Of a DNA stretch of 64,000 nucleotides, positions 1 through 64,000 are shown one piece after another. Both the position numbers and the translations under genes were made by a program. Under the pieces are notes generated by a model, which ran no database searches, had not been told where the DNA came from, and saw nothing but the letters and a program-made list of their open reading frames with translations. Origin of the DNA: Candidatus Thorarchaeota archaeon (GTDB taxonomy: Archaea > Asgardarchaeota > Thorarchaeia > Thorarchaeales > Thorarchaeaceae); assembly GCA_004524445.1 (NCBI GenBank), contig SDNP01000004.1, positions 1 to 64,000 of the forward strand, in the 5' to 3' direction. The stretch's first letter is position 1. Every line of letters starts with the position of its first letter.

Positions 1-1
1 C

Positions 2-1195
2 CGAGTTGAACATATCGCAGTCCTTTCAAGAAACGAGATTCTGTCAGGGCCAGTTGGCTTCGAGTGGAGATTTGCACCCGGTGAGATGGATGTAGAGGAT
101 TCAATGGGACGAATCGTAGCGATTCTAGACGAAAATGGGAGAGAAACGGCAAGCAAGAAGACTCCTAGAACAAGAATATCTGCTTCCGAGATAAGCACGA
201 ACATAGATTCTATCAGGGTACCAAAACAGATCCAAAGGGACGACAGGCTTTCTGGTTGGATGAGAATTACAAGAAATACAGTAGAGGGAGAAGCTGCTAT
301 TCTCGTTCTTAGTATCGAATATCCTGGAGAGTATGAACAAGTGGTAATGAGACAACCTCTAACCCAGAGAAAGAATCTTTCCGTTTCCTTTGGACCACTG
401 AATCTACCCAAGCCCCGTAGCTTGGGAGATGTGAATGAGTTTAATCTGCGAGCAAAGCTAGTCTATGCAGGAACAATCGCTGATGAAAGAGTTGTCAATA
501 TCCTGCTCACTGAATCGATTTCAAGCATTTTAAAAATCGAATACAGTGGCATATCCAGATTTGTAGAACCAGATGCAATGATAAACGGAGCAGTCCACAT
601 CGAAAACACATCAGATAATGAGATACTTGGAGAGCTTAGTGTTTCAGTGGAGGTCAAGAGCGAAGAGTTAGATCTTCTATCACGCAGAATAAGAATTAGT
701 CCCAAAGAGAACAAAGTCTATCCCGTCCCCTTCAGAATTCCAATTTTTGGAGGGATGACAACAGCCAAAATTCGGTCATTAGTTAGATTTCAGGATACTC
801 TTGTTACAGAAGAACGTAATCTCAAGATTAAACCGTTAGAAATGGCATTCTTTAGCCTAAAATATAGGCTACTTGACCAGTTGGGGAGGGACATTCCTGG
901 GCTTATTGCTAGAAACCAGAAGATTAGCATCGAAATTTGCGGCGTATCAAAATCGAATGCGGAAGATATATTCAGTATACGGCTGAAAATACTTTCAAAA
1001 GACAGCTTGGTGCAAATATTCGAAGCACCCTTGGATATTGGAGATAGTGGAGAATTCAAGGAAACTATTCAATGGGAAACACCAGATGTGGATACAGTAA
1101 CACCGTTCTATCTCGAATCTGAGATTCTTGAAAATGGTGTATCTATCCCCGAAAAAGGGCTAAATCAAAGAGATAAACATTTCACAGTGTATTAG
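2..1195 (+). CDS. Hypothetical protein with multiple Ig-like beta-sandwich domains (5'-truncated by window)
   Basis: Frame is open from position 2 (RVEHIAVLSRNE...). Alternating beta-strand patterns, e.g. AVHIENTSDNEILGELSVSV. Confidence 0.6.
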   Translation, partial: RVEHIAVLSRNEILSGPVGFEWRFAPGEMDVEDSMGRIVAILDENGRETASKKTPRTRISASEISTNIDSIRVPKQIQRDDRLSGWMRITRNTVEGEAAILVLSIEYPGEYEQVVMRQPLTQRKNLSVSFGPLNLPKPRSLGDVNEFNLRAKLVYAGTIADERVVNILLTESISSILKIEYSGISRFVEPDAMINGAVHIENTSDNEILGELSVSVEVKSEELDLLSRRIRISPKENKVYPVPFRIPIFGGMTTAKIRSLVRFQDTLVTEERNLKIKPLEMAFFSLKYRLLDQLGRDIPGLIARNQKISIEICGVSKSNAEDIFSIRLKILSKDSLVQIFEAPLDIGDSGEFKETIQWETPDVDTVTPFYLESEILENGVSIPEKGLNQRDKHFTVY

Positions 1196-1445
1196 TGAAA
1201 AATGAGCCAATATATGGAACATTTTGCAGAATGAATTCCCGATGGCTTGGACAAAACAATTCCATTCACAGCCAATTTTACTATCAAATCTGTCGAACAG
1301 GTATTCGCCAATATGTACAGGCAAGTGCAAAGGTATAATAGGATGTAAAAGATGATTTCTAATCTAGAAAGGGCAAATCACTATTAGATGATATATGCTC
1401 ATATAACACTTTGAAGCAGAATAGCAGCGATAACATATTATAGCG

Positions 1446-2387
1446 ATGACTCTAAAGGACGAACCATATATGATTGACATGCTCTCCCACCCCGTAGTTT
1501 CCGGCCTAATTGTCATGGCTATCATAGGAGCTTTAACATACAAACTTAGATTTGTTGATGTTTCAGGCCTGATTAGTGCTTTTGTTGTTGGCTTCACAGT
1601 GTGGTATACCGGGGGCGTAGCAGCGTTTACCTTGTTACTCTTCTTCTTTGTCAGCGCAGGCATTGCTACAAAATACAAATACAAAACAAAAGCTAAGAAG
1701 AATTTGGCTCAAGAAGGTAAGGGCAGAAGATCGTGGAGAAATGTCTTTGGAAGCGGGATCATCCCAATGTTCTTCTCGATTGGTATTTATTTAACTTCTA
1801 TTCTTACGAGTGATCCGTTCTATCCGTTTGCGATGTTTGGGGGATATGTGGGAGCTGTAGCAACAACAGCAGCCGACACACTAGCAAGTGAGTTTGGTGT
1901 CTTTAGCACGAGCAAACCAAGGCTGATCACGAGTCTCAGACGAAAGGTTCCCAGAGGTACAATTGGTGCTGTATCTTTGCTTGGTGAGGGTGCGGCCTTG
2001 ACAGCAGGCTTTGCTATAGGAATGATCTGTTTGCTCTTTGCATTAGTTGCCCCAGGTTGGATTCCAGTGTACAATCCCACACAATTGTGGATGATATTGC
2101 CACTCGCGGTATTAACGGCATTTATTGGTTGTAATCTCGATAGCTTGTTCGGAGCTGTCTTTCAGAATAGATATGTCTGCGAGATTTGTGGGGCTATAAC
2201 AGACAAGGAATTCCACTGCCAATATGAAACCAAATACATTGGCGGGTTCAAACGTTTCACTAATGCCCATGTCAACCTTGGGTCATCTGGAATGGGGGCT
2301 ACATTAGGTGTTGTTCTCGGAGCGGGTCTTTTTGTTTGGATATTGGGTGGCCTATTTTTCTGGCTTGTTGTATCATCTAGCAACTAG
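1446..2387 (+). CDS. DUF92/TMEM19 family membrane protein
   Basis: Multi-TM. Motifs GRRSWRNVFGSG, ADTLASEFG, GTIGAVSLLG, LDSLFGAVFQ; C-terminal CEICG..HC. Confidence 0.85.
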   Translation: MTLKDEPYMIDMLSHPVVSGLIVMAIIGALTYKLRFVDVSGLISAFVVGFTVWYTGGVAAFTLLLFFFVSAGIATKYKYKTKAKKNLAQEGKGRRSWRNVFGSGIIPMFFSIGIYLTSILTSDPFYPFAMFGGYVGAVATTAADTLASEFGVFSTSKPRLITSLRRKVPRGTIGAVSLLGEGAALTAGFAIGMICLLFALVAPGWIPVYNPTQLWMILPLAVLTAFIGCNLDSLFGAVFQNRYVCEICGAITDKEFHCQYETKYIGGFKRFTNAHVNLGSSGMGATLGVVLGAGLFVWILGGLFFWLVVSSSN

Positions 2388-2606
2388 TATTACGCAAATT
2401 TCGGCTGTTTGAAGCCCGATTCACATGGATTTTGTAGTATTTTCCCGGTTTCTACTATCATTTGAGAAAGAGAATTGACTCTTTGTTGGAGAGGGGTCAT
2501 GCGCCTTAGCTTCGATATACTCAAATAGGCTTCTCAATGTTTGTTGTTGTACGGCAGCAATTGTAAAATCTAATCTGCTGAATGATGAGTTTTTGGAGAA
2601 GATTAT

Positions 2607-3416
2607 TTGTCGAATTTCCCACAATCCAGAGCGTACCCATGGGCACTAATAGGTGTCTTTGCAGCTTTACATCTTGTTATTACTCTAGTCCCATATAACA
2701 TAGCCTTTGGCGGAGGAGAGATATCTTTCGGCATGGTTTCAGCTCCCTTAGTCGGATTCCTTTTAGGACCCTTCTTCGGAACTATTGCAGTGATAATCGG
2801 TTCGGTTATTGCTATGCTCCTGCATGTGGAAATAGCTGTCATGGGTCCGTTTACTGTGTTGGCAACTGCAGCAGGGGCGTTTGCTGCGGGCATGATTAGG
2901 TCTAAAAAACCGCGAGTGGTTCCAATTCTGTATTTGATATCAATTGTAGTGTACCTCATAAGCCCAATTGGAATACTCGTTCCCGAATACACTTGGTTTC
3001 ATGGGGTCGCATTTCTATTCTCAATCCTATTTGTAAGCCCTCGAGTTTCCAATATTCTTCAGGAGTCATTCGAGCCCAAACAAGGAAAAACAAGAGTCTT
3101 TGTGGCTTCGATTTGGTTACTGAGTATTGTATCAATTACAATGGACCAAGCCGTGGGCTCAGCAATAGGCCCATATTATTTCGTCGTCTTACTGGGAAAT
3201 GACGCAGCTGCTTTTGCAGGCTTCTTCGAGTTCGCATTACTGCTTTATCCCATAGAGCGACTCATTGGATCTCTAATACTGACCATAGTTCTAGTACCGC
3301 TGACTGATGTATTATCACAATCCAATCTGGGTATCCCCATTACTAGTTTGAATCCGCTCCAGTATGAAGAACTCTGTGAAAAGGACAGGAGAGAAACAGG
3401 CGCTAAGATGGATTAG
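2607..3416 (+). CDS. ECF transporter S-component-like membrane protein
   Basis: Hydrophobic. N-terminal ALIGVFAAL (AxxxA-type) and LVGFLLGPFFG motifs typical of S components. Confidence 0.6.
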   Translation: MSNFPQSRAYPWALIGVFAALHLVITLVPYNIAFGGGEISFGMVSAPLVGFLLGPFFGTIAVIIGSVIAMLLHVEIAVMGPFTVLATAAGAFAAGMIRSKKPRVVPILYLISIVVYLISPIGILVPEYTWFHGVAFLFSILFVSPRVSNILQESFEPKQGKTRVFVASIWLLSIVSITMDQAVGSAIGPYYFVVLLGNDAAAFAGFFEFALLLYPIERLIGSLILTIVLVPLTDVLSQSNLGIPITSLNPLQYEELCEKDRRETGAKMD

Positions 3417-3570
3417 GGAAAATAAAATCAGCCTTTTCTTATGTTTTAGAACGAAAGTTCATATGCATTCAGTACAATTACACATCGGAACGGGGGTTTC
3501 GCCCCTCCAAACTGTACACCACAAAATAGTAGGTTTTCAGGAGAAAACACATATTTCAAATAGAGGTATT

Positions 3571-4380
3571 CTACCTGTTTTTCTTTCTGGTCAGCACAAG
3601 CACCATTACCAATCCTATGAGAAATCCAGGTATAGTTGTTAGGCCCCATTCTATCTGGTACAGATATGGCATTTCAACGGGTACTAATGGAAATTGGGGG
3701 AACATAATATATCCAACCATATTCCATGAAAAATGGAATCCAATGGGTAGCCAGAGCTTGTTGCCAGTACGAAAATATCCCACACCTAGAACTATGCCTC
3801 CCATGGCAATATTGAGAGTGAATAGAATTACCAAGAGCATTGATACAGATCCAAGAGGAATCCACCAGCTGAAGTGAAGAAGTGAGAAAACTGCTGAGCT
3901 TCCAATAATGGCCATTCTTCTACCTATCAGTTGGGTCATTCTACTGAGGAGGTAGCCGCGGTAACACAGTTCCTCTAGTAGAGCCGTAGGAATAGTGATG
4001 ATGATTTGTCCCATAATAAGATTGGACCCGATTTCTGAAAGCGGCCTGAGGGTGCCTCCGAATACGATTGCCATCAATACTACGAAGAATGCGGATATGG
4101 CCCCAGATACGAGTCCAATGCTCAAATCAATGTTCATTTTTTCGTCATCAATATTCAAACCAAGAGGCCCCAGTGAGTCTTCCCCTTCCCAATTTACAAA
4201 AGATAGTGGAGTTATGTAAAGCAGGAAGAATGTGAGAAAGAAGACCACTGAGCCAACAAGCGGATATAGATTAGTTCCTTGCAACGGCCGAACGACAAAT
4301 GGTGAAAGGCTAACTATTAGGAACATGATTCCGATAAACAATAGAATTCTCAATGCCCGTTTTGTAATAGCTCCAACCAT
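3571..4380 (-). CDS. CPBP family intramembrane glutamic endopeptidase (CAAX protease/Abi)
   Basis: EELCYRG, FSLLH and HFSWN motifs; GAGGTG RBS before ATG at 4380. Confidence 0.9.
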   Translation of the reverse strand: MVGAITKRALRILLFIGIMFLIVSLSPFVVRPLQGTNLYPLVGSVVFFLTFFLLYITPLSFVNWEGEDSLGPLGLNIDDEKMNIDLSIGLVSGAISAFFVVLMAIVFGGTLRPLSEIGSNLIMGQIIITIPTALLEELCYRGYLLSRMTQLIGRRMAIIGSSAVFSLLHFSWWIPLGSVSMLLVILFTLNIAMGGIVLGVGYFRTGNKLWLPIGFHFSWNMVGYIMFPQFPLVPVEMPYLYQIEWGLTTIPGFLIGLVMVLVLTRKKNR

Positions 4381-4557
4381 ATTCAGCACCTCTTCTTCGG
4401 GATTCTACACATAATAAAATCTATCCGGTTTCAGGAGACATATGTCGAGCCAACTCATTTAAGTAACCGATTCAATTTGAATTCGCACAGTCTGTAAGGG
4501 TAATTAGAGTAAAGAATATCAGACAGTGGCTGCTTGAAGAGCAGGAGAGATTGACCC

Positions 4558-5940
4558 TTGTCCGAAACGCGGAGGCTACTACTGGAGTTCAAGACGGAAG
4601 AAGTCGGAAAGCTTGCCAGAGAAAACAAGCAGACCAAAAAGGAGCTTGTAAAGGCGTTTTCTGATCCTTCAGAAGTTGTTAGAGAAAGAGCCCTAATTGC
4701 CGCCATGGATTTCGCGAGTCCAGAAATTGTGCCCGAGGTTGAAGAAGTATTATCAGACGATGATGCTGCTGAGGTACGAATTGCTGCTGCTCAAGCTTTA
4801 GCTTGGTATCAACAACCAAGATCGATTCCTACACTATTGCGTGGCTTGAAGGACCAAAATACCTGGGTAAAATCACATTCAGCAGCTGGTCTCTCCAAAT
4901 TGGTTAACGGACCCATTTGGGCTCGGGTAGACGAAGAAACAGTAGATACAATCCTAAATGGTTTTCCGGATATGACTGATGAACAGGTTAGAAATCTATT
5001 ATTGCGAATTGAAGCACGTTCGAATCAGATAGACAAATTCATGCGATGGCGTGAACAGGATTTCAATATCGAAATTGACGAGTCTGTTATTCAGGACAAA
5101 TTAGAAGGAAAGCCAATTCTCGTGAAGGAACCAAGACCTATTGATGTATCGGAAGAGAGAGATGACACTCTACCTAAGGGGCTTAGTCCAGAAGTTGAAG
5201 AGATATTGTTGGAGCTTCCCCCCCACATGAGAGATTCATTGCCAGAAGAGGACTTGGTACGGCTAAATCCAAAGAGTGCACGCGAGCTTGTGGATTCGCT
5301 TATCTCTTCATTCCCAGAGGGCGAGAAACCCAAAGAAAAGAAGAAAGCTGTCAAAGTTAGGAGAGTCAAAAGGGTCCGGAGAAAGAAGAAAGGACCAGCC
5401 AGAGAAGAGTTGATAGGTCAAATTCCAGACGAAGTTAAAGATTCGCTTCCAAAAGGAACTCTAGAAGGACTCTCAATAGAAGAACTTGAGGCACTGGTAT
5501 CAGCAGAATCAGAAGCTGCTATGCCAAAAGATATTGAAAAAGAAGTAACATATGAAGCAGAAGAAACAGTAGAAAGGAATTTGCAGAGCATTTCTGGTGT
5601 GGGACCCACCCTGGAAGCCAATCTTATTGAAGCGGGATTTGATACTATAGAAAAGATTGCAGCAGCAGATACCAAAGTCATTGAAAAAGAGGTCAATGGC
5701 TTGGGCTCTAAAGGCTCTGCAGACCTTGTTGCTAAGGCAAAACAGCATCTCGGTATTGCAGATGAAAAAGAAGAAGAAACATCAGACTCTGAACTTGTTG
5801 AGAAATATGGTAAGGAAAAAGCAGCCATTTTGTCACTGATGCCTGCAGGAATGCTGGCAGATATACCAGAAGAGCAAATCAAGGAAATGGATGTTGATAC
5901 CTTGAAGGATTTGGCAGACGCTCTAGAGCCAAAAGACTGA
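4558..5940 (+). CDS. HEAT-repeat protein with helix-hairpin-helix domain and three internal LP-containing helical repeats
   Basis: PBS/HEAT repeats (EVRIAAAQALA, WVKSHSAAGLS); HhH LQSISGVGPTLEANLIEAGFDTIEKIA...VNGLG. Confidence 0.75.
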   Translation: MSETRRLLLEFKTEEVGKLARENKQTKKELVKAFSDPSEVVRERALIAAMDFASPEIVPEVEEVLSDDDAAEVRIAAAQALAWYQQPRSIPTLLRGLKDQNTWVKSHSAAGLSKLVNGPIWARVDEETVDTILNGFPDMTDEQVRNLLLRIEARSNQIDKFMRWREQDFNIEIDESVIQDKLEGKPILVKEPRPIDVSEERDDTLPKGLSPEVEEILLELPPHMRDSLPEEDLVRLNPKSARELVDSLISSFPEGEKPKEKKKAVKVRRVKRVRRKKKGPAREELIGQIPDEVKDSLPKGTLEGLSIEELEALVSAESEAAMPKDIEKEVTYEAEETVERNLQSISGVGPTLEANLIEAGFDTIEKIAAADTKVIEKEVNGLGSKGSADLVAKAKQHLGIADEKEEETSDSELVEKYGKEKAAILSLMPAGMLADIPEEQIKEMDVDTLKDLADALEPKD

Positions 5941-5941
5941 G

Positions 5942-7231
5942 CTAGTCAGTTTCACGGATTACAACTGCAAACTCACTTGCTAGTCGGCCATACCATTCGA
6001 GAAGGTCTCTCATATTATCGACATGCCGATATGTTCCATTACCATATTGGGAAATAGCAAGCATTAGCTCTTCATCTATTTCGGCCCGCCCACCCAATCC
6101 AATACAATAGATTACAATTCTATTTCTATCTGGAAATCTTTCCTTCAACACTTTCAGCGGCGGCGGACCGGAAGTGGTCATGCCATCCGTAAGTAAAATT
6201 ATCATGGTAGGTTTCTGTTTGCCGCCAAAAGCCTCTAGGATATCCGCAGCTTTGGCAAGCGCATTTCCCATATCCGTTAAGGTTCCACCTTCTTCCACTT
6301 TATCAACAACATGAGTACTGATTATTTGGAGACCGAGCGATTTATCCTTGCCAGTGCATTCAACAAACGGTTGAACCTCTCCGGTTTCTGAATTCAGGAA
6401 AGTCATCTCTGATACGGTTTTTTCAAATGTGATGACTCCGACCTTTTCACCGTATCCGCGACCCACCTTTTCAGCTAGGTACAGAAGAACAGCCATTGCC
6501 GCAGCTTCTGCTCGGTTTACATTCTTTCCTTCCTCGAAACGATCCAAAAATGCTCGCACTTCTGGATTATCGCCGGCTAAATCCTTTAGACCCTCTCTTG
6601 CATGGGCGATATCTCGAACAGGAACATCTGATGTCTTCATAGAACCGCTTGTGTCAACACAAAGAATGGCGTTGAAGGGAGTAGCAATCCCCACAGTCTT
6701 GAATTGATAACCTGTTTTCTCCTTTAGCGCCTCGAAGGCAAGCTTTGCAAAACTCTGCCCAGTCAAAGAGGGTCGAGTATTTAGAATTTCAACCTTGACT
6801 TTCAGCTCTGGCCAGTTAAATGACATACCTGGGTATACAAGCCGTCCTCCAATCATAGATTCCAGAGAATCAACATTCTCGGCTGCTCGTGTGACCAAAT
6901 CATCGGTATTGGCCTCTTCCGCCAAGGGTTTCAGACCAAACTCAACATATTGGAGAGCAATCATGTCTTCATCGTACAGGCTGACCTCTACGATATCCCC
7001 TTCCATGAGCAAAGAGGCTTCCAAGACTAACATATCAACATGAATTTCTCCTTTGTCAACATCTTTACTCTTGCGAATTTCTGCAGCACCCCAGAATCCA
7101 CTCTGTTCCTCTTGGAAAATAACAATCGAGCCCAAATCCGCTCCCAAGTCTTTTGCCGTTTCGGGATTCAGCAAGGCAAAGCCTCTCAAATCCCCGCCAT
7201 CGATTATTTCCAAGTTCTTGTGTTTTGAGAT
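5942..7231 (-). CDS. CDC48-N/Ufd1-like double-psi-barrel + vWA domain protein
   Basis: N-term ALLNPETAKDLG...GDIVEV resembles the CDC48 N domain. The vWA MIDAS is intact (DTSGS, GGTLT, LLTDG). Start uncertain (ATC 7231 after GGAGG, or TTG 7213). Confidence 0.75.
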   Translation of the reverse strand: MSKHKNLEIIDGGDLRGFALLNPETAKDLGADLGSIVIFQEEQSGFWGAAEIRKSKDVDKGEIHVDMLVLEASLLMEGDIVEVSLYDEDMIALQYVEFGLKPLAEEANTDDLVTRAAENVDSLESMIGGRLVYPGMSFNWPELKVKVEILNTRPSLTGQSFAKLAFEALKEKTGYQFKTVGIATPFNAILCVDTSGSMKTSDVPVRDIAHAREGLKDLAGDNPEVRAFLDRFEEGKNVNRAEAAAMAVLLYLAEKVGRGYGEKVGVITFEKTVSEMTFLNSETGEVQPFVECTGKDKSLGLQIISTHVVDKVEEGGTLTDMGNALAKAADILEAFGGKQKPTMIILLTDGMTTSGPPPLKVLKERFPDRNRIVIYCIGLGGRAEIDEELMLAISQYGNGTYRHVDNMRDLLEWYGRLASEFAVVIRETD

Positions 7232-7304
7232 GGTTTGTTCCTCCGTTGGGATTCTAGGTACTCTGATAGAGATTATGGATATAAAACATGGTACGGTCTT
7301 CTCG

Positions 7305-8804
7305 TCATTCCATAATATCGTCAAGTTTTGATAACATAACAGCAATATTTTCGGCGGGTTGACTGTTGTCATGAAAGGCACGAAGTAGCGGATTATCAGA
7401 TGACATTGATGATTCAGCTAGCGTCATTAGAGATGGAAAAGGGCCTGATCCATGAATATTAAGTGATATGTAGTCATTTTGTTGCTGAGTAACCCAAAAA
7501 ATCAATTCTCTATCTGAATCTTCATGCCTAAAAGACAATACTTGCTCCTCAAGATCGATTCCAGAATACTTTCTTCGCTGGGACTGTTTGCTTGTCAGGT
7601 ATTTTTGACCAGACGGGGGCAAGTAATCTATGGATGTCAAGTCCCAACCACGTTTAAGGAGATGCTTCGTAACGGACATTGCAACAAAGGTGCTTTGTTG
7701 GTTGTCATCTTTGCAGATGATTTGTTGAGGAGCTAGATTCGTTTTGCGGTATGTCAATACGGGCCTATTGATGATCCTCAAGGCGTTACCTCCCAGAACA
7801 TTCTGGATATCGCGAGGCCCGCCCAGAAAGTCGCGTGACAGTAAATGCAGAATGAGTTCAGCTGCTTGTACTGAGAGAAACGAATAGTCTGTTCCAAAAA
7901 GAATCTTCTCAGACCAAATGTTGTTTCCAGCCCCCATTTGGTCGTGAGCGCTTTCAAATAACAGGGGTATATCCCGGTCATGCAAAGATGACGTGTCTAT
8001 AGAGAAAGACGAATCGTGCAGTATTTCATAGAGCTCTGATTTCCCTGGGCTCATGGCAGAGTGAGCTAGAATAATAGATGGAGAGAATGACGCATTATTG
8101 ATATCTTCCCTAATGGATTCTATGAGATTCCTTATTCTAATTGCCGTTCGAATATTCCGAGAATCAACTATGATGGGCATGCCCAATTTATACGCTTCTT
8201 GAACAATGCGTTTCATTTGATCGCTTTCAATAGAATCTAAAAATAATTGGGCGAGGGGATGAAGCTTTAGACCCCTCAGGCCCAGTTCAGTTGCAGATCG
8301 TCTAATCTCCTCCACGGGTGTTTGAGGCTCAATTGCTAGAGCGTCATTTGGGTCAACACGGCAAAACCCAATCAGTCTGGAGGAGTGAGGAGCCCTTGTG
8401 GTCCAACCTGCAATCTTGTCATTTGAAATTTTGAAAGAAGCAGTGTCATCATTCGTTCTACCAGAATAATCGTCGGTATAAGGAAAAGCAATTGTCCGAT
8501 CAACCAGCCAACCATGATTCCATCTGTTCCAGTTTCTTCTCAACTGGAATATTGATTTCTGAAGGGGAGGAGGGATAATCCGAATGGGCTCAAAGAGAAG
8601 TCTATCACTATCCTTCAGTTCCTTGGCAAGCTTCTTCAATTCAAACCAGAGAAGAGTATAAAATTCGTAAGCACTTGTGGGACTGTTACGATGGCTGCCT
8701 TCTTTTCCCATATGGTGATGTGCATCAACAATATAGAATTGATACACATCATCTTTTTTGACCCCATTGTCAGGATCATCGTCTAAGGCACGCACTCTCA
8801 GCAT
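7305..8804 (-). CDS. Amidohydrolase-superfamily (Amidohydro_2-like) metallohydrolase with C-terminal extension
   Basis: IVDAHHH, RLIGFCRVDP, GLRGLKLHP, IILAH and KILFGTDY motifs. Confidence 0.85.
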   Translation of the reverse strand: MLRVRALDDDPDNGVKKDDVYQFYIVDAHHHMGKEGSHRNSPTSAYEFYTLLWFELKKLAKELKDSDRLLFEPIRIIPPPLQKSIFQLRRNWNRWNHGWLVDRTIAFPYTDDYSGRTNDDTASFKISNDKIAGWTTRAPHSSRLIGFCRVDPNDALAIEPQTPVEEIRRSATELGLRGLKLHPLAQLFLDSIESDQMKRIVQEAYKLGMPIIVDSRNIRTAIRIRNLIESIREDINNASFSPSIILAHSAMSPGKSELYEILHDSSFSIDTSSLHDRDIPLLFESAHDQMGAGNNIWSEKILFGTDYSFLSVQAAELILHLLSRDFLGGPRDIQNVLGGNALRIINRPVLTYRKTNLAPQQIICKDDNQQSTFVAMSVTKHLLKRGWDLTSIDYLPPSGQKYLTSKQSQRRKYSGIDLEEQVLSFRHEDSDRELIFWVTQQQNDYISLNIHGSGPFPSLMTLAESSMSSDNPLLRAFHDNSQPAENIAVMLSKLDDIME

Positions 8805-8966
8805 TCTCTATTTCTTCCCTGCGCAGATTGGCTAAGGTAGGGGATGAGATAAATCATTGCCAGAGGAGGTATGTAAGAAATCCCCTATCAAGATAAATAA
8901 CCTAAATTAGGCACCGGAGATACGTAGACGTGTGTATATGGCTGTGATGGAGAGAATGAAGTCAGA

Positions 8967-11600
8967 ATGATTGTTGTTGAGGACAGGGATAACGGGGAGA
9001 TTATTAGGTTCTTTCTGGTGGATGCAAATGTCAACCTTGGATGTATTAAAGCAGGAAATCTAGAACAAGAATTCGGACCGGAAAGATTACTCAGATACTA
9101 TAATCATCTTGAAGATAGAATTTACGAATATGCAGCACGTTATCCCGATTCGTTTGCATATCTGCCAAGACAAGCTTACAGATACTTAATGCAACCAAAG
9201 GCTTTCAAAACAATCAGCACTGGTTCAATGGGCGAAACTGACCACATCTGGCTCGCAGACCAGTTTGTTGGGACAGCTTTATCAAGCGTGTCATCAAAAA
9301 GGCTCGATACAAAGCAGAGTATTGAAAACGCAAGAAAGGTGCAGAAGCTTGCCACGACCTCTAACTTTAGCATGAGACTATATGCGTTGAGCGACTTAGG
9401 ATTAGCATTATCAAAGGACGAACATTGGGGTTTGATCTCAGATGTCCATCTCCTAGAAAATCTGGATGATGCAGCACAAAAAATGCTGAAAAATGCTATT
9501 CGGATAAATCTGCCCATTTTTGTGCGTCTTCACAAGCAACAGGATATCACGAAGCTAGTTGCTTGGCTCATCTCAGTAAAAGAGAGAGGCTTAGAACCCC
9601 CAAAGGTCTTGTTGATACCTCATGTTCTCAAAAAATTCAATGATAATCTCCTACGATTACTAGATATTCCAAATACATGCTTAATCACTACAAATGCTTC
9701 GATATCCAATCTCTCGTCAGTCATATCGGGGCTAAAGAAGAATCATCCTCAGAATTGGGCTAAGAAACTGGCATTTGGAAGTGGCTATCCAGAAACACAA
9801 CGTGGAAACAGCCTCTCAGAAATAATCAGCTTCCTGCTCAGTAGGAACCTGGATTTAGATCACAGAGAACTGCAACTGATTCTTGGCGGCAATATGTTAC
9901 GTTTGCTTCCGGGAAGACCGCCTTTCTTGTCCTTCATTGAAACAAAATCGATGGTTCAAGCACGACAGCACTTGGGGAAAGTTGCCTCTGGAGAGATATC
10001 TAGAATCTTCCGCGTCATAAGACGAAAAGACATGCGGAGTTTCTGTTCGTGTGACTTCTTTCTTGAGGATGAAGGAGGAATAGTTGCGACCAACAAAGCC
10101 TTTCTCTCAGTCACAAAGCCAGGCGAAAAGATAGCAACAGGTATAGGATTGCTGACTGATCAGGAGGATGCCTTGGAGCTTCACGGATGGAACGAAGGAT
10201 TGTCACAATATGTAGATTCTCGAAATGCACAGGGATTCCTACAAACTATCGAGTCGTCGCTAGCCGCAAATACTAAGACTCTCACGGACATAAATGATTT
10301 GCAGGTTTTCACAGACAGAGTGCTTGAGTCACTGCGCATTGGTGCCGACGAAGATGTGGCATCATCGCTACACTTCATACTTGGAACTGGAGTTGAGGAG
10401 GGCATCAATGTGTCTTTGCACCCTCAAGATATGATAGCACTTGGTCTTGAAGAAGGTGACATCATCATAATTTTGGAGTCTAACTCAAGACGTTGGTGGG
10501 GAGCCAGAGCATGTCCCAACGAGCATTTGGACAAGCGACATCTTTCAACCTCAAGAAAGGTTGCAGAGATTCTCAACCTCAAGGAAGACTCAAGAGTAGA
10601 TGTGCTAAAATACGCGAGAGATGTATGTCATCCATCCGATGTGGTCGTGAAATATGATGCGCTTCCACAATCAGTCTCACCAATCCTTCCTTCCTTTTTT
10701 CATCTTCATGAATCGGCTATAGAAAATATCCTGGGCACTGTGTTTCTTGGAGAAGGTACCAATTACAAAGTAGTGATCGGAAATAGGAAAATAAATCTTG
10801 AATTGCAGAGCACGAAACCAGAAATGGAACCGGGCGATCTCTGTGATATAAAACACTCAGACATAAAATTCGTACCCAAATGCCTAATGGAAGAATTCAA
10901 TCTGATTATTTGTTTGGAAACTAGTGAGAGGATGGTAGTTAAGAATATTCCAATGAACGGCCCTGCTACAGTGAGAGCTCGTCTCAATGAGGGGAGGCTT
11001 CAGTCTGACGGTTTAAAAAAGCTGGAAGAGAGAATCCAAGAGCAAATCTCTATGGCAGACGCATCTATAGCTGCAATTCTGATTCTGTTAAATTCGATGG
11101 TTGAAAACAGAACGCTAGGTAGATTTTCGTTTCTTACATATGATAAGAAAATCCGGAAATTTACAATCCAGAAAGGACATGACTTAGACACATCTATCGG
11201 ATTCAAGACAGAATTTTCCGCGAAGGAAGTTAGGGACTCACTATTCTATTCTGTCATCGATTCCGCCCAAGAAATGATAGGAAGTTCTAACCCTGAACTG
11301 GTTCACAGAGCAGTTGCAGAGAGTTTAGAGGATTTTGGCTCTGACAGACCAACCTTAGTAATGGTCTTCGCATCGGAATGGAGCAAAGATGCAGAGGGAT
11401 CTCTGCCTTTTCTGAGGGCAATTTCGAAGAGTGAGAATTATCAAATAGATGTGTTTTTGCCAGAGCAAAATAAATTATCTAAGGGGCAATCAGGAAATAA
11501 TCTCAAGATATCATTCCATTCATTGGAGAGATTTTCACTTCATGAATTCGACAAGTATGTTCTAAAGACGGTGGATGAGCTACTGAAAAAAAGCACTTGA
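8967..11600 (+). CDS. Degenerate amidohydrolase + CDC48-N-like + degenerate vWA fusion protein
   Basis: Colinear similarity to both 7305-8804 and 5942-7231. HxH becomes NVN, FGTD becomes FGSG, DTSGS becomes ETSER. Confidence 0.75.
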   Translation: MIVVEDRDNGEIIRFFLVDANVNLGCIKAGNLEQEFGPERLLRYYNHLEDRIYEYAARYPDSFAYLPRQAYRYLMQPKAFKTISTGSMGETDHIWLADQFVGTALSSVSSKRLDTKQSIENARKVQKLATTSNFSMRLYALSDLGLALSKDEHWGLISDVHLLENLDDAAQKMLKNAIRINLPIFVRLHKQQDITKLVAWLISVKERGLEPPKVLLIPHVLKKFNDNLLRLLDIPNTCLITTNASISNLSSVISGLKKNHPQNWAKKLAFGSGYPETQRGNSLSEIISFLLSRNLDLDHRELQLILGGNMLRLLPGRPPFLSFIETKSMVQARQHLGKVASGEISRIFRVIRRKDMRSFCSCDFFLEDEGGIVATNKAFLSVTKPGEKIATGIGLLTDQEDALELHGWNEGLSQYVDSRNAQGFLQTIESSLAANTKTLTDINDLQVFTDRVLESLRIGADEDVASSLHFILGTGVEEGINVSLHPQDMIALGLEEGDIIIILESNSRRWWGARACPNEHLDKRHLSTSRKVAEILNLKEDSRVDVLKYARDVCHPSDVVVKYDALPQSVSPILPSFFHLHESAIENILGTVFLGEGTNYKVVIGNRKINLELQSTKPEMEPGDLCDIKHSDIKFVPKCLMEEFNLIICLETSERMVVKNIPMNGPATVRARLNEGRLQSDGLKKLEERIQEQISMADASIAAILILLNSMVENRTLGRFSFLTYDKKIRKFTIQKGHDLDTSIGFKTEFSAKEVRDSLFYSVIDSAQEMIGSSNPELVHRAVAESLEDFGSDRPTLVMVFASEWSKDAEGSLPFLRAISKSENYQIDVFLPEQNKLSKGQSGNNLKISFHSLERFSLHEFDKYVLKTVDELLKKST

Positions 11601-11626
11601 AAGGAAGGGGGTCCCTGCACCTATAG

Positions 11627-12742
11627 TTATTCAAAAATTCGCGTTCTGTGAATTTCCCTAGATATGACTCTTGTGCCATAGAGGACTTCAACCTTGACAG
11701 TTGCCTTACTGGGCTTGTGAATCATTGGTACTAGATTCACTTTGATTTCTCTTGTTGACCGCCGAGCAATTTCATGTCGTTCGTTTGCCATTTCACTGAC
11801 TCCATCTTCGGTCACAAGTGATGCTACAATCCTTATGGAAATAGTAGACACGCTGGGATTCTCAAGTTTCATAGAATATGTAAAACCCTTGCCCGCGACA
11901 AGTGCATCAGGAACGCGCCCCAATTCAACCCTTACGCCCAATTGCTCAGTATTCAATGGTCTACCCTTGGGCCAACGAGGAATTCGCTCTAGCTCCATTA
12001 GCCTAGAAATCGAAATCTTCAGTTCTCGAACAGATAAATCCAATTCCTTTGCTGCATGTCCTATATCGAAAACCCCGTCTTTTGTTTGGTAATATGCCAT
12101 TACCCGACGGTCAATCTCAATAAGGTCGCCCACCCCTTCCAGTATTTCCAAGATGGCAGCTGGTAACTCGTCTGCTTGATTCAATGAGTAGTATTTTCCA
12201 TCTTTGGAAGCTGAGGCAATAGCCTTGAATGAGGATTCTACGAGGGGGTTACAACCACATACAAAAACAAAGGCAGTTTCTCCATAGGATTTCTTGAATG
12301 CTCTTATCTCCTCCTTGGGATCATAATCGTTCGGGCAGCCTTTGGGGAAGTAATCATCTCCTAGAGAATTATAATCACGGCCGTGGGGCGGTGCATCTCC
12401 TACAAGCAATAGAGCTTTATAGGCATCACGCGACCAAGACAATTCAACACGTGCATCATGGATTGCATCCGCAACTGCCTCCGGGGTATCCCCACCTTTC
12501 GATGGGTCGAGCTTCGATATTGCCCTGTGAACTTTTTTGATATCTTCAGTAAAATCAAATATGCGGGTCACGTAGGTTTTATCTTGAGGGGGATGGTCCC
12601 TGTATGATACAATCGCAAATCTAATTGTTAGTTTCTCCGTTTCTGAAGCAATTGAATCAACAATATCAAACAGCGAATCTCTGACCGCATTTATGTCGTC
12701 CTTCATTGAACCGGTTGAATCCACTACAAAGGCAACTTCCAT
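11627..12742 (-). CDS. vWA domain protein with winged-helix and C-terminal Ig-like domain
   Basis: VAFVVDSTGSM, YRDHPPQD, GGDTPEAV, LVGDAPPHG; HTH-like FDIGHAAKELDLSVRELKISISRL; GGAG RBS before ATG at 12742. Confidence 0.85.
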   Translation of the reverse strand: MEVAFVVDSTGSMKDDINAVRDSLFDIVDSIASETEKLTIRFAIVSYRDHPPQDKTYVTRIFDFTEDIKKVHRAISKLDPSKGGDTPEAVADAIHDARVELSWSRDAYKALLLVGDAPPHGRDYNSLGDDYFPKGCPNDYDPKEEIRAFKKSYGETAFVFVCGCNPLVESSFKAIASASKDGKYYSLNQADELPAAILEILEGVGDLIEIDRRVMAYYQTKDGVFDIGHAAKELDLSVRELKISISRLMELERIPRWPKGRPLNTEQLGVRVELGRVPDALVAGKGFTYSMKLENPSVSTISIRIVASLVTEDGVSEMANERHEIARRSTREIKVNLVPMIHKPSKATVKVEVLYGTRVISREIHRTRIFE

Positions 12743-12872
12743 TTTGACTCCGCTTAATTCAATCCACTCCGAAGGTGTAGGTTGAGTCTTTACAATTAAG
12801 GATTTGGCGTAAGTAACTTCCAAAGAAGATTTTAGGGGCGAGCAACGGAGATAGCTAACAGTGGAACCCAAT

Positions 12873-13256
12873 ATGAGTGAGAGTGACGTCCCGATTGAAA
12901 TTTCATTTGAGAATGGTCTAGTACTGAACGCAACCATGGATAGGGTTCAAGCGCCCTTGATTGTTGAAGACATTAAATCTATGCTACCCTTCGAAGGAAA
13001 GGCAGTCCTAATGAGGGGGGAAATGAAAATAACACTCGGAATCAATCGAGGTAATGCAAAACCAACGAAAAATGTCAAAAAACGGGATATTGCATATATG
13101 CCTCTCGGAGATTCGATTTGCATATACTTGGAAGATATGAAGACGTTCAGTCCAGTGAATATCATTGGTAGCATTGTTTCCGATGAAGAAGATGTCAACA
13201 AGCTTAGAGAAGTTCGCCGAGGGAGTTCAGCCACACTTAGGGCTGCTGAAGTTTGA
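12873..13256 (+). CDS. Cyclophilin-like fold protein (DUF369/TM1367-like)
   Basis: LPFEGKA, DIAYMPLGDSICIY and SPVNIIG motifs. Confidence 0.75.
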   Translation: MSESDVPIEISFENGLVLNATMDRVQAPLIVEDIKSMLPFEGKAVLMRGEMKITLGINRGNAKPTKNVKKRDIAYMPLGDSICIYLEDMKTFSPVNIIGSIVSDEEDVNKLREVRRGSSATLRAAEV

Positions 13257-13272
13257 ATGAGTTGCAATTCAT

Positions 13273-13824
13273 TCAAAATTTCTGAATGTTTCGTAGAATA
13301 GCTTCGTTTCTATTCCTTTCAACTTCGGATGGGTCAACTATCATACCAGGTTCATATGTTTCAATCACAGTTTCGACTCCTGAGTCAGCAACTTTCTTGA
13401 AGCCTCTACCAGAGAGGGATCGAATTCGCAGTTGGCATGTATCGAATTCAGTTCTCCCTTTCGCAGTGACAGGCTTTGTATCCATCCGTAAGCGAGACTT
13501 AGTCCGCCGTAGGGTTTCTTTTGCCTCCGCAAGCTCAACTTGAATTTTTTTCCGAGACTCTCGTTCCTTTTCTAACTCAGCCTTGATAGTTTCGTAATCA
13601 GATTTCTTCACGAAATCTCTGGACTTGTCAATCCATGTTACGGTTGTCCCATTATATCGTCGGTCGGTGTCTACCCGGTCCATGGCCTTAAGAATTGCTA
13701 TCACATCGTAGACCCGCCTCTTTGCCACACCCAGCTGGTCTGCAATAATATCGCTTCGAATCCCGTCCTCTCCGTTTTCCTTCAGCAAATCAATAGATTT
13801 GCGAGCAAGCTCAACCAGTTTCAA
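13273..13824 (-). CDS. E2F/DP-like winged-helix transcription factor with coiled coil
   Basis: LVELARKSIDLLKENGEDGI...IADQLGVAKRRVYDVIAILKAM...VTW matches the E2F/DP DNA-binding domain pattern (RRxYD), followed by a heptad coiled coil. TTG start after GGGGTG. Confidence 0.75.
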   Translation of the reverse strand: MKLVELARKSIDLLKENGEDGIRSDIIADQLGVAKRRVYDVIAILKAMDRVDTDRRYNGTTVTWIDKSRDFVKKSDYETIKAELEKERESRKKIQVELAEAKETLRRTKSRLRMDTKPVTAKGRTEFDTCQLRIRSLSGRGFKKVADSGVETVIETYEPGMIVDPSEVERNRNEAILRNIQKF

Positions 13825-13924
13825 GAGTGCACCCCACGCAGTTCCGAATCTGACTTCCAACATACAAGAAGTCATCTAGATATTTCTATTGAGCCTGTAT
13901 TTAGGTGTTTGTGTTGTATGTGTC

Positions 13925-13977
13925 GATTTTTCGAAGGATGATTTGTTTTCGAAAAATCCACTTTCCGATTTATCGAA
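13925..13977. promoter_or_regulatory. Candidate operator: three copies of GATTTWTCGAA (11-bp inverted repeat plus a third copy)
   Basis: gatttttcgaa 13925-13935 (+), exact reverse complement 13948-13958, gatttatcgaa 13967-13977; in a divergent intergenic region. Confidence 0.5.
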
Positions 13978-14111
13978 AGGATTCTTTGTGGCTGTTTAGA
14001 AGTCTCTTTATCTTAAAGCTCACAGAGATAGCATACCGGCAATTTCTTAATGTGCCCTGGGGGTTTCAGTTCAGTTCTCGCAGATGCAAGCCGCTTGATG
14101 GTGAAATTACC

Positions 14112-15443
14112 ATGAGTAAAACTAAAGTTATCATAATGGGTGCTGCTGGTCGCGATTTTCATAACTTCAATGTCTTTTTCCGTGATAATGAAGACTACGA
14201 GGTAGTTGCATTTACAGCAGAACAAATTCCAGGAATAGGCGATAGAAAGTATCCCCCCGAATTATCTGGCAATCTTTATCCAAATGGGATTGAAATCTAT
14301 CCAGAAGAAAAACTCCCCGAGTTGGTCGAGAAGCATGGAGTGGAGCAATGCATCTTAGCATATTCAGATCTATCGTATGAGACCGTCGGGCATAAGATTG
14401 CCCATGTCAACTCGCTCGGAGCGGACATCCGACTCATGGGCACAAGCACAACCATGATTGATAGTAACAAACCACTGATAGCTGTGTGTGCAGTCAGAAC
14501 CGGGTGTGGAAAGAGTCAGACATCAAGAAGGGTCAACCAGATACTTGTGGATATGGGATTGAAGCCTGTCAACATCAGGCATCCTATGCCATACGACCCG
14601 GATTTGACAACTCAGATTTCTCAGAGATACGAGGAACTCTCTGATCTAGATAAGTACAATTGTACGATTGAAGAGAGGGAAGAGTACGAGCCCATGATCA
14701 ATATGGGGGTCATTCTCTACGCTGGAGTCGATTATGGAAAAATACTCACAGAGGCAGAAAAAGAGGCGGAAATAATTACATGGGACGGAGGCAATAATGA
14801 CTTCCCGTTCTATAAGCCAGATCTTCTGATTGTTTTGGCTGATCCCCATAGACCAGGTCATGAAATATCGTACTATCCGGGGGAAACAAATCTGAAACTC
14901 GCTGATGTGGTGATAATAAACAAAGTAGAAACTGCAGACTATGAGGATGTGGAACTTGTTCGCAATAATATCATGAACGTCAATCCTGATGCAATAATCA
15001 TTGATGCTGCATCACCGCTCATTATTGAGGACACCAGCAAGATTAGAGGGAAGAAAGTTCTTGTTGTGGAAGATGGTCCCACAGTCACTCACGGTGGAAT
15101 GCCATATGGGGCGGGATACATTGCCGCCAGAAAGGTTGGTGCAAAAATTGTTGATCCACGACCGTTTGCTGTGGGAAGCATAAAGGACACTTTCGAGAAA
15201 TTCCCGCATCTTGAAGATGTTCTACCAGCGATGGGCTATGGAAAGGAACAGATGGAGGAGCTCGAGGCAACGATTGACAAGGCTGATGTCGAAGCAGTTG
15301 TAATAGGGACGCCCATTGATTTGGCGAGTCTAATCAACATCAAGAAGCCTCATGCCAGGGTTCAGTATGAACTGCAAGAGATAGGCAAGCCCAACCTAGA
15401 AGATATTCTGAAGGAATTTGTTGAGAAACATAATTTGAAGTAA
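14112..15443 (+). CDS. Cyclic 2,3-diphosphoglycerate synthetase-like P-loop protein (COG2403 predicted GTPase)
   Basis: MGAAGRDFHNFN, AVRTGCGKSQT, RHPMPY, CTIEEREEYE, WDGGNNDFPF, VEDGPT motifs. Confidence 0.8.
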   Translation: MSKTKVIIMGAAGRDFHNFNVFFRDNEDYEVVAFTAEQIPGIGDRKYPPELSGNLYPNGIEIYPEEKLPELVEKHGVEQCILAYSDLSYETVGHKIAHVNSLGADIRLMGTSTTMIDSNKPLIAVCAVRTGCGKSQTSRRVNQILVDMGLKPVNIRHPMPYDPDLTTQISQRYEELSDLDKYNCTIEEREEYEPMINMGVILYAGVDYGKILTEAEKEAEIITWDGGNNDFPFYKPDLLIVLADPHRPGHEISYYPGETNLKLADVVIINKVETADYEDVELVRNNIMNVNPDAIIIDAASPLIIEDTSKIRGKKVLVVEDGPTVTHGGMPYGAGYIAARKVGAKIVDPRPFAVGSIKDTFEKFPHLEDVLPAMGYGKEQMEELEATIDKADVEAVVIGTPIDLASLINIKKPHARVQYELQEIGKPNLEDILKEFVEKHNLK

Positions 15444-15556
15444 TCATTCAGGGCAAATTCCTCTCAAATCGCATGCCGTCCATACAATCACTTGTACATC
15501 ACATCAGAGATTATTAGAGACAACGCGCCTCTGATGGTTAGAAAGGAGACAAAAAC

Positions 15557-15919
15557 ATGACCGAAGTTCCTTTGCCAGATGAATCATTTGGAGTTTCCAG
15601 AGATAGCAATCGACCCCTTGGAGTCACTCTGATTGCAATCCTTCAGATTCTACAAGCTATAGCTCTCATAGTATTCGGGATCCTTACACTGGTCGTCCCA
15701 TTCATAGGAATCCCCTTACTTGTGATAGGACTAATCTTATTCTATATTGGAAAGGGTTTGTGGGAAATGGAGAATTGGGCTTGGCTATGGGCGATTATTT
15801 TGAATATTATTGGTGGGCTGATTGCCATCGCGAGTAATAACTGGATTAGCCTAGTGCTCTCTGTTATCATCGTGATATATCTGAATACGGAAGATATCAA
15901 GTCGCGATTTGGAAGATAG
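15557..15919 (+). CDS. Small 4-TM membrane protein
   Basis: RPLGVTLIAIL...GLWEMENWAW pattern; hydrophobic. Confidence 0.7.
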   Translation: MTEVPLPDESFGVSRDSNRPLGVTLIAILQILQAIALIVFGILTLVVPFIGIPLLVIGLILFYIGKGLWEMENWAWLWAIILNIIGGLIAIASNNWISLVLSVIIVIYLNTEDIKSRFGR

Positions 15920-15936
15920 AACAAAAAGAAGAAAAT

Positions 15937-15954
15937 AGGGGTCATCGGACCCCT
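15937..15954 (-). terminator. Hairpin + pyrimidine/U tract terminator
   Basis: AGGGGTC-atcg-GACCCCT stem followed on the minus strand by a T-rich tract, between convergent genes. Confidence 0.55.
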
Positions 15955-15964
15955 TTGACTTATT

Positions 15965-16897
15965 TCACCACCATTCTTGGTCGGATTCGGTTGCTCTTGA
16001 TTTAAGATCCTTATAGAGCACTGCTTGAAAGACATAGTTCAAGGGTGATAACAATAATGCCGCAATCGCTGTAATAATCAGCGTTACCAAATATCCTCCA
16101 GCGAATGCAAAACTAAGTGCTATCAGACCAATAACGAAAGACACAACAGCTATGGCTATGCCTAAGAGAATCTGACCTCCAAATATGTGCCAGAAATTGC
16201 CACTTGTTATCTCCCAAGCTCGCTTTACCGAGTCCATTGCTGAAAGGTCCTCAGCAATCACAACAGCCAATGTCGGAGCAAGTCGAATGGATACATACAA
16301 TATGACAACGATAGCCACTATTACCGCAACAATCCCGATTAAAGCTAGGTCGATATACCCAGTGACGAAGGAAAACACCAGGATAAGGGCCGGGACCGCG
16401 ATGATAGCACCAGTAATCAAACCGACTATCAGCTGTGCCAGTATAAGCGTTACAGCACGCCCAGTGGCAAATGAGAAACTCTCACTTATATCTGCACTCT
16501 TTGTTCCATAATCATCCAAGGCATATTTCACTGCTGCGCCCGCTATGATGGCATAAATCAGCAGACTTAGTATAAATATCACGATGGACACAGGAACGAA
16601 CAAAGCTATATCCCCAGGTGTAACATAAGGGTCAGTGAGTATACTTATGATTCCAAGCAGGAATGATGTTGGATCAGACCCGAAGTAATCAGTAAAGTCG
16701 ACTCCCAGAATAAATATTGACACAAAGGATTGTGCTATTGCCCACACGAATGACACTATGCCTACAATAACAACGTAGGCAAGTATATTTCTGAACCACA
16801 ATTTGAAAGTTCTGGATACCAAGCCAGTGGCACTAACTGAATAGTCTCGTTCAGCAGGTTGAGTTGGCTCAGGTCCAGGACCTGAATCTATCTCCAT
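15965..16897 (-). CDS. Integral membrane protein (GDPD-membrane-domain-like)
   Basis: About 6 TM; VVIAEDLSAMDSVKRAWEITSGNFWHIFG and AVLYKDLK motifs. Confidence 0.7.
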   Translation of the reverse strand: MEIDSGPGPEPTQPAERDYSVSATGLVSRTFKLWFRNILAYVVIVGIVSFVWAIAQSFVSIFILGVDFTDYFGSDPTSFLLGIISILTDPYVTPGDIALFVPVSIVIFILSLLIYAIIAGAAVKYALDDYGTKSADISESFSFATGRAVTLILAQLIVGLITGAIIAVPALILVFSFVTGYIDLALIGIVAVIVAIVVILYVSIRLAPTLAVVIAEDLSAMDSVKRAWEITSGNFWHIFGGQILLGIAIAVVSFVIGLIALSFAFAGGYLVTLIITAIAALLLSPLNYVFQAVLYKDLKSRATESDQEWW

Positions 16898-16977
16898 TTA
16901 GGTTCCTCCATCTCAAGAAGCGCCCAATCCGCTTATAATTCCTATGGAGGAATTATAGGTAAGGCGCTGATAACAGA

Positions 16978-18576
16978 TTATGCGGGGCGAGGCCGGATGT
17001 CTTCAATCTCCATGAATTTCATTCCGCCTGCCTTTTGAACCAATTCGTCGAAACCCAGTATCTTGACATTAGGCGTAACTTCTGTGCTTGTTTTTGTGAC
17101 TTTTTGCACTTCTCGAACAAGTGAAGAGTGATCTGCGCTAGTCGAACCATGGGGAGCAACATACAGGTTCAATGTATCCATACTGTACGGATCACTCATA
17201 TCCTCTTTGGCAACTTCAATCTGCACTTCCTCGACACCAGATAATGATAGAAGGTCTGAACGTAGTGCAGTCAGATTCACGGTTGCGCCCTTGATTTTCT
17301 TCTCGCTTAGACCCATGACTTCTATTTGGGCTTTGGCGTCGTTTGTTCTTCCAATATCCCAGAAGAATGGTCCGTCAATTTCGCACATTGGGCATTTCCC
17401 ACGTTCTTGGTGAGAAGCAACATCACCAAGCAAGAACCCTTCAAATACGGTCCCCGTTCCATCTAAGTGGAATAGACACATATGCCCGGATTCGTCTTCA
17501 CCCACGAAGTCGTAGGTCCCATCATCATTGAGTGAAACAAGTTCGAAGGCTAGCATCAATGGTGAAACATTATGATAGGGCCCATGACGCTCGCATTGTA
17601 CGGCAAATGATATCTTACTCTCGGATGAAGCATACCCGCCAACCACACGTACATCTTTTGCACCCTTTTCCTGTAGAGTCCCAACCATGTCATCTACAAC
17701 TGGTTCATAGATTTTCTCCCCAGCGAGTAATAGAACAACTTTCTCCGGTGCTTCAAATTTCTTATCAGCCATCTCCCTAAAGAAGCGATTTCGAAGATAG
17801 CTTGGCATCCCAGCGAAGCCGTTTACTTTGAATGCCCCAGCCATTTCAACTAACTTCTCACTTGGAATGGCACCGCCTGCACTAGTGGCCACATAGAATT
17901 TGGACATCTGCTTGAGCCCCAAATTCACTGCATGCCAACCTAGATGCGGTGCATATGGAAAGAGATTCATACTAACGAGTTCCCAGCCACTGTCTACCCA
18001 GGGATCAACCGCCATCTGCCCAACCTTTACACAGTTTTTGTAAAGCATATCATTGTCATGTCGAGTGAGAAATACTGGAGCGGGAAGGCCTGAGGCACGA
18101 CCAGAACTCAGCCAAAATTGTAGTGGGGCATATTGGTAAGTAATCTTCTCTTTGATACGTTTCATAGCTGACTCTGGACCAATCTTCAGCTTCGTTTTGA
18201 TGCCATTGTTTCTTAGTGTCTTGTATATGTCATCATATCCAGATTTTTTAGAATAGGTCATCAAGTTTTTAACAATCTGAGCGGGCTCTCGCTCCTTTCC
18301 GTCCACTTGAGAAGGATTTAGAACAAATTGCCTTAGATTGTCCTTATATTCTCTCTTCTTCACGAGTGGAATATTGTATTTTGCCCAATCTTCCACACAA
18401 GTTATGTTGAACGGGTCAATATCCTGTTCTTTGAAAAGACGCCTGTAATATGGATGATTTGGCCATACTTGGTATCGAATAAATGCCCGGAACTTCTTAT
18501 CCTGAAGTTCTTTTATTTCACGATGGTTTGTTCGTTTCAGTTCTTTGAAAGTGAATGTGGAGCGAGTCATGTTCAA
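16978..18576 (-). CDS. Phenylacetate-CoA ligase (PaaK)-like ANL adenylating enzyme
   Basis: HPYYRRLF, IPLVKK, SSGRASGLP P-loop, LAGEK, YASSE, LGD, IGR, KIKGATV motifs. Confidence 0.75.
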   Translation of the reverse strand: MNMTRSTFTFKELKRTNHREIKELQDKKFRAFIRYQVWPNHPYYRRLFKEQDIDPFNITCVEDWAKYNIPLVKKREYKDNLRQFVLNPSQVDGKEREPAQIVKNLMTYSKKSGYDDIYKTLRNNGIKTKLKIGPESAMKRIKEKITYQYAPLQFWLSSGRASGLPAPVFLTRHDNDMLYKNCVKVGQMAVDPWVDSGWELVSMNLFPYAPHLGWHAVNLGLKQMSKFYVATSAGGAIPSEKLVEMAGAFKVNGFAGMPSYLRNRFFREMADKKFEAPEKVVLLLAGEKIYEPVVDDMVGTLQEKGAKDVRVVGGYASSESKISFAVQCERHGPYHNVSPLMLAFELVSLNDDGTYDFVGEDESGHMCLFHLDGTGTVFEGFLLGDVASHQERGKCPMCEIDGPFFWDIGRTNDAKAQIEVMGLSEKKIKGATVNLTALRSDLLSLSGVEEVQIEVAKEDMSDPYSMDTLNLYVAPHGSTSADHSSLVREVQKVTKTSTEVTPNVKILGFDELVQKAGGMKFMEIEDIRPRPA

Positions 18577-18745
18577 CAGTCCCCTAACTATATTTCGACT
18601 AGTTTAGATTTCCCTCACTAGGCAGATAATAAACGTTGCGAGAGCTAGTTTTCAATATAAATAACACAAGGTTACTAAAGTAGTAGAAAATCATAATAGC
18701 AGGGTCACATTTAATGGACCTAATAAGAGAGTAATCTTTAGGAGA

Positions 18746-19186
18746 TTGATTGCATTGTCCGAAACTGACGAGAAACTGCAAAGAGGTATTATTGAACTAG
18801 ACAAAGGAAATGACAAGAAAGCATTCAATCTCTTCAAGGACGTATACGAAACCAGACAGGAGTTATTGCTGCAAAAGGTCCAAGACAACCCAAAATCACC
18901 CACCCTCATGCTTGATGCATTGTATATGATTCATGGCCTGGTGTGGTTAAGAGTAGCCGAGGCAGGAAAGGAAAAGACGCATAGCATTGAGCTGATGGGG
19001 AAGGCGGTGGGAACTGTGGAAGCCGCAAGGACTGCACTTGGCCCTCTAGTCACAGGTCTAGCTCAATGGGCCAAAGAGAAGAATATCAAAGTCGTACACA
19101 ACAAGGCGCTAGGGCTTTTGGCGGCGACAAAAGACCTTGAAGATATGGCAAAGAAGGCACTTGAAGCTCGTCGCAAAATGGAATAG
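18746..19186 (+). CDS. Hypothetical all-helical protein
   Basis: 146-aa ORF with GGAG RBS that fills the intergenic space. Confidence 0.65.
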   Translation: MIALSETDEKLQRGIIELDKGNDKKAFNLFKDVYETRQELLLQKVQDNPKSPTLMLDALYMIHGLVWLRVAEAGKEKTHSIELMGKAVGTVEAARTALGPLVTGLAQWAKEKNIKVVHNKALGLLAATKDLEDMAKKALEARRKME

Positions 19187-19187
19187 G

Positions 19188-19526
19188 CTAACGACCATTC
19201 ATATATTCCGTCCACTCATCCTCAGGAAATCGATGTTTCATAATCTCTAATTCTTCCAACACACTCTCTTCTAGGTTGATTTCATAGTGGTTGGCAAGCT
19301 GTATGAAAAGAGAGAACACCTGAGCAAATTCGCGTTTCAGTTCATCTCTGTTTGGTTCTTTGTGTCCAAGATTTGATGCTTTGTATCCTTCCTCGAAGGT
19401 AATATGACGAGATATCTCGCCCAACTCTTCTACTAGGTGAGCAAATACTAGTGAGGCAGGGAACTTATTCCACCCCCTTGACTCTTCGAAGTCTGCTTTT
19501 ATGGTCTGAATTTCAGCTAAATCCAT
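19188..19526 (-). CDS. MazG-like nucleotide pyrophosphohydrolase
   Basis: HLVEELGEI and KREFAQV acidic helices. Confidence 0.8.
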   Translation of the reverse strand: MDLAEIQTIKADFEESRGWNKFPASLVFAHLVEELGEISRHITFEEGYKASNLGHKEPNRDELKREFAQVFSLFIQLANHYEINLEESVLEELEIMKHRFPEDEWTEYMNGR

Positions 19527-20222
19527 TTACATCATCCTCTTGATGATTTCTTTGACTTGAGATCTGGCCTGATCAAGTGCAGGAGAGGGAACATCTTCGA
19601 GCGGTCCAAGTGATGCCTCGTCGCCCAACTGATTCATCCCTAAAAACATTGCTTCGCTTATGATACCCATCATTTCAACTGGAGGTAATACCGCACAGCA
19701 AAGTTTCATTCCTGGAGCGACCTGTTTCAGATTTGTAACAATAGTCCAAATCCTCGACCCATCGGTGCATCTGCATTTTTGCAGATTTTCGGACTCATCA
19801 ATCGGTTGTTTCTTAGAAATTTCTACAGCTAATATGTCAATAGCACGAGCGGGTTCTTCATCGTGTCGCTCTAATCGATCTTGAAACCCATTTATGATGC
19901 GGCCAGCATATTTGTATTCAGCCAAGGCCATTTCCTGGCTCTTTGTCTGAGGAGCATAACCTGAAGCGAGTGCATCCTCTACGAGGCCCTGAAACTGATG
20001 CATTATTTCCACAATCTTAATTGTAGGCGGAGCGTTGGCAAGGGCGTTGGAATCAATATACGAATACTTCACCTCATAAAGAAGGCCTCCAGCCTTCGTA
20101 AGCAAGACATTTAGTGCTGAGTAATCCAAATGAAGTTTCAATTTGCGGTTTGAAACGATTTCGTTCAATCGACGTAACGCGTCTTCAAGAACCAGAACCC
20201 TAGCGTCTTTTGCAGTATCCAA
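19527..20222 (-). CDS. Archaeal tRNA-binding protein with C-terminal EMAP/Trbp111-like OB fold
   Basis: N-term (M)DTAKDARVLV; IVTNL...LPPVEMMGIISEAMFL; TTG start after AGGTGG. Confidence 0.8.
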   Translation of the reverse strand: MDTAKDARVLVLEDALRRLNEIVSNRKLKLHLDYSALNVLLTKAGGLLYEVKYSYIDSNALANAPPTIKIVEIMHQFQGLVEDALASGYAPQTKSQEMALAEYKYAGRIINGFQDRLERHDEEPARAIDILAVEISKKQPIDESENLQKCRCTDGSRIWTIVTNLKQVAPGMKLCCAVLPPVEMMGIISEAMFLGMNQLGDEASLGPLEDVPSPALDQARSQVKEIIKRMM

Positions 20223-20353
20223 ACAGCCCACCTTTCTTGAATATGATTTGTTCAAACACATAAAGCACTTGTATTTAACCATACCAATAAGCCACGAGAA
20301 GTGATATATAGCTAAGAAAGCTAAGATAGCAAGTTTACAAGGAGTAGCCCAAT

Positions 20354-20977
20354 TTGATTCAAGCCATCTATATACTGGTCGCGGATAGTGGACTTTGTGT
20401 CCTTGACAAAAAGTACGGTCAAGCCGAGATGGATCCGAATCTGATCAGCGGGTTCCTAACCGCTTTGATTTCTTTTGGGCAAGAGCTAAGCTCAGGGAAC
20501 AGAGTTCATGTCATAGACTTTGGTGCATTTGACATCTGTTTGTCACTAAGAAGCAATGTGATAGTTGCAGCAACAGTAGATAAGACAGATGATCAGAATG
20601 CCGCAATGTCAGTATTGGCTGATGTCAATAATGCATTTGTGAAGAAGTACAAGGAGTTTCTCAATGAATGGGACGGGAATTTGGAGCCCTTTGAGCAATT
20701 CACTCCAATAATCGATGAAATTACAAAGAACGGGAAAGCCTCAGAAATGAGGATTATTGTCCCCGTTTTGAAAGGAAAAGTTTCTCCAATGTTGGTTAGA
20801 CTTGGGCAAATGACCCAGGAAGTATTTGACGTTGCCAAGATGTGCAAGGGAAAATTAACGTCGAGGGACATTGCTGATCAGCTAGGTATGCCCATGAAGG
20901 ATGTGCAAAAGGCGCTTCACACGCTAGAGGATATGGACATGCTCGAGTGGCAGGAAATCGGCGAATTTGCTGAATAG
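20354..20977 (+). CDS. Longin-like domain + winged-helix protein
   Basis: MIQAIYILVADSGLCV...DPNLISGFLTAL longin-type start; C-terminal TSRDIADQLGMPMKDVQKALHTLE HTH. Confidence 0.7.
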   Translation: MIQAIYILVADSGLCVLDKKYGQAEMDPNLISGFLTALISFGQELSSGNRVHVIDFGAFDICLSLRSNVIVAATVDKTDDQNAAMSVLADVNNAFVKKYKEFLNEWDGNLEPFEQFTPIIDEITKNGKASEMRIIVPVLKGKVSPMLVRLGQMTQEVFDVAKMCKGKLTSRDIADQLGMPMKDVQKALHTLEDMDMLEWQEIGEFAE

Positions 20978-21034
20978 GTTCTATGACAGAATAAGCAGTC
21001 TTCTACCTGATTATCGCAATCATACTGTTAGATA

Positions 21035-21754
21035 TTATTGCACTTGACCCCACTCATTCCCCGTTGCAATCAGAATAAGTCCGATGACAATCAAACCGGG
21101 TGCCAAAACCCCAGGTATTGTATAAGTGGCGAAAATAACATCCGTCAACCAATGCCTTGCTGCGTGAATAACTCTTCCAGCGAATAGAATCATAAAGCCT
21201 AGTCCAAGCAGAAAGTTTGACTTGCGGAGCATGCCACCTGATTGATACGCCAAATACCAGAATAGGAGAGGGATGAACAATGCATATATTACACCAGCGC
21301 CTCCAGAAAGAATCCACCTCGTTGCTGAATCAAGAGGGGCAAGCCCAAGTAACAGTCCGATTATTATAGCTGGCACAGCAAAAGCTATCTCAGCCCATCT
21401 CTTACCGATTATCATGAATCCTGCTGTTGCGGATAATGTTGCCAATGCCATCCACTGAAAGAACGCACCTGCTGCCAACCATCCAGAGGCATCTGCAAAA
21501 AATGGCTCAAGGCCAAGAGAGGGTAGACTTCCATACAGTGATGTTGGATCCGCATAAAAATCCCCAACAAAATAGAACGCTCTTCCAACGGCCAATAACA
21601 AGAAGAAGATAGCCATTGCAAGCTGAAAGGGATTACGGCTCTTTCTCCATCTGAAGAACAGGAGAAAGATGAAGACAAAGAAGTAATACCCAACAACAAG
21701 GAACCATAGTCCTACGTGAACCTCTCTAATTATCATATCGACGGTCTGAAGCAT
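21035..21754 (-). CDS. Multi-pass (about 7 TM) membrane protein
   Basis: About seven hydrophobic segments. Confidence 0.7.
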   Translation of the reverse strand: MLQTVDMIIREVHVGLWFLVVGYYFFVFIFLLFFRWRKSRNPFQLAMAIFFLLLAVGRAFYFVGDFYADPTSLYGSLPSLGLEPFFADASGWLAAGAFFQWMALATLSATAGFMIIGKRWAEIAFAVPAIIIGLLLGLAPLDSATRWILSGGAGVIYALFIPLLFWYLAYQSGGMLRKSNFLLGLGFMILFAGRVIHAARHWLTDVIFATYTIPGVLAPGLIVIGLILIATGNEWGQVQ

Positions 21755-21892
21755 GAATTTTGGCTCCGCTGATTATTGCTAATTGTAGGATATGCATCAT
21801 AACAAATAAAGATATTCTGAGCAGTCCCCATAGTATATACACCGAAATAACTACTATATTTAAATTGCACATACTCCATATTCGGTGCCCCA

Positions 21893-22303
21893 ATGAGTAA
21901 GCAGCCAGTATGGAAACTCAAACTACCTGATGGAGGAGTTGAGGACTTCATCGACATTCGAAGAAAAGTTGGCAACAGGATTCTTAGAGCATATCTGCTC
22001 AAGCCGACCAAGGAAGAAGGCAGAATCACAATTCTGGATTACTCTTTAAGGGGTCCAAAAGATGAATTCAGAAACTTTTCGAAGTTCTTTATTCTGCGGG
22101 CAAATCGAGATTCCAAAATCTTTCGATTTCTTGTGGAGGCAGCAGTATATGAGAATATACGTATTGTCGGCACAGATAGGGATTTTATAGCTGAGAAGAG
22201 TCCTGAAGAGCTGATTGAGATTTTCACTGATGCGATGCAGAATCCGAGCATGTGGAACTCACAACTGACAATAGGTCCAGATTCGAAAATCACAGAGAGC
22301 TAA
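21893..22303 (+). CDS. Hypothetical protein
   Basis: 136-aa ORF with GGTG RBS. Confidence 0.65.
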   Translation: MSKQPVWKLKLPDGGVEDFIDIRRKVGNRILRAYLLKPTKEEGRITILDYSLRGPKDEFRNFSKFFILRANRDSKIFRFLVEAAVYENIRIVGTDRDFIAEKSPEELIEIFTDAMQNPSMWNSQLTIGPDSKITES

Positions 22304-22329
22304 CATAGCTAAAGAGGAAGAAACCTGAG

Positions 22330-22521
22330 ATGCTAGAGAGATATGCAGATTGTCCTGTCTGTAAGAAGAAAACCGTTTTGAAAGTGCCCGAGGGAATACT
22401 GGACAATGCTGAGAGGTACCCCTTTACAATAAAAGTCATTCACGAAGACCACTATTTCTATATCAATTTGGATTCAAAAGCATCAATAACCGACATTCTA
22501 AGTCCTGAAATGGTTGAATAA
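22330..22521 (+). CDS. Small putative zinc-binding protein
   Basis: CPVC...HEDH ligand pattern. Confidence 0.65.
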   Translation: MLERYADCPVCKKKTVLKVPEGILDNAERYPFTIKVIHEDHYFYINLDSKASITDILSPEMVE

Positions 22522-23313
22522 TCATCCAATATACCTATCTGGCGGTGTTTCGTCTTCTTCCTTTTCATTTGCTTTCTGCTGGATTTCCTTTCCCGCCCAT
22601 TCAATGATTTCTATCACTTTTAAGGCCGGCTCATCTAACATGTCGAAATTAGCCCTAAGACCAATAATCTCAACAAATTTCTGCAGTAATTTTTGAGCTG
22701 CACGATAATCTGTCCGAATAATCCCCATGGTTTCGCCAAGTAGGCAAACACCATCCATATTGTAAATCGTAGATGCGTAGGTGGGGACAACCCCATTCGC
22801 ACCCGTAATCACACCCTTCTCTATTGCCACCAAACCAGTCAGTTCACAGATGCGGTCCCTATTGCTTTCCGAGCTTGCAGATACAAAAATCCGAGGCGGC
22901 GCAGGGTAATGGCTGAAAAAAGTGCTGTATTCCTGTTCGTAAGCAGCTAGAGCATACACAGATTTTACACCAAGCCGATTGAACTCTTTCGTAATATAGT
23001 CAGCGTATTCATAGACACCCTCGTCTGAGCTTGGTTGAGCATCCGCGGTAAGTATGATCAAGTCGGAAGTTTCATCGGGAGCAGCCTTGTAGAAGTACAT
23101 CTCCGAGCGAGGTAAATGCGAAATGCCATTTTTTACCAAAATCCTTGATGGTGACTCTTTTGAAAAGAATTCCATGGCCTGCTGTGCACCTAGGACCTTT
23201 GCAAGTGTTTCAACTGCGATTTTGCCTACGCTTCCAATCCCCGGAAATCCTACTACTGCTATCGGATTTCTCAGTGAGTCGGCGTCCAAGTCAATAAAGC
23301 TCCGCGCATACAT
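22522..23313 (-). CDS. PAC2 family proteasome assembly chaperone
   Basis: VVGFPGIGSVGKIA, LTADAQP, ITGANG, CLLGET, DYRAA motifs. Confidence 0.85.
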   Translation of the reverse strand: MYARSFIDLDADSLRNPIAVVGFPGIGSVGKIAVETLAKVLGAQQAMEFFSKESPSRILVKNGISHLPRSEMYFYKAAPDETSDLIILTADAQPSSDEGVYEYADYITKEFNRLGVKSVYALAAYEQEYSTFFSHYPAPPRIFVSASSESNRDRICELTGLVAIEKGVITGANGVVPTYASTIYNMDGVCLLGETMGIIRTDYRAAQKLLQKFVEIIGLRANFDMLDEPALKVIEIIEWAGKEIQQKANEKEEDETPPDRYIG

Positions 23314-23368
23314 TGGATGTCTATTCCAATCCTAGAAGTGTGTCAGCACATTTGGCACTATCGGTCTG

Positions 23369-24121
23369 TTATATATCGTAGAAACGTAGTGCATTGTTGG
23401 TTGTCGTTTCTGCAATCAAATCAGCATTCTTGTTTCGTATCTGTGCCAATGCATTGCAGCCGTATATCACATTCTTAGGCTCATTTCTGCCTTCAACAGG
23501 CGATAAATATGGCCCGTCTGTTTCAAGCATTATTTGGTCCAAGGATATGATTTTTGCTGCTTCTCTTCGATTGTTGTGCTTATCAAAATTCGCGGGAAGT
23601 GTGATAAACCAGCCATTATCATTGACTCTTTGCGCAACAGAAGATTTTCCATCGAAACAATGCATGAGAACATCACCCTCGAAGTATTTCTCAAGCAGGA
23701 TAGTCGCTTCCAATTCCGCATTTCGTGAATGTACAACTATTGGCAAATGTAGATCCATAGCCAAATCCATGAATTTTATGAAACGTGGCTCCTGAGCCTT
23801 CCTTCCGGCTTCGTCCTTTACCCAATAGTAATCTAATCCAACCTCCCCAATCGCTACTATATCATTCGAATACTTCCTGCTCATGTTGATGATTTCTATC
23901 GTTTCGTCATCGGTCAATTTTGAGACCTGACAACCTGGTGAATGAAATATAAAGCCCTCATACTTGTTCACCAGTCCCAATGTTCTACGAAATGATCCAG
24001 ATCCAATGGAACTATTTACGATGCCTACCAACCCTGCCTTTCTCGCCCTTTTTATGACTGCATCACGGTCATTTTGAAAATGTTTCATATCCAAATGCGT
24101 ATGGGCATCAAAAAGATTCAT
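23369..24121 (-). CDS. tatD: TatD family nuclease
   Basis: DAHTH, IGEVGLDYY, VHSR, HCF, LETDGPYL motifs. Confidence 0.9.
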   Translation of the reverse strand: MNLFDAHTHLDMKHFQNDRDAVIKRARKAGLVGIVNSSIGSGSFRRTLGLVNKYEGFIFHSPGCQVSKLTDDETIEIINMSRKYSNDIVAIGEVGLDYYWVKDEAGRKAQEPRFIKFMDLAMDLHLPIVVHSRNAELEATILLEKYFEGDVLMHCFDGKSSVAQRVNDNGWFITLPANFDKHNNRREAAKIISLDQIMLETDGPYLSPVEGRNEPKNVIYGCNALAQIRNKNADLIAETTTNNALRFYDI

Positions 24122-24191
24122 TTCTTGAGCACTCCAATGACGTTGGTATTTGTCAACAAAAGCACTATAATTGTATCCGTATGTGACTGAA

Positions 24192-25097
24192 ATGAAAATG
24201 TCAGATAATTCCGATGCAAACCGAAATCGTGCAATGCAAGTCGCAGCACTGAATCAAAAGATAGAGTCATTGCAGGCTCAGTTAGGTGGGGCTCAACGCA
24301 GGGCCAACGAAGCTGGCAATCGGGTTGCTGAACTTGAAAGACTGATTGGGGACAAGGACTCTGAAATACAGATGCTGCAGAATGAGTTGTCTCGTACAAA
24401 GGAGACCCTCGAGTCGATAGGGAAGGAAATGAGGGCAATGAAAGTGGAAAAGAACCAGACAGTGCCTCAAAATGAGTCCCGCTCTACAAGCCACATATCA
24501 CAGGATGAATTTGACTTCTACAAGGCGAAGACTTCAGCTCTGAGAAAGGATTTAAGAAAGCTCTCTCAAGCCGCAACAGGGGTCATCCAAAACCAAGAAA
24601 ATGCAATGAAACAATTAGAAGAGATTCTTGAGGAGGTGGGTGATCCAAAATACAGAGTCCTCAACTATGTATTGAAAACACGATCTGTCAAGAAAACAGA
24701 CCTATCTTCTATGTTTCTTCTAGAGTCCGCAGAAGTAAACGAGATATTGGATGAACTTGGGACGGAAGGCGAAATTGAGATGGAAGACAGTAATACAGTC
24801 ATTCCAGGTGAGAAATATAGAAAGGCAAACATTCCTCTTGAGGAATGGAGGGCTTCGCAACCAGAATATATTTTCAATTCACTAGAAGAGGTCGTAATGA
24901 AATTGCATGGCCCTGAAGCCATAAGCGATGCATTGGGGAAGGCGGTAGACATTCTTGAACAGAAACTAGCAAGAGGAGGAGCAATTATTTTCCAAATGAG
25001 AAGGGCAGCAAATGATTGGGAAAAAGGGGGGAAAAACGCCGAGGACCTTCAATACCAAATTCGGGAATGGAAGTCCCGGGCATTGAGTCTCTCATAA
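24192..25097 (+). CDS. Coiled-coil + winged-helix hypothetical protein
   Basis: Long heptad N-terminus, then PKYRVLNYVLKTRSV...EVNEILDELGTEGEIE. Confidence 0.65.
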   Translation: MKMSDNSDANRNRAMQVAALNQKIESLQAQLGGAQRRANEAGNRVAELERLIGDKDSEIQMLQNELSRTKETLESIGKEMRAMKVEKNQTVPQNESRSTSHISQDEFDFYKAKTSALRKDLRKLSQAATGVIQNQENAMKQLEEILEEVGDPKYRVLNYVLKTRSVKKTDLSSMFLLESAEVNEILDELGTEGEIEMEDSNTVIPGEKYRKANIPLEEWRASQPEYIFNSLEEVVMKLHGPEAISDALGKAVDILEQKLARGGAIIFQMRRAANDWEKGGKNAEDLQYQIREWKSRALSLS

Positions 25098-25106
25098 TTG
25101 ACTTTG

Positions 25107-25499
25107 TCAATCTGAGTCCTTCTTGATAGCCTCACGAACATATGCGCCAAAATCAGAAGTTTCTCCATTTCGCTGGACTCGTATTTTTGGTTCTTCGCCC
25201 TTGATTTGTCGCTCAATATATCGAACTTCGAGCTGAGTGAATCTCTGCCTGATTCCCCTATAGATAATGAGATAGATTATGACATCTTCAATCTGTTTCG
25301 CTACGGATGCATTTGATTCTCTAAGTGAATCTATGTATGCGCTAGCGTCATCAGCAAGGAATTTCTGCAGAATCTTCTTCCGTTCTTTTCCAGCTTTTTC
25401 TTCTCGTTCTTTTTGCTGCTGTTGCTTCTTTTCCTCTTGCATGAGTTTCGCCATCTTTTTTCGGCGAATCATTTCCAGCTCGCGTTCGTCTTCGTCCAA
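25107..25499 (-). CDS. PDCD5/TFAR19-like dsDNA-binding protein
   Basis: DERELEMIRRKKMAKL N-terminus; C-terminal KIRVQR. Confidence 0.75.
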   Translation of the reverse strand: MDEDERELEMIRRKKMAKLMQEEKKQQQQKEREEKAGKERKKILQKFLADDASAYIDSLRESNASVAKQIEDVIIYLIIYRGIRQRFTQLEVRYIERQIKGEEPKIRVQRNGETSDFGAYVREAIKKDSD

Positions 25500-25628
25500 T
25501 CCTAAATCCCGGGCTACCCTTCGAATTTAGTGCACCCTTAAGCATGTCGATACAACAAGAATTGGTTTTTTAAGAAAGATACTGATTATGAATTGCATCT
25601 TCGCCATGTATTAACGAGGTGACCCAAA

Positions 25629-26561
25629 ATTCCGGGAAATGGTACAAGCGACCGCTGTGATAATCTCGACCGAACAGCCAAGGGATATGGCTGCAAGATT
25701 CGTGGTCAGATGCTTTCAATTAAAGAAGTGGCTCAGAAGTGTCGAGATGAGGATTTCTCCGTGATATGTGTTGATGCATACAAAGCCCTCAAACATGGAA
25801 ATGAAGGGATTGAAAACGAGAGCACAGATGCATTTCCTTGGCTATCTGAGGCGGCCGAATATTTTCTGACATTGGCGGAGTACGATAATGCGATTAATTC
25901 CCTAACCAAGGCAATCGATCTGGCAATTTCATTCAACTTGATTGGGAAGGCGTATTCATTCTTCACCAAGGCAAGGAACATTTATGAAACAGGAATCAAT
26001 GAGGGCGCGAATTCGGTCTCGGATGCTGAAAAGACGCGACTCAAAGCATCAGGACTCAATATTATAGAGGCCGCCAAGACCAGTGAGGAAGTAAATGCAT
26101 TAGCGGACATGCAGGCGGAATTAAAGGCCAGCATACTAGGCGGGGTTTCGCTCAAGAAAGCAGAAAAGGATGAGAACAAGGGAATAGTGATTAGTCACGG
26201 AGATGCGCTCTATAAGAAAAAATCAAAAGAGTACAAAGAGAGCACGCAAAAATTCATTGACTCAGGTATACCGAAGAGCGCAGTGGTGTTTGCCTGTATG
26301 GGCGCACTTGCAGACCTCATGTTGAACAAACCAAAGGAAGGCCTCGCCTACCTTACAGAAATCGCAGAGAAGAACCGACAGGCGTTCCAATACCACCCCT
26401 GTTTTGAATGGACGAAACTCATCTTCCGAATAGCAATTCAAAATGATAAGGAGTCCATTGTTAGAGCTAGGAAGGAGTTTCTACAGATACCATTTAGTTA
26501 CAGAGATGATAGAGAATTTGCTCGAAGGGTCATGGAATCAGTCGCAGCTAGAATCAACTAA
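25629..26561 (+). CDS. Hypothetical protein: N-terminal 4-Cys domain + TPR/SNAP-like alpha-solenoid
   Basis: Frame is open from 25623. GAGGTGA RBS then ATT at 25629 (first ATG at 25710). Helical repeat AAEYFLTLAEYDNAINSLTKA. Confidence 0.65.
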   Translation: MPGNGTSDRCDNLDRTAKGYGCKIRGQMLSIKEVAQKCRDEDFSVICVDAYKALKHGNEGIENESTDAFPWLSEAAEYFLTLAEYDNAINSLTKAIDLAISFNLIGKAYSFFTKARNIYETGINEGANSVSDAEKTRLKASGLNIIEAAKTSEEVNALADMQAELKASILGGVSLKKAEKDENKGIVISHGDALYKKKSKEYKESTQKFIDSGIPKSAVVFACMGALADLMLNKPKEGLAYLTEIAEKNRQAFQYHPCFEWTKLIFRIAIQNDKESIVRARKEFLQIPFSYRDDREFARRVMESVAARIN

Positions 26562-27934
26562 AGAATTCGAAATTTTGCTACGAAAAACCCATTTGTTTTA
26601 TGGAGATGAGGGAAGAATCTTCTGACTTTCTTAGAGCAGTTGAATCCAGAATAGCCCTGCCCCGGAATATCTTCTATGTCTACTAGCTCAATATCGAATC
26701 TCTCGAGAACTGAGTCGATTTGGCTCTCGCCCTCGTGGGGCAACATAGAACAGGTTGAATAGACAACTTCAGTTTCAGGGTAATCTGAGTAAGAACTGAT
26801 CACGGCCTCGAGTAATTTACTCTGGATTGTCATCAGCGAAAATAGCCAGCTCTTATTTAATCTCCACTTGTACGATGGATGGCTTTGAAGCATTCCTGTA
26901 GATGTACAAGGTGCATCAATCAGGATTTTATTTGCGCCAGTGATTGGGCATTCTATCGCATCTCCTAGCAGCCAAGCAACAGAAGAACAACCCCATGATT
27001 TTAGTCGTTTCATGCTACCTTTGAGGCGATTACGATTGATATCGCTAGCAATCAGCTTGCCTTCATTTTCCATTTTTTCACAGATATACTGGGTCTTCAT
27101 TCCTGGTGCAGCACATGCGTCCCAAACAATATGCTCTGATTTTGGGCCAAGAATATCCACGGCTATTACGCTAGCTTTGTCATGTATAAGAACAGCCCCA
27201 TTTCTGAATTCTTTAGTCTGTATCAAATCTGCGAGACCTTCTCTCACAATGAAGAGGTTTTGAACCTCAGGGTCCGGTGCTAATGATACGCCCTTCGAAA
27301 TCAAATTCGAAATCGATAGAGTACCTATTTCTGACATCGTATTTGGTCTTAGATAAGTAATTGGCGGAGTCTGGTTTTCCTTCATTAATTCGATTACTTC
27401 ATCTTCATTCATGTGTTCCAACAATGTTTCGATAATAAATGTCGGATGTGAATAGAGGATGCTGAGTTTTTCAATCTCTGACAAGGATTCGATTGATTGA
27501 TCGAGATCAATTGCTGCTGCTGTCTGCAAAACGGAACGGAGTTTCGTTCTCCACTTCAGGTAGTGCGACCCCAGTGTCATTAAAGGTTCATTCAACCATC
27601 GATTCTCAAAAAGAGCCAATCTCAGACGAATTTGATCTTCGACGTCGAGTTTCCCGAATGAAAGAGTTGGATCTCCTCTTGTCAAGAGATAGTCAATAGT
27701 ATTCTTGTGTCTAATAACACTGATTACCAAATATTGGACCTGACGCTTGACAGCAGCGTCATCATGAGATTCTTGAAGATACATCCTAAGCATATGACGA
27801 AGGGATGCCTTTGTGTCTGCATATTTGACTATGACTTCAACTGCCCGAGCCCTTGCCAATCGGGTGATTTCATCTTGGTTCAAGGACAGTATGATTCGCT
27901 CCTTACTCTCAAATCTCAATGTTTGGGCCGACAT
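26558..27934 (-). CDS. RsmB/NOP2 (NOL1/Sun) family RNA m5C methyltransferase with NusB-like N-terminus
   Basis: DACAAPGMKT, DAPCTSTG, YSTCS, GFFVAK motifs. Start uncertain. Confidence 0.9.
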   Translation of the reverse strand: MSAQTLRFESKERIILSLNQDEITRLARARAVEVIVKYADTKASLRHMLRMYLQESHDDAAVKRQVQYLVISVIRHKNTIDYLLTRGDPTLSFGKLDVEDQIRLRLALFENRWLNEPLMTLGSHYLKWRTKLRSVLQTAAAIDLDQSIESLSEIEKLSILYSHPTFIIETLLEHMNEDEVIELMKENQTPPITYLRPNTMSEIGTLSISNLISKGVSLAPDPEVQNLFIVREGLADLIQTKEFRNGAVLIHDKASVIAVDILGPKSEHIVWDACAAPGMKTQYICEKMENEGKLIASDINRNRLKGSMKRLKSWGCSSVAWLLGDAIECPITGANKILIDAPCTSTGMLQSHPSYKWRLNKSWLFSLMTIQSKLLEAVISSYSDYPETEVVYSTCSMLPHEGESQIDSVLERFDIELVDIEDIPGQGYSGFNCSKKVRRFFPHLHKTNGFFVAKFRIL

Positions 27935-29573
27935 GAATATATTTCATACGTGTCAGCATTTCTTGGAAGTATTTTGCTCCGATGATACCAGAGTCCTTGT
28001 AGCCACCAAGATGCGGCATATGAGGATCAAAATAGAGATGGTCCTGCCCAATGCTCACTCCAGCTGCTTTGATTTCTTTGGACCATTTCATTCGTATTTT
28101 GGGGTCATCTGTGAAAATCGATGACCGAAGCCCAAATCGGGATGAGTTTGCAATTGCAAGAGCTTCATCAACGCTTGAAACACTCATGACTGGCAATGCG
28201 GGCGCAAAGACTTCCTCCCTAACAACACGCATATCCTGAGAGATATTCGTCAATACAGTGGGCTTGTAGAACAGACCAGCGGGATCGCGATTGCCCAGAT
28301 AATCCATGCGGTACCCTCCAGTTTCTATTTTGGCCCCTTTTGCTACCGCGTCATTCATCTGGTCTACCAAAAGATAGAGAGCAGTCACACCCACCGGGGG
28401 TAAGGTGACTTCAGGGTTGGATGGTCGCCCAGCTTTTAGTTTCTCTGCCTCCTCAACAATTAGTTGCACGAGGTCGTCATGAAGGTTATCCTGAACCAAT
28501 AGACGTTTTACCGCCATGCATGCCTGACCGCTACCCAGGTATCTTCCCTTAACAATCATCTTTGCAGCAAAATCCAAATCAACATCACTTCCCCAAACCA
28601 GCGAGGCATCGCTGCCGGCTAGTTCGGGAGCCATCTGAATTCTTAGGGACACAGCATTGGACCATAGCTCGGTGCCGGTTTCACTATCACCATACCACAC
28701 GATTGCACCAACTCGCGGGTCCTTCATGAATCTAGTCATGAGCTTCTTGCCGCCGCCGGTCAATACCTGGACCATCGACCGTGGAAGGTCCATTTCCTGG
28801 AACTTCTCAGTGAATATTCGACCAAGCAGAATCGTGCTCAGTGGAACTTTGCTTGGAGGCTTCAGAATGGTAGCATTTCCTGCGAGTATAGATGAGGTTA
28901 TACTAAGAATTCCCAAAGCAAGTGGGGAATTGTATGGCGTGAAAAGACAAGCTATGCCGTAGGGTTCACGAAAACGGAGATTTCGACCTCCATCTCGTCC
29001 TGGTTTTTCAATGACATCAAGGCTCTGACCCCAGATCTCAAACGTTTCCCGTTCCAGATACTCTGTGAACATATCCCATGTCCAGTTGAACGTTCCAATA
29101 GGAACTCCCTCTTTTACTGAAACATCACGGACCTCTTCATATCGGTCTTTTACAGCCAGGCCAGCTTCGTACAGAGCATCAACGCGCTCATCCAGTGTAA
29201 CCCCCATGCCCTCCTCTCGAAGTGGATTAAAGAGGGTTTTGTAGTCGCGTACGCCGGCTTGGAGAGCAGCATTGATATCGGATTCTCTGGCTATGGACAC
29301 CTTTGCATAGATTACATCATCAAGCTCATCATTGGAATAGTTTGGAACTCCGTGATGTCGTCTATAGTCACGCAAGTACCTCATCTGTGCATTGCTTTCG
29401 GGAATGAGCCGAGGAGCCCGTTTGAAAAAAAGCCGCTGAACAGCTGTTGCCTCTCTCATTTGGAGGGCAATTGCTAACCCCGGGTCCTGGACGATTCTAT
29501 CCATGTCAGGAAAGACAGCATATTGACCTGTATCGATTTCATTACCATCAACAAGTATTGGATAGACTTCCAT
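27909..29573 (-). CDS. Aldehyde dehydrogenase family protein
   Basis: REPYG, PYNSP, LKPPS, ELAGSD, GQAC, EEVFAP, GGYKDSG motifs. Confidence 0.9.
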   Translation of the reverse strand: MEVYPILVDGNEIDTGQYAVFPDMDRIVQDPGLAIALQMREATAVQRLFFKRAPRLIPESNAQMRYLRDYRRHHGVPNYSNDELDDVIYAKVSIARESDINAALQAGVRDYKTLFNPLREEGMGVTLDERVDALYEAGLAVKDRYEEVRDVSVKEGVPIGTFNWTWDMFTEYLERETFEIWGQSLDVIEKPGRDGGRNLRFREPYGIACLFTPYNSPLALGILSITSSILAGNATILKPPSKVPLSTILLGRIFTEKFQEMDLPRSMVQVLTGGGKKLMTRFMKDPRVGAIVWYGDSETGTELWSNAVSLRIQMAPELAGSDASLVWGSDVDLDFAAKMIVKGRYLGSGQACMAVKRLLVQDNLHDDLVQLIVEEAEKLKAGRPSNPEVTLPPVGVTALYLLVDQMNDAVAKGAKIETGGYRMDYLGNRDPAGLFYKPTVLTNISQDMRVVREEVFAPALPVMSVSSVDEALAIANSSRFGLRSSIFTDDPKIRMKWSKEIKAAGVSIGQDHLYFDPHMPHLGGYKDSGIIGAKYFQEMLTRMKYIHVGPNIEI

Positions 29574-29884
29574 GAGGATACCTCGATTCTCTCTAGAGAA
29601 ACCAACGAGCATGACTCGTACTAATAGTTTTTCCGATAAAAAAAGAGTCAACAATTGAGGGGTCTTGATGCCCAAAATGCGATACAAGAGAAAAAACTCG
29701 AGATATACCAAGAAAAGGATTCGCTCATGCCTGTATTCTATTTCTGCTATTCTGCACCTCGAACAGATAAAGTGCAACTCTTGTCATTAGTGAGAGTTCA
29801 CTTAAGCAGACATAGTCTAAAGACTGGAAACTACTAGAATATCCAAAAGAATAGGGGTTCATCATAAGAGGTTTGTCAAAGTAC

Positions 29885-30373
29885 TCACTCAAGCTCTCGC
29901 TTGTACAGTTGTACAGGCATGCCCTTTTCTTGTTCATATGGCTCTCCCCACGGTTCGAAACCATATTTCTCCATCAGACGCTCTCCAACATCTTGCCCAA
30001 CAAGAATGTTGCAGTAGTTGCGTTCGCATCCATGGTTTCTAGCATATTTGGCAAATTGCTCATACATTGCTGAAGCCAATCCACTCCCACGACACCGTGG
30101 ATGAACAGTCTGATGCTCACCAAACAAGCCCTTCTCAGTGATTTTCGCCTTATAGACTCCCACTATTTCGCCCTCTAGTCTGGCTCCAAAATAGTGATAG
30201 CCCTCTCGCATATCCTCCTTGATCTGTCTGGGGCTATACATTCTCTTCTCTCGCCAGCTTTCTGGGTATTCCTTGGCGTGAGGCCAGACCTCTTTCATGA
30301 GCTCTGAAATCTCCTCTGCATCGTCTTCATCGAATTCGATTATGCGGATTTTTTCGCTAGGAAATTCAGACAT
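29885..30373 (-). CDS. GNAT family N-acetyltransferase
   Basis: VHPRCRGSGLA acetyl-CoA motif; KYGF. Confidence 0.85.
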   Translation of the reverse strand: MSEFPSEKIRIIEFDEDDAEEISELMKEVWPHAKEYPESWREKRMYSPRQIKEDMREGYHYFGARLEGEIVGVYKAKITEKGLFGEHQTVHPRCRGSGLASAMYEQFAKYARNHGCERNYCNILVGQDVGERLMEKYGFEPWGEPYEQEKGMPVQLYKRELE

Positions 30374-30434
30374 TAGATTCACAAAGGAATTTGCGGGTAG
30401 TACACATAAATCTCTGGCTATCGGTCTTGAGGGG

Positions 30435-31553
30435 CTATCGAGTCACAGATTGCGCCCAGTCATAGGCTTCTTGGATGGGTGTGCAAGCCCCACATTTTGA
30501 ACAACCGGCACTTACTGCGTTTGGATTAAGATTGTTCTCCAAAAGAATTTTACCAGCGATTTTATAGAATGCAATTGATGCTCCAAGTTCTCCAACATAA
30601 GACGGAATGAAACTGGGAAGTTTGCTTCCTGGAGCGGGTCGTATTGGTGCGACTATCGTAGTAACTCCCATCTCTGCTAAATGGCGAATATATCTCAATG
30701 TTTCATCCGTTCGCTCCCCCAGTCCGTGAAGCAAGAAAGTGCTGACCTCACCTCTACCGAATATCTCGACCGCTTTCCGCCAAATTCGCTCATATTCTTC
30801 AACACTGGCGTAATCATATTTGCCAGGACAGACTCTCTGACGTATGTTATCATCTGCAGTCTCTAGATGTATGCCAACTGAGTTGACCCCAGCTTCGTTC
30901 AATTCATTCAGTACAGAAATTTCTGCAGGGGGCTCAAGCTGAACAGCTATCGGAAGAGTTGACACCTTTCGGATTTCTCTGGAAATAGCAGCTAGTCGCT
31001 TTCCTCCAGCATCAGAACCCTCGGGTGTCCCCGTGGTCAAGAGAATGTGTTCAATTAGACCCTCATTCTCTCCTGCAAGAACAACTTCTGCGACCTGTGT
31101 CGGTTCCTTTTCCAAGATCGTATTTTCCATTTGAAGAGATGTTGGAATTGTGCAGAATTTACACTGTGTTCCATGGGACCAATATCTGCATTTTTGATAA
31201 ACGGTAGTTGCCAAACATGTGCTGCCATGAAGCAAGGCAATCTTCCAATATGGAATTCCTTCATCTACCTCAAGATCATAGAAGGAGGGCCTGCTCACTT
31301 CCTGCAGCTCAATTTCGGAATCATATAGCCATAATCCTTCATCATTCAGGGGCGCTAATGAAGCGGAACCGAATTGCTCGGCTGTTTCGCCTCTTCGGAT
31401 AGGAATACCACAGGGTTTTCCATTTGGCAATATGAAGTATCTAGCACCGACAGGTCCTGCGCCACCTTTCCGGACACTATCATAGCCCTCGGGCAAGGTG
31501 GCACCCTGAGTGAGAAGTCGAACTTTGAGTCTAAGGATTCCTTCTGGGTCCAT
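30435..31553 (-). CDS. Radical SAM protein (MSMEG_0568/NitD- or LipS1-like)
   Basis: RKGGAGP, LATTVYQKCRYWSHGTQCKFC (Cx8CxxC), C-terminal AGCSKCGAC. Confidence 0.8.
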   Translation of the reverse strand: MDPEGILRLKVRLLTQGATLPEGYDSVRKGGAGPVGARYFILPNGKPCGIPIRRGETAEQFGSASLAPLNDEGLWLYDSEIELQEVSRPSFYDLEVDEGIPYWKIALLHGSTCLATTVYQKCRYWSHGTQCKFCTIPTSLQMENTILEKEPTQVAEVVLAGENEGLIEHILLTTGTPEGSDAGGKRLAAISREIRKVSTLPIAVQLEPPAEISVLNELNEAGVNSVGIHLETADDNIRQRVCPGKYDYASVEEYERIWRKAVEIFGRGEVSTFLLHGLGERTDETLRYIRHLAEMGVTTIVAPIRPAPGSKLPSFIPSYVGELGASIAFYKIAGKILLENNLNPNAVSAGCSKCGACTPIQEAYDWAQSVTR

Positions 31554-31585
31554 TTTCCTATACCGCTTTGCATGATACTTTCTGC

Positions 31586-32704
31586 TTACGCACTCTTAAA
31601 CTCACGGCTACGGGCGAATTCTACAAGCTCTGATAGATCCAAAACTTCGAGATCATAGTCAGCTTCTGCATTCAGCATATTCTTGCAGAATGGACAAGTG
31701 CTGACCAATATTCCAGCACCTGTTTCCTTGGCTTGGCGAATACGCTCCTTTCCAATCTTGTGAGCATAGTCAGGGAAGAGGGTACGCAATCCCGCACCAT
31801 TCCCACAGCACATGGCATTCTCACGAGATTGGTCCATCTCTACAACTTCTTTTCCAGTGACAGTTTCTATAACACTTCTCGGAGCGTCATAAATCTCTGA
31901 GTGGCGTCCCAAGTGGCAAGGATCATGATAAGTCAAATTCGTTTCAAAATCCGTCTTCGGGAGCGAATCCAGTCGATGTTCCAAGAATTCGCTTAGGTGA
32001 ACCACAGGTTTGTTGAGATTGATGCCATAATCTGCATAATCATTGGTTAGGGTTTTATAGCAACCCGGGCAAGTCACAAGAATCTCATCAGCATCTAATG
32101 AATTTAGTAGATCTGCATTGTGCTGTGCAACTCGTTTGGAAGCTTCTTCAAAACCAGTCCTGACCAAAGGTGAGCCGCAACACCATTCATCAGGAGCTAC
32201 TTGAACTGAATAATTCAAATGATGCAAAAGAGAAACGGTTGCTCGGGCAATCTCTTTTTCCCGATATGAGGAAGTACATCCTGCAAAGTAGATGATGTCT
32301 GTTTTCTCTTGTGTTTCAACTCCTAGCCATTGGTTTCTTTCATCGTGATCCTCTCTAAATGGGTTATGATGAGATTCTATTGACTCCCTTAGCGAATTCA
32401 ATCCAGCTGGTTGAAGGTCTCTTGAAACAAGTGATTTTCGCATAGATTCTACAATCTCAGCAATATCTACTCCTGGAAGACACCATGTCAAACATTGACT
32501 ACATTGTAGACATTGATAGAGAACTTCAGCTCCTCGACTATCAATATCCCTTGTTTCTGTATTCTCGTAATGTATGAGAAGCGCCCTTCCATGGGGCGTG
32601 GGTGAGTCAGATCGCCACGCAAAAAATGTGGGACAACGGTGTCGACACATCTTTGGACAACCGGCACAGAGTCGCACTTGTTCTGCGATTTCCTGTGGCT
32701 CCAT
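31586..32704 (-). CDS. Fe-S oxidoreductase, GlpC/HdrD-like (ferredoxin + two CCG domains)
   Basis: CAGCPKMCRHRCP, CLQCSQCLTWC, WCCG, YHDPCHLGR, MCCG, TCPFC motifs. Confidence 0.85.
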   Translation of the reverse strand: MEPQEIAEQVRLCAGCPKMCRHRCPTFFAWRSDSPTPHGRALLIHYENTETRDIDSRGAEVLYQCLQCSQCLTWCLPGVDIAEIVESMRKSLVSRDLQPAGLNSLRESIESHHNPFREDHDERNQWLGVETQEKTDIIYFAGCTSSYREKEIARATVSLLHHLNYSVQVAPDEWCCGSPLVRTGFEEASKRVAQHNADLLNSLDADEILVTCPGCYKTLTNDYADYGINLNKPVVHLSEFLEHRLDSLPKTDFETNLTYHDPCHLGRHSEIYDAPRSVIETVTGKEVVEMDQSRENAMCCGNGAGLRTLFPDYAHKIGKERIRQAKETGAGILVSTCPFCKNMLNAEADYDLEVLDLSELVEFARSREFKSA

Positions 32705-32706
32705 GA

Positions 32707-34131
32707 CTATTTGCCTCCCATACCAAGCTTTCCTGGGTTCATAATCCCATTCGGGTCGATTACTTGTTTTATCGCCCTTAGCGTTTGAAAAGCTGAACCT
32801 AATTGGTCCTCTGTATAAGTACTCCTGACGAGACCCACTCCATGTTGATGACTCATCGTGCCGCCCTCTCTTAGGCAAGCTGCAATTCCATCGTCCCATA
32901 TTTTTCTATATGTTTCCCAAGCGGCGTCAGCATCTGGTTGAGAAGTGAAAAAAATCATGTAGATGGACCCTCCGTTCTGATACATATGCGAAAAATGTGA
33001 CATGACAATTGCATCATGAGCCTCCATGGCTTCCTTCATTGCATGATAGACGTTCTCCAGTTTATCATATGTGGCCACAATATCTATAGTGTCACCAATG
33101 GCATACCCAGCTGTGGTAAACTTGGTAGGATAGTACATATCGTAACGATGTTGCCACCATCGCCTTGCAGGAGCCGCGCCATAATCTGTTCCTCCATTTG
33201 CCAGACAAATATTGGTGCACATCATCTCATCGACTTCCACCTGCTCGCGTGTTCCGTCAAATGCCAGTAGTAGCATGCAATCCCCCTCGGGGACATCAAA
33301 ATGGACACTCATTGACATTGCTGTGTCTTCTGGGTCGTAGAGTCTTACTACCGATGGTTTGATTCCCCTGCGGAATATTTGCTGTATTGCATGAAGACCC
33401 GTATGAACATCAGCGAAGACGAAGCTTCTGAATCTTCGCTCTTCAGGCATGGGAAACAATCGGAGTGTAGCCTCCGTAATTATTCCCAATGCGCCTTCTG
33501 AGCCTATGAATAGCTGTTTCAAATCAGGACCAACTGAATGTCTTGGAACAGCCTCCAGATTCACGATGCTACCATCGGGCAAGACCACTTGGAGGCCAAG
33601 ACAAAGGTCCTCAATCTTGCCATATAGAGAAGACATTGAACCACCTGAACGTGTGCCAATGAAACCGCCGACATTGGAGGCACGGAGGGAAGTAGGTGTG
33701 TGTCCAGTTATGTAACCTGCTTTGTTCACATATTCCTCTAAGTCGATACCTACGACACCAGCCTCTACCCGGACGAGCATCGATTCATGATCGATGCCAT
33801 GAACCTTGTTCATTCTTTTCATGTCAACCTGTACACCGCCATAAATCGGTAGGGTTCCTCCGCAGCTTCCTGCACCACCACCAACAGGGGTCACAGGGAC
33901 CTTCATCTCATTACAGATTCTCAAAATCTCTGACACTTCCTCAGCAGATTTGGGAAATACGATGATATCAGCAATAGGAAGTCTTTCGCCGGCCCGAATT
34001 CTGGCTGCACTCAAGGGGAAGGCATCATGCGCATTGAGAATACCGTCTGTTTCTTGCATGGTAACATGGTCAGGACCAACTACTTCTTTCAATGCATCGT
34101 GCAGCTTGTCTTTCTTCTTTTTTTCCAGCAT
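32707..34131 (-). CDS. FAD-linked oxidoreductase, alkyl-DHAP synthase (AGPS)-like
   Basis: GHTPTS..SNVGGFIGTR, YGKIEDL, GPDLKQLFIGSEG, VRLYD, HFSHMY, SHQHGVG, DPNGIMNPGK motifs. Confidence 0.8.
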   Translation of the reverse strand: MLEKKKKDKLHDALKEVVGPDHVTMQETDGILNAHDAFPLSAARIRAGERLPIADIIVFPKSAEEVSEILRICNEMKVPVTPVGGGAGSCGGTLPIYGGVQVDMKRMNKVHGIDHESMLVRVEAGVVGIDLEEYVNKAGYITGHTPTSLRASNVGGFIGTRSGGSMSSLYGKIEDLCLGLQVVLPDGSIVNLEAVPRHSVGPDLKQLFIGSEGALGIITEATLRLFPMPEERRFRSFVFADVHTGLHAIQQIFRRGIKPSVVRLYDPEDTAMSMSVHFDVPEGDCMLLLAFDGTREQVEVDEMMCTNICLANGGTDYGAAPARRWWQHRYDMYYPTKFTTAGYAIGDTIDIVATYDKLENVYHAMKEAMEAHDAIVMSHFSHMYQNGGSIYMIFFTSQPDADAAWETYRKIWDDGIAACLREGGTMSHQHGVGLVRSTYTEDQLGSAFQTLRAIKQVIDPNGIMNPGKLGMGGK

Positions 34132-34137
34132 AGTAAC

Positions 34138-35385
34138 TCAGTCCTCCTTCTCAGCAAGCCTTCTAGCAATGAACACACTGAGATCTTCAACATCGATATC
34201 AATACCATTTCTGAACAGATTATCCTCAATTTGTGCGGTGCATAATGGGCACGGAGTAACGACTCTTTTTCCTTCAGTACCTGAGATTGCGCGAACATTC
34301 TCATCAACGACTCTCTTAGCCACATCAGGCGAATGTCTGGCAACTAGCCCACCGCCTCCGCAGCAAGAGTCATGTGCGCTTTCTTCATCAACCCTAACGC
34401 CATCCATTATTTCGAGAATATCCAGCGCGTAGCGCATTACTTGGCGAGATGTATGTCGTATAAGATGACATGGGTCGTGGACAGTCACAACAATCTCTTC
34501 TGGTTGCTTCTGCTGGCGTACTGCATCTTTAATCCGGTCTAATCCAATTTCTTCCACCAAGTACTCCAACATATGATAGGTGGGTAGTTGCCATCCATGA
34601 CTATTAACAACACTAGTTAGATTAGAGGTACAACCAGCACAGGTGGTCACAACCGCCTGCACACCCAATGAATCAATCTTTTCCTTTAGTAACTTTGCAA
34701 GAATTTCAGCCTGCTCATGGTCACCAATCAACCTTGATGGCATTCCGCAACAGCTCAATTCTTCGAGGAGAGTATAATCAACATCAAAATACTCCAAAAT
34801 TATCTTCCCCGCCTCTCTGACCTCCTGTGCCCGCTCTTCAGCTTGACAACCCGGGTAGAATAGAACTTTGGCATCCTTCTTAATTCGTTCCTTGTAAAAG
34901 GGTAAGTTTAGGCGTTCCAATCGCATATCCCGACTGGCATTCTTATCCTCAATGTCCTCCCACGGTTCAAATGCAAGATTGTGCTCGTGAATAATTGCAT
35001 TCTGAGCATGCAACGCATCAGGAACCAAATCCGGCCGTTGCGTAAATATACGTGCACGGATGATATTCACAATTTCTGGGATGTCGACATTGTTGGGACA
35101 TACTTCTCGGCAAGTCCCACAGCCAGTGCAAAGGTAGACGTGGTCACCAGTGCACCAGAATTCGGGAGGAGTTCGACTGAATTCAACTGCAATACTCCTC
35201 GGACCTGCAAAGCGATCAACTCCAACTGCAGAAACAACTGGGCAATGATTGATACATAGACCGCAATTGATACACTGCTCGATGCTATGGATGGTTTCCA
35301 GTTCGGAGGGCTCGTAGGGTTGAATGCCCTCCTCCTTCAGGGTATTCTTGACGAATTCGTATGATTCTTCTTCGCTCATTTTCAT
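34138..35385 (-). CDS. glpC: Anaerobic glycerol-3-phosphate dehydrogenase subunit C-like Fe-S protein
   Basis: CINCGLCINHCP, CTGCGTCREVCP, two CCG domains; directly downstream of glpB. Confidence 0.75.
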   Translation of the reverse strand: MKMSEEESYEFVKNTLKEEGIQPYEPSELETIHSIEQCINCGLCINHCPVVSAVGVDRFAGPRSIAVEFSRTPPEFWCTGDHVYLCTGCGTCREVCPNNVDIPEIVNIIRARIFTQRPDLVPDALHAQNAIIHEHNLAFEPWEDIEDKNASRDMRLERLNLPFYKERIKKDAKVLFYPGCQAEERAQEVREAGKIILEYFDVDYTLLEELSCCGMPSRLIGDHEQAEILAKLLKEKIDSLGVQAVVTTCAGCTSNLTSVVNSHGWQLPTYHMLEYLVEEIGLDRIKDAVRQQKQPEEIVVTVHDPCHLIRHTSRQVMRYALDILEIMDGVRVDEESAHDSCCGGGGLVARHSPDVAKRVVDENVRAISGTEGKRVVTPCPLCTAQIEDNLFRNGIDIDVEDLSVFIARRLAEKED

Positions 35386-36743
35386 GCCTCCTCTGCATAT
35401 TCTGTTGCAATTCCACCCGCTACATGCCCCGACAAGAGAGCTACTCCGAGACCGCTCTTTTCCACGGGATAATTGTGCCCCGATAAAACTCCACCAGCGC
35501 AGAATAGATTCTCAGCGAATATGGCGCCACTGGAATCAAGCGCACGAAGCTTATGATCATAGGGAACACCTGAAGCAAAGAGTGAATGGCCTTTTGGAGA
35601 GATGGCTGTAATATTCGTCAAATGCACGGGTTTCTCACCAACTAGCAATCTTCGGTCTACATCTACAACTGGAAGTCCAAATAGACGCTCGCGCAGCCCC
35701 GTTTCAGTACCGTGAATCCCACCTCCAAGGAATTTTCCAGTTGCCAGAATTATTGCTTTGGCAGTTAACTCTAGGGTTCTTCGAGGACTTTTTGCTGACA
35801 CTGAAGAAATGACGCCATTTTTCTCATGACTGATTGCCTCATGTCCAATCAGCAATGTTCCACCAGCTTTCCTGAATGCCATTTCAAGAGAGCGGGATAG
35901 CCTATATCCGGGTACCGAGGGAGGAAATGATAGCAACTCGAAGACAGCTGCTCCTGTTTCCTTTTCCAGAGCAGCTCTTATTTCTCTGGCATTGTGAATC
36001 CCCAGTAATGGAGCCATAGCAACGTGCGTCGCGCCGATTTTACTGACCTCAGCTGAAAGGGTTTCTTTGAGAATCTCGAGGCCTTCTTCAGTTTCAATAT
36101 ATCTCGCCGCGTCCATCATTGCGATATTGTAGGGTTTACCAAAGGGCGCGAGCTCAAGGTCAGTTTGCGCAACCTTTTGATTTCCTGTTTCGCTTGTTAT
36201 TTGATGGTCTAAGTAGGTTCGTGCTGAAACACGGGAATTAAAATCTTGAAGACCCTTGATTCCTGCGAAGAGAAGAACGGAAGTGTCATCTGCAGCAGAT
36301 CCGGCTACCATTGTATCTTGAACCAGGGCTGAGGGCTTTGTTGTTCCGAGTACCGTCAAGAGAGCAAGGTTCTTCTGTAGTCCACCAACAAACCGAATCT
36401 CAGCATCTTCAAGCAATGATCTTAACCATTCTACAGATTGGTTCATTCTTTCTATTAGATAGTCAGAAGAATTAGCTGCATCCCGATTTCTCCTACTGAG
36501 TACTGTGTATGGGTGGAAAGGCATCAATCGGGTTACAGCATTCAAGCCCTCGATTGGAGATAGAAACGGAATTGTAGCACCCGGAAGATAACCGAGAACA
36601 TCAATTGCGCCAGATGAGTCCGATGTGGCGCCCTCGCCTTTTCTAACGATTGTAACTGATGCGCCCTCCTGAGCGGCCTTTGTTCCAGCAACCAGACCAG
36701 CCATCCCACCTCCAATGATAAGTATATCAGAGTCCATTCTCAA
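35382..36743 (-). CDS. glpB: Anaerobic glycerol-3-phosphate dehydrogenase subunit B
   Basis: IIGGGMAG, SSGAIDVLG, PPSVPGYRL, LATGKFLGGG, SGLGVAL motifs. Confidence 0.88.
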   Translation of the reverse strand: MRMDSDILIIGGGMAGLVAGTKAAQEGASVTIVRKGEGATSDSSGAIDVLGYLPGATIPFLSPIEGLNAVTRLMPFHPYTVLSRRNRDAANSSDYLIERMNQSVEWLRSLLEDAEIRFVGGLQKNLALLTVLGTTKPSALVQDTMVAGSAADDTSVLLFAGIKGLQDFNSRVSARTYLDHQITSETGNQKVAQTDLELAPFGKPYNIAMMDAARYIETEEGLEILKETLSAEVSKIGATHVAMAPLLGIHNAREIRAALEKETGAAVFELLSFPPSVPGYRLSRSLEMAFRKAGGTLLIGHEAISHEKNGVISSVSAKSPRRTLELTAKAIILATGKFLGGGIHGTETGLRERLFGLPVVDVDRRLLVGEKPVHLTNITAISPKGHSLFASGVPYDHKLRALDSSGAIFAENLFCAGGVLSGHNYPVEKSGLGVALLSGHVAGGIATEYAEEA

Positions 36744-38396
36744 TCAGCGCACCTCCTCCCAAGGCTTCTTTCTATAATCAATCTCTTCATGATCGAGGTT
36801 GCCAACACAAGCATAAGCCCCTTGCAGAACTTCCTCTTGTGAGATGCTGACATCTCTAAGTGGGGGCCTCTTGCCCTTCCAACGTTCCGCAAGATAATCC
36901 AAGACTTCAAGCTGAAACTGAGTCCCTGAGAGGTCCATTTCATCTGCCATTATAGCTGCGGCTTTATACGTACAAAAGGTGGCTTGGCAGGGTCCTGTGC
37001 CAAGTCGCAGTCGACGACGAAGGTCATCCAGAGTCTGCGGGAATTCCTCTTGAATCGCATACCTAACTTCGGCTTCAATAACGGGTTCGCAAGTGCAGAC
37101 TGTCGTCCTCCATGATGGGTTCTCATTGAGAAGTTTCAACACCTTTTGCATCTCAGTACCTCTCCTCGCCCTCATTCTCTCCAATGCGTGCTGAGAAACC
37201 TTGTACTCTTTGGACAAGGAGAGAATATCAATATCATCCTCGTTTCCAGGTAAGGGACGAAGGTGTGTCTTGCATTCAGTATTCGTTCCCAATTTCTCTG
37301 CGACAAGGTCTGTGGCGGCTTCAGCCATATGACGACACATCACTAGCTTCCCACCAGTGAAGCTAATCAGCCCCTCTACACCCTCCGCATCGTGGTCGAG
37401 AATCTCATATCCTCGTGTGACTTCGCCTTCTGGTTTCTTCCAATCAGCTATGAGTGGCCGTACTCCCTCCATGGTCCTGATGATTCTTGCCTCTCTTAAG
37501 GAAGGTACGACCCATTCCATGCTCTTGATCAGGTATTCTATCTCATCTTGAGATGCCACTAGAATGTCTGGGTCCTCCCACGTATCCAATGCGGTTGTCC
37601 CAAGCAATGAAGTATTTTCGTGTGGAAAGAGATAGATCATTCTGCCGTCTAGTGCTCGGGCTATGATTCCAACATTGACTATTCTTCTATCGAAGATCAC
37701 ATGTGCGCCCTTGTTGGGTCGAATCTCTGCAGTTGCCTCTGCAAGTCCAGCAATACGAGGCACCCAAGGCCCAGCAGCATTAACGATTATTTTGGCGTTC
37801 TCGGTTTCGATTTTTCCCTCAAGTCTGTTATAGAATTCAACGCCCGTAACGCCGTTTTCATCCGTCAGTATATCCGTTACTTCACAGTAAGTTCGAATTA
37901 TTGCGTCGTTTCGAGCTGCATCAAGTGCTTGTAGAAGACAAAAGCGGAATGGATCAATAAAGAACTCTTCAAAATACATACTGGCAATGATTTCGGGATT
38001 TAGCTTTGGTTCGATTTTGATAGAGTCTTCGGGGGTGAGAAATAGGACAGGAGGGACCTCCCTCTCCTTTGCCCGCTTCGAGTACTCTTCGGCAAAATTG
38101 CCTCCTGTCGAAAGGTCGCTCATCTTAAGCATGGGTGTTAGGATGGGATTTTTCATTATGAGATGTCGTGCTATTCGATTTAGATGAACCACCTCATCAC
38201 TGCACATATCCACAATCTCTGGCTCGTCCATGTATTTGAGACCTGAAGATATCATACCTGCGCACGTACCTACCGTAGCAGAAGCAATATCCCCTCGTTC
38301 TAACAGCAATGTCTGAAAGCCTCTCATTGCACAGTCACGTGCTACAGCTGTTCCTGTGCTACCACCACCAATGACAATCACATCAAATTCGCTCAA
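36744..38396 (-). CDS. glpA: Anaerobic glycerol-3-phosphate dehydrogenase subunit A
   Basis: IGGGSTGTAVARDCAMRG, NAAGPW, KGAH, GVRPL, GGKL; C-terminal BFD-like CTCE...GPCQATFC. Confidence 0.88.
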   Translation of the reverse strand: MSEFDVIVIGGGSTGTAVARDCAMRGFQTLLLERGDIASATVGTCAGMISSGLKYMDEPEIVDMCSDEVVHLNRIARHLIMKNPILTPMLKMSDLSTGGNFAEEYSKRAKEREVPPVLFLTPEDSIKIEPKLNPEIIASMYFEEFFIDPFRFCLLQALDAARNDAIIRTYCEVTDILTDENGVTGVEFYNRLEGKIETENAKIIVNAAGPWVPRIAGLAEATAEIRPNKGAHVIFDRRIVNVGIIARALDGRMIYLFPHENTSLLGTTALDTWEDPDILVASQDEIEYLIKSMEWVVPSLREARIIRTMEGVRPLIADWKKPEGEVTRGYEILDHDAEGVEGLISFTGGKLVMCRHMAEAATDLVAEKLGTNTECKTHLRPLPGNEDDIDILSLSKEYKVSQHALERMRARRGTEMQKVLKLLNENPSWRTTVCTCEPVIEAEVRYAIQEEFPQTLDDLRRRLRLGTGPCQATFCTYKAAAIMADEMDLSGTQFQLEVLDYLAERWKGKRPPLRDVSISQEEVLQGAYACVGNLDHEEIDYRKKPWEEVR

Positions 38397-38645
38397 GTTC
38401 TAGCAGGCTCCTGAGGTCGCAGGATACGCCTGAATGTATCCAGTGTCTACCTTGCCAGAGAAACCAATTTCCCAATACAAGCGTTTCGGAACGGCCAGAT
38501 AGAGAATCAAGTAATACTGCGGGCTTTTCAAAAGCTATTGCAACAAAAATGGTAGCTCAGCAGACACTATCGTAAATTCAAATAAAAAGGGACATTCTTC
38601 TCGGCAGTATAACTCTAATGAGAACACTCTGTGGGTGAACTTTGA

Positions 38646-38888
38646 ATGCCAAACTATGACCTAGGCACGTTAACAATCATTGACCATGATGTCGAGAAAC
38701 TGACTGATGCGCTTGGAATTCCTGATCACAGGTTTGAGAATCTGGTAGAGAATGCTCAGAAAGCTTATGATTATGAAGACACAATTAGTGAATCTATCGA
38801 GTGGCTTGCGGATAATCTCAGAGGATCAGAGCTTGTATTGGGTTTGGTATTTTTTGGGAGAATCTGGGAACAGCAGAGCGAAGAATAG
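38646..38888 (+). CDS. Small acidic hypothetical protein
   Basis: 80-aa ORF with GGTGA RBS. Confidence 0.65.
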   Translation: MPNYDLGTLTIIDHDVEKLTDALGIPDHRFENLVENAQKAYDYEDTISESIEWLADNLRGSELVLGLVFFGRIWEQQSEE

Positions 38889-38954
38889 CAGCCCGTAGAT
38901 TGCAGCTAATGAATATCCATAGATCTTATACTCACTTTTTCTTAAGAATATGGA

Positions 38955-40412
38955 CTAAGATGTAGCCTCTAGGATTGCAGCCATTTCAGCAATCAACAGC
39001 TTGTTGAAGACTGTATATTGCTGCTGGTAAACTTCAACATTTTCTGGAATTGGCTCCCTCCGTTCTTCAATGTGATACATGTTGTCCACAGCTTCCTCAA
39101 ATGTACCAAAAACACCCGTTCCAACCGCGCCCAAGATTGCTGCTCCAACGGCTGTCGAATCCGATACTCTCGGTAGGACAACAGTCTTGTTTGTACAATC
39201 AGCTTGGATTTGACGCCAGAGCGGAGAGTTGGCACCACCACCATCAATTCGTAGTTCATCAAATTCTAAGTCAAGCATTCCTTCCATCATCTCAAGATAC
39301 ATTTGAATGCTATACCCGTTCGCCTCCATTATAGCTCGTGCCACATGAGCTTTTGTATGCTCGAATCCGAGGTTGTAGAATATTCCTTTCTTGTAAGCCA
39401 TGAATGGAAATATGACGAGGCCATCACTTCCGGCTGGAACCTCCGAAGCTGAAGCTTCAATGATCTCGTAGGCGCTTGCTTCTGACTTTGCAGCGACCTG
39501 AGTTTCCTGCTGGCAGTATTGGTCGCGATACCATTTGAATGCCAAGCCGGTTCCAGGAGTTACCCCCTCCAAAATCCATTTCCCAGGAATTGCAGATGGA
39601 TTGGAAAACATCACATAAGGGTCCTCGACGCATTCATCGGTATGGGTTATGACAAAAGTACCAGTACCCGTTGTGGCTTTGATAATTCCAGTTTCAATTG
39701 TTCCAGTTCCCAAGGCGGAACATTGCTGGTCGCCACTTCCCATTACGACAGTAGTTCCTTTGGCAAGTCCAGTCGCTTTCGATGCTAGATCAGTTATTTG
39801 ACCTAACGTGGTTCCGGGTTCAACAATATCAACGAGCTTATCTCTATTGATGTTCGTCTTTTCGAGCAATTCCTCAGACCATTCTAAGGTGTCATGATCA
39901 ATAGGACCAAAACGTGCGTTTGCAGGTTCACTCACCATCCTTTCACAGAGCCGATAATTGATATAAGCGTCAAGATGGATGAATTTGTCAGCCTCTTTGT
40001 ACAATTTCGGACGCTCATCCATAAACCACATTATTTTGTTTACGCTTTTCCGCGGTCCAATTTGCTCAGCTAGTTCCTTGCTTCGTTCACTGGATCGGTT
40101 ATCTACCCAAGTCACAGTGGGCGCAAGTGGATTGCCGTTCCCATCTACTGGTGTAATGCAATCACGTGTTGTTGTGACTATCGTTGCAAAGACAGAGTTT
40201 GCCCCACCATGATATCCCGTCAGCGCCCTCTGCATGGTATTGCAGGCGGTTCTCCAAAAGGTTTCGGAGAGCTGTTCATGTGTTCCAACATCGCGTGGTT
40301 TCGTGGGATATTCCTCATATGCCTTGCTTAGTTCCTTACCTTCTTCATTCATGAGCACTGATCGTGCGCCAGTGGTACCAATATCGAATACTGCGAAAAC
40401 CCTGTCTGTCAT
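38955..40412 (-). CDS. FGGY family carbohydrate kinase (glycerol/xylulose kinase-like)
   Basis: FDIGTTGAR, WVDNR, GSGDQQ, TGTGTF, DGGGANSPLWRQIQAD motifs. Confidence 0.9.
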   Translation of the reverse strand: MTDRVFAVFDIGTTGARSVLMNEEGKELSKAYEEYPTKPRDVGTHEQLSETFWRTACNTMQRALTGYHGGANSVFATIVTTTRDCITPVDGNGNPLAPTVTWVDNRSSERSKELAEQIGPRKSVNKIMWFMDERPKLYKEADKFIHLDAYINYRLCERMVSEPANARFGPIDHDTLEWSEELLEKTNINRDKLVDIVEPGTTLGQITDLASKATGLAKGTTVVMGSGDQQCSALGTGTIETGIIKATTGTGTFVITHTDECVEDPYVMFSNPSAIPGKWILEGVTPGTGLAFKWYRDQYCQQETQVAAKSEASAYEIIEASASEVPAGSDGLVIFPFMAYKKGIFYNLGFEHTKAHVARAIMEANGYSIQMYLEMMEGMLDLEFDELRIDGGGANSPLWRQIQADCTNKTVVLPRVSDSTAVGAAILGAVGTGVFGTFEEAVDNMYHIEERREPIPENVEVYQQQYTVFNKLLIAEMAAILEATS

Positions 40413-40841
40413 GATATACCACCTGATTTGTTACTAAAATCAGTACTCATGGTGCAATATGAATAATCTGTTTTTCAAAGCTGCAGGACCTTGGCATGGT
40501 TGAATATCATGTCATTGTTGGCTCTTGGCCATTTCCCATCGAGAAGAAGACCAGAAAATACAATACCATACTATAACGGAGTCGTATGAGGTTTGAGCGT
40601 GAAATATCAACAGAAAGGAGATCCATCCTTTGAGTCCCTTAGAAAGCAGGTGATTGAGAAAGCCACGGATTTTGAAAGACAACAAAAAGGCGTTGCCGCT
40701 GCTCTTTGGTTCAAGTAATGTTATGGGAGAACCGATTAAGGCGAACAGAATTCTATTAAAAGGCTTCGAGCAATATCCAGATTAATTAAGCAACTGGAAG
40801 AATAACGACACACAGCTTCGACTCATCTGTGAGGCACAATT

Positions 40842-41774
40842 ATGCTGCAGGACTACCCGATTCATTCTGAGATACAAGAGAATATCTATCTTCTCCGTGG
40901 GAAGAATGCGTCCCGCTTTCCTCAGGCAAACTCAATACTCATTGATGACGAGTTGCTCACCCTCATAGATGCTGGAACACACATTGATCATATCGAGCAT
41001 GCATTGAGGGATATTGGTCATTCGCTTCTTGATATCGACCAAATTGTGCTTACACACTTCCATATAGATCATAAAGGTCACGCTGAACAAATTCGGCAGG
41101 TCTCTGATTGTGAAGTAATTTGTCATCCGCTTGCTGAGGAGGGAATTGCTACATTTGAGGGAATGGTCGACTACTACGGGATTAAGGGGCACAAATTCTT
41201 CCCCGAGTGGAATGACCTCCTTAGTTCCTTTTTGCCTCATATTCGCTCAAACTATAAGGTGACCGGGCATTTTGAAGATCGAAGACCGATTGATTGTGGA
41301 AGTATACAATTAATGCCGATCTACACCCCGGGGCACACTATTGACCACACCGTAATGGGTATTGGCGGGTATGATGTGATGCTGCTGGTTGATATAGATT
41401 TAACGTCATTTGGACCGTGGTACGGTAATGCAGTTAGTGATATCCAAGATTTCAAGAAATCTATGGAAACTATTATCGAATTGGAGCCCACGACCGGAAT
41501 AAGCAGTCATCTTCTTGAGCCAGTCAGTGGTCAATTGGACGCTAGACTGAATACATATCTTGATGAATTTGACCAGAGGGAAAATCGCATCCTCGAATAC
41601 ATAAGAAGTGGAAAGAAGACAATCCAAGACTTGGCGAATAAACCCACTATTTATCCAAGATTCCCAAACAAAGCGTATCGAATTTTTGAGGAATTTATGA
41701 TAAGAAAACACATAGAAGATATGGAGAGAAGAAACATTCTCAGCGTCTGCGACGGCAAACTATCAGTTCATTAG
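40842..41774 (+). CDS. MBL-fold metallo-hydrolase
   Basis: LIDAG, THFHIDH, TPGHT, SSH motifs. Confidence 0.9.
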   Translation: MLQDYPIHSEIQENIYLLRGKNASRFPQANSILIDDELLTLIDAGTHIDHIEHALRDIGHSLLDIDQIVLTHFHIDHKGHAEQIRQVSDCEVICHPLAEEGIATFEGMVDYYGIKGHKFFPEWNDLLSSFLPHIRSNYKVTGHFEDRRPIDCGSIQLMPIYTPGHTIDHTVMGIGGYDVMLLVDIDLTSFGPWYGNAVSDIQDFKKSMETIIELEPTTGISSHLLEPVSGQLDARLNTYLDEFDQRENRILEYIRSGKKTIQDLANKPTIYPRFPNKAYRIFEEFMIRKHIEDMERRNILSVCDGKLSVH

Positions 41775-41798
41775 GATGTGAGCAATCTCACACAGAGC

Positions 41799-41827
41799 GA
41801 GTGAGCGGCAAGTAGCACCACTCACTC
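41799..41827. terminator. Hairpin between convergent genes
   Basis: GAGTGAG...CTCACTC stem, plus TGTGAG-caat-CTCACA just upstream. Confidence 0.4.
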
Positions 41828-41848
41828 TACGGATGCAGTAAGGATTGA

Positions 41849-42649
41849 TTACTTGTGTGAGAAGTCAGGGTCTCGTTTTGAGAGGAACGCATCTACTCCT
41901 TCTTCTTTGTCTTCTGTATCGAAGACCTCAGTAAAAAGATCAACCTCTAATTCAAGATTCTTGCCAACGGGCAAAACCCATGCCGCATTCAATGACTTCT
42001 TGGCAAGTTTAATCGCAACTCCCGGCTTCTTGGCTAAATCCTGAGCAAGACCAGCAGTTTCTTCTCTCAATCTTTCTACTGATTCGAATACTTCATTTAC
42101 CAGTCCCAAACGCTTGGCCTCTTCAGCGATGATTTGCTCCCCAGTAAACACCAATTCTTTAGCCATCCCAAGACCGACCAGCCGAGGCAGCCGTACAGTA
42201 CCACCAAATCCAGGAATAATCCCGAGATTTATCTCAGGCTGTCCAAAGCGGGCGTTAGTCGAAGCATACCGAATGTCGCATGCCATAGCAATTTCACAAC
42301 CGCCTCCTAAAGCGAATCCATTAACACAAGCTATCACAGGCTTTGTCATGGATTCTATTTCGGTGCAAAGGTCTTGACCAGCTTGAGCCAAGGGACGTAC
42401 TGTCTTCGAATCCTTATCCCGGAATTCATTGATATCTGCCCCAGCTGCAAAAGCCTTTTCTCCAGCACCAGTAAGGATGATTACTCTAATCGTATCATCA
42501 TCTTCTGCCTTTTTCATGGCATTTCTCAATTCTTGGACAACAAAGGTGTTCAGCGCATTGTATTTCTGGGGTCTGTTAATCGTGATTGTTGCAATTGACC
42601 CATCAACACTGTAGAGGACTTCATTCTCTGACAATTCATTCTCCTCCAT
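41849..42649 (-). CDS. Enoyl-CoA hydratase (crotonase)
   Basis: NRPQKYNAL, AFAAGADI, GGGCEIA, FGQPEINLG motifs. Confidence 0.92.
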   Translation of the reverse strand: MEENELSENEVLYSVDGSIATITINRPQKYNALNTFVVQELRNAMKKAEDDDTIRVIILTGAGEKAFAAGADINEFRDKDSKTVRPLAQAGQDLCTEIESMTKPVIACVNGFALGGGCEIAMACDIRYASTNARFGQPEINLGIIPGFGGTVRLPRLVGLGMAKELVFTGEQIIAEEAKRLGLVNEVFESVERLREETAGLAQDLAKKPGVAIKLAKKSLNAAWVLPVGKNLELEVDLFTEVFDTEDKEEGVDAFLSKRDPDFSHK

Positions 42650-42806
42650 ATTACTGACCCCGACTTGTTACTTCCACTAAATAAGCATTCTCAAGTGCAT
42701 CGAAACATGATGAACGGAAAAATTCTGATATAGGATGGCACCCTCTAACCTTATTTAGTAGGAATGCCGCTCGGTTTTATGAAAACGGTGTAGCGGTGCG
42801 AGAAAT

Positions 42807-43145
42807 ATGCGGAATCTGAGAACTGACGCTTTGAGAAAATCCTTACTCGCAATGAAAAATTCATTAATCAGTTCTTATGAACTAAAGACTGCAATTCGCG
42901 AAGAGAGTCTTTTTGAAAGAGCCTGGAAAAGAGAAGAGCCAGACTATTTGATATTCTCAGATTATCGCAGAAATGAAGGAAGACGCAGAATCCTTGATGC
43001 CGCAGAAATCATTGATGGAGCATTAGAACAGCTGGAAAGTTGCGATCAAATGGCAGCCTCAAAGCTTTATTTGCAGACGCTAAACGCAGTCGCGCTACTC
43101 ACTAAATGGGCGGGCATTCTTGAATCTAGTGTTAGAGAATCCTAA
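42807..43145 (+). CDS. Hypothetical protein
   Basis: 112-aa helical ORF in an otherwise empty gap. Confidence 0.55.
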   Translation: MRNLRTDALRKSLLAMKNSLISSYELKTAIREESLFERAWKREEPDYLIFSDYRRNEGRRRILDAAEIIDGALEQLESCDQMAASKLYLQTLNAVALLTKWAGILESSVRES

Positions 43146-43158
43146 AAAAGAAGATTGG

Positions 43159-43176
43159 GAGGGGAAAAAACCCCTC
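43159..43176 (-). terminator. Hairpin + U tract terminator
   Basis: GAGGGG-aaaaaa-CCCCTC, then TCTTCTTTTTT on the minus strand after the DUF35 gene. Confidence 0.5.
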
Positions 43177-43182
43177 ATCGTT

Positions 43183-43599
43183 CTATACAAGCCACTTATA
43201 GGTAATTTTGTGCTTATCGATTGTTTCGAATGCGAGCTTCAAGTCCATGCCAACTTCAGGTTGAGACATGAGATTCGTGATATGAGCTGTCAGTCGACAG
43301 CCAGATGGAAATTCACCAATTCCTACGACGTAGGGCGCCTTTGATGCCAAGCTTGCTGGAGCAAAATCCACGATAACATATGACCGTAATTTCGCCTCTC
43401 GCTCGGTGAATTCTTCAAGTTCACATATACTCAGGTCCTTCTGGCAGTGCTCCCGTGGCGGGAGATATTCTGCCCCACACTCTGGACAGACGCTTTTCAT
43501 TAGCCGCTCTTCATCGAGGGCTTCTAGAAAGTCTTGCATGAACGGAGTTACTGCTTTGTCGGTCGCATATCCGAGATAGAGTTCTTTTTCTTCTGCCAT
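43183..43599 (-). CDS. Zn-ribbon/OB-fold DUF35 thiolase partner
   Basis: CPECG..YLPPREHC, APYVVG; adjacent to the thiolase. Confidence 0.88.
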   Translation of the reverse strand: MAEEKELYLGYATDKAVTPFMQDFLEALDEERLMKSVCPECGAEYLPPREHCQKDLSICELEEFTEREAKLRSYVIVDFAPASLASKAPYVVGIGEFPSGCRLTAHITNLMSQPEVGMDLKLAFETIDKHKITYKWLV

Positions 43600-43601
43600 G
43601 T

Positions 43602-44768
43602 TTACCATCCCCTCTCAAAGATAAAGACGTTCACAAATTGCCCTGATTGACCAACATTGTGGGCGAGCCCCAACTGAATATCGTCAATCTGTCTCGATTG
43701 TTCCTCTGCTTCGCCTCGCATCTGCTTGAGAATCTCATAAGTCATAGAAACCCCTGTTGCACCCAACGGATGACCTTTACTCTTCAGTCCACCGTCGCAG
43801 TTAACCGGAATCTTGCCGTCGTGGTAGACCTCCTTGTTCTCAATAAGTTCGCGACCCTTACCGGGCTCAGCAAATCCAAGGTCTTCGTATGCAATTAATT
43901 CAGCGATGGTAAAGCAATCATGGACCTGTGCCATGTCGATATCCTCGGGCCCAACTCCTGCCATCTCGTATGCGGCCTTGCCAGCCCTCACTGCTCCAGG
44001 TATTGATGTAAGTGAGTCACGATCCTGTACCATCATTGCTGATGCGCCAGCACCGATGCCCTTAATCCACATAGGTTCATCGGTGAATTCCTTGACTCTG
44101 TCCTCGGCAGCAATAACGCATGCTGCAGCACCATCAGAGATAAGGCTACAATCGTAAAGATTCAACGGTCTTGCGATGGGTACCGAGTTATGCGCTTCTT
44201 CAAGAGTGACTTCACGCGGTAGATGAGCCTTCGGATTCTGAGCACCATAATGATGCGACTTGACTGCAATTTTGGATAGGACTTCATGCGGCAAGTCATA
44301 TTCATACATGTATCTTGATGCCATCAGAGCATAGAAGGCGGGGAATGATATGCCATATGGGTACTCCCATCGCATATCGCCTGCCTGTGACATATATTCG
44401 GTTGCGGTTGCTGATGAAACGCGGTTCATCTGCTCAACCCCGACCACCAGCATAACATCGTATAATCCTGCTGCAACCATTCCCCAGGCCGCTCTTAGTG
44501 AGGCGGTTCCTGTTGTACAAGCAGACTCGACTCTTAAGTGAGGTTTATCATCTATTCCGAGATAGTCAGCAATCAATGCAGACCCGGCGCCTTGCCCAGT
44601 AAACTGAGAAGCAGCATAAGATAGGATTGATGCATCAATTCTATCTTGCGTTATGCCTTCCTCATAGATAGGTCTATAGGCCTCTGCACAGAGTTCTCTC
44701 ATTGTTGCATCAAAGCGTTTTCCGAATTTGGCGTGGCCCGCGGCCACTACTGCAACTTTTCTAGCCAT
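43602..44768 (-). CDS. Thiolase (archaeal/SCP2-type acetyl-CoA acyltransferase)
   Basis: VESACTTG, QVHDCFT, GHPLGATG, HNVG motifs. Confidence 0.92.
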   Translation of the reverse strand: MARKVAVVAAGHAKFGKRFDATMRELCAEAYRPIYEEGITQDRIDASILSYAASQFTGQGAGSALIADYLGIDDKPHLRVESACTTGTASLRAAWGMVAAGLYDVMLVVGVEQMNRVSSATATEYMSQAGDMRWEYPYGISFPAFYALMASRYMYEYDLPHEVLSKIAVKSHHYGAQNPKAHLPREVTLEEAHNSVPIARPLNLYDCSLISDGAAACVIAAEDRVKEFTDEPMWIKGIGAGASAMMVQDRDSLTSIPGAVRAGKAAYEMAGVGPEDIDMAQVHDCFTIAELIAYEDLGFAEPGKGRELIENKEVYHDGKIPVNCDGGLKSKGHPLGATGVSMTYEILKQMRGEAEEQSRQIDDIQLGLAHNVGQSGQFVNVFIFERGW

Positions 44769-45020
44769 TTCATTTCCTCCATGGGAGAATTCTGTTCGAT
44801 AACACAGCTCCCAATGTGTTTGGTTAATTTATGCAACATCAGGCATCCTGTCTTAAGGCTGTCGGAATCGTGAGGATGAACGAAAAGCGCAGTTCCTATT
44901 TTTAATTTATCAGGCATTGCACAAATTCCTGCAATTATGGTGGTTTTGTCGTATAGTAGGTTTTATTGACTGCCAGAGCTTAGTATTTACTGCAATTCAG
45001 CTAAGGATGAGAGACATGAA

Positions 45021-46268
45021 ATGAGTACATCAAAAGAGAAGATTTGGAAAAAAATAGATAAAGAACATGATGAAATTCTTAAACTGGCTGGTGATTTAAT
45101 CAGATTCCCCAGTGAGAACCCTCCTGGAGACATGACTGAGATTGCCGATTTTGTTGTTGAGTATCTATCGGATTATGGATTGGATTGTGAAACCCATGAA
45201 CCAGAATCTGGCGTGATCAACATTTTGTGCAAACTTGGATCTGGCAAAGAAAAACGCCTGGTTTTGAATGGTCACCTCGACGTTGTGCCTGTTGGTGACA
45301 AAGACGATTGGAGCTTTCCACCGTTCAGTGGGGAGGTGAAGGATGGCTTTCTCCTCGGTCGCGGTGCAAGCGACATGAAAGGAGGAGATACGGGTATCAT
45401 CAGCGCGATGAGGCTTCTTGTTGATTATGAAGATGAGTTGGATGGTACTGTTACGCTCACGCTTGTTCCCGACGAGGAAACCATGGGAGAATTGGGGACA
45501 GGATGGATTTTGGATGAGAAACTGGTAGACCCAACTGCATGTGTGATTGCAGAACCAACCGACCTACCTCTGATAGATATTGGACAGAAGGGAGCTTACT
45601 GGGGAAAAGTCGTTGTTAAAGGCACACCAATTCATGGTAGTCTTTCACCATATAAAGGAGATAGTGCAATTCGAAAAGCCTGCAAAGTCATGGAAAAAAT
45701 GTTCGATATCACCAAAGTCAACGTCGAGGCTCCGGAGGATATCAAGAAGGTTATTGAGGAATCTAAGCCTTTGATTGAAGACTTGATTGGCGAGGAAGGT
45801 GTTGGCATAATCCTGAGTTCACCCACGCTCAATATCGGGATAATAAGAGGAGGCAATAAGGTCAATATTGTTCCTGATAGATGTGAACTCGAATTCGATA
45901 TGCGATTGCCTATTGGTTTTGATGTCAGCAAAGCATCCGGGCATATGGAAGAAATCTTGAAGGACTTTGGTGAAGACGCAGTGCTCGATATTGGCACAGC
46001 GATTGACCCCAATTATACAGCCCCTGATGCCCCAATAGTCACATCGACAATGGAGAATGTTGAGAAGGTTCTTGGCAGAGAGCCTCGAATATTCACACAA
46101 TGGGCTTCAAGTGATGCAAGGCATTTCAGAAATCGAGGAATTGACACAGTACATTATGGACCAGCGATAATCGAGGGTATTCACGGAATCGATGAAAAGG
46201 TAAAAGCGGATGATGTCGTACAGGCAACCAAAGTATACACTGGAGTCGTCCTTGACTACCTTTCCTAA
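45021..46268 (+). CDS. M20 family (ArgE/DapE-like) peptidase/deacylase
   Basis: NGHLDVVP, GRGASDMKGG, DEE, AEPT, HGIDE motifs. Confidence 0.9.
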   Translation: MSTSKEKIWKKIDKEHDEILKLAGDLIRFPSENPPGDMTEIADFVVEYLSDYGLDCETHEPESGVINILCKLGSGKEKRLVLNGHLDVVPVGDKDDWSFPPFSGEVKDGFLLGRGASDMKGGDTGIISAMRLLVDYEDELDGTVTLTLVPDEETMGELGTGWILDEKLVDPTACVIAEPTDLPLIDIGQKGAYWGKVVVKGTPIHGSLSPYKGDSAIRKACKVMEKMFDITKVNVEAPEDIKKVIEESKPLIEDLIGEEGVGIILSSPTLNIGIIRGGNKVNIVPDRCELEFDMRLPIGFDVSKASGHMEEILKDFGEDAVLDIGTAIDPNYTAPDAPIVTSTMENVEKVLGREPRIFTQWASSDARHFRNRGIDTVHYGPAIIEGIHGIDEKVKADDVVQATKVYTGVVLDYLS

Positions 46269-46315
46269 ACTGTCTTGATACTTCATCATGTTAGAGAGCT
46301 CAAATGGGTATCCAC

Positions 46316-46984
46316 TCAGAGGAGCTCTCTGATAACCCTAGCAAGGATAGTACGTGACAGAAGAGCTGGCACGCCAACCTCTCTCTTCATGAAATCACTC
46401 AGCTCATCACTGTACCCGATGCAATCGAGTGCAATAAGGTCGACGCCTTCATTCCGAAATCGTTCTGCAATTCTCTCAATTTCATTCATATCTTGTTCTT
46501 GATAGGGGGAGAGATCTTGGACAAATACTTCAAGATTTTCACGTTTCCATTTCTCAGTCACAACTTTCTTCTGCTCGGGATTGGGTATCAAAACGCCTAA
46601 TTTACCTGATTGAAGAATGCCCTCCAATAATTGCCCCATTAATTCCGATGGTTTTAGCATAATCTTCTTTGATTGGAGTTCAGGAAACTCGCCAGTGCAG
46701 AGAATCGCGATAAAGTCAACTTCTGGCTCCAAATTCTGGATACATTGATTCATTTTTCCAACTATCTTGGAATGACCCAATTTTACTTCTGTCCCATCTG
46801 TCAATCGTGTGACAAGTAGCTCTTCCCCGGGAGAGGGCTCCAAGGCTCTTATTTCCTCCAGCGAGAGGTCATCAAGGGCACCACAGTGGATAGTTTCAAT
46901 ACTGGAGCCAAGAATAGGTTCTACATCTGTCATCACATCAGTTCGTGGTGATTGTCCAATAGTTATCATTGCGACCTTTTTCAT
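46316..46984 (-). CDS. AroM family protein
   Basis: TIGQSPRTD, LVTRLTDG, LCTGEFP, LDCIGY motifs. Confidence 0.85.
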   Translation of the reverse strand: MKKVAMITIGQSPRTDVMTDVEPILGSSIETIHCGALDDLSLEEIRALEPSPGEELLVTRLTDGTEVKLGHSKIVGKMNQCIQNLEPEVDFIAILCTGEFPELQSKKIMLKPSELMGQLLEGILQSGKLGVLIPNPEQKKVVTEKWKRENLEVFVQDLSPYQEQDMNEIERIAERFRNEGVDLIALDCIGYSDELSDFMKREVGVPALLSRTILARVIRELL

Positions 46985-47008
46985 TTGCTTGTCCTCTCTC
47001 TTTGTTGG

Positions 47009-47941
47009 TCACATTTTCCGAAGTTTTGAAGCCATCTCTCCATATCTATTCAGCAGAATATCGAGTTCATCTTCCCTATAGAATTTGCAGATTCCGCTGG
47101 TATAATCTCTCGCTACTTCGACGCAGAATCGTGCTGCACCCTCCAATCCGTTTACATAGTTAGCTCCTCCCCCACTACCAGGAACCGGTAGAGTGGCTGT
47201 GGTTGCCACCCCTACAAGAGGAGCCGAGGACATGACCCAAGGCTGCATTATGGAGTTGATATGATAAACATCGTTTCCATAAGGGGTAATATCTTGCATA
47301 GTTATTGGGGCGACAGCAGCCGCTTTGCCTGTCACTCGCTCGTAAATGTTGATTATATCATCACTTACCTTCAGAATCCAGCCATCTTTTACAGTAGGAG
47401 TTATTGCAAATCCTTCAGTTTTGATGACGCGATTTCCTTTTGTCGCGTCAACTGATAGAATAGCATCCATTCTGTCATCAACGAGCTCGCTCAATACATC
47501 CATGATGGGGACGGGGGAGATCATAAATGGAACTGGATCATGGGGTAATGTCGGGGCATCTGGTGCAACATGAGTTGTGACTATGACATCGCCCTCGAGT
47601 ACATCACCTCTTTTGGCGGATGTTGCCAGCTTCATAGCATCAGCCAAGGCAACAATCGCTCCATCTGCATCAGAAACCAAACCAAGCACCTCGGGTCGAG
47701 CTCCAATACCACCTAATTGCCCCACAATGCCAAGTGTTGGAGCATCCCCACCACTTTCCCCACCATTTTTTCCGGGGATGAGAACTTTCACTACATCTGT
47801 TTTTCCCTTATCACCCTCAAGGCGGGTTATGTCTATGTTCTCAACTCCAAATGGAACTAAGAATTCCTTAACTGCTTCGCCATCTATTTCCGGGTGGTCA
47901 ATTAGATCCATGATTTCGATAATTTGTTTCATACATGACAT
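47009..47941 (-). CDS. DUF1177 family protein
   Basis: GQLGGIGARPE..GLVSDADGA, PHDPVPFM, DATKGNR, QDITPYGNDVYHINSIMQP motifs. Confidence 0.85.
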   Translation of the reverse strand: MSCMKQIIEIMDLIDHPEIDGEAVKEFLVPFGVENIDITRLEGDKGKTDVVKVLIPGKNGGESGGDAPTLGIVGQLGGIGARPEVLGLVSDADGAIVALADAMKLATSAKRGDVLEGDVIVTTHVAPDAPTLPHDPVPFMISPVPIMDVLSELVDDRMDAILSVDATKGNRVIKTEGFAITPTVKDGWILKVSDDIINIYERVTGKAAAVAPITMQDITPYGNDVYHINSIMQPWVMSSAPLVGVATTATLPVPGSGGGANYVNGLEGAARFCVEVARDYTSGICKFYREDELDILLNRYGEMASKLRKM

Positions 47942-47947
47942 GACATT

Positions 47948-48628
47948 TCATTCTCCGTTCTGAATTTGATTTCCTCGCGCTGCATAGTAGGTAACTAGTC
48001 CCGATGAAATAACGGGGTCCACAACCGGTATATGCAATTCATTCCGGATTCTGGGTGCTAATCGTGCAGTTGAGAGACCCGTACAAGCTAAGAGAATTAC
48101 CCTAGCATGATTATCATCAACTAATTTTCGTGCCAAATCGATATACTTGTTTAGTGATTTATTGATATCAAGTGTCGTTTCAACATCTTCGGGCTTCAGG
48201 TAACTCCAAGTGGTTCGGCCCAATGCATCAGCGACCACTCCTGGTACCTTCTCATCTATTCCGAGAATACCGATAGGAAATCCCAGCGACCTAGCTACAT
48301 AGGCAGAGGTCCTTCCGGCTCCAACAACCGGAATCTCAAGCTTTTCTTGGAGCTCAGATACTCCAGGGTCTGCTGCACAGCTCACAAATAGAGCATTCAA
48401 ATCTTCATTTTTGACCATTCGATTAGCAGTTTCAATGACGTAAGGGATTGCGCGAGCTTCTTCTTCTTCATTCGGAATCCCACTTGGAAAACCATCAATT
48501 CTATCAGTGACCATCTGCAATTTAGGGTCTCGAACATATTCGGAGATTATCCGAGCATGTGTTCTGAGGAAATCCCAGTCATCTGTCGTGACGACGCGAA
48601 TAACTCCAATCTTTAATTTCGATGCCAT
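47948..48628 (-). CDS. Asp/Glu/hydantoin racemase family protein
   Basis: SCAADPG and LACTG catalytic cysteines; PVVDP. Confidence 0.85.
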   Translation of the reverse strand: MASKLKIGVIRVVTTDDWDFLRTHARIISEYVRDPKLQMVTDRIDGFPSGIPNEEEEARAIPYVIETANRMVKNEDLNALFVSCAADPGVSELQEKLEIPVVGAGRTSAYVARSLGFPIGILGIDEKVPGVVADALGRTTWSYLKPEDVETTLDINKSLNKYIDLARKLVDDNHARVILLACTGLSTARLAPRIRNELHIPVVDPVISSGLVTYYAARGNQIQNGE

Positions 48629-48678
48629 TTTCCTGTATCATCCTTTGAAGCTTGCAAGGCTGATAGCCCAGCAAGTCC

Positions 48679-49605
48679 TCATGCGCCAAGCCCTAGGAAG
48701 GATAGCAGCTGATTGAATAGAGCAATCAACCAGCCTATGATCCAACTCATGAAATCGATGATCCACTGAATGAGATTTGGTCGAAGGATGTTGTAAAGGA
48801 ACTGGTAGTTGAACCATCCATAGACCACGCTGAGTACAACGATTCCAAGAGTCATTAAGATTGCCAGAGCCAATACACCATAGTCCAAGGCTTTGAAGGA
48901 AATCTCCTGCCTAAACGTTCGGTTGGCAGGGTCATAGGTGAATGCTCTAGACTCAATAGTTCTGGAAATATCAATCCCTCTGAGTACAGTTAGATATATG
49001 CTAGGCACAATAACTGGAACATACGCTCTCATTTTTGTAATTGGGTTCCTTATATCGAATTTCGCACCTCTTGATTTTTGTGCTTCGATAACCGTACGGA
49101 ATTGATTGATCATCAGTGGGACAGATGCAAATGCAATTCCAAGGGAAACAGCAGCCTCAACCGGAAACCGTAGCCGCACCAATGCAATCAATAAATCTGA
49201 AACAGGCGTGACTAAGGTAATCAGTCGTGTAACAATAATGAAGAAGATGAATCTCTCTCCACTTGAAATACCAATCAATGTGGTTCGTAATGTTACAGGG
49301 CCAAACTCCGTGAAGGGAATCAGGTAGAAATATATGTAATCACCTGGCAGGGGAGGAACTGTTAGGTAATTGACCACAATAAATAGAATCATTGCGGGTA
49401 ACGATGCCTTCAGAACGAGCATCAGCTTTTCGCGAGGAATGCCAGCAACACGATACATTCCCAACGTCATCAGGAGAATGATAAAGAAGACTATCGGGTC
49501 GAAGACAACCACTGTTAGTATTACTAGACCCAAGAAGATGAATATCTTTGTCCGAGGATCCATTCTATGAAGAATGCTATCACCAGGCACGTATTCCATT
49601 GCCAT
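48679..49605 (-). CDS. ecfT: ECF transporter transmembrane T component
   Basis: SILHRMDPRTK, AQKSRG, IESRAF motifs. Confidence 0.88.
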   Translation of the reverse strand: MAMEYVPGDSILHRMDPRTKIFIFLGLVILTVVVFDPIVFFIILLMTLGMYRVAGIPREKLMLVLKASLPAMILFIVVNYLTVPPLPGDYIYFYLIPFTEFGPVTLRTTLIGISSGERFIFFIIVTRLITLVTPVSDLLIALVRLRFPVEAAVSLGIAFASVPLMINQFRTVIEAQKSRGAKFDIRNPITKMRAYVPVIVPSIYLTVLRGIDISRTIESRAFTYDPANRTFRQEISFKALDYGVLALAILMTLGIVVLSVVYGWFNYQFLYNILRPNLIQWIIDFMSWIIGWLIALFNQLLSFLGLGA

Positions 49606-51387
49606 CTACTGCTGACCTCCTTCTTTCAAGAGTTCTTCCATAAGACTCACCGCTTTCTCGATTGTAAGAATATCCGGCGGAACTTCAAACTTTTGGCTTA
49701 ATCGTATGAATAGCTGTGTCATTGCAGGGGGGGTAAGATGAGTGGTCGCTAATTGATCCGTTTGAATGAATACTTCTTCGGGAGTGCCATCTAGCAATAT
49801 TTTGCCATCATGCATTATTACACATCGCTCTGCATATTCTGCAGCTAATGACATATCGTGGGTTATCACAATTATTGTTTTGCCTTCTTTGTGTAATTCC
49901 CTCATGAGGTCCATAATCTCTCTGCGACGGCGAGGATCCTGTCCAGTTGTGGGCTCGTCAACGATTATTACGTCTGGATCTAGCGCTAGAATGGATGTGA
50001 TTACAACTCTCTGTCGGTCACCTTTGCTCAATGAATAGGGGCGCTCTTCCAACAAGTCTTCTATGTCCATTCTACGAGCAACTTCTTGCACTCGTTTCTT
50101 TCGCTCATCCTTCTTCATTCCGATATTTTTCAACCCAAACTCAAGCTCATCGGAAACCTTACTTGAAAAGAGCTGCTGGTCAGGGTTTTGGAAAACATAA
50201 CCAACATCAGTGACCAACTTGTAAGTCGGAATCTCCTGAGAGTCGGTTCCACGTATATATACCACCCCTTCTCCGGGTTCAAGAAGTCCGTTGAAGTGCT
50301 TGACAAGAGTTGTTTTGCCAGATCCATTCTGCCCCAATATTGCGGTAAACTCGTTTTCATGTATCTCCAAGTTCACTCCCTTTAGGGCATGTGTTCCAGT
50401 TTCATACCAGAATTGCACATCTTCGACACGAATCAATGCTTCTCCCTGTCTGGGGACAGATTCTCTATCTTTTACCTCATCCACCGGAGCTCCACCTGAC
50501 CGCTCTGGCACACCTGCCTTGGATAAGACATTGGAGAAGTATTCAACTCCTTCCTCCAAAGTCATGGGAATTTGTCCAAATTCATCGCCAATTAGCCCTT
50601 TGTCTCTTAACTGATATGCAAGTAACGACATCTGAGGTGGCCAAAGGCCGATGTCTCGAAGCATCTCAGCCTTTCCACCGAGGATTTCTCTTGGTGGACC
50701 CATGGCTACAATTTCACCTTCATTGAGAACCATAACACGATCTGCTATGTCGATTAAGGCTTCGAGCTCGTGCTCCACAAGGACGAATGTCTTGTTTTCC
50801 TCATCTGCAATCTTATGAATGAGGTCAAATACCTGTTCGGTTCCATAAGGATCCAAGTTCGAAGTTGGTTCGTCCAAAACATATATGTCAGGACTCATAG
50901 ATAAGATAGAGGCGAGAGCTAATGCTTGCTGCTGACCCCCTGACAGAGCGAAAGGGGGGCGATCCCTGGCATGATTTAGCCCGACGAAGTCGAGGGCATA
51001 ATCGATACGTTCTTCGATTTCTTCTCTAGGCAGAGCGATATTTTCGGGACCAAAGGCAACCTCTTCCGCAACTGAACCAGAAATCAACTGACTGGCGGGG
51101 TCTTGAAAGAGAAGCCCAACATGTCTCGATAACCTGCCCACATATGACTTCTGCGTGTCAATACCAGCGACGGTGATTTCACCCTCCAACTTCCCAGAAT
51201 AGAAATGGGGTATAAGGCCGTTCAGCAGGTTACAGAAAGTAGTCTTTCCCGCCCCATTAGGGCCTGTGAGTAGTAGAATCTCACCCTTATCTAGATCTAT
51301 AGAGATGTTCTTCAACACCTGTTCCGATGTCCCAGCATATCTCCAATTAACCTTCTTAACGGATACCTGTGGCTCTCCTTGACTCAT
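49606..51387 (-). CDS. ECF transporter ATPase with two fused ABC domains
   Basis: GPNGAGKTT and GQNGSGKTT Walker A motifs, FQDP/FQNPD, LSGGQ, DEPT twice. Confidence 0.92.
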   Translation of the reverse strand: MSQGEPQVSVKKVNWRYAGTSEQVLKNISIDLDKGEILLLTGPNGAGKTTFCNLLNGLIPHFYSGKLEGEITVAGIDTQKSYVGRLSRHVGLLFQDPASQLISGSVAEEVAFGPENIALPREEIEERIDYALDFVGLNHARDRPPFALSGGQQQALALASILSMSPDIYVLDEPTSNLDPYGTEQVFDLIHKIADEENKTFVLVEHELEALIDIADRVMVLNEGEIVAMGPPREILGGKAEMLRDIGLWPPQMSLLAYQLRDKGLIGDEFGQIPMTLEEGVEYFSNVLSKAGVPERSGGAPVDEVKDRESVPRQGEALIRVEDVQFWYETGTHALKGVNLEIHENEFTAILGQNGSGKTTLVKHFNGLLEPGEGVVYIRGTDSQEIPTYKLVTDVGYVFQNPDQQLFSSKVSDELEFGLKNIGMKKDERKKRVQEVARRMDIEDLLEERPYSLSKGDRQRVVITSILALDPDVIIVDEPTTGQDPRRRREIMDLMRELHKEGKTIIVITHDMSLAAEYAERCVIMHDGKILLDGTPEEVFIQTDQLATTHLTPPAMTQLFIRLSQKFEVPPDILTIEKAVSLMEELLKEGGQQ

Positions 51388-51482
51388 GAATTAAGCAACT
51401 CGTGTACAATTATTATAGAAACAATAGTAGCACCCCTATTTGAATCAGATGATTAGGCAATAGGATAGCAAAAAGAAAAGGG

Positions 51483-51501
51483 GAAAGGCCGGGGGCCTTT
51501 C
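51483..51501 (-). terminator. Hairpin + U tract terminator
   Basis: GAAAGGCC-ggg-GGCCTTTC followed on the minus strand by CCTTTTCTTTTT. Confidence 0.55.
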
Positions 51502-51505
51502 TAGA

Positions 51506-51760
51506 CTAGAACCATTCCTGCTTTCTACCATACCATAGGCAGACAATCAGGATGATTATCACAACAACGGATAGAATGCCCTGTACTACCAGACTTGCAA
51601 TGGTACCTGAACCAAAGATGGCTTCTACGATGGGGAGAAGAATCCGCGTACCTAGTGCTTCAAACCCACCGCTAACGAAGAAGGTCACCAAAACGAAGAG
51701 AGCAAAAAGCACGACCAGACATACTAACCAGTACATCGTTTTCTTGTTATCCTCTACCAT
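51506..51760 (-). CDS. Small 2-3 TM membrane protein
   Basis: Hydrophobic 84 aa; overlaps the end of the S-component gene. Confidence 0.65.
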   Translation of the reverse strand: MVEDNKKTMYWLVCLVVLFALFVLVTFFVSGGFEALGTRILLPIVEAIFGSGTIASLVVQGILSVVVIIILIVCLWYGRKQEWF

Positions 51761-52308
51761 GGTGCCTCACCTTCCGACCATCCAAAGATATCAGGCAACG
51801 CTGCAACTACTGCGCTGAATATGACTATCTGGAAAATTCCATACAGTGTGTAGTACCATCCGAAGACAATCGGGTATGTTGGATAGAATGGATAGAATCC
51901 CAAGAGTGAGTTGGCAAATATGAACAGGGGAGCCTCAATAAAGAATTGAAGCAGCCAAGTCAGTATCCAAAACACAATCCAACGCTTCTTTTCGTCTTCT
52001 ATTTTTAGCACTACGTATTTCCATACAAATGCCCAGTAGATGCCTTTTACGGGTTGCAAGAGTAGGTCTACTTGCGGGAGACCCGAGGGAATTCCTCTAG
52101 CGATACCAACAATAATTCCGACTATTGGTCCTCCTGCCATTCCTGCAAGAATTGGCATTAGAGCACCTGGTCCAATGACCAAAGGCGGAACCATAGGAAT
52201 CGCAATTCCCAAGGCTCTGAACGCAAACGCCGCAGCACCGAATGCTGCCGCTAAACCCATCTGGCGACTTGTGATGAAGGGCTTTCGTCCTCCTTCTGTT
52301 TCACCCAA
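51754..52308 (-). CDS. ECF transporter S component
   Basis: ITSRQMGLAAAFGA, LAGMAGGPIVG; upstream of the ECF A/T genes. Confidence 0.7.
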   Translation of the reverse strand: MGETEGGRKPFITSRQMGLAAAFGAAAFAFRALGIAIPMVPPLVIGPGALMPILAGMAGGPIVGIIVGIARGIPSGLPQVDLLLQPVKGIYWAFVWKYVVLKIEDEKKRWIVFWILTWLLQFFIEAPLFIFANSLLGFYPFYPTYPIVFGWYYTLYGIFQIVIFSAVVAALPDIFGWSEGEAPW

Positions 52309-52445
52309 TACGTTCACCTCTCGATAGAATACAGTGTGCGTCCCCCGTTTTATTTATTGCGGAAACCCAATTAGAACTCGATTTGGTTAGATTTACACGT
52401 GATTCATACTAGATTCTATTTCCAAATTGAAAAAGAAAAGAAAGG

Positions 52446-52465
52446 AGAGTACCCTGTGGTACTCT
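52446..52465 (-). terminator. Hairpin + U tract terminator
   Basis: AGAGTACC-ctgt-GGTACTCT then CCTTTCTTTTCTTTTT on the minus strand. Confidence 0.6.
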
Positions 52466-52473
52466 GAGCTGGT

Positions 52474-53286
52474 TTACTTACCCGTGAACTTGCCTCGTCT
52501 CTTCTCGAAGACTGCAGAGATGCCTTCAGCCAAGTCTTCTGTTTCAAAGCATGCCACTGCGGCTTCAACTTCGAATTCAAGATTATCGTCATAATCTTCT
52601 TCAAAAGCCATATGTGTTGCTTTCTTAGCCCAGTTCAATGCAATTGGCGCATTGCCGCCGAGCTTGGCACCGTACCACATTGCTTGACTCAGAAGCTCTT
52701 CTTTGGGCACAACTTTGCTGACAAGACCCATTTCCAGTGCCTCTTCTCCGGATACCTGGCCACCGGTAAGGATCAGCTCCATTGCTTTACCGAGACCGAT
52801 AATGCGGGGTAATCTGACACAGCCACCCCACGCGGGAATCAAACCGAGACTAACCTCGGGAGTGCCAATTTTTGCTTCTTCATCACAAACACGGATATCA
52901 CATGCGAGTGCGATCTCGGTACCTCCCCCAAGACAGAGGCCATGAATCGCCGCAATGACAGGTTTGCTGAGTTTCGCAATTGTGTCAATAGCTTTTTGTC
53001 CTTGTCCAACCAGGTCCTTGACTTCTTCACTTTTGCCAAGAAGTCCTTGAGCCATCTTTAGGTCAGCACCAGTACAAAAGACTTTATCATGTGCTGATGC
53101 TAAGACGACGGAGCGAACATCATCATCCTTCTCTGCTTCTTCAAGAGCAGCGACCAAATCCTGTATAAACTGGTCATTAATGCTGTTCAGCGAGTCAACA
53201 CGGTTGAACTTGATTAAGGCAACGTTCTTCACAGGTGAGAGAAACGAACCTTCCTTTGAGTATAGCATTGTTTCGAATTCGGGCAT
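52474..53286 (-). CDS. Enoyl-CoA hydratase/isomerase
   Basis: FCTGADL, GGGTEIA, GTPEVSLG motifs. Confidence 0.9.
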   Translation of the reverse strand: MPEFETMLYSKEGSFLSPVKNVALIKFNRVDSLNSINDQFIQDLVAALEEAEKDDDVRSVVLASAHDKVFCTGADLKMAQGLLGKSEEVKDLVGQGQKAIDTIAKLSKPVIAAIHGLCLGGGTEIALACDIRVCDEEAKIGTPEVSLGLIPAWGGCVRLPRIIGLGKAMELILTGGQVSGEEALEMGLVSKVVPKEELLSQAMWYGAKLGGNAPIALNWAKKATHMAFEEDYDDNLEFEVEAAVACFETEDLAEGISAVFEKRRGKFTGK

Positions 53287-53382
53287 TTTTACCACCTTAG
53301 CGCTACTATACTGCTCTGATGAATGTACCGCCTTATAAACCTCCTTCATTGAGGAGTCAACACAGTTTAAAAAAGAAAGGAA

Positions 53383-53404
53383 TGGCAAGGACATTGCCTT
53401 GCCA
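53383..53404 (-). terminator. Hairpin + U tract terminator
   Basis: TGGCAAGG-acattg-CCTTGCCA then TTCCTTTCTTTTTT on the minus strand. Confidence 0.6.
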
Positions 53405-53412
53405 GAAGTAGA

Positions 53413-54543
53413 CTACTTCAGCATCTCTGGCACTGAATAACACTCGCCGTGTTTCTCCTCCAGTTTCTCTATCTCTTCTTTGACCTTGTCATGGCCAATA
53501 TCTTCGGCCATCTCGAATGGTCCTTTGGGAAAACTCGCACCCAGTTTCATGGCTTTGTCAATGGCATCCTTCTTAGCAATTTCCTCGTCAACGAGTATCA
53601 TGGCTTCGCGGATTACAGGGACCTGAATACGAGTGACAAGCCAATCAGGGTCTGCACCTTTGGGTTCTTCAGGTTCCTCCGGCTCACCACCATATTTGTA
53701 AAAGCCTTCTTTTGCTTTGGTACCAATCTTTCCATCTTCAACAAGCTGCTTCAGAGTTTCAGGTGGCTTGAAACAGTCGCCGAGTTCTTGATAGAGAGTA
53801 CTCATAGCGTGATATGCGATATCAAGACCAACAAAATCTCCTAATGCAAAAGGTCCTGCCGGAAATTTCGCCTTGCTTGTCATAGCTGAGTCGATTTCCT
53901 CTTTCGTGGCGATACCATCCTCATAAAGGAGGATTGCCTCTCTGAGAACGGGCATGAGAATTCTATTTACGATAAAACCAGGGCTGTCTCTGGCTTTGAC
54001 TGGTTCCTTTCCCTGTTTCTCGCCCACCTTGATGGCAGTTTCAATAGTTTCATCGCTGGTCTTTTCGCCAATGACAATCTCAATGAGCTTCATTGCCGCC
54101 ACCGGACTGAAATAGTGCATACCAATGAACTTCTCAGGCCGATCCGTAGCAGTTGCCAGCTCATCAATACTTAGAGAAGATGTGTTTGTTGCCAGGATTG
54201 CATGGGGTGGAGCATGCTTGTCAGCCTTCGAAAACACTTCTTTCTTCACTTTCATGTTCTCAAAGATCGCTTCTATTATCAAGTCGGCATCTCCCACCGC
54301 ATCTTCAAGATTTGTTGTTGACTTCAAACGGCCCATTAGGCTTTGTGCTTCAGATAGGCTTAGCTTACCCTTATCGACACCAGTCATTACATCTGAACGG
54401 ATGCGTTCCATACCATCCTCAAGCGCATCCTGGTTCACATCCACCATCGTGACATCAAAACCATGCCATGCTGAGATGTATGCAATACCTGAACCCATTA
54501 AGCCAGCCCCAACAACTGCGATCTTGTTAACGTCCATGGACAT
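53413..54543 (-). CDS. 3-hydroxyacyl-CoA dehydrogenase with duplicated C-terminal domain
   Basis: GAGLMGSGIA, EAIFE, ATNTSS, GMHYF, PGFIVNR; two FPxGPF repeats. Confidence 0.92.
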   Translation of the reverse strand: MSMDVNKIAVVGAGLMGSGIAYISAWHGFDVTMVDVNQDALEDGMERIRSDVMTGVDKGKLSLSEAQSLMGRLKSTTNLEDAVGDADLIIEAIFENMKVKKEVFSKADKHAPPHAILATNTSSLSIDELATATDRPEKFIGMHYFSPVAAMKLIEIVIGEKTSDETIETAIKVGEKQGKEPVKARDSPGFIVNRILMPVLREAILLYEDGIATKEEIDSAMTSKAKFPAGPFALGDFVGLDIAYHAMSTLYQELGDCFKPPETLKQLVEDGKIGTKAKEGFYKYGGEPEEPEEPKGADPDWLVTRIQVPVIREAMILVDEEIAKKDAIDKAMKLGASFPKGPFEMAEDIGHDKVKEEIEKLEEKHGECYSVPEMLK

Positions 54544-54548
54544 TCCTC

Positions 54549-54908
54549 CTATAGAGCACTCGTCATGGCAACCAAGATGAGATTGGCAAGAGGATCGCTC
54601 TCATGAGCATTCCCAATGACCTTGAGAGATCCGTCTTTCATCGTCTGCTTGAACGGAACATCACCTGTAAATATGCCCAGTAGGGTTTCAGCATCGGACT
54701 CATAGATTACGTCTGGGCTTGGATATAGCCCATCTCGGAGAGTCATGCTATCCTTAGTAATAACCACGTATTGGTCGCCCTCCTCCGTTCGCACCTGAAG
54801 GATTTTACCGTCGTATGGTCCAACCCATTCAGCAAGTCGCTTCTGTAGGTCCTCTTTCTCCCTGATTTGAGCCATCAGGAACTTGAAAAATTCTTGTAGC
54901 TGTGACAT
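54549..54908 (-). CDS. SCP2 sterol/lipid-binding domain protein
   Basis: PDVIYESDAETLLGIFTG...DGSLKVIGN. Confidence 0.75.
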   Translation of the reverse strand: MSQLQEFFKFLMAQIREKEDLQKRLAEWVGPYDGKILQVRTEEGDQYVVITKDSMTLRDGLYPSPDVIYESDAETLLGIFTGDVPFKQTMKDGSLKVIGNAHESDPLANLILVAMTSAL

Positions 54909-54912
54909 CTCT

Positions 54913-55185
54913 CTATTCCTCCTTCTCCATCCATAAATCAATGGCTTCCTGCATCACTTCTTCAATGGTGACAGACCACATATTCCCCTTTCTCTTCTTG
55001 ATCTCGTCAAGAAAAGCCTTGTATTTGGGATAGTGCATTAGCACCACAATACGACCCTTTCGGTCATTTATGAATGCCTGATGGATCATTTTCTTGGTGG
55101 TCCAATACTCATGTTCGATGTCTCCTTCTTCCAGGGTTGGATAAAAGGGCCATTCACCTGTTGGATGATCACGATATTTTGCCAT
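54913..55185 (-). CDS. Small hypothetical protein (WPFxP motif, C-terminal RHH-like segment)
   Basis: Tightly packed in the operon; strand-helix-helix C-terminus. Confidence 0.6.
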   Translation of the reverse strand: MAKYRDHPTGEWPFYPTLEEGDIEHEYWTTKKMIHQAFINDRKGRIVVLMHYPKYKAFLDEIKKRKGNMWSVTIEEVMQEAIDLWMEKEE

Positions 55186-55443
55186 TTAGGATCTCCTCCA
55201 TTTCTTCACTTCATCACCTGTAGCTTCTTTAAAGCCAGGCCGGAAGGGCCATTGAACAACATAACGCATTCCCTTGACACCATCGACCTCTCCGGAGGAC
55301 CATCTACCAGTGTACACTCGAGCTCCTGTATTATTACAGAATTGCTCCATAACAACTTCGATGAATCCTTCGGGAGTAAGATTAGCCTCTTCGGACAGCT
55401 CTTTCATATTCTCCATGGTTTCTTTATCAAAACTAACTTCCAT
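55186..55443 (-). CDS. Small hypothetical protein (N-terminal RHH-like segment, WPFxP motif)
   Basis: MEVSFDKETMENMKELSEEANLTPEGFIEVVM; tightly packed in the operon. Confidence 0.6.
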   Translation of the reverse strand: MEVSFDKETMENMKELSEEANLTPEGFIEVVMEQFCNNTGARVYTGRWSSGEVDGVKGMRYVVQWPFRPGFKEATGDEVKKWRRS

Positions 55444-55448
55444 CCTTC

Positions 55449-56216
55449 TTATTCCTCCTTATCCTTGAATGCAAGACGGGTATAGGGCAGACCCCATCGC
55501 TCCTGATACATGAGGCCTTCCAACGGAGGCCTGCTTGGACCAAGTGCTCTTTCTGAAACTCTCTGACCTATGCAGAAGGCAGTAAGAGGTGTCCAAATTG
55601 GTGGGATTCCTAGTCTATCGCGAATTAGTTCTGCATGTCGCGGGTCTGAACAGACCAATGCCTCGTATCCGCATCCGTAGCCCAGCTCCGTGGCTGTCAG
55701 CCACATATTTTGAACAGCCATGCCACATACAACTGAGCCAAAAAGCTCATTCGGATATAGGTAGCCCGCGTCGTGCCAGCTCTCACTGGCGCATATAACG
55801 ATACAAGTATCACTCTTCTCTGGATAGCGGAATAGCTCTCCATCTCTGAGCCTTGCATATACTGCTGCACGATACGGATCGCTGATGAACCAATTGCGTC
55901 CACTGGTCAGTTCAAAGGGGGCTCCACCAAATGCGGTCTGAGCCATTTCCTGAGCAATGTCAGCAAGGAAAGTTTTCATTTCTTCATCATCGCGTATAAC
56001 GACGAATCGCATCATGAGCATATTTTCTGGACTCGGGGCGTGTCGAGCAGCTTCCAAAATCATTTCAATATGTTCATCTGGAATGGGTTCTCCGGTAAAT
56101 TCCCGGATTGAACGCCGTTGCCGTATGAGCTTCAGAGACTGCAGGTCTTGAACAGTACCTGCTGCTCCTTTGGCTTCTCCGGCTGATTCCGATTTAGCAT
56201 CTGTTGCCATAATCAT
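55449..56216 (-). CDS. Nitroreductase family flavoprotein
   Basis: IRQRRSIREF, AARHAPSPEN, AVQNMWLTATELGYG motifs. Confidence 0.9.
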   Translation of the reverse strand: MIMATDAKSESAGEAKGAAGTVQDLQSLKLIRQRRSIREFTGEPIPDEHIEMILEAARHAPSPENMLMMRFVVIRDDEEMKTFLADIAQEMAQTAFGGAPFELTSGRNWFISDPYRAAVYARLRDGELFRYPEKSDTCIVICASESWHDAGYLYPNELFGSVVCGMAVQNMWLTATELGYGCGYEALVCSDPRHAELIRDRLGIPPIWTPLTAFCIGQRVSERALGPSRPPLEGLMYQERWGLPYTRLAFKDKEE

Positions 56217-56459
56217 ACCTCATTCGTTTGAATAGTATACCTGTGGTGACGAGCTCTTACATTTATTCCTTCCGAGAAGAGATTTTCAGGACTAAAATAT
56301 CCCATTATATGTAGAAACACAGAAAGGATGTGTTGCGGGGGTTTTACGCTCATATTCACCCAGTATTAGCTGAAGCACACAATATGAAATATTCAGGTAT
56401 GTGTTTCAATAGTTGGAGCACACAAATCCTCCCGGTGACTAGTGCGTTCCTAGACTGAA

Positions 56460-56478
56460 GAGGAGCCTGATGCTCCTC
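56460..56478 (-). terminator. Hairpin downstream of DRTGG gene
   Basis: GAGGAGC-ctgat-GCTCCTC immediately after the stop codon. Confidence 0.4.
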
Positions 56479-56485
56479 CTCACAT

Positions 56486-57535
56486 CTATTTCTCGTTGGT
56501 TATACCCAGCACACCAAAATCCAGAGACTCTCTTAGGATTTTCACTACCACTGGGACCTTCTCAATGTTCTCGGTAGTAACAGTTCCAATTAGTGAATCT
56601 ACAATTTGTCCAGTAGTATAGGTGTCGTAACCCGTCATCATTATGGGAACCTCCTTCTCTCTCGCCTGAGCCAGCGTTCGAATATTGGGACCCATACCAC
56701 CTGTCAGAATGAGGAGATTTGTGTCAGTTTCCATAGCCGCCATACAGATATCTGCTCTATCTCCACTGGTGATTACTGCCTTGTTCTTTGCCCTTCTGAA
56801 CCATTTTAGTGCATTCTCGGGTGCCATACTGCCCACCATGAAACGATCTACAAGGATATCTTCCTTGTCTTCACCAACAACCATTTGTCCGTCTAGTGCC
56901 TTCAGAATCTCTTGAACACTAGGAGCAAAGAGCTCACGATTCCTATAGATTGAACCTAAAAAGTCCATGTCACTGGATTTAATGAATTCTCTTATGCTTC
57001 CAGAAACAATCGTCTTTAGCATAGGGGGAACCATATTGAGGGCTATTGTCAAATCCTTGACATTGTGTCTGAGAAAGAGATCCTTTTGGAGCAATACGTC
57101 ATCAATGGCTGTGACATCCTGAAAATTCACAAGGCAGATAGCCTTTGCACCAAGCTCTTCAGCAATCTGAGGGGTAGAGAGATTCACATGGAGAAGATGC
57201 CACGGAGCTTCTGTACCTTCGATCAATACTATATCTTTCCCATCGGACACGTTACTATACGCGTCCAAGATTCTACTCCGTAATTGTTTATATCCAATTC
57301 TCAATAATTCATCATAGCTTGATTTCATTCTCTCGATGGGACAAATATTGCTCAGATTGGCACGAAGGTTTAGAACCTGTTTCATCAAAGAGGCATCCGG
57401 GTCATTCGGAGCGCCTACTGGCTTGAAATATCCAACCTTCAAGCCCTGCTGCTTGGCGTATTCTGAGAGAGCTAGAGCCACCAATGTCTTCCCGGTTAGG
57501 GTCTGACCGCTTATCACGTAATTTTCCGGCATCAT
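56486..57535 (-). CDS. Phosphotransacetylase N-terminal-like protein (BioD-like + DRTGG)
   Basis: TGKTLVALAL, VGYFKPVG, IEG, TSGDRADI, LILTGG; no PTA catalytic domain. Confidence 0.85.
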   Translation of the reverse strand: MMPENYVISGQTLTGKTLVALALSEYAKQQGLKVGYFKPVGAPNDPDASLMKQVLNLRANLSNICPIERMKSSYDELLRIGYKQLRSRILDAYSNVSDGKDIVLIEGTEAPWHLLHVNLSTPQIAEELGAKAICLVNFQDVTAIDDVLLQKDLFLRHNVKDLTIALNMVPPMLKTIVSGSIREFIKSSDMDFLGSIYRNRELFAPSVQEILKALDGQMVVGEDKEDILVDRFMVGSMAPENALKWFRRAKNKAVITSGDRADICMAAMETDTNLLILTGGMGPNIRTLAQAREKEVPIMMTGYDTYTTGQIVDSLIGTVTTENIEKVPVVVKILRESLDFGVLGITNEK

Positions 57536-59652
57536 TTTTCACCTCCAATTGTAATTTTGACATCAACAGCAGATACACCTTTGCCTTTCTCGTAAGCAAA
57601 GGCCGGATTAATGTCAAGTTCCACAATTTCTTCAAAATCGGTGACAAGCTGACTGATTCGTAGAATAGTATCTTGAATTGCCACTATGTCGCTTGGCGGC
57701 TCCCCTCGTACACCCTCAAGCAAAGTGCCAATTTTGGTTTCTTTCATCAGTTCACTAGCATCACTTCTTGTCATGGGAGCGAGCCGAAAGGCAATATCCT
57801 TCAAGTAGTTTACAAATATGCCGCCAGCTCCAAACATTATGAGCGGCCCAAACTGAACATCCCGCGAGCATCCAATTATCAGCTCTTTTCCTTCTTCAGC
57901 CATCTCCTGCACATCCACACCATAGATGATGGCTTTGGGCATATGTTTCCGAGCGTTCTCAACGATTTCAAGAAACGCCGCTTCTACTTCTCGAGGTGTT
58001 TTGAGACCCACCTTAATACCGCCAATGTCGCTCTTGTGGACAATATCAGGACTAGCAATTTTTAACACCACAGGATATCCGAGTTCCTCTGCTTTTGCTG
58101 TGGCCTCCTCAGCACTGGTTGCCAGTCTGATTTTAGCTACAGGAATACCATAGCATTCCGCAATCGCATGAGCCTCACTGCCCAACAGAACTCGTCTTTC
58201 ATCTTCGCGAACCTCCTGTATGATCTCCTTCACTCTGTCAGTATCAGCTTTATACTTGGGTATTGATTCATCCTTCACGCTATCTCTATTCAATACATAT
58301 TGATAGAGCTCAGCCAACGCATTAACAGCACGTTCCGGAAAGTCAAAGACTGGAATTCCTCCGTCTGTCAGGACAATTCTGGGATATACCATTGAATTGC
58401 CACCCATGAATACAGCAAGCAGCGGCTTGTCCGGATATTTTTTGTGAGATTCAACAATCACTTGTGCAGTTTCTGTTTCTTTTGTCATGGCCTGAGGAGT
58501 AACCAGTACTAATACAGAGTCAACCTTCTCATCTCGCAGAGCTGCCTCTGTGCAAAGTGCATAGTCTTCAGGTTGAGCAGTCCCAAGCGCATCAATCGGA
58601 TTGTAGACTGCTGCTGCTGGAGGCAGCTCCTCTCGCAGAAGTTCAACTGTGTTCTGAGAGAGCTCCGCAATCTCTAATCCATGTGCTTCGCATGCATCTG
58701 TGGTGATGATGCCAGGACCGCCTGCATTGGTGATAATTGCCACCTGATTTCCAGCTGGGAGATGCATATCATCAAACACGTTTGCGATATCAAAAAGCTC
58801 AGCCATACTGGTTGCTCGGCTTACGCCTGACTGTTTGAATGCGGTGTCATATGCGGTATCACTGCCTGCGAGAGATCCCGTGTGCGATGAAGCCGCTCTT
58901 GCCCCAGCTTGACTTACCCCAGACTTGATCACAAAGATGGGCTTCTTTTGAACTACTTTCTTGCACACATCCATAAATTTCCGTCCATCAACTACGGATT
59001 CAATATAGAGCAGAACAAATGTTGAATCAGGGTCTCTTCCAAATGCCTGAATCAAGTCGGCTTCATCAAGTTGTGCCTTATTTCCCAGACTGACAAATTT
59101 GGAAAATCCAATTCTTTCCATGAGACTCCAATCTAGAATTCCCGTCATCAGAGCACCCGACTGAGATGCAAATGCGATTGTACCCTTTGAGGGTGTTCCT
59201 GCAGAGAATGAAGCATTGTAGGGCGCATGAGTGTTGATTATTCCGAGACAATTCGGACCCAGCATAACCATCCCGTGTTCTTCTGCAACTTTTGCTATTT
59301 CCTTTTCAGCCTCTGCTCCTTCATGTCCAATCTCTTTGAATCCGGCAGTTATGATTACCAATGCCTTGACTTCTTTTTCAGCGCATTGCTTAACAACGGT
59401 CAGAACGTATTTGGCAGGAATGACTATAACAGCCATATCAACATCGCTAGCAATATCATTTACAGCTCTATATGCCTGATGTCCAAGAATTTCTCCAGCT
59501 TTTGGATTGACTGGATAGATTCTGCCGCCGAATCCGCTATCGATGAGATTTCGCATCACATCGTTGCCAAGTTTTCCCTTTGTTGCGGATGCGCCAATCA
59601 CTGCAATCGATTTTGGATCGAACATCACATCAATTCCTTTTTGTCTGTCCAA
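57532..59652 (-). CDS. acdAB: ADP-forming acetate/acyl-CoA ligase, fused alpha-beta
   Basis: PKSIAVIGAS, GPNCLG, SQSGA, SHTGSLAG, NAGGPG, HKSDIGG, ELDINP motifs. Start approximate. Confidence 0.9.
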   Translation of the reverse strand: MDRQKGIDVMFDPKSIAVIGASATKGKLGNDVMRNLIDSGFGGRIYPVNPKAGEILGHQAYRAVNDIASDVDMAVIVIPAKYVLTVVKQCAEKEVKALVIITAGFKEIGHEGAEAEKEIAKVAEEHGMVMLGPNCLGIINTHAPYNASFSAGTPSKGTIAFASQSGALMTGILDWSLMERIGFSKFVSLGNKAQLDEADLIQAFGRDPDSTFVLLYIESVVDGRKFMDVCKKVVQKKPIFVIKSGVSQAGARAASSHTGSLAGSDTAYDTAFKQSGVSRATSMAELFDIANVFDDMHLPAGNQVAIITNAGGPGIITTDACEAHGLEIAELSQNTVELLREELPPAAAVYNPIDALGTAQPEDYALCTEAALRDEKVDSVLVLVTPQAMTKETETAQVIVESHKKYPDKPLLAVFMGGNSMVYPRIVLTDGGIPVFDFPERAVNALAELYQYVLNRDSVKDESIPKYKADTDRVKEIIQEVREDERRVLLGSEAHAIAECYGIPVAKIRLATSAEEATAKAEELGYPVVLKIASPDIVHKSDIGGIKVGLKTPREVEAAFLEIVENARKHMPKAIIYGVDVQEMAEEGKELIIGCSRDVQFGPLIMFGAGGIFVNYLKDIAFRLAPMTRSDASELMKETKIGTLLEGVRGEPPSDIVAIQDTILRISQLVTDFEEIVELDINPAFAYEKGKGVSAVDVKITIGGEK

Positions 59653-59924
59653 TTTCCTACACAACCTCATGACAGTTAGATTCGTGCTTTTGGGGCAATG
59701 CATGAGTGATATAACTCATTGCCTAACGGCCGTGTAGGGAGGATGATTTCTACCACTAAAAAACTATGTTTCCTTCACCTCATCTCTTTGGATTGATGAG
59801 GGTATCTACCCAGTATTACTCACTTCCATATTTATGTATGACCCAGGTGTTACTTAGATGAATACCTCGGTAGGCTCAATGTAGTACTGCCGAAATCTTC
59901 ACAGAGAGATAATTGGTGGAAAAA

Positions 59925-60065
59925 ATGAAACTTGTAACACTACATGTCCCAGAAACCTACATCGATGGATTGGAGAAATTGGTTGACAGCAATCTCTATC
60001 CCAATAGATCTGAGGCAATTCGTATAGCAATCCGTGACCTGCTTAAAAGAGAGCTCTGGGGTTAG
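59925..60065 (+). CDS. Ribbon-helix-helix (CopG/CdrS-like) regulator, 46 aa
   Basis: Translated by hand: MKLVTLHVPETYIDGLEKLVDSNLYPNRSEAIRIAIRDLLKRELWG; GGTGG RBS; absent from the ORF track. Confidence 0.88.
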   Translation: MKLVTLHVPETYIDGLEKLVDSNLYPNRSEAIRIAIRDLLKRELWG

Positions 60066-60388
60066 ATTCAGCCTTCACCTAGGACCGCCTTCGTGTGAGA
60101 AACGCCACGAACCTGTATGGCTGAGCGTCCACCCCGCCCTTTCATTTATGCAGAGTAATGAGATACAAGTGCAGGTCAAGATTTGATTTTGACTACCGGC
60201 CTAGTAATGGGCAATTATTTCAGAACTGAATTTTGTTGATTGCGATTTTCCAAATTAGTTGGTTGAATATGGACCTATCCAGCAAAAACAGCAAATCTTC
60301 ATTGTGTCTACCTGAATTGCTTTAACTGGATAAATGATTACATTCATGTAAATTGCAATTTTGCTTTCCCCGTCAGGAGAAACCATTC

Positions 60389-61363
60389 ATGGACTCAGAT
60401 GTCAAAGAAAAAATGAAACAACACAAGACCATCAGAGTTATTCGTGGTTGCCCTTGTTTCAAAGTCTTCGGTGATGAAAAGCTCTGTGTCAATGACGACA
60501 GCATTTTGGAACTTGATGTTATGGAGATGGATCCATCGTTCTTCAATTTACATACAACGAAAGAATCACTAGAAAAAGAGAAGGCCGATAAGGGAAATCT
60601 ATGTTATCTCTGCATATACTCCAACTATCCTGACAATAGGGTGTACTGTATTTCACAGGGTTGGAACCTTAGGATACATGGCAAGGACGTCAGAGCTGAT
60701 GAGCTGGAAGATGCAATGCAATTTCTATCAACAACTGATAAATCCGCCAGTGCAGAACTATGTAGTGATTGTCTCTATAAATTCCTCCTCACTCTGGGAG
60801 AATCTTTTACCGACATTATGTCAGAAACTGAGAAAATGGAGGAAATCAAGAAATATGTTGATGAATTCTCCATCATGATAGCAATCAAGCTGAGTGAAAC
60901 AGATGATCAGATGGGGGCAATAGGGCAATTAGAAGATAAGGGTGAAGAATTAGACCATGTTGCGATTATTCAGAGATACCTTATTCAACTTCAGGACCAA
61001 CAAAATGAATACGTGAAGATTCATGAGAGACTTGAGAGAGAGGACGCTCCGTGTTGGATATTAGATTTGATTGAGGAAAGGCAGAAACTGGCACGTCTTG
61101 AATTTCAATTTTACAGTCAAGTCCTTCTTCTGAGGAGCATTACCGATTTTCATTTGGTAATCAAAGTGCTGTATTTTATTCTGGAAACCTCTTCTAGAAT
61201 TCTTGCGCTTAACTCGGACATCCACAGCAAAATCCCTTCAGAAGAATTCATCGAGAAAAGCAAATACGACGGTGAACTGGCTATACTTTTAAATTATAAG
61301 AGCAAGGGCAGAGCTATTGAACATAACTTCGGAAACATTCTTCAAATCCTCGGAAGATTGTGA
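60389..61363 (+). CDS. Cys-rich hypothetical protein (paralog 1)
   Basis: CPCF..LCVNDD..CY..YCISQGW.LRIHG..CSDC; paralogous to the next gene. Confidence 0.75.
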   Translation: MDSDVKEKMKQHKTIRVIRGCPCFKVFGDEKLCVNDDSILELDVMEMDPSFFNLHTTKESLEKEKADKGNLCYLCIYSNYPDNRVYCISQGWNLRIHGKDVRADELEDAMQFLSTTDKSASAELCSDCLYKFLLTLGESFTDIMSETEKMEEIKKYVDEFSIMIAIKLSETDDQMGAIGQLEDKGEELDHVAIIQRYLIQLQDQQNEYVKIHERLEREDAPCWILDLIEERQKLARLEFQFYSQVLLLRSITDFHLVIKVLYFILETSSRILALNSDIHSKIPSEEFIEKSKYDGELAILLNYKSKGRAIEHNFGNILQILGRL

Positions 61364-61397
61364 AAAAGATGGGATATGAATAGGGAAGAGAGCAGTA

Positions 61398-62297
61398 ATG
61401 AAGGAGCCAAAGGCATTCGGGTTCTGCCCCTGTTATAGGGACTTCAAGGGTGAAATCCTCTGTGTTAATGATGACGATATAATAGACATCGAACCCATGA
61501 CGCTAGGCACAGACATTCTTGGATCCAATCCTACTACAGAGGAGATAGAGCGATTCAGGTGCGACGACGGCCAGACATGCTATATGTCCATTTACATAGA
61601 CAATGGCGGAGTCTATTGTTTATCTCAGGGGTGGCCTATTCGTATTCATGGGAGAGATGTGTCTGCAGAAGACTTGATCACAGCACTCAGGCTCTATTTC
61701 ATTGGCGAGATTCAACCCACTCTTGATTGTGCAACTTGCATATACGGCATCCTCCTTGCTTTAGTAATGTCAGAAGAGAAGCAATTTGACTCAATCAAAA
61801 GATACCTTGATGAGTTCTCTTTAAAAATCGCTATCAATCTGAGCGAACTAAGCTCAGTGGAAGATGAGGAAGAAATTGATTACTTCGGAATCGTCAGAGC
61901 ATATCTTGTAGATCTCCTCGAACAACAGAAATTCTGGCACAAAGCACAAAGAGGTATAGAGGAAAAAGAAGAAGATGGAGATTGGCTGAAAATTCTGGCC
62001 AGGCATATGGAAACACTTGATCGTCTGCAATTCCAGTTCTATAGCCAGGTTCTGAATATAAGAGGGACTGAGAACCAAAGAATACTGGTTAGGATGCTGT
62101 ACCATATTCTGAATACCGCGAAGGATATCTTCGAGGCAAATGATGCAGTATCAACGATAATCATGTCTGATAGAGGCACGTCATACAGAAACAATAATGA
62201 TAACGATATTGCAAATAGAATGGAAGAGTACGTTGAGAGGAGCATGACCATCGACCACTTTTTCGGGAACATTCTAGATATAATGAAGTCCACATAA
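61398..62297 (+). CDS. Cys-rich hypothetical protein (paralog 2)
   Basis: CPCY..LCVNDD..CY..YCLSQGW.IRIHG..CATC. Confidence 0.75.
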   Translation: MKEPKAFGFCPCYRDFKGEILCVNDDDIIDIEPMTLGTDILGSNPTTEEIERFRCDDGQTCYMSIYIDNGGVYCLSQGWPIRIHGRDVSAEDLITALRLYFIGEIQPTLDCATCIYGILLALVMSEEKQFDSIKRYLDEFSLKIAINLSELSSVEDEEEIDYFGIVRAYLVDLLEQQKFWHKAQRGIEEKEEDGDWLKILARHMETLDRLQFQFYSQVLNIRGTENQRILVRMLYHILNTAKDIFEANDAVSTIIMSDRGTSYRNNNDNDIANRMEEYVERSMTIDHFFGNILDIMKST

Positions 62298-62377
62298 CTG
62301 CCAATTCGGTCGCTGCAGAGTCATTATGATTCCTAGAACAGACGACTTTGACTTCTGCCATTCAAATTTCTGATTAC

Positions 62378-63328
62378 TTAGTTGTCAAATCCGTAAGTAT
62401 TGACAAGCCACTGCACATATTTCCTTACCCCATTTTCCAAGCTTGTTTTGGGTTGCCAACCCAACGACTTGAGCAGACTTATGTCAATATCCGTGATTAC
62501 AACGTCTCCTGCCCATCCCCTCTTAGAACCTGTATATTCAATCCTTGCCTCTTCCAAGTTGAGAGATTCCACTACCAATTCAGCTATGCGTGAAACCTTG
62601 AGCCGCTCACCAGAACCAATGTTTATGGGAAGATAGCCCCCATCTATATTTTGTGATACGCAGAGTGTTGCATCAACTGCATCACTGACATACATGTAGG
62701 ATTTTTCTTGACGCCCATCTCCTAGGACCTCCAATCGTGAGGGGTTTCTCTTCAGCTTCATGAAGAAATCATATATGACTCCATGCGTTGAACGAGACCC
62801 AATGATATTGGCGAATCGTAAGCTTGCACATTTAATGCCGTAGAGCGTTGAAAAGGATGAAAGATACATCTCTACAGCACCCTTTGCAGCCCCGTAATTG
62901 CTTATCGGGCGGAATGCGGTCGACTCAGGCGTGGGAAACTCATCAGTTTCACCATAGACTGTTCCTCCTGAGGATGCAAAAAGAATCTTGGCAACATCAT
63001 TCTTTCTGGATTCATCCAATAGTTTCATGCTCCCTACGACATTGATTTCAAAATCCCAATACGGTTTCTGGACACTAAGACGTACATCTGGCTGCGCTGC
63101 AAAATGCAAAACAATGTCAACATCTTCAAGAGCTCTTTCTAGGTCATCATTAGATGTTATCGATCCTTTGATGAAACGGAAGTTATCCTTGCTCATATGG
63201 GATTCAATATTGGATTTCAAGCCCCCTGAGAGGTCATCTAGTACTACTACGTCGTTCTTTTCGATCAGGGAGTCAACCAAATGACTTCCGATAAACCCAG
63301 CCCCGCCAGTTACCAGCACTCTACTCAT
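62378..63328 (-). CDS. NAD-dependent epimerase/dehydratase (UDP-glucose 4-epimerase-like)
   Basis: VTGGAGFIGSH, ASSGGTVYG, YGAAK, GDGRQEKSY motifs. Confidence 0.9.
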   Translation of the reverse strand: MSRVLVTGGAGFIGSHLVDSLIEKNDVVVLDDLSGGLKSNIESHMSKDNFRFIKGSITSNDDLERALEDVDIVLHFAAQPDVRLSVQKPYWDFEINVVGSMKLLDESRKNDVAKILFASSGGTVYGETDEFPTPESTAFRPISNYGAAKGAVEMYLSSFSTLYGIKCASLRFANIIGSRSTHGVIYDFFMKLKRNPSRLEVLGDGRQEKSYMYVSDAVDATLCVSQNIDGGYLPINIGSGERLKVSRIAELVVESLNLEEARIEYTGSKRGWAGDVVITDIDISLLKSLGWQPKTSLENGVRKYVQWLVNTYGFDN

Positions 63329-63375
63329 ATTCAAGACCTAATCACGAAAAAAAGGCGGTTGATAAATATGTATTC

Positions 63376-63978
63376 CTAGACGGAAAAACGCGGGTCTTCC
63401 AGTATTGCTCGAATAAAATCTATGGCAGAATGAGTAACTCGTTCAATATTCCACTCATCAACAAACTCACGGTATAATCTCCATTCCTCCAAAAATGCTG
63501 ACCCGATAACTCCTAGCTCTTCTTTTGTAACTGGGTCACCTTTTCCCATCCCAGAGCAAATTTCAACCAGGGCATGAAGACCCCATTTCATATCGCCATC
63601 AGAACGTTCGAACACAAATGGGAAGCTCCGGCATACACCAGGCCGAGCAGGATGAACCATACACAAATTATCCTTCAGAAACACGCAAGAATCATCTTCT
63701 AGCTTCTTAAGTGCAGGATATGCAGGTCCTCTTTCTGTTAAGACTGATGGTGTGTCTTGAAGACCCATTGGAATAGTTTCATCCTCGGGAACAACATAGA
63801 AGTCGAGAGCTCGCATCATTTGATTTGCAGAAAGTCCAAGAGCATACGCAAGCCTCGCAATATCTCTTCCATTTACCGTCACCAAAATTTGCTCGTGCCG
63901 ACAACACGCCCCACATTGTGTGCATTCAAATCGAACGTCAGTAGATATGTCTTTCCTGCTATTGCCATTCTCAGACAG
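63376..63978 (-). CDS. YkgJ family cysteine-cluster (CxxCxxCC) protein
   Basis: FECTQCGACC upstream of the called TTG; CVFL, CMVHPARPGVCRSFPF. An in-frame TAG immediately precedes CTG at 63978. Confidence 0.8.
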   Translation of the reverse strand: MSENGNSRKDISTDVRFECTQCGACCRHEQILVTVNGRDIARLAYALGLSANQMMRALDFYVVPEDETIPMGLQDTPSVLTERGPAYPALKKLEDDSCVFLKDNLCMVHPARPGVCRSFPFVFERSDGDMKWGLHALVEICSGMGKGDPVTKEELGVIGSAFLEEWRLYREFVDEWNIERVTHSAIDFIRAILEDPRFSV

Positions 63979-64000
63979 CTAGGGCACGACCTAAGAAAAA

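Follow-up and report, generated by a model that had tools for sequence, protein, structure and literature searches.

A fused, metal-site-free paralogue of a hydrolase and a Cdc48N-vWA protein in Asgard archaea

Why would an archaeon keep, next to a metal hydrolase gene and a gene for a vWA protein, a third gene that reads like a disabled copy of both in a single chain? The question is raised by the first 64,000 nucleotides (the window) of contig SDNP01000004.1 from Candidatus Thorarchaeota. Two genes lie on the minus strand: one (5942-7213) codes for a Cdc48N-like plus vWA protein with an intact MIDAS (Pfam VWA_2, E 9.6e-11), and the other (7305-8804) for an Amidohydro_2-type metal hydrolase, with a barrel at residues 1-345 and an alpha/beta C-terminal domain, which scores 28.9 bits against the Pfam cut-off of 26.4. 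We refer to these two as the live pair. The vWA gene most likely starts at the TTG at 7213 (MEIIDGG..., 423 aa), as in its orthologues, and not at the GTG at 7381, up to which the reading frame merely stays open. Across a spacer of 162 bp, the 877-residue fusion gene runs on the plus strand from 8967 to 11600. A preliminary description of the locus had proposed that the fusion aligns colinearly with both neighbours; all three reading frames lie where it had placed them, and every motif pair that it quoted is present in the translations.

The proposed colinear alignment is borne out by both pairwise and profile comparison. BLASTP matches the fusion (P0003) at residues 484-817 to the vWA protein at 71-413 (E 3e-11, 21% identity), and at residues 264-326 to the amidohydrolase at 297-355 (E 4e-6). 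Using hhalign on alignments of orthologues (A1, 25 fusions; A2, 21 hydrolases; A3, 20 vWA proteins), fusion residues 5-415 match hydrolase residues 7-460 with an E-value of 6.4e-27, and fusion residues 474-852 match vWA protein residues 10-398 with an E-value of 4.3e-29. The fusion is thus colinear with the hydrolase and then with the vWA protein over nearly its whole length, far beyond chance, which supports the view that it is a true paralogue of both neighbouring genes.

While searches of Pfam and NCBIfam gave no match for the fusion, its AF2 model (pLDDT 85.9) divides into four parts. The pseudo-amidohydrolase barrel takes up residues 1-320 (8967-9926); within it, residues 14-317 form an Amidohydro_2-type TIM barrel (3cjp_B, Z 18.2 over residues 16-316). 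The alpha/beta middle domain at residues 321-470 (9927-10376) is homologous to the C-terminal domain of the live hydrolase: the hhalign match extends into it, to fusion residue 415 and hydrolase residue 460, and an S..D motif is common to the fusion (361/363) and the live enzyme (391/393). Residues 471-640 (10377-10886) form a Cdc48 N-domain-like module of double-psi barrel and beta-clam, assigned by Foldseek matches of the region ~470-640 to p97/CDC48 N domains (E ~1e-10, ~175 columns, TMt 0.6-0.67), with an additional HMM match to a designed DPBB (E 0.005). Residues 641-877 and the stop codon (10887-11600) make up a pseudo-vWA domain without a MIDAS site, the model having a vWA fold at 638-877 (Z 16.6).

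Both halves of the fusion have lost their metal sites. The HxH motif, the strand-5/6 His, the strand-8 Asp and the DxSxS/T/D MIDAS motif are missing from all 25 fusion orthologues; the fusion barrel carries N-V-N in place of HxH and G in place of the strand-8 Asp, and the vWA part carries ExSxR in place of DxSxS, with the MIDAS Thr and Asp gone. The loss that had been noticed in this one sequence extends to all 35 fused relatives examined from Thor-, Jord-, Frey- and Asgardarchaeia (the 25 orthologues plus 10 other cluster representatives of fused type, among them distant forms from Asgardarchaeia), and no live fused form was found among the matches from a search of 1.84 billion representatives. 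In the live hydrolase, H29, H31, H182, D214, H248 and D306 are invariant in 21 orthologues, and the same ligand residues are kept in the Loki, Heimdall, Jord and Frey copies; the MIDAS DxSxS, T and D of the live vWA protein are likewise invariant across Asgard classes. What the dead barrel does retain is a subset of the non-ligand residues from the core and pocket of the live enzyme (D19, G25, W95, D98, R137, W264 and F270), as well as an LLS...ILGGN helix that is the C-terminal helix motif of that enzyme. The fusion is, as these data support, a double pseudoenzyme, metal-site-free in both halves.

Of the 85 family genomes, ~78 carry a full-length fusion frame free of stops, and such frames also occur in three other classes; in-frame stops were seen in one genome (G349). 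Between G003 and G018 (dS 0.24-0.32), the fusion has a dN/dS of 0.171, compared to 0.098 in the hydrolase and 0.041 in the vWA protein; between G000 and G001, the fusion value is 0.196. Within the fusion, dN/dS rises from 0.14 in the barrel to ~0.3 in the Cdc48N-like part, and columns at least 85% identical amount to 21% in the barrel, the most constrained part, and to 4% in the Cdc48N-like part, the least constrained. This pattern is reversed compared to the live proteins. Between genera, fusions are 25-33% identical, against 76-84% for the live vWA protein (Thor genera). The intact frame is therefore not drifting neutrally: at a dN/dS of 0.17-0.20 the fusion is under purifying selection, which is strongest in the dead barrel.

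The AF2 model of the live vWA protein (pLDDT 84.5) resembles classical vWA domains in its vWA part (Z ~21) and the p97 N domain in its N-terminal part (TMt ~0.7). The hydrolase and the vWA protein are predicted to bind one another with an ipSAE of 0.76 (runs 0.73, 0.77 and 0.76), compared to 0.00 for the best of three controls; in our calibration, the ipSAE mark was reached by 58 of 80 solved complexes and by 2 of 110 mismatched pairs. In the predicted complex, the agreement of contacts is 86% or more, with a partner pLDDT of 78 or above. Its interface is formed by loops that follow the catalytic residues, and in both live families this interface is more conserved than the remainder (p 0.04 and 0.006); the vWA protein is placed over the catalytic face of the barrel. 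The two proteins are thus predicted to form a heterodimer, and we know of no solved complex like it. The pair is adjacent or within one cluster in Loki-, Heimdall-, Jord-, Frey- and Thorarchaeia, and its conservation in five classes, along with the predicted binding, upholds the Rosetta-stone argument, drawn earlier from the fused gene, that the two proteins work together.

A GCS2/YbdK-like carboxylate-amine ligase is a third partner of this module, which the preliminary description had overlooked. The window holds its C-terminal 397 residues of ~1142 (2-1195, plus strand, cut by the contig start), and its N-terminal part is located on G000:C26:842-2251. Its orthologue from the same genus (L065:1851-5279:-, 1142 aa) gives a match to Pfam GCS2 and is related to the ligase adjoining the Freyarchaeal pair with an E-value of 1e-111; the nearest solved relative is YbdK (1r8g, E 1e-4). 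The ligase adjoins the pair in Heimdall, Jord, Frey, Loki and f24 loci, and counts of the vWA protein and the ligase run closely together: 74/85 vs 72/85 genomes in family f1, 107/135 vs 105/135 in f9, 16/22 each in f18 and 12/12 each in f20, while f5, f12 and f14 have zero of either. These data show the hydrolase, the Cdc48N-vWA protein and the ATP-dependent ligase to be an Asgard-wide module; in the literature we found no paper describing this gene set or the fusion.

As to the origin of the fusion, an inverted duplication at this site had been suggested. In a tree, however, the C-terminal halves of 11 fusions are split from 14 live proteins by a single branch (support 100/99), the fusion being one old clade common to several Asgard classes. 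In Thorarchaeales it lies head-to-head with the live pair across a spacer of 60-160 bp, but in Jord- and Freyarchaeia it lies on the same strand, 8-12 kb from the live pair and ligase; the head-to-head layout is thus specific to Thorarchaeales. The spacer (8805-8966) does not look like one bidirectional promoter, as had also been supposed, since it has two separate conserved, back-to-back TATA-like boxes and no one shared element. The box at 8849-8859 (minus strand CAATGATTTAT) lies 44 nt before the hydrolase ATG; of 17 orthologous spacers, 12 carry the pattern ATAAAnnATT[GC] at a distance of 25-44 nt from the start of the hydrolase, its background frequency being 0.057 per kb. The box at 8892-8902 (GATAAATAACC) precedes the fusion ATG, and in most other genera a second box, (G/T)GCATATATC, is found ~40-47 nt before that ATG. 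By analogy to archaeal promoter architecture, the boxes may be read as promoters. The earlier interpretation thus holds in part: paralogy, dead halves, selection and Rosetta stone stand, while inverted duplication and bidirectional promoter are not supported.

Based on this, we find it somewhat probable that the fusion is a metal-site-free, single-chain paralogue of the hydrolase/adaptor complex that serves the module as a non-catalytic binding or regulatory accessory. An adjacent hydrolase-vWA pair would have been duplicated, and the duplicate would have lost the intervening stop and become one gene; this would have happened once, before the divergence of Thor-, Jord-, Frey- and Asgardarchaeia, and the fused gene would afterwards have lost every metal ligand. 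The Cdc48N-vWA protein would dock on the catalytic face of the live barrel; the fusion would bind, without cleaving, something that the live system handles, be it a substrate or product of the ligase/hydrolase pair or a common partner, and would act as a sensor, reader, decoy or regulator of the pathway. The live heterodimer would not require it as a structural subunit.

Enzymes paired with a dead paralogue are a well-known mechanism, and the fusion might instead be such a scaffold or allosteric subunit, prozyme-like, in a hetero-oligomer with the live hydrolase and/or the Cdc48N-vWA protein, co-expressed from the divergent control region. Its head-to-head placement is kept across Thorarchaeales, and in Jord and Frey it stays within 12 kb of the pair; moreover, in one clean sister comparison, the fusion of G004, a genome that lost the pair, has an end branch of 1.05 vs 0.59 in G019, which would fit relaxed constraint after partner loss. 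We nonetheless consider this rather unlikely. Long branches are also seen in lineages that retain the pair, Loki and Heimdall lineages use the pair without any fusion, and the intact fusion is present without the live pair in three genomes that are 95-98% complete (G004, G011 and G016). In the fusion, equivalents of the live interface positions are not preferentially conserved (p 0.81 and 0.97); this makes it unlikely that paralogous interfaces are exchanged, and the internal arrangement of the fusion may differ from that of the live complex.

The same three genomes imply some role for the fusion that is independent of the module: no live pair and no ligase were found in G011 and G016, while G004 has lost the pair and has a short, diverged ligase. 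Could the fusion then have a new job altogether, its proximity being inherited gene order? In G011 and G016 it has survived the loss of the pair, of the ligase and of the second vWA gene, its constraint is reversed compared to the live proteins, and synteny alone is of little weight here, as the whole 20-kb neighbourhood is syntenic within the family; a gene order conserved within a single archaeal family is weak functional evidence. Against this, three Asgard classes keep the fusion close to the pair and ligase even where genes have been rearranged, genomes that have no gene of the module (G012, G014 and genus g12) have no fusion either, and within family f1 the pair was found without it only in the fragmentary genome G347; an unrelated job thus appears improbable to us. 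More improbable still is a fusion that remains an enzyme with other catalytic residues or another metal site: its barrel is its most conserved part, and D19, D98 and two Trp on the catalytic side are kept, but all five canonical ligand positions are variable with no new fixed set instead, and no Pfam or NCBIfam family claims it. A decaying pseudogene or annotation artefact, as its fast evolution and the stops in G349 might suggest, is refuted by the dN/dS values and the conservation of the open frame, and the confident model and conserved upstream TATA-like box leave such a reading next to no probability.

The preferred reading, a binding or regulatory accessory, can be set beside known systems. 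Amidohydro_2 proteins (PF04909; 3cjp, 4dlf, LigI 4d8l/4i6k, LigW 4icm, ACMSD 2wm1) have the (beta/alpha)8 barrel common to the live hydrolase and the N-terminal third of the fusion (Z 15-18), and the live enzyme, above the Pfam cut-off, keeps the HxH / His / His / Asp site that the fusion lacks. Unlike them, both have an additional alpha/beta domain after the barrel, and a Cdc48N-vWA protein is predicted to dock on the active-site face of the live enzyme as its working partner; to our knowledge, such docking has been reported for no Amidohydro_2 member. Classical MIDAS vWA proteins (ITIH1 6fpy, alpha2delta, BatA/BatB 3ibs, TFIIH p44 4wfq, Rpn10, Rea1 MIDAS) share their fold and complete DxSxS...T...D with the live protein, and their fold with the fusion, where the MIDAS is destroyed; the Asgard proteins differ in being cytoplasmic, with a Cdc48 N-domain ahead of the vWA domain. 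The p97/CDC48/VAT N-domain (PF02359) has the same two-lobed fold (Foldseek E ~1e-10, 171-193 columns, TMt 0.6-0.76), with weak profile matches to AFG2 and VAT N-domains (E 0.0075-0.016), but here a vWA domain follows and no AAA+ ATPase, and the Pfam score of 14.4 is far below the cut-off of 35.1.

The domain order of the Asgard Cdc48N-vWA protein is that of the NTD-SABA of DEPDC5 / Iml1 (Sea1) in GATOR1 / SEACIT, where a Cdc48/NSF-N-like domain is followed by a vWA/Sec23-trunk-like domain (PMC8534245). DEPDC5 chains take Foldseek ranks 1-4 for the whole model of the live vWA protein (E 3e-12 to 8e-12, 432-463 columns), with an rmsd of ~10 A and a TMq of 0.36-0.38; there is no sequence-level signal, and in a ranking by rigid-body Z, DEPDC5 falls outside the top 50. 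SHEN, DEP and C-terminal domains are all lacking in the Asgard protein, and we do not know of the DEPDC5 SABA domain as a MIDAS metal site. We regard this as a resemblance and do not claim homology.

Pseudoenzyme paralogues partner with or regulate active relatives, as in the trypanosomatid AdoMetDC prozyme or Rpn8/Rpn11. The fusion is similar in being a dead paralogue kept by purifying selection beside active relatives, but this case involves copies of two different proteins, which were fused and have both been inactivated, and the dead copy outlives the active ones in some genomes. The module ligase matches GCS2 (PF04107; 1r8g, 1tt4) above the cut-off, with YbdK as nearest solved relative, but is ~1100-1400 aa long in Thor, Jord, Frey and Heimdall and ~565 aa in Loki. 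A ligase together with an amide hydrolase recalls writer/eraser pairs such as the Pup ligase PafA and the depupylase Dop, and by this analogy a putative tagging system may be considered, although the candidate eraser here is a TIM-barrel hydrolase and no ligase paralogue.

A second vWA protein (11627-12937, minus strand; Pfam VWA_4/VWA) is convergent on the fusion. Its orthologues are absent from G004, G011 and G016, the three genomes in which the live pair is missing as well; it is syntenic in the family at ~60% identity, and may be a further member of the module in Thorarchaeaceae.

We consider it near certain that the 877-aa ORF at 8967-11600 (+), here called the fusion, is an ancient, dead and selected paralogue, of single origin, of a real enzyme/adaptor pair. 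A preliminary description, made from the sequence alone, had brought three ORFs together as an enzyme/pseudo-enzyme triad, and these are present as stated: a vWA protein (5942-7381 (-) as an open frame; Pfam VWA_2), an amidohydrolase (7305-8804 (-); Pfam Amidohydro_2) and the fusion; each of the motif pairs quoted was also recovered in the translations. The similarity of the fusion to both neighbours is significant already with BLASTP, at E 3e-11 over 352 columns against the vWA protein and E 4e-6 against the end of the amidohydrolase barrel. When orthologue alignments of 25 fusions (A1), 21 hydrolases (A2) and 20 vWA proteins (A3) were compared profile to profile, fusion residues 5-415 matched hydrolase residues 7-460 (E 6.4e-27, A1 vs A2), and residues 474-852 matched residues 10-398 of the vWA protein (E 4.3e-29, A1 vs A3); both neighbours are therefore copied end to end in the fusion, with their order kept. 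The copied part includes the alpha/beta domain C-terminal to the hydrolase barrel. The kinship of the fusion barrel to Amidohydro_2 is visible by profile-profile comparison only; the fusion matched zero Pfam families at E <= 1, PF04909 included, and zero NCBIfam families.

The AF2 model of the fusion (pLDDT 85.9, pTM 0.68) shows the same succession of folds. Residues 14-317 form an Amidohydro_2-type (beta/alpha)8 TIM barrel, with Z 18.2 to 3cjp_B (217 aligned, rmsd 3.0) and Z 17.5 to 4dlf in VIA comparisons; residues ~470-640 adopt a Cdc48/p97 N-domain fold, and residues 638-877 a vWA alpha/beta fold (Z 16.6-16.2, VIA). For the live vWA gene, TTG at 7213 agrees with the orthologues as the start, while a start at 7261 was rejected, the codon there being GTA; A3, profile A4, the adaptor model and the complex described below begin with 16 residues too many (pLDDT 39), without effect on the conclusions.

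Both neighbours retain complete catalytic or binding sites. The live hydrolase, at 28.9 bits against the Pfam Amidohydro_2 cut-off of 26.4, has a complete metal site, with H29, H31, H182, D214, H248 and D306 invariant among its 21 orthologues, and the live vWA protein (VWA_2, E 9.6e-11, 42.7 bits against a cut-off of 27) has an intact DxSxS...T...D metal-binding site, or MIDAS, with D203, S205, S207, T329 and D359 invariant. Orthologues from Thorarchaeaceae keep these hydrolase and MIDAS residues, as do those from Loki-, Heimdall-, Jord- and Freyarchaeia. The loss of the metal ligands and of the MIDAS from the fusion, claimed from the window alone, holds in every orthologue examined: 25 of 25 are without any of these residues. 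In these 25 and in 10 further fused representatives, the HxH of strand 1, the His of strands 5/6 and the Asp of strand 8 are missing or variable, and the former ligand positions vary among the 25 without any new fixed residue set in their place. The MIDAS reads ExSxR in the window and has other non-MIDAS residues in the orthologues; the Thr and Asp of the motif are likewise gone. The dead barrel nevertheless retains 20 of 96 live-invariant positions, including D19, G25, W95, D98, R137, W264, F270 and the C-terminal LLS...ILGGN helix.

When 1.84 billion cluster representatives were searched with a profile, only 164 relatives of the fusion came up at E <= 0.001. Ten further full-length fused representatives were inspected, distant 'Candidatus Asgardarchaeia' sequences included; all ten are dead, and no live fused form was found. 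Two candidates for one were considered and rejected. Open frames of 948-979 aa that seemed to fuse the live pair in some genomes are two genes in the same frame with a stop codon between them, and the 1012-aa vWA protein of one genome (G161) is not a live hydrolase-vWA fusion, since its N-terminal 600 aa are unrelated (hhalign against A2, E 0.39).

The fusion is nonetheless maintained. Its ORF, described as intact in the window, is a stop-free full-length frame in ~78 of the 85 genomes of the Thorarchaeaceae, and a stop-free frame is also found in the sister family f2, in Jordarchaeales and in Freyarchaeum. The dN/dS values, which the preliminary description had proposed as a check, indicate purifying selection, with 0.17-0.20 for the fusion: between genomes G003 and G018 (dS 0.24-0.32) the fusion has 0.171, the hydrolase 0.098 and the vWA protein 0.041, and between the window genome and a congener the three values are 0.196, 0.141 and 0.032. 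Constraint on the fusion peaks in the dead barrel, where dN/dS is 0.14 and 21% of columns reach at least 85% identity between genera, compared with 4% of columns and a dN/dS of ~0.3 in the Cdc48N-like part; alignment A1 contains no run of 7-10 conserved columns. The live proteins show the reverse pattern, with cross-genus identities of 76-84% for the Cdc48N-vWA protein and of only 43-50% for the hydrolase. The fusion is thus a pseudoenzyme in the usual sense, that is, an enzyme homologue that has lost its catalytic residues and is under purifying selection, and an unusual one, in that two different proteins were copied, fused and both inactivated, yet the product was retained for a very long time. 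One Thorarchaeaceae genome, G349, has a fusion match with in-frame TGA and TAG stops (contig C3, 785286-787923) and a match with a TGA to the ligase discussed below (C3, 772613-773674), and its live vWA gene is intact; the stops could reflect real decay of both genes or an assembly error.

The maximum-likelihood tree built on the Cdc48N-vWA half has one branch, with support 100/99, between its 11 fusions (Thor, f2, Jord, Frey) and its 14 live sequences, which come from five Asgard lineages. The end branches of the fusions measure 0.26-2.75, and those of live Thor sequences 0.07-0.15. The tree fits one old duplication-plus-fusion event, long-branch effects being a possible alternative. We also considered whether the fusion evolves faster after loss of the pair, and dropped the idea, as a single clean sister pair favours it and similarly long branches occur where the pair is kept. 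The proposal that the head-to-head layout arose by a local inverted duplication is not supported. A distance of 8-12 kb separates the fusion from a live pair plus ligase in Jord- and Freyarchaeia, and fusion and pair share a strand in both genomes compared for strand; the head-to-head layout is therefore a Thorarchaeales arrangement and not the trace of such an event. The genomes of the Jordarchaeales loci L061 and L063 and of the Freyarchaeum loci L060 and L062 each have two complete hydrolase -> vWA <- ligase sets, along with a stand-alone third adaptor paralogue and the dead fusion; the module was therefore duplicated as a unit.

Nor did a single bidirectional promoter emerge between hydrolase and fusion, since the 162-bp spacer holds two separate conserved TATA-like boxes rather than one shared element. 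On the hydrolase strand, ATAAAnnATT[GC] occurs in 12 of 17 orthologous spacers, 25-44 nt from the hydrolase start (background rate 0.057 per kb), and its counterpart in the window is at 8849-8859 (-). On the fusion side, (G/T)GCATATATC stands 40-47 nt upstream of the fusion start in most genera, with its window counterpart at 8892-8902. From known archaeal promoter architecture, we infer that the two boxes are putative back-to-back promoters.

The fusion provides independent genetic evidence, of the Rosetta-stone kind, that hydrolase and adaptor are a physical pair, and the earlier inference that the two act together is supported by structure prediction. Modelled from A2 and A3, the hydrolase and the vWA protein are predicted to bind each other with an ipSAE of 0.76 (runs 0.73, 0.77 and 0.76), whereas the best of three controls scored 0.00; the ipSAE mark used was reached in calibration by 58 of 80 solved complexes and by 2 of 110 mismatched pairs. 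Contact agreement is 86% or higher, and the partners have a pLDDT of 78 or higher. We know of no solved complex of the hydrolase/Cdc48N-vWA kind, and recall of a known structure is therefore unlikely. On the hydrolase, the predicted interface comprises the loops right after the catalytic residues, which is the active-site face of the barrel (residues 33-55, 113-134, 184-189, 216-220, 251-254, 273-281 and 309-315). On the adaptor, it draws on the Cdc48N-like lobe together with one flank of the vWA domain; MIDAS residues are absent from its contact list. The interface positions are more conserved than the rest in the live families (Mann-Whitney p 0.04 and 0.006), and the equivalent positions in the fusion family show no preferential conservation (p 0.81 and 0.97).

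Both the fusion and the live adaptor resemble CDC48/p97 in having a two-lobed N-domain, made of a double-psi barrel and a beta-clam, with TMt 0.6-0.76 over 171-193 columns to isolated p97 N domains (Foldseek). The difference from CDC48/p97 is that the PF02359 score is 14.4 bits against a cut-off of 35.1, and that the next domain is a vWA domain, with no AAA+ ATPase domain. When the whole model of the live Cdc48N-vWA protein (pLDDT 84.5) was searched with Foldseek, ranks 1-4 were taken by DEPDC5 cryo-EM chains (E 3e-12 to 8e-12, 432-463 columns); yeast Iml1/Sea1 also ranked high, and p97 N-D1 chains appeared with much worse rmsd. The best two-domain structural match of the adaptor is thus the front end of DEPDC5/Iml1, the scaffold of the GATOR1 nutrient-signalling complex in eukaryotes. 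The N-terminal domain (NTD) of DEPDC5 is described as similar to the N-domain of Sec18/NSF, and its SABA domain as similar to Sec23 (PMC8534245). The live adaptor and the DEPDC5/Iml1 NTD-SABA region share a Cdc48N-like domain directly followed by a vWA/Sec23-trunk-like domain. However, TMq to DEPDC5 is only 0.36-0.38 with an rmsd of ~10 A, and the adaptor ends after its vWA domain (423-439 aa), without the SHEN, DEP and C-terminal domains of DEPDC5. By rigid-body Z, which favoured classical vWA domains, DEPDC5 was not in the top 50; there were no DEPDC5 chains among the best 60 of 90 PDB sequence matches at E <= 10 (profile A4), and no IML1 Pfam match at E <= 1. We therefore keep the likeness as an architectural resemblance, a possible lead rather than a family assignment. 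In Thor genomes, Liu et al. 2020 (bioRxiv 10.1101/2020.10.19.343400) reported NPRL2-like longin proteins and no DEPDC5 homologue. The Lokiarchaeial adaptor orthologues are longer (~700-770 aa; L056:14680-16845 (+)), with an ~300-residue N-terminal extension that has a weak CDC48_N match of its own, and from their sequence may contain two N-domains.

The live pair belongs to a larger set of genes. In Heimdall-, Jord- and Freyarchaeia, hydrolase/vWA pairs are adjoined by a putative ATP-dependent carboxylate-amine ligase of 977-1399 aa, which matches GCS2 (PF04107) in its N-terminal part, and in a Lokiarchaeon a 583-aa version of this ligase lies directly 5' of the hydrolase; the gene order is hydrolase -> ligase -> vWA in a Heimdallarchaeon and vWA -> X -> ligase -> hydrolase in family f24. 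The Thor ligase orthologue (1142 aa), from the genus of the window genome, matches the Freyarchaeal ligase with E 1e-111 and scores 22.7 bits for PF04107, over a short stretch only, against a cut-off of 21. The nearest solved relative of the ligase is YbdK (E 1e-4). In the window genome the ligase gene is split by an assembly break, with its C-terminal 397 residues at 2-1195 (+) of the window and its N-terminal 753-aa frame at 842-2251 of contig C26, at the end of that contig; C26 therefore probably joins the left end of the window.

No known prokaryotes are more closely related to eukaryotes than Asgard archaea, whose conserved gene sets without assigned function may point to unexplored cell biology. 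Across 400 Asgard genomes, with the live vWA protein counted at E <= 1e-45 and the ligase N-domain at E <= 1e-60, the two counts are nearly equal family by family: 74 and 72 of 85 in Thorarchaeaceae (f1), 107 and 105 of 135 in f9, 16 and 16 of 22 in f18, and both in 12 of 12 in f20, 5 of 5 in f7 (Jordarchaeales) and 6 of 6 in f21 (Freyarchaeum), with both in none of 31 in f5, none of 19 in f12 and none of 12 in f14. This co-distribution is a pattern and not a statistic, because related genomes are not independent. Most of the genomes sampled from Loki-, Heimdall-, Thor-, Jord- and Freyarchaeia have the trio of hydrolase, adaptor and ligase. In the literature on Thorarchaeota/Asgard vWA proteins, amidohydrolases, carboxylate-amine ligases, DEPDC5 and pseudoenzymes, we found no published description of the fusion or the trio.

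The distribution of the fusion bears on what it does. In three genomes, G004, G011 and G016 (97, 98 and 95% complete), the fusion is intact and occurs without the live hydrolase, the live vWA protein or the orthologue of a second vWA protein; G011 and G016 also lack the ligase, which in G004 is short and diverged. The fusion thus outlives the active genes in some genomes. The opposite case, a trio with no fusion, is seen in Loki and Heimdall lineages. Neither module genes nor fusion are present in G012, in G014 and in genus g12, and within Thorarchaeaceae the pair occurs without the fusion only in one fragmentary genome, G347. The suggested role of the fusion as scaffold of a hetero-oligomer is possible, although, given the fusion-only genomes and the Loki and Heimdall trios, not an obligatory one. 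The reading that we favour, at about even odds, is that the fusion serves the module as an accessory for binding or regulation, without catalysis, the case for it being the presence patterns of fusion and module, the retained barrel residues and the conserved linkage. Such an accessory would recognise whatever is handled by the live complex, as its reader, sensor or decoy, with a function of its own sufficient to survive loss of the enzymes. We speculate further, as a rather improbable reading, that the trio might be a reversible amide-bond marking or sensing system, in which the ligase would write, the hydrolase erase and the MIDAS adaptor hold a carboxylate-bearing target; the dead fusion would be the 'reader' that binds the mark without removing it, and the adaptor an archaeal forerunner of the DEPDC5/Iml1 NTD-SABA front end. 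In practical terms, the fusion is a natural non-catalytic, single-chain version of the complex that could be used for ligand fishing and structural work.

Several neighbouring genes were recorded alongside. The second vWA protein (11627-12937 (-)) is convergent on the fusion and ~60% identical across the family; its orthologue is missing in exactly the three complete genomes without the live pair, and elsewhere only ~35% identical paralogues are seen. In some genomes a further vWA gene of 380-390 aa directly follows it (L014:3540-4682, L016:3626-4801). On the other side, a HEAT-repeat and helix-hairpin-helix protein (4558-5940 (+)) is convergent with the live vWA gene and ends a few bases from it in all Thor genomes; in fusion-only genomes its gene is directly beside the fusion. 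Farther downstream, 13273-13875 (-) encodes an E2F/DP-type winged-helix protein (Pfam E2F_TDP, E 1e-8), beside which three copies of the E2F-like motif GATTTWTCGAA stand at 13925-13977; the motif is absent from the spacer at 8805-8966, and its count across the whole window is no higher than chance. The gene at 13905-15443 (+) encodes a 512-aa protein that is ~80% identical across Thor genera, and its sole family signal is a faint CobW/HypB-type nucleotide-binding match (E 0.003).
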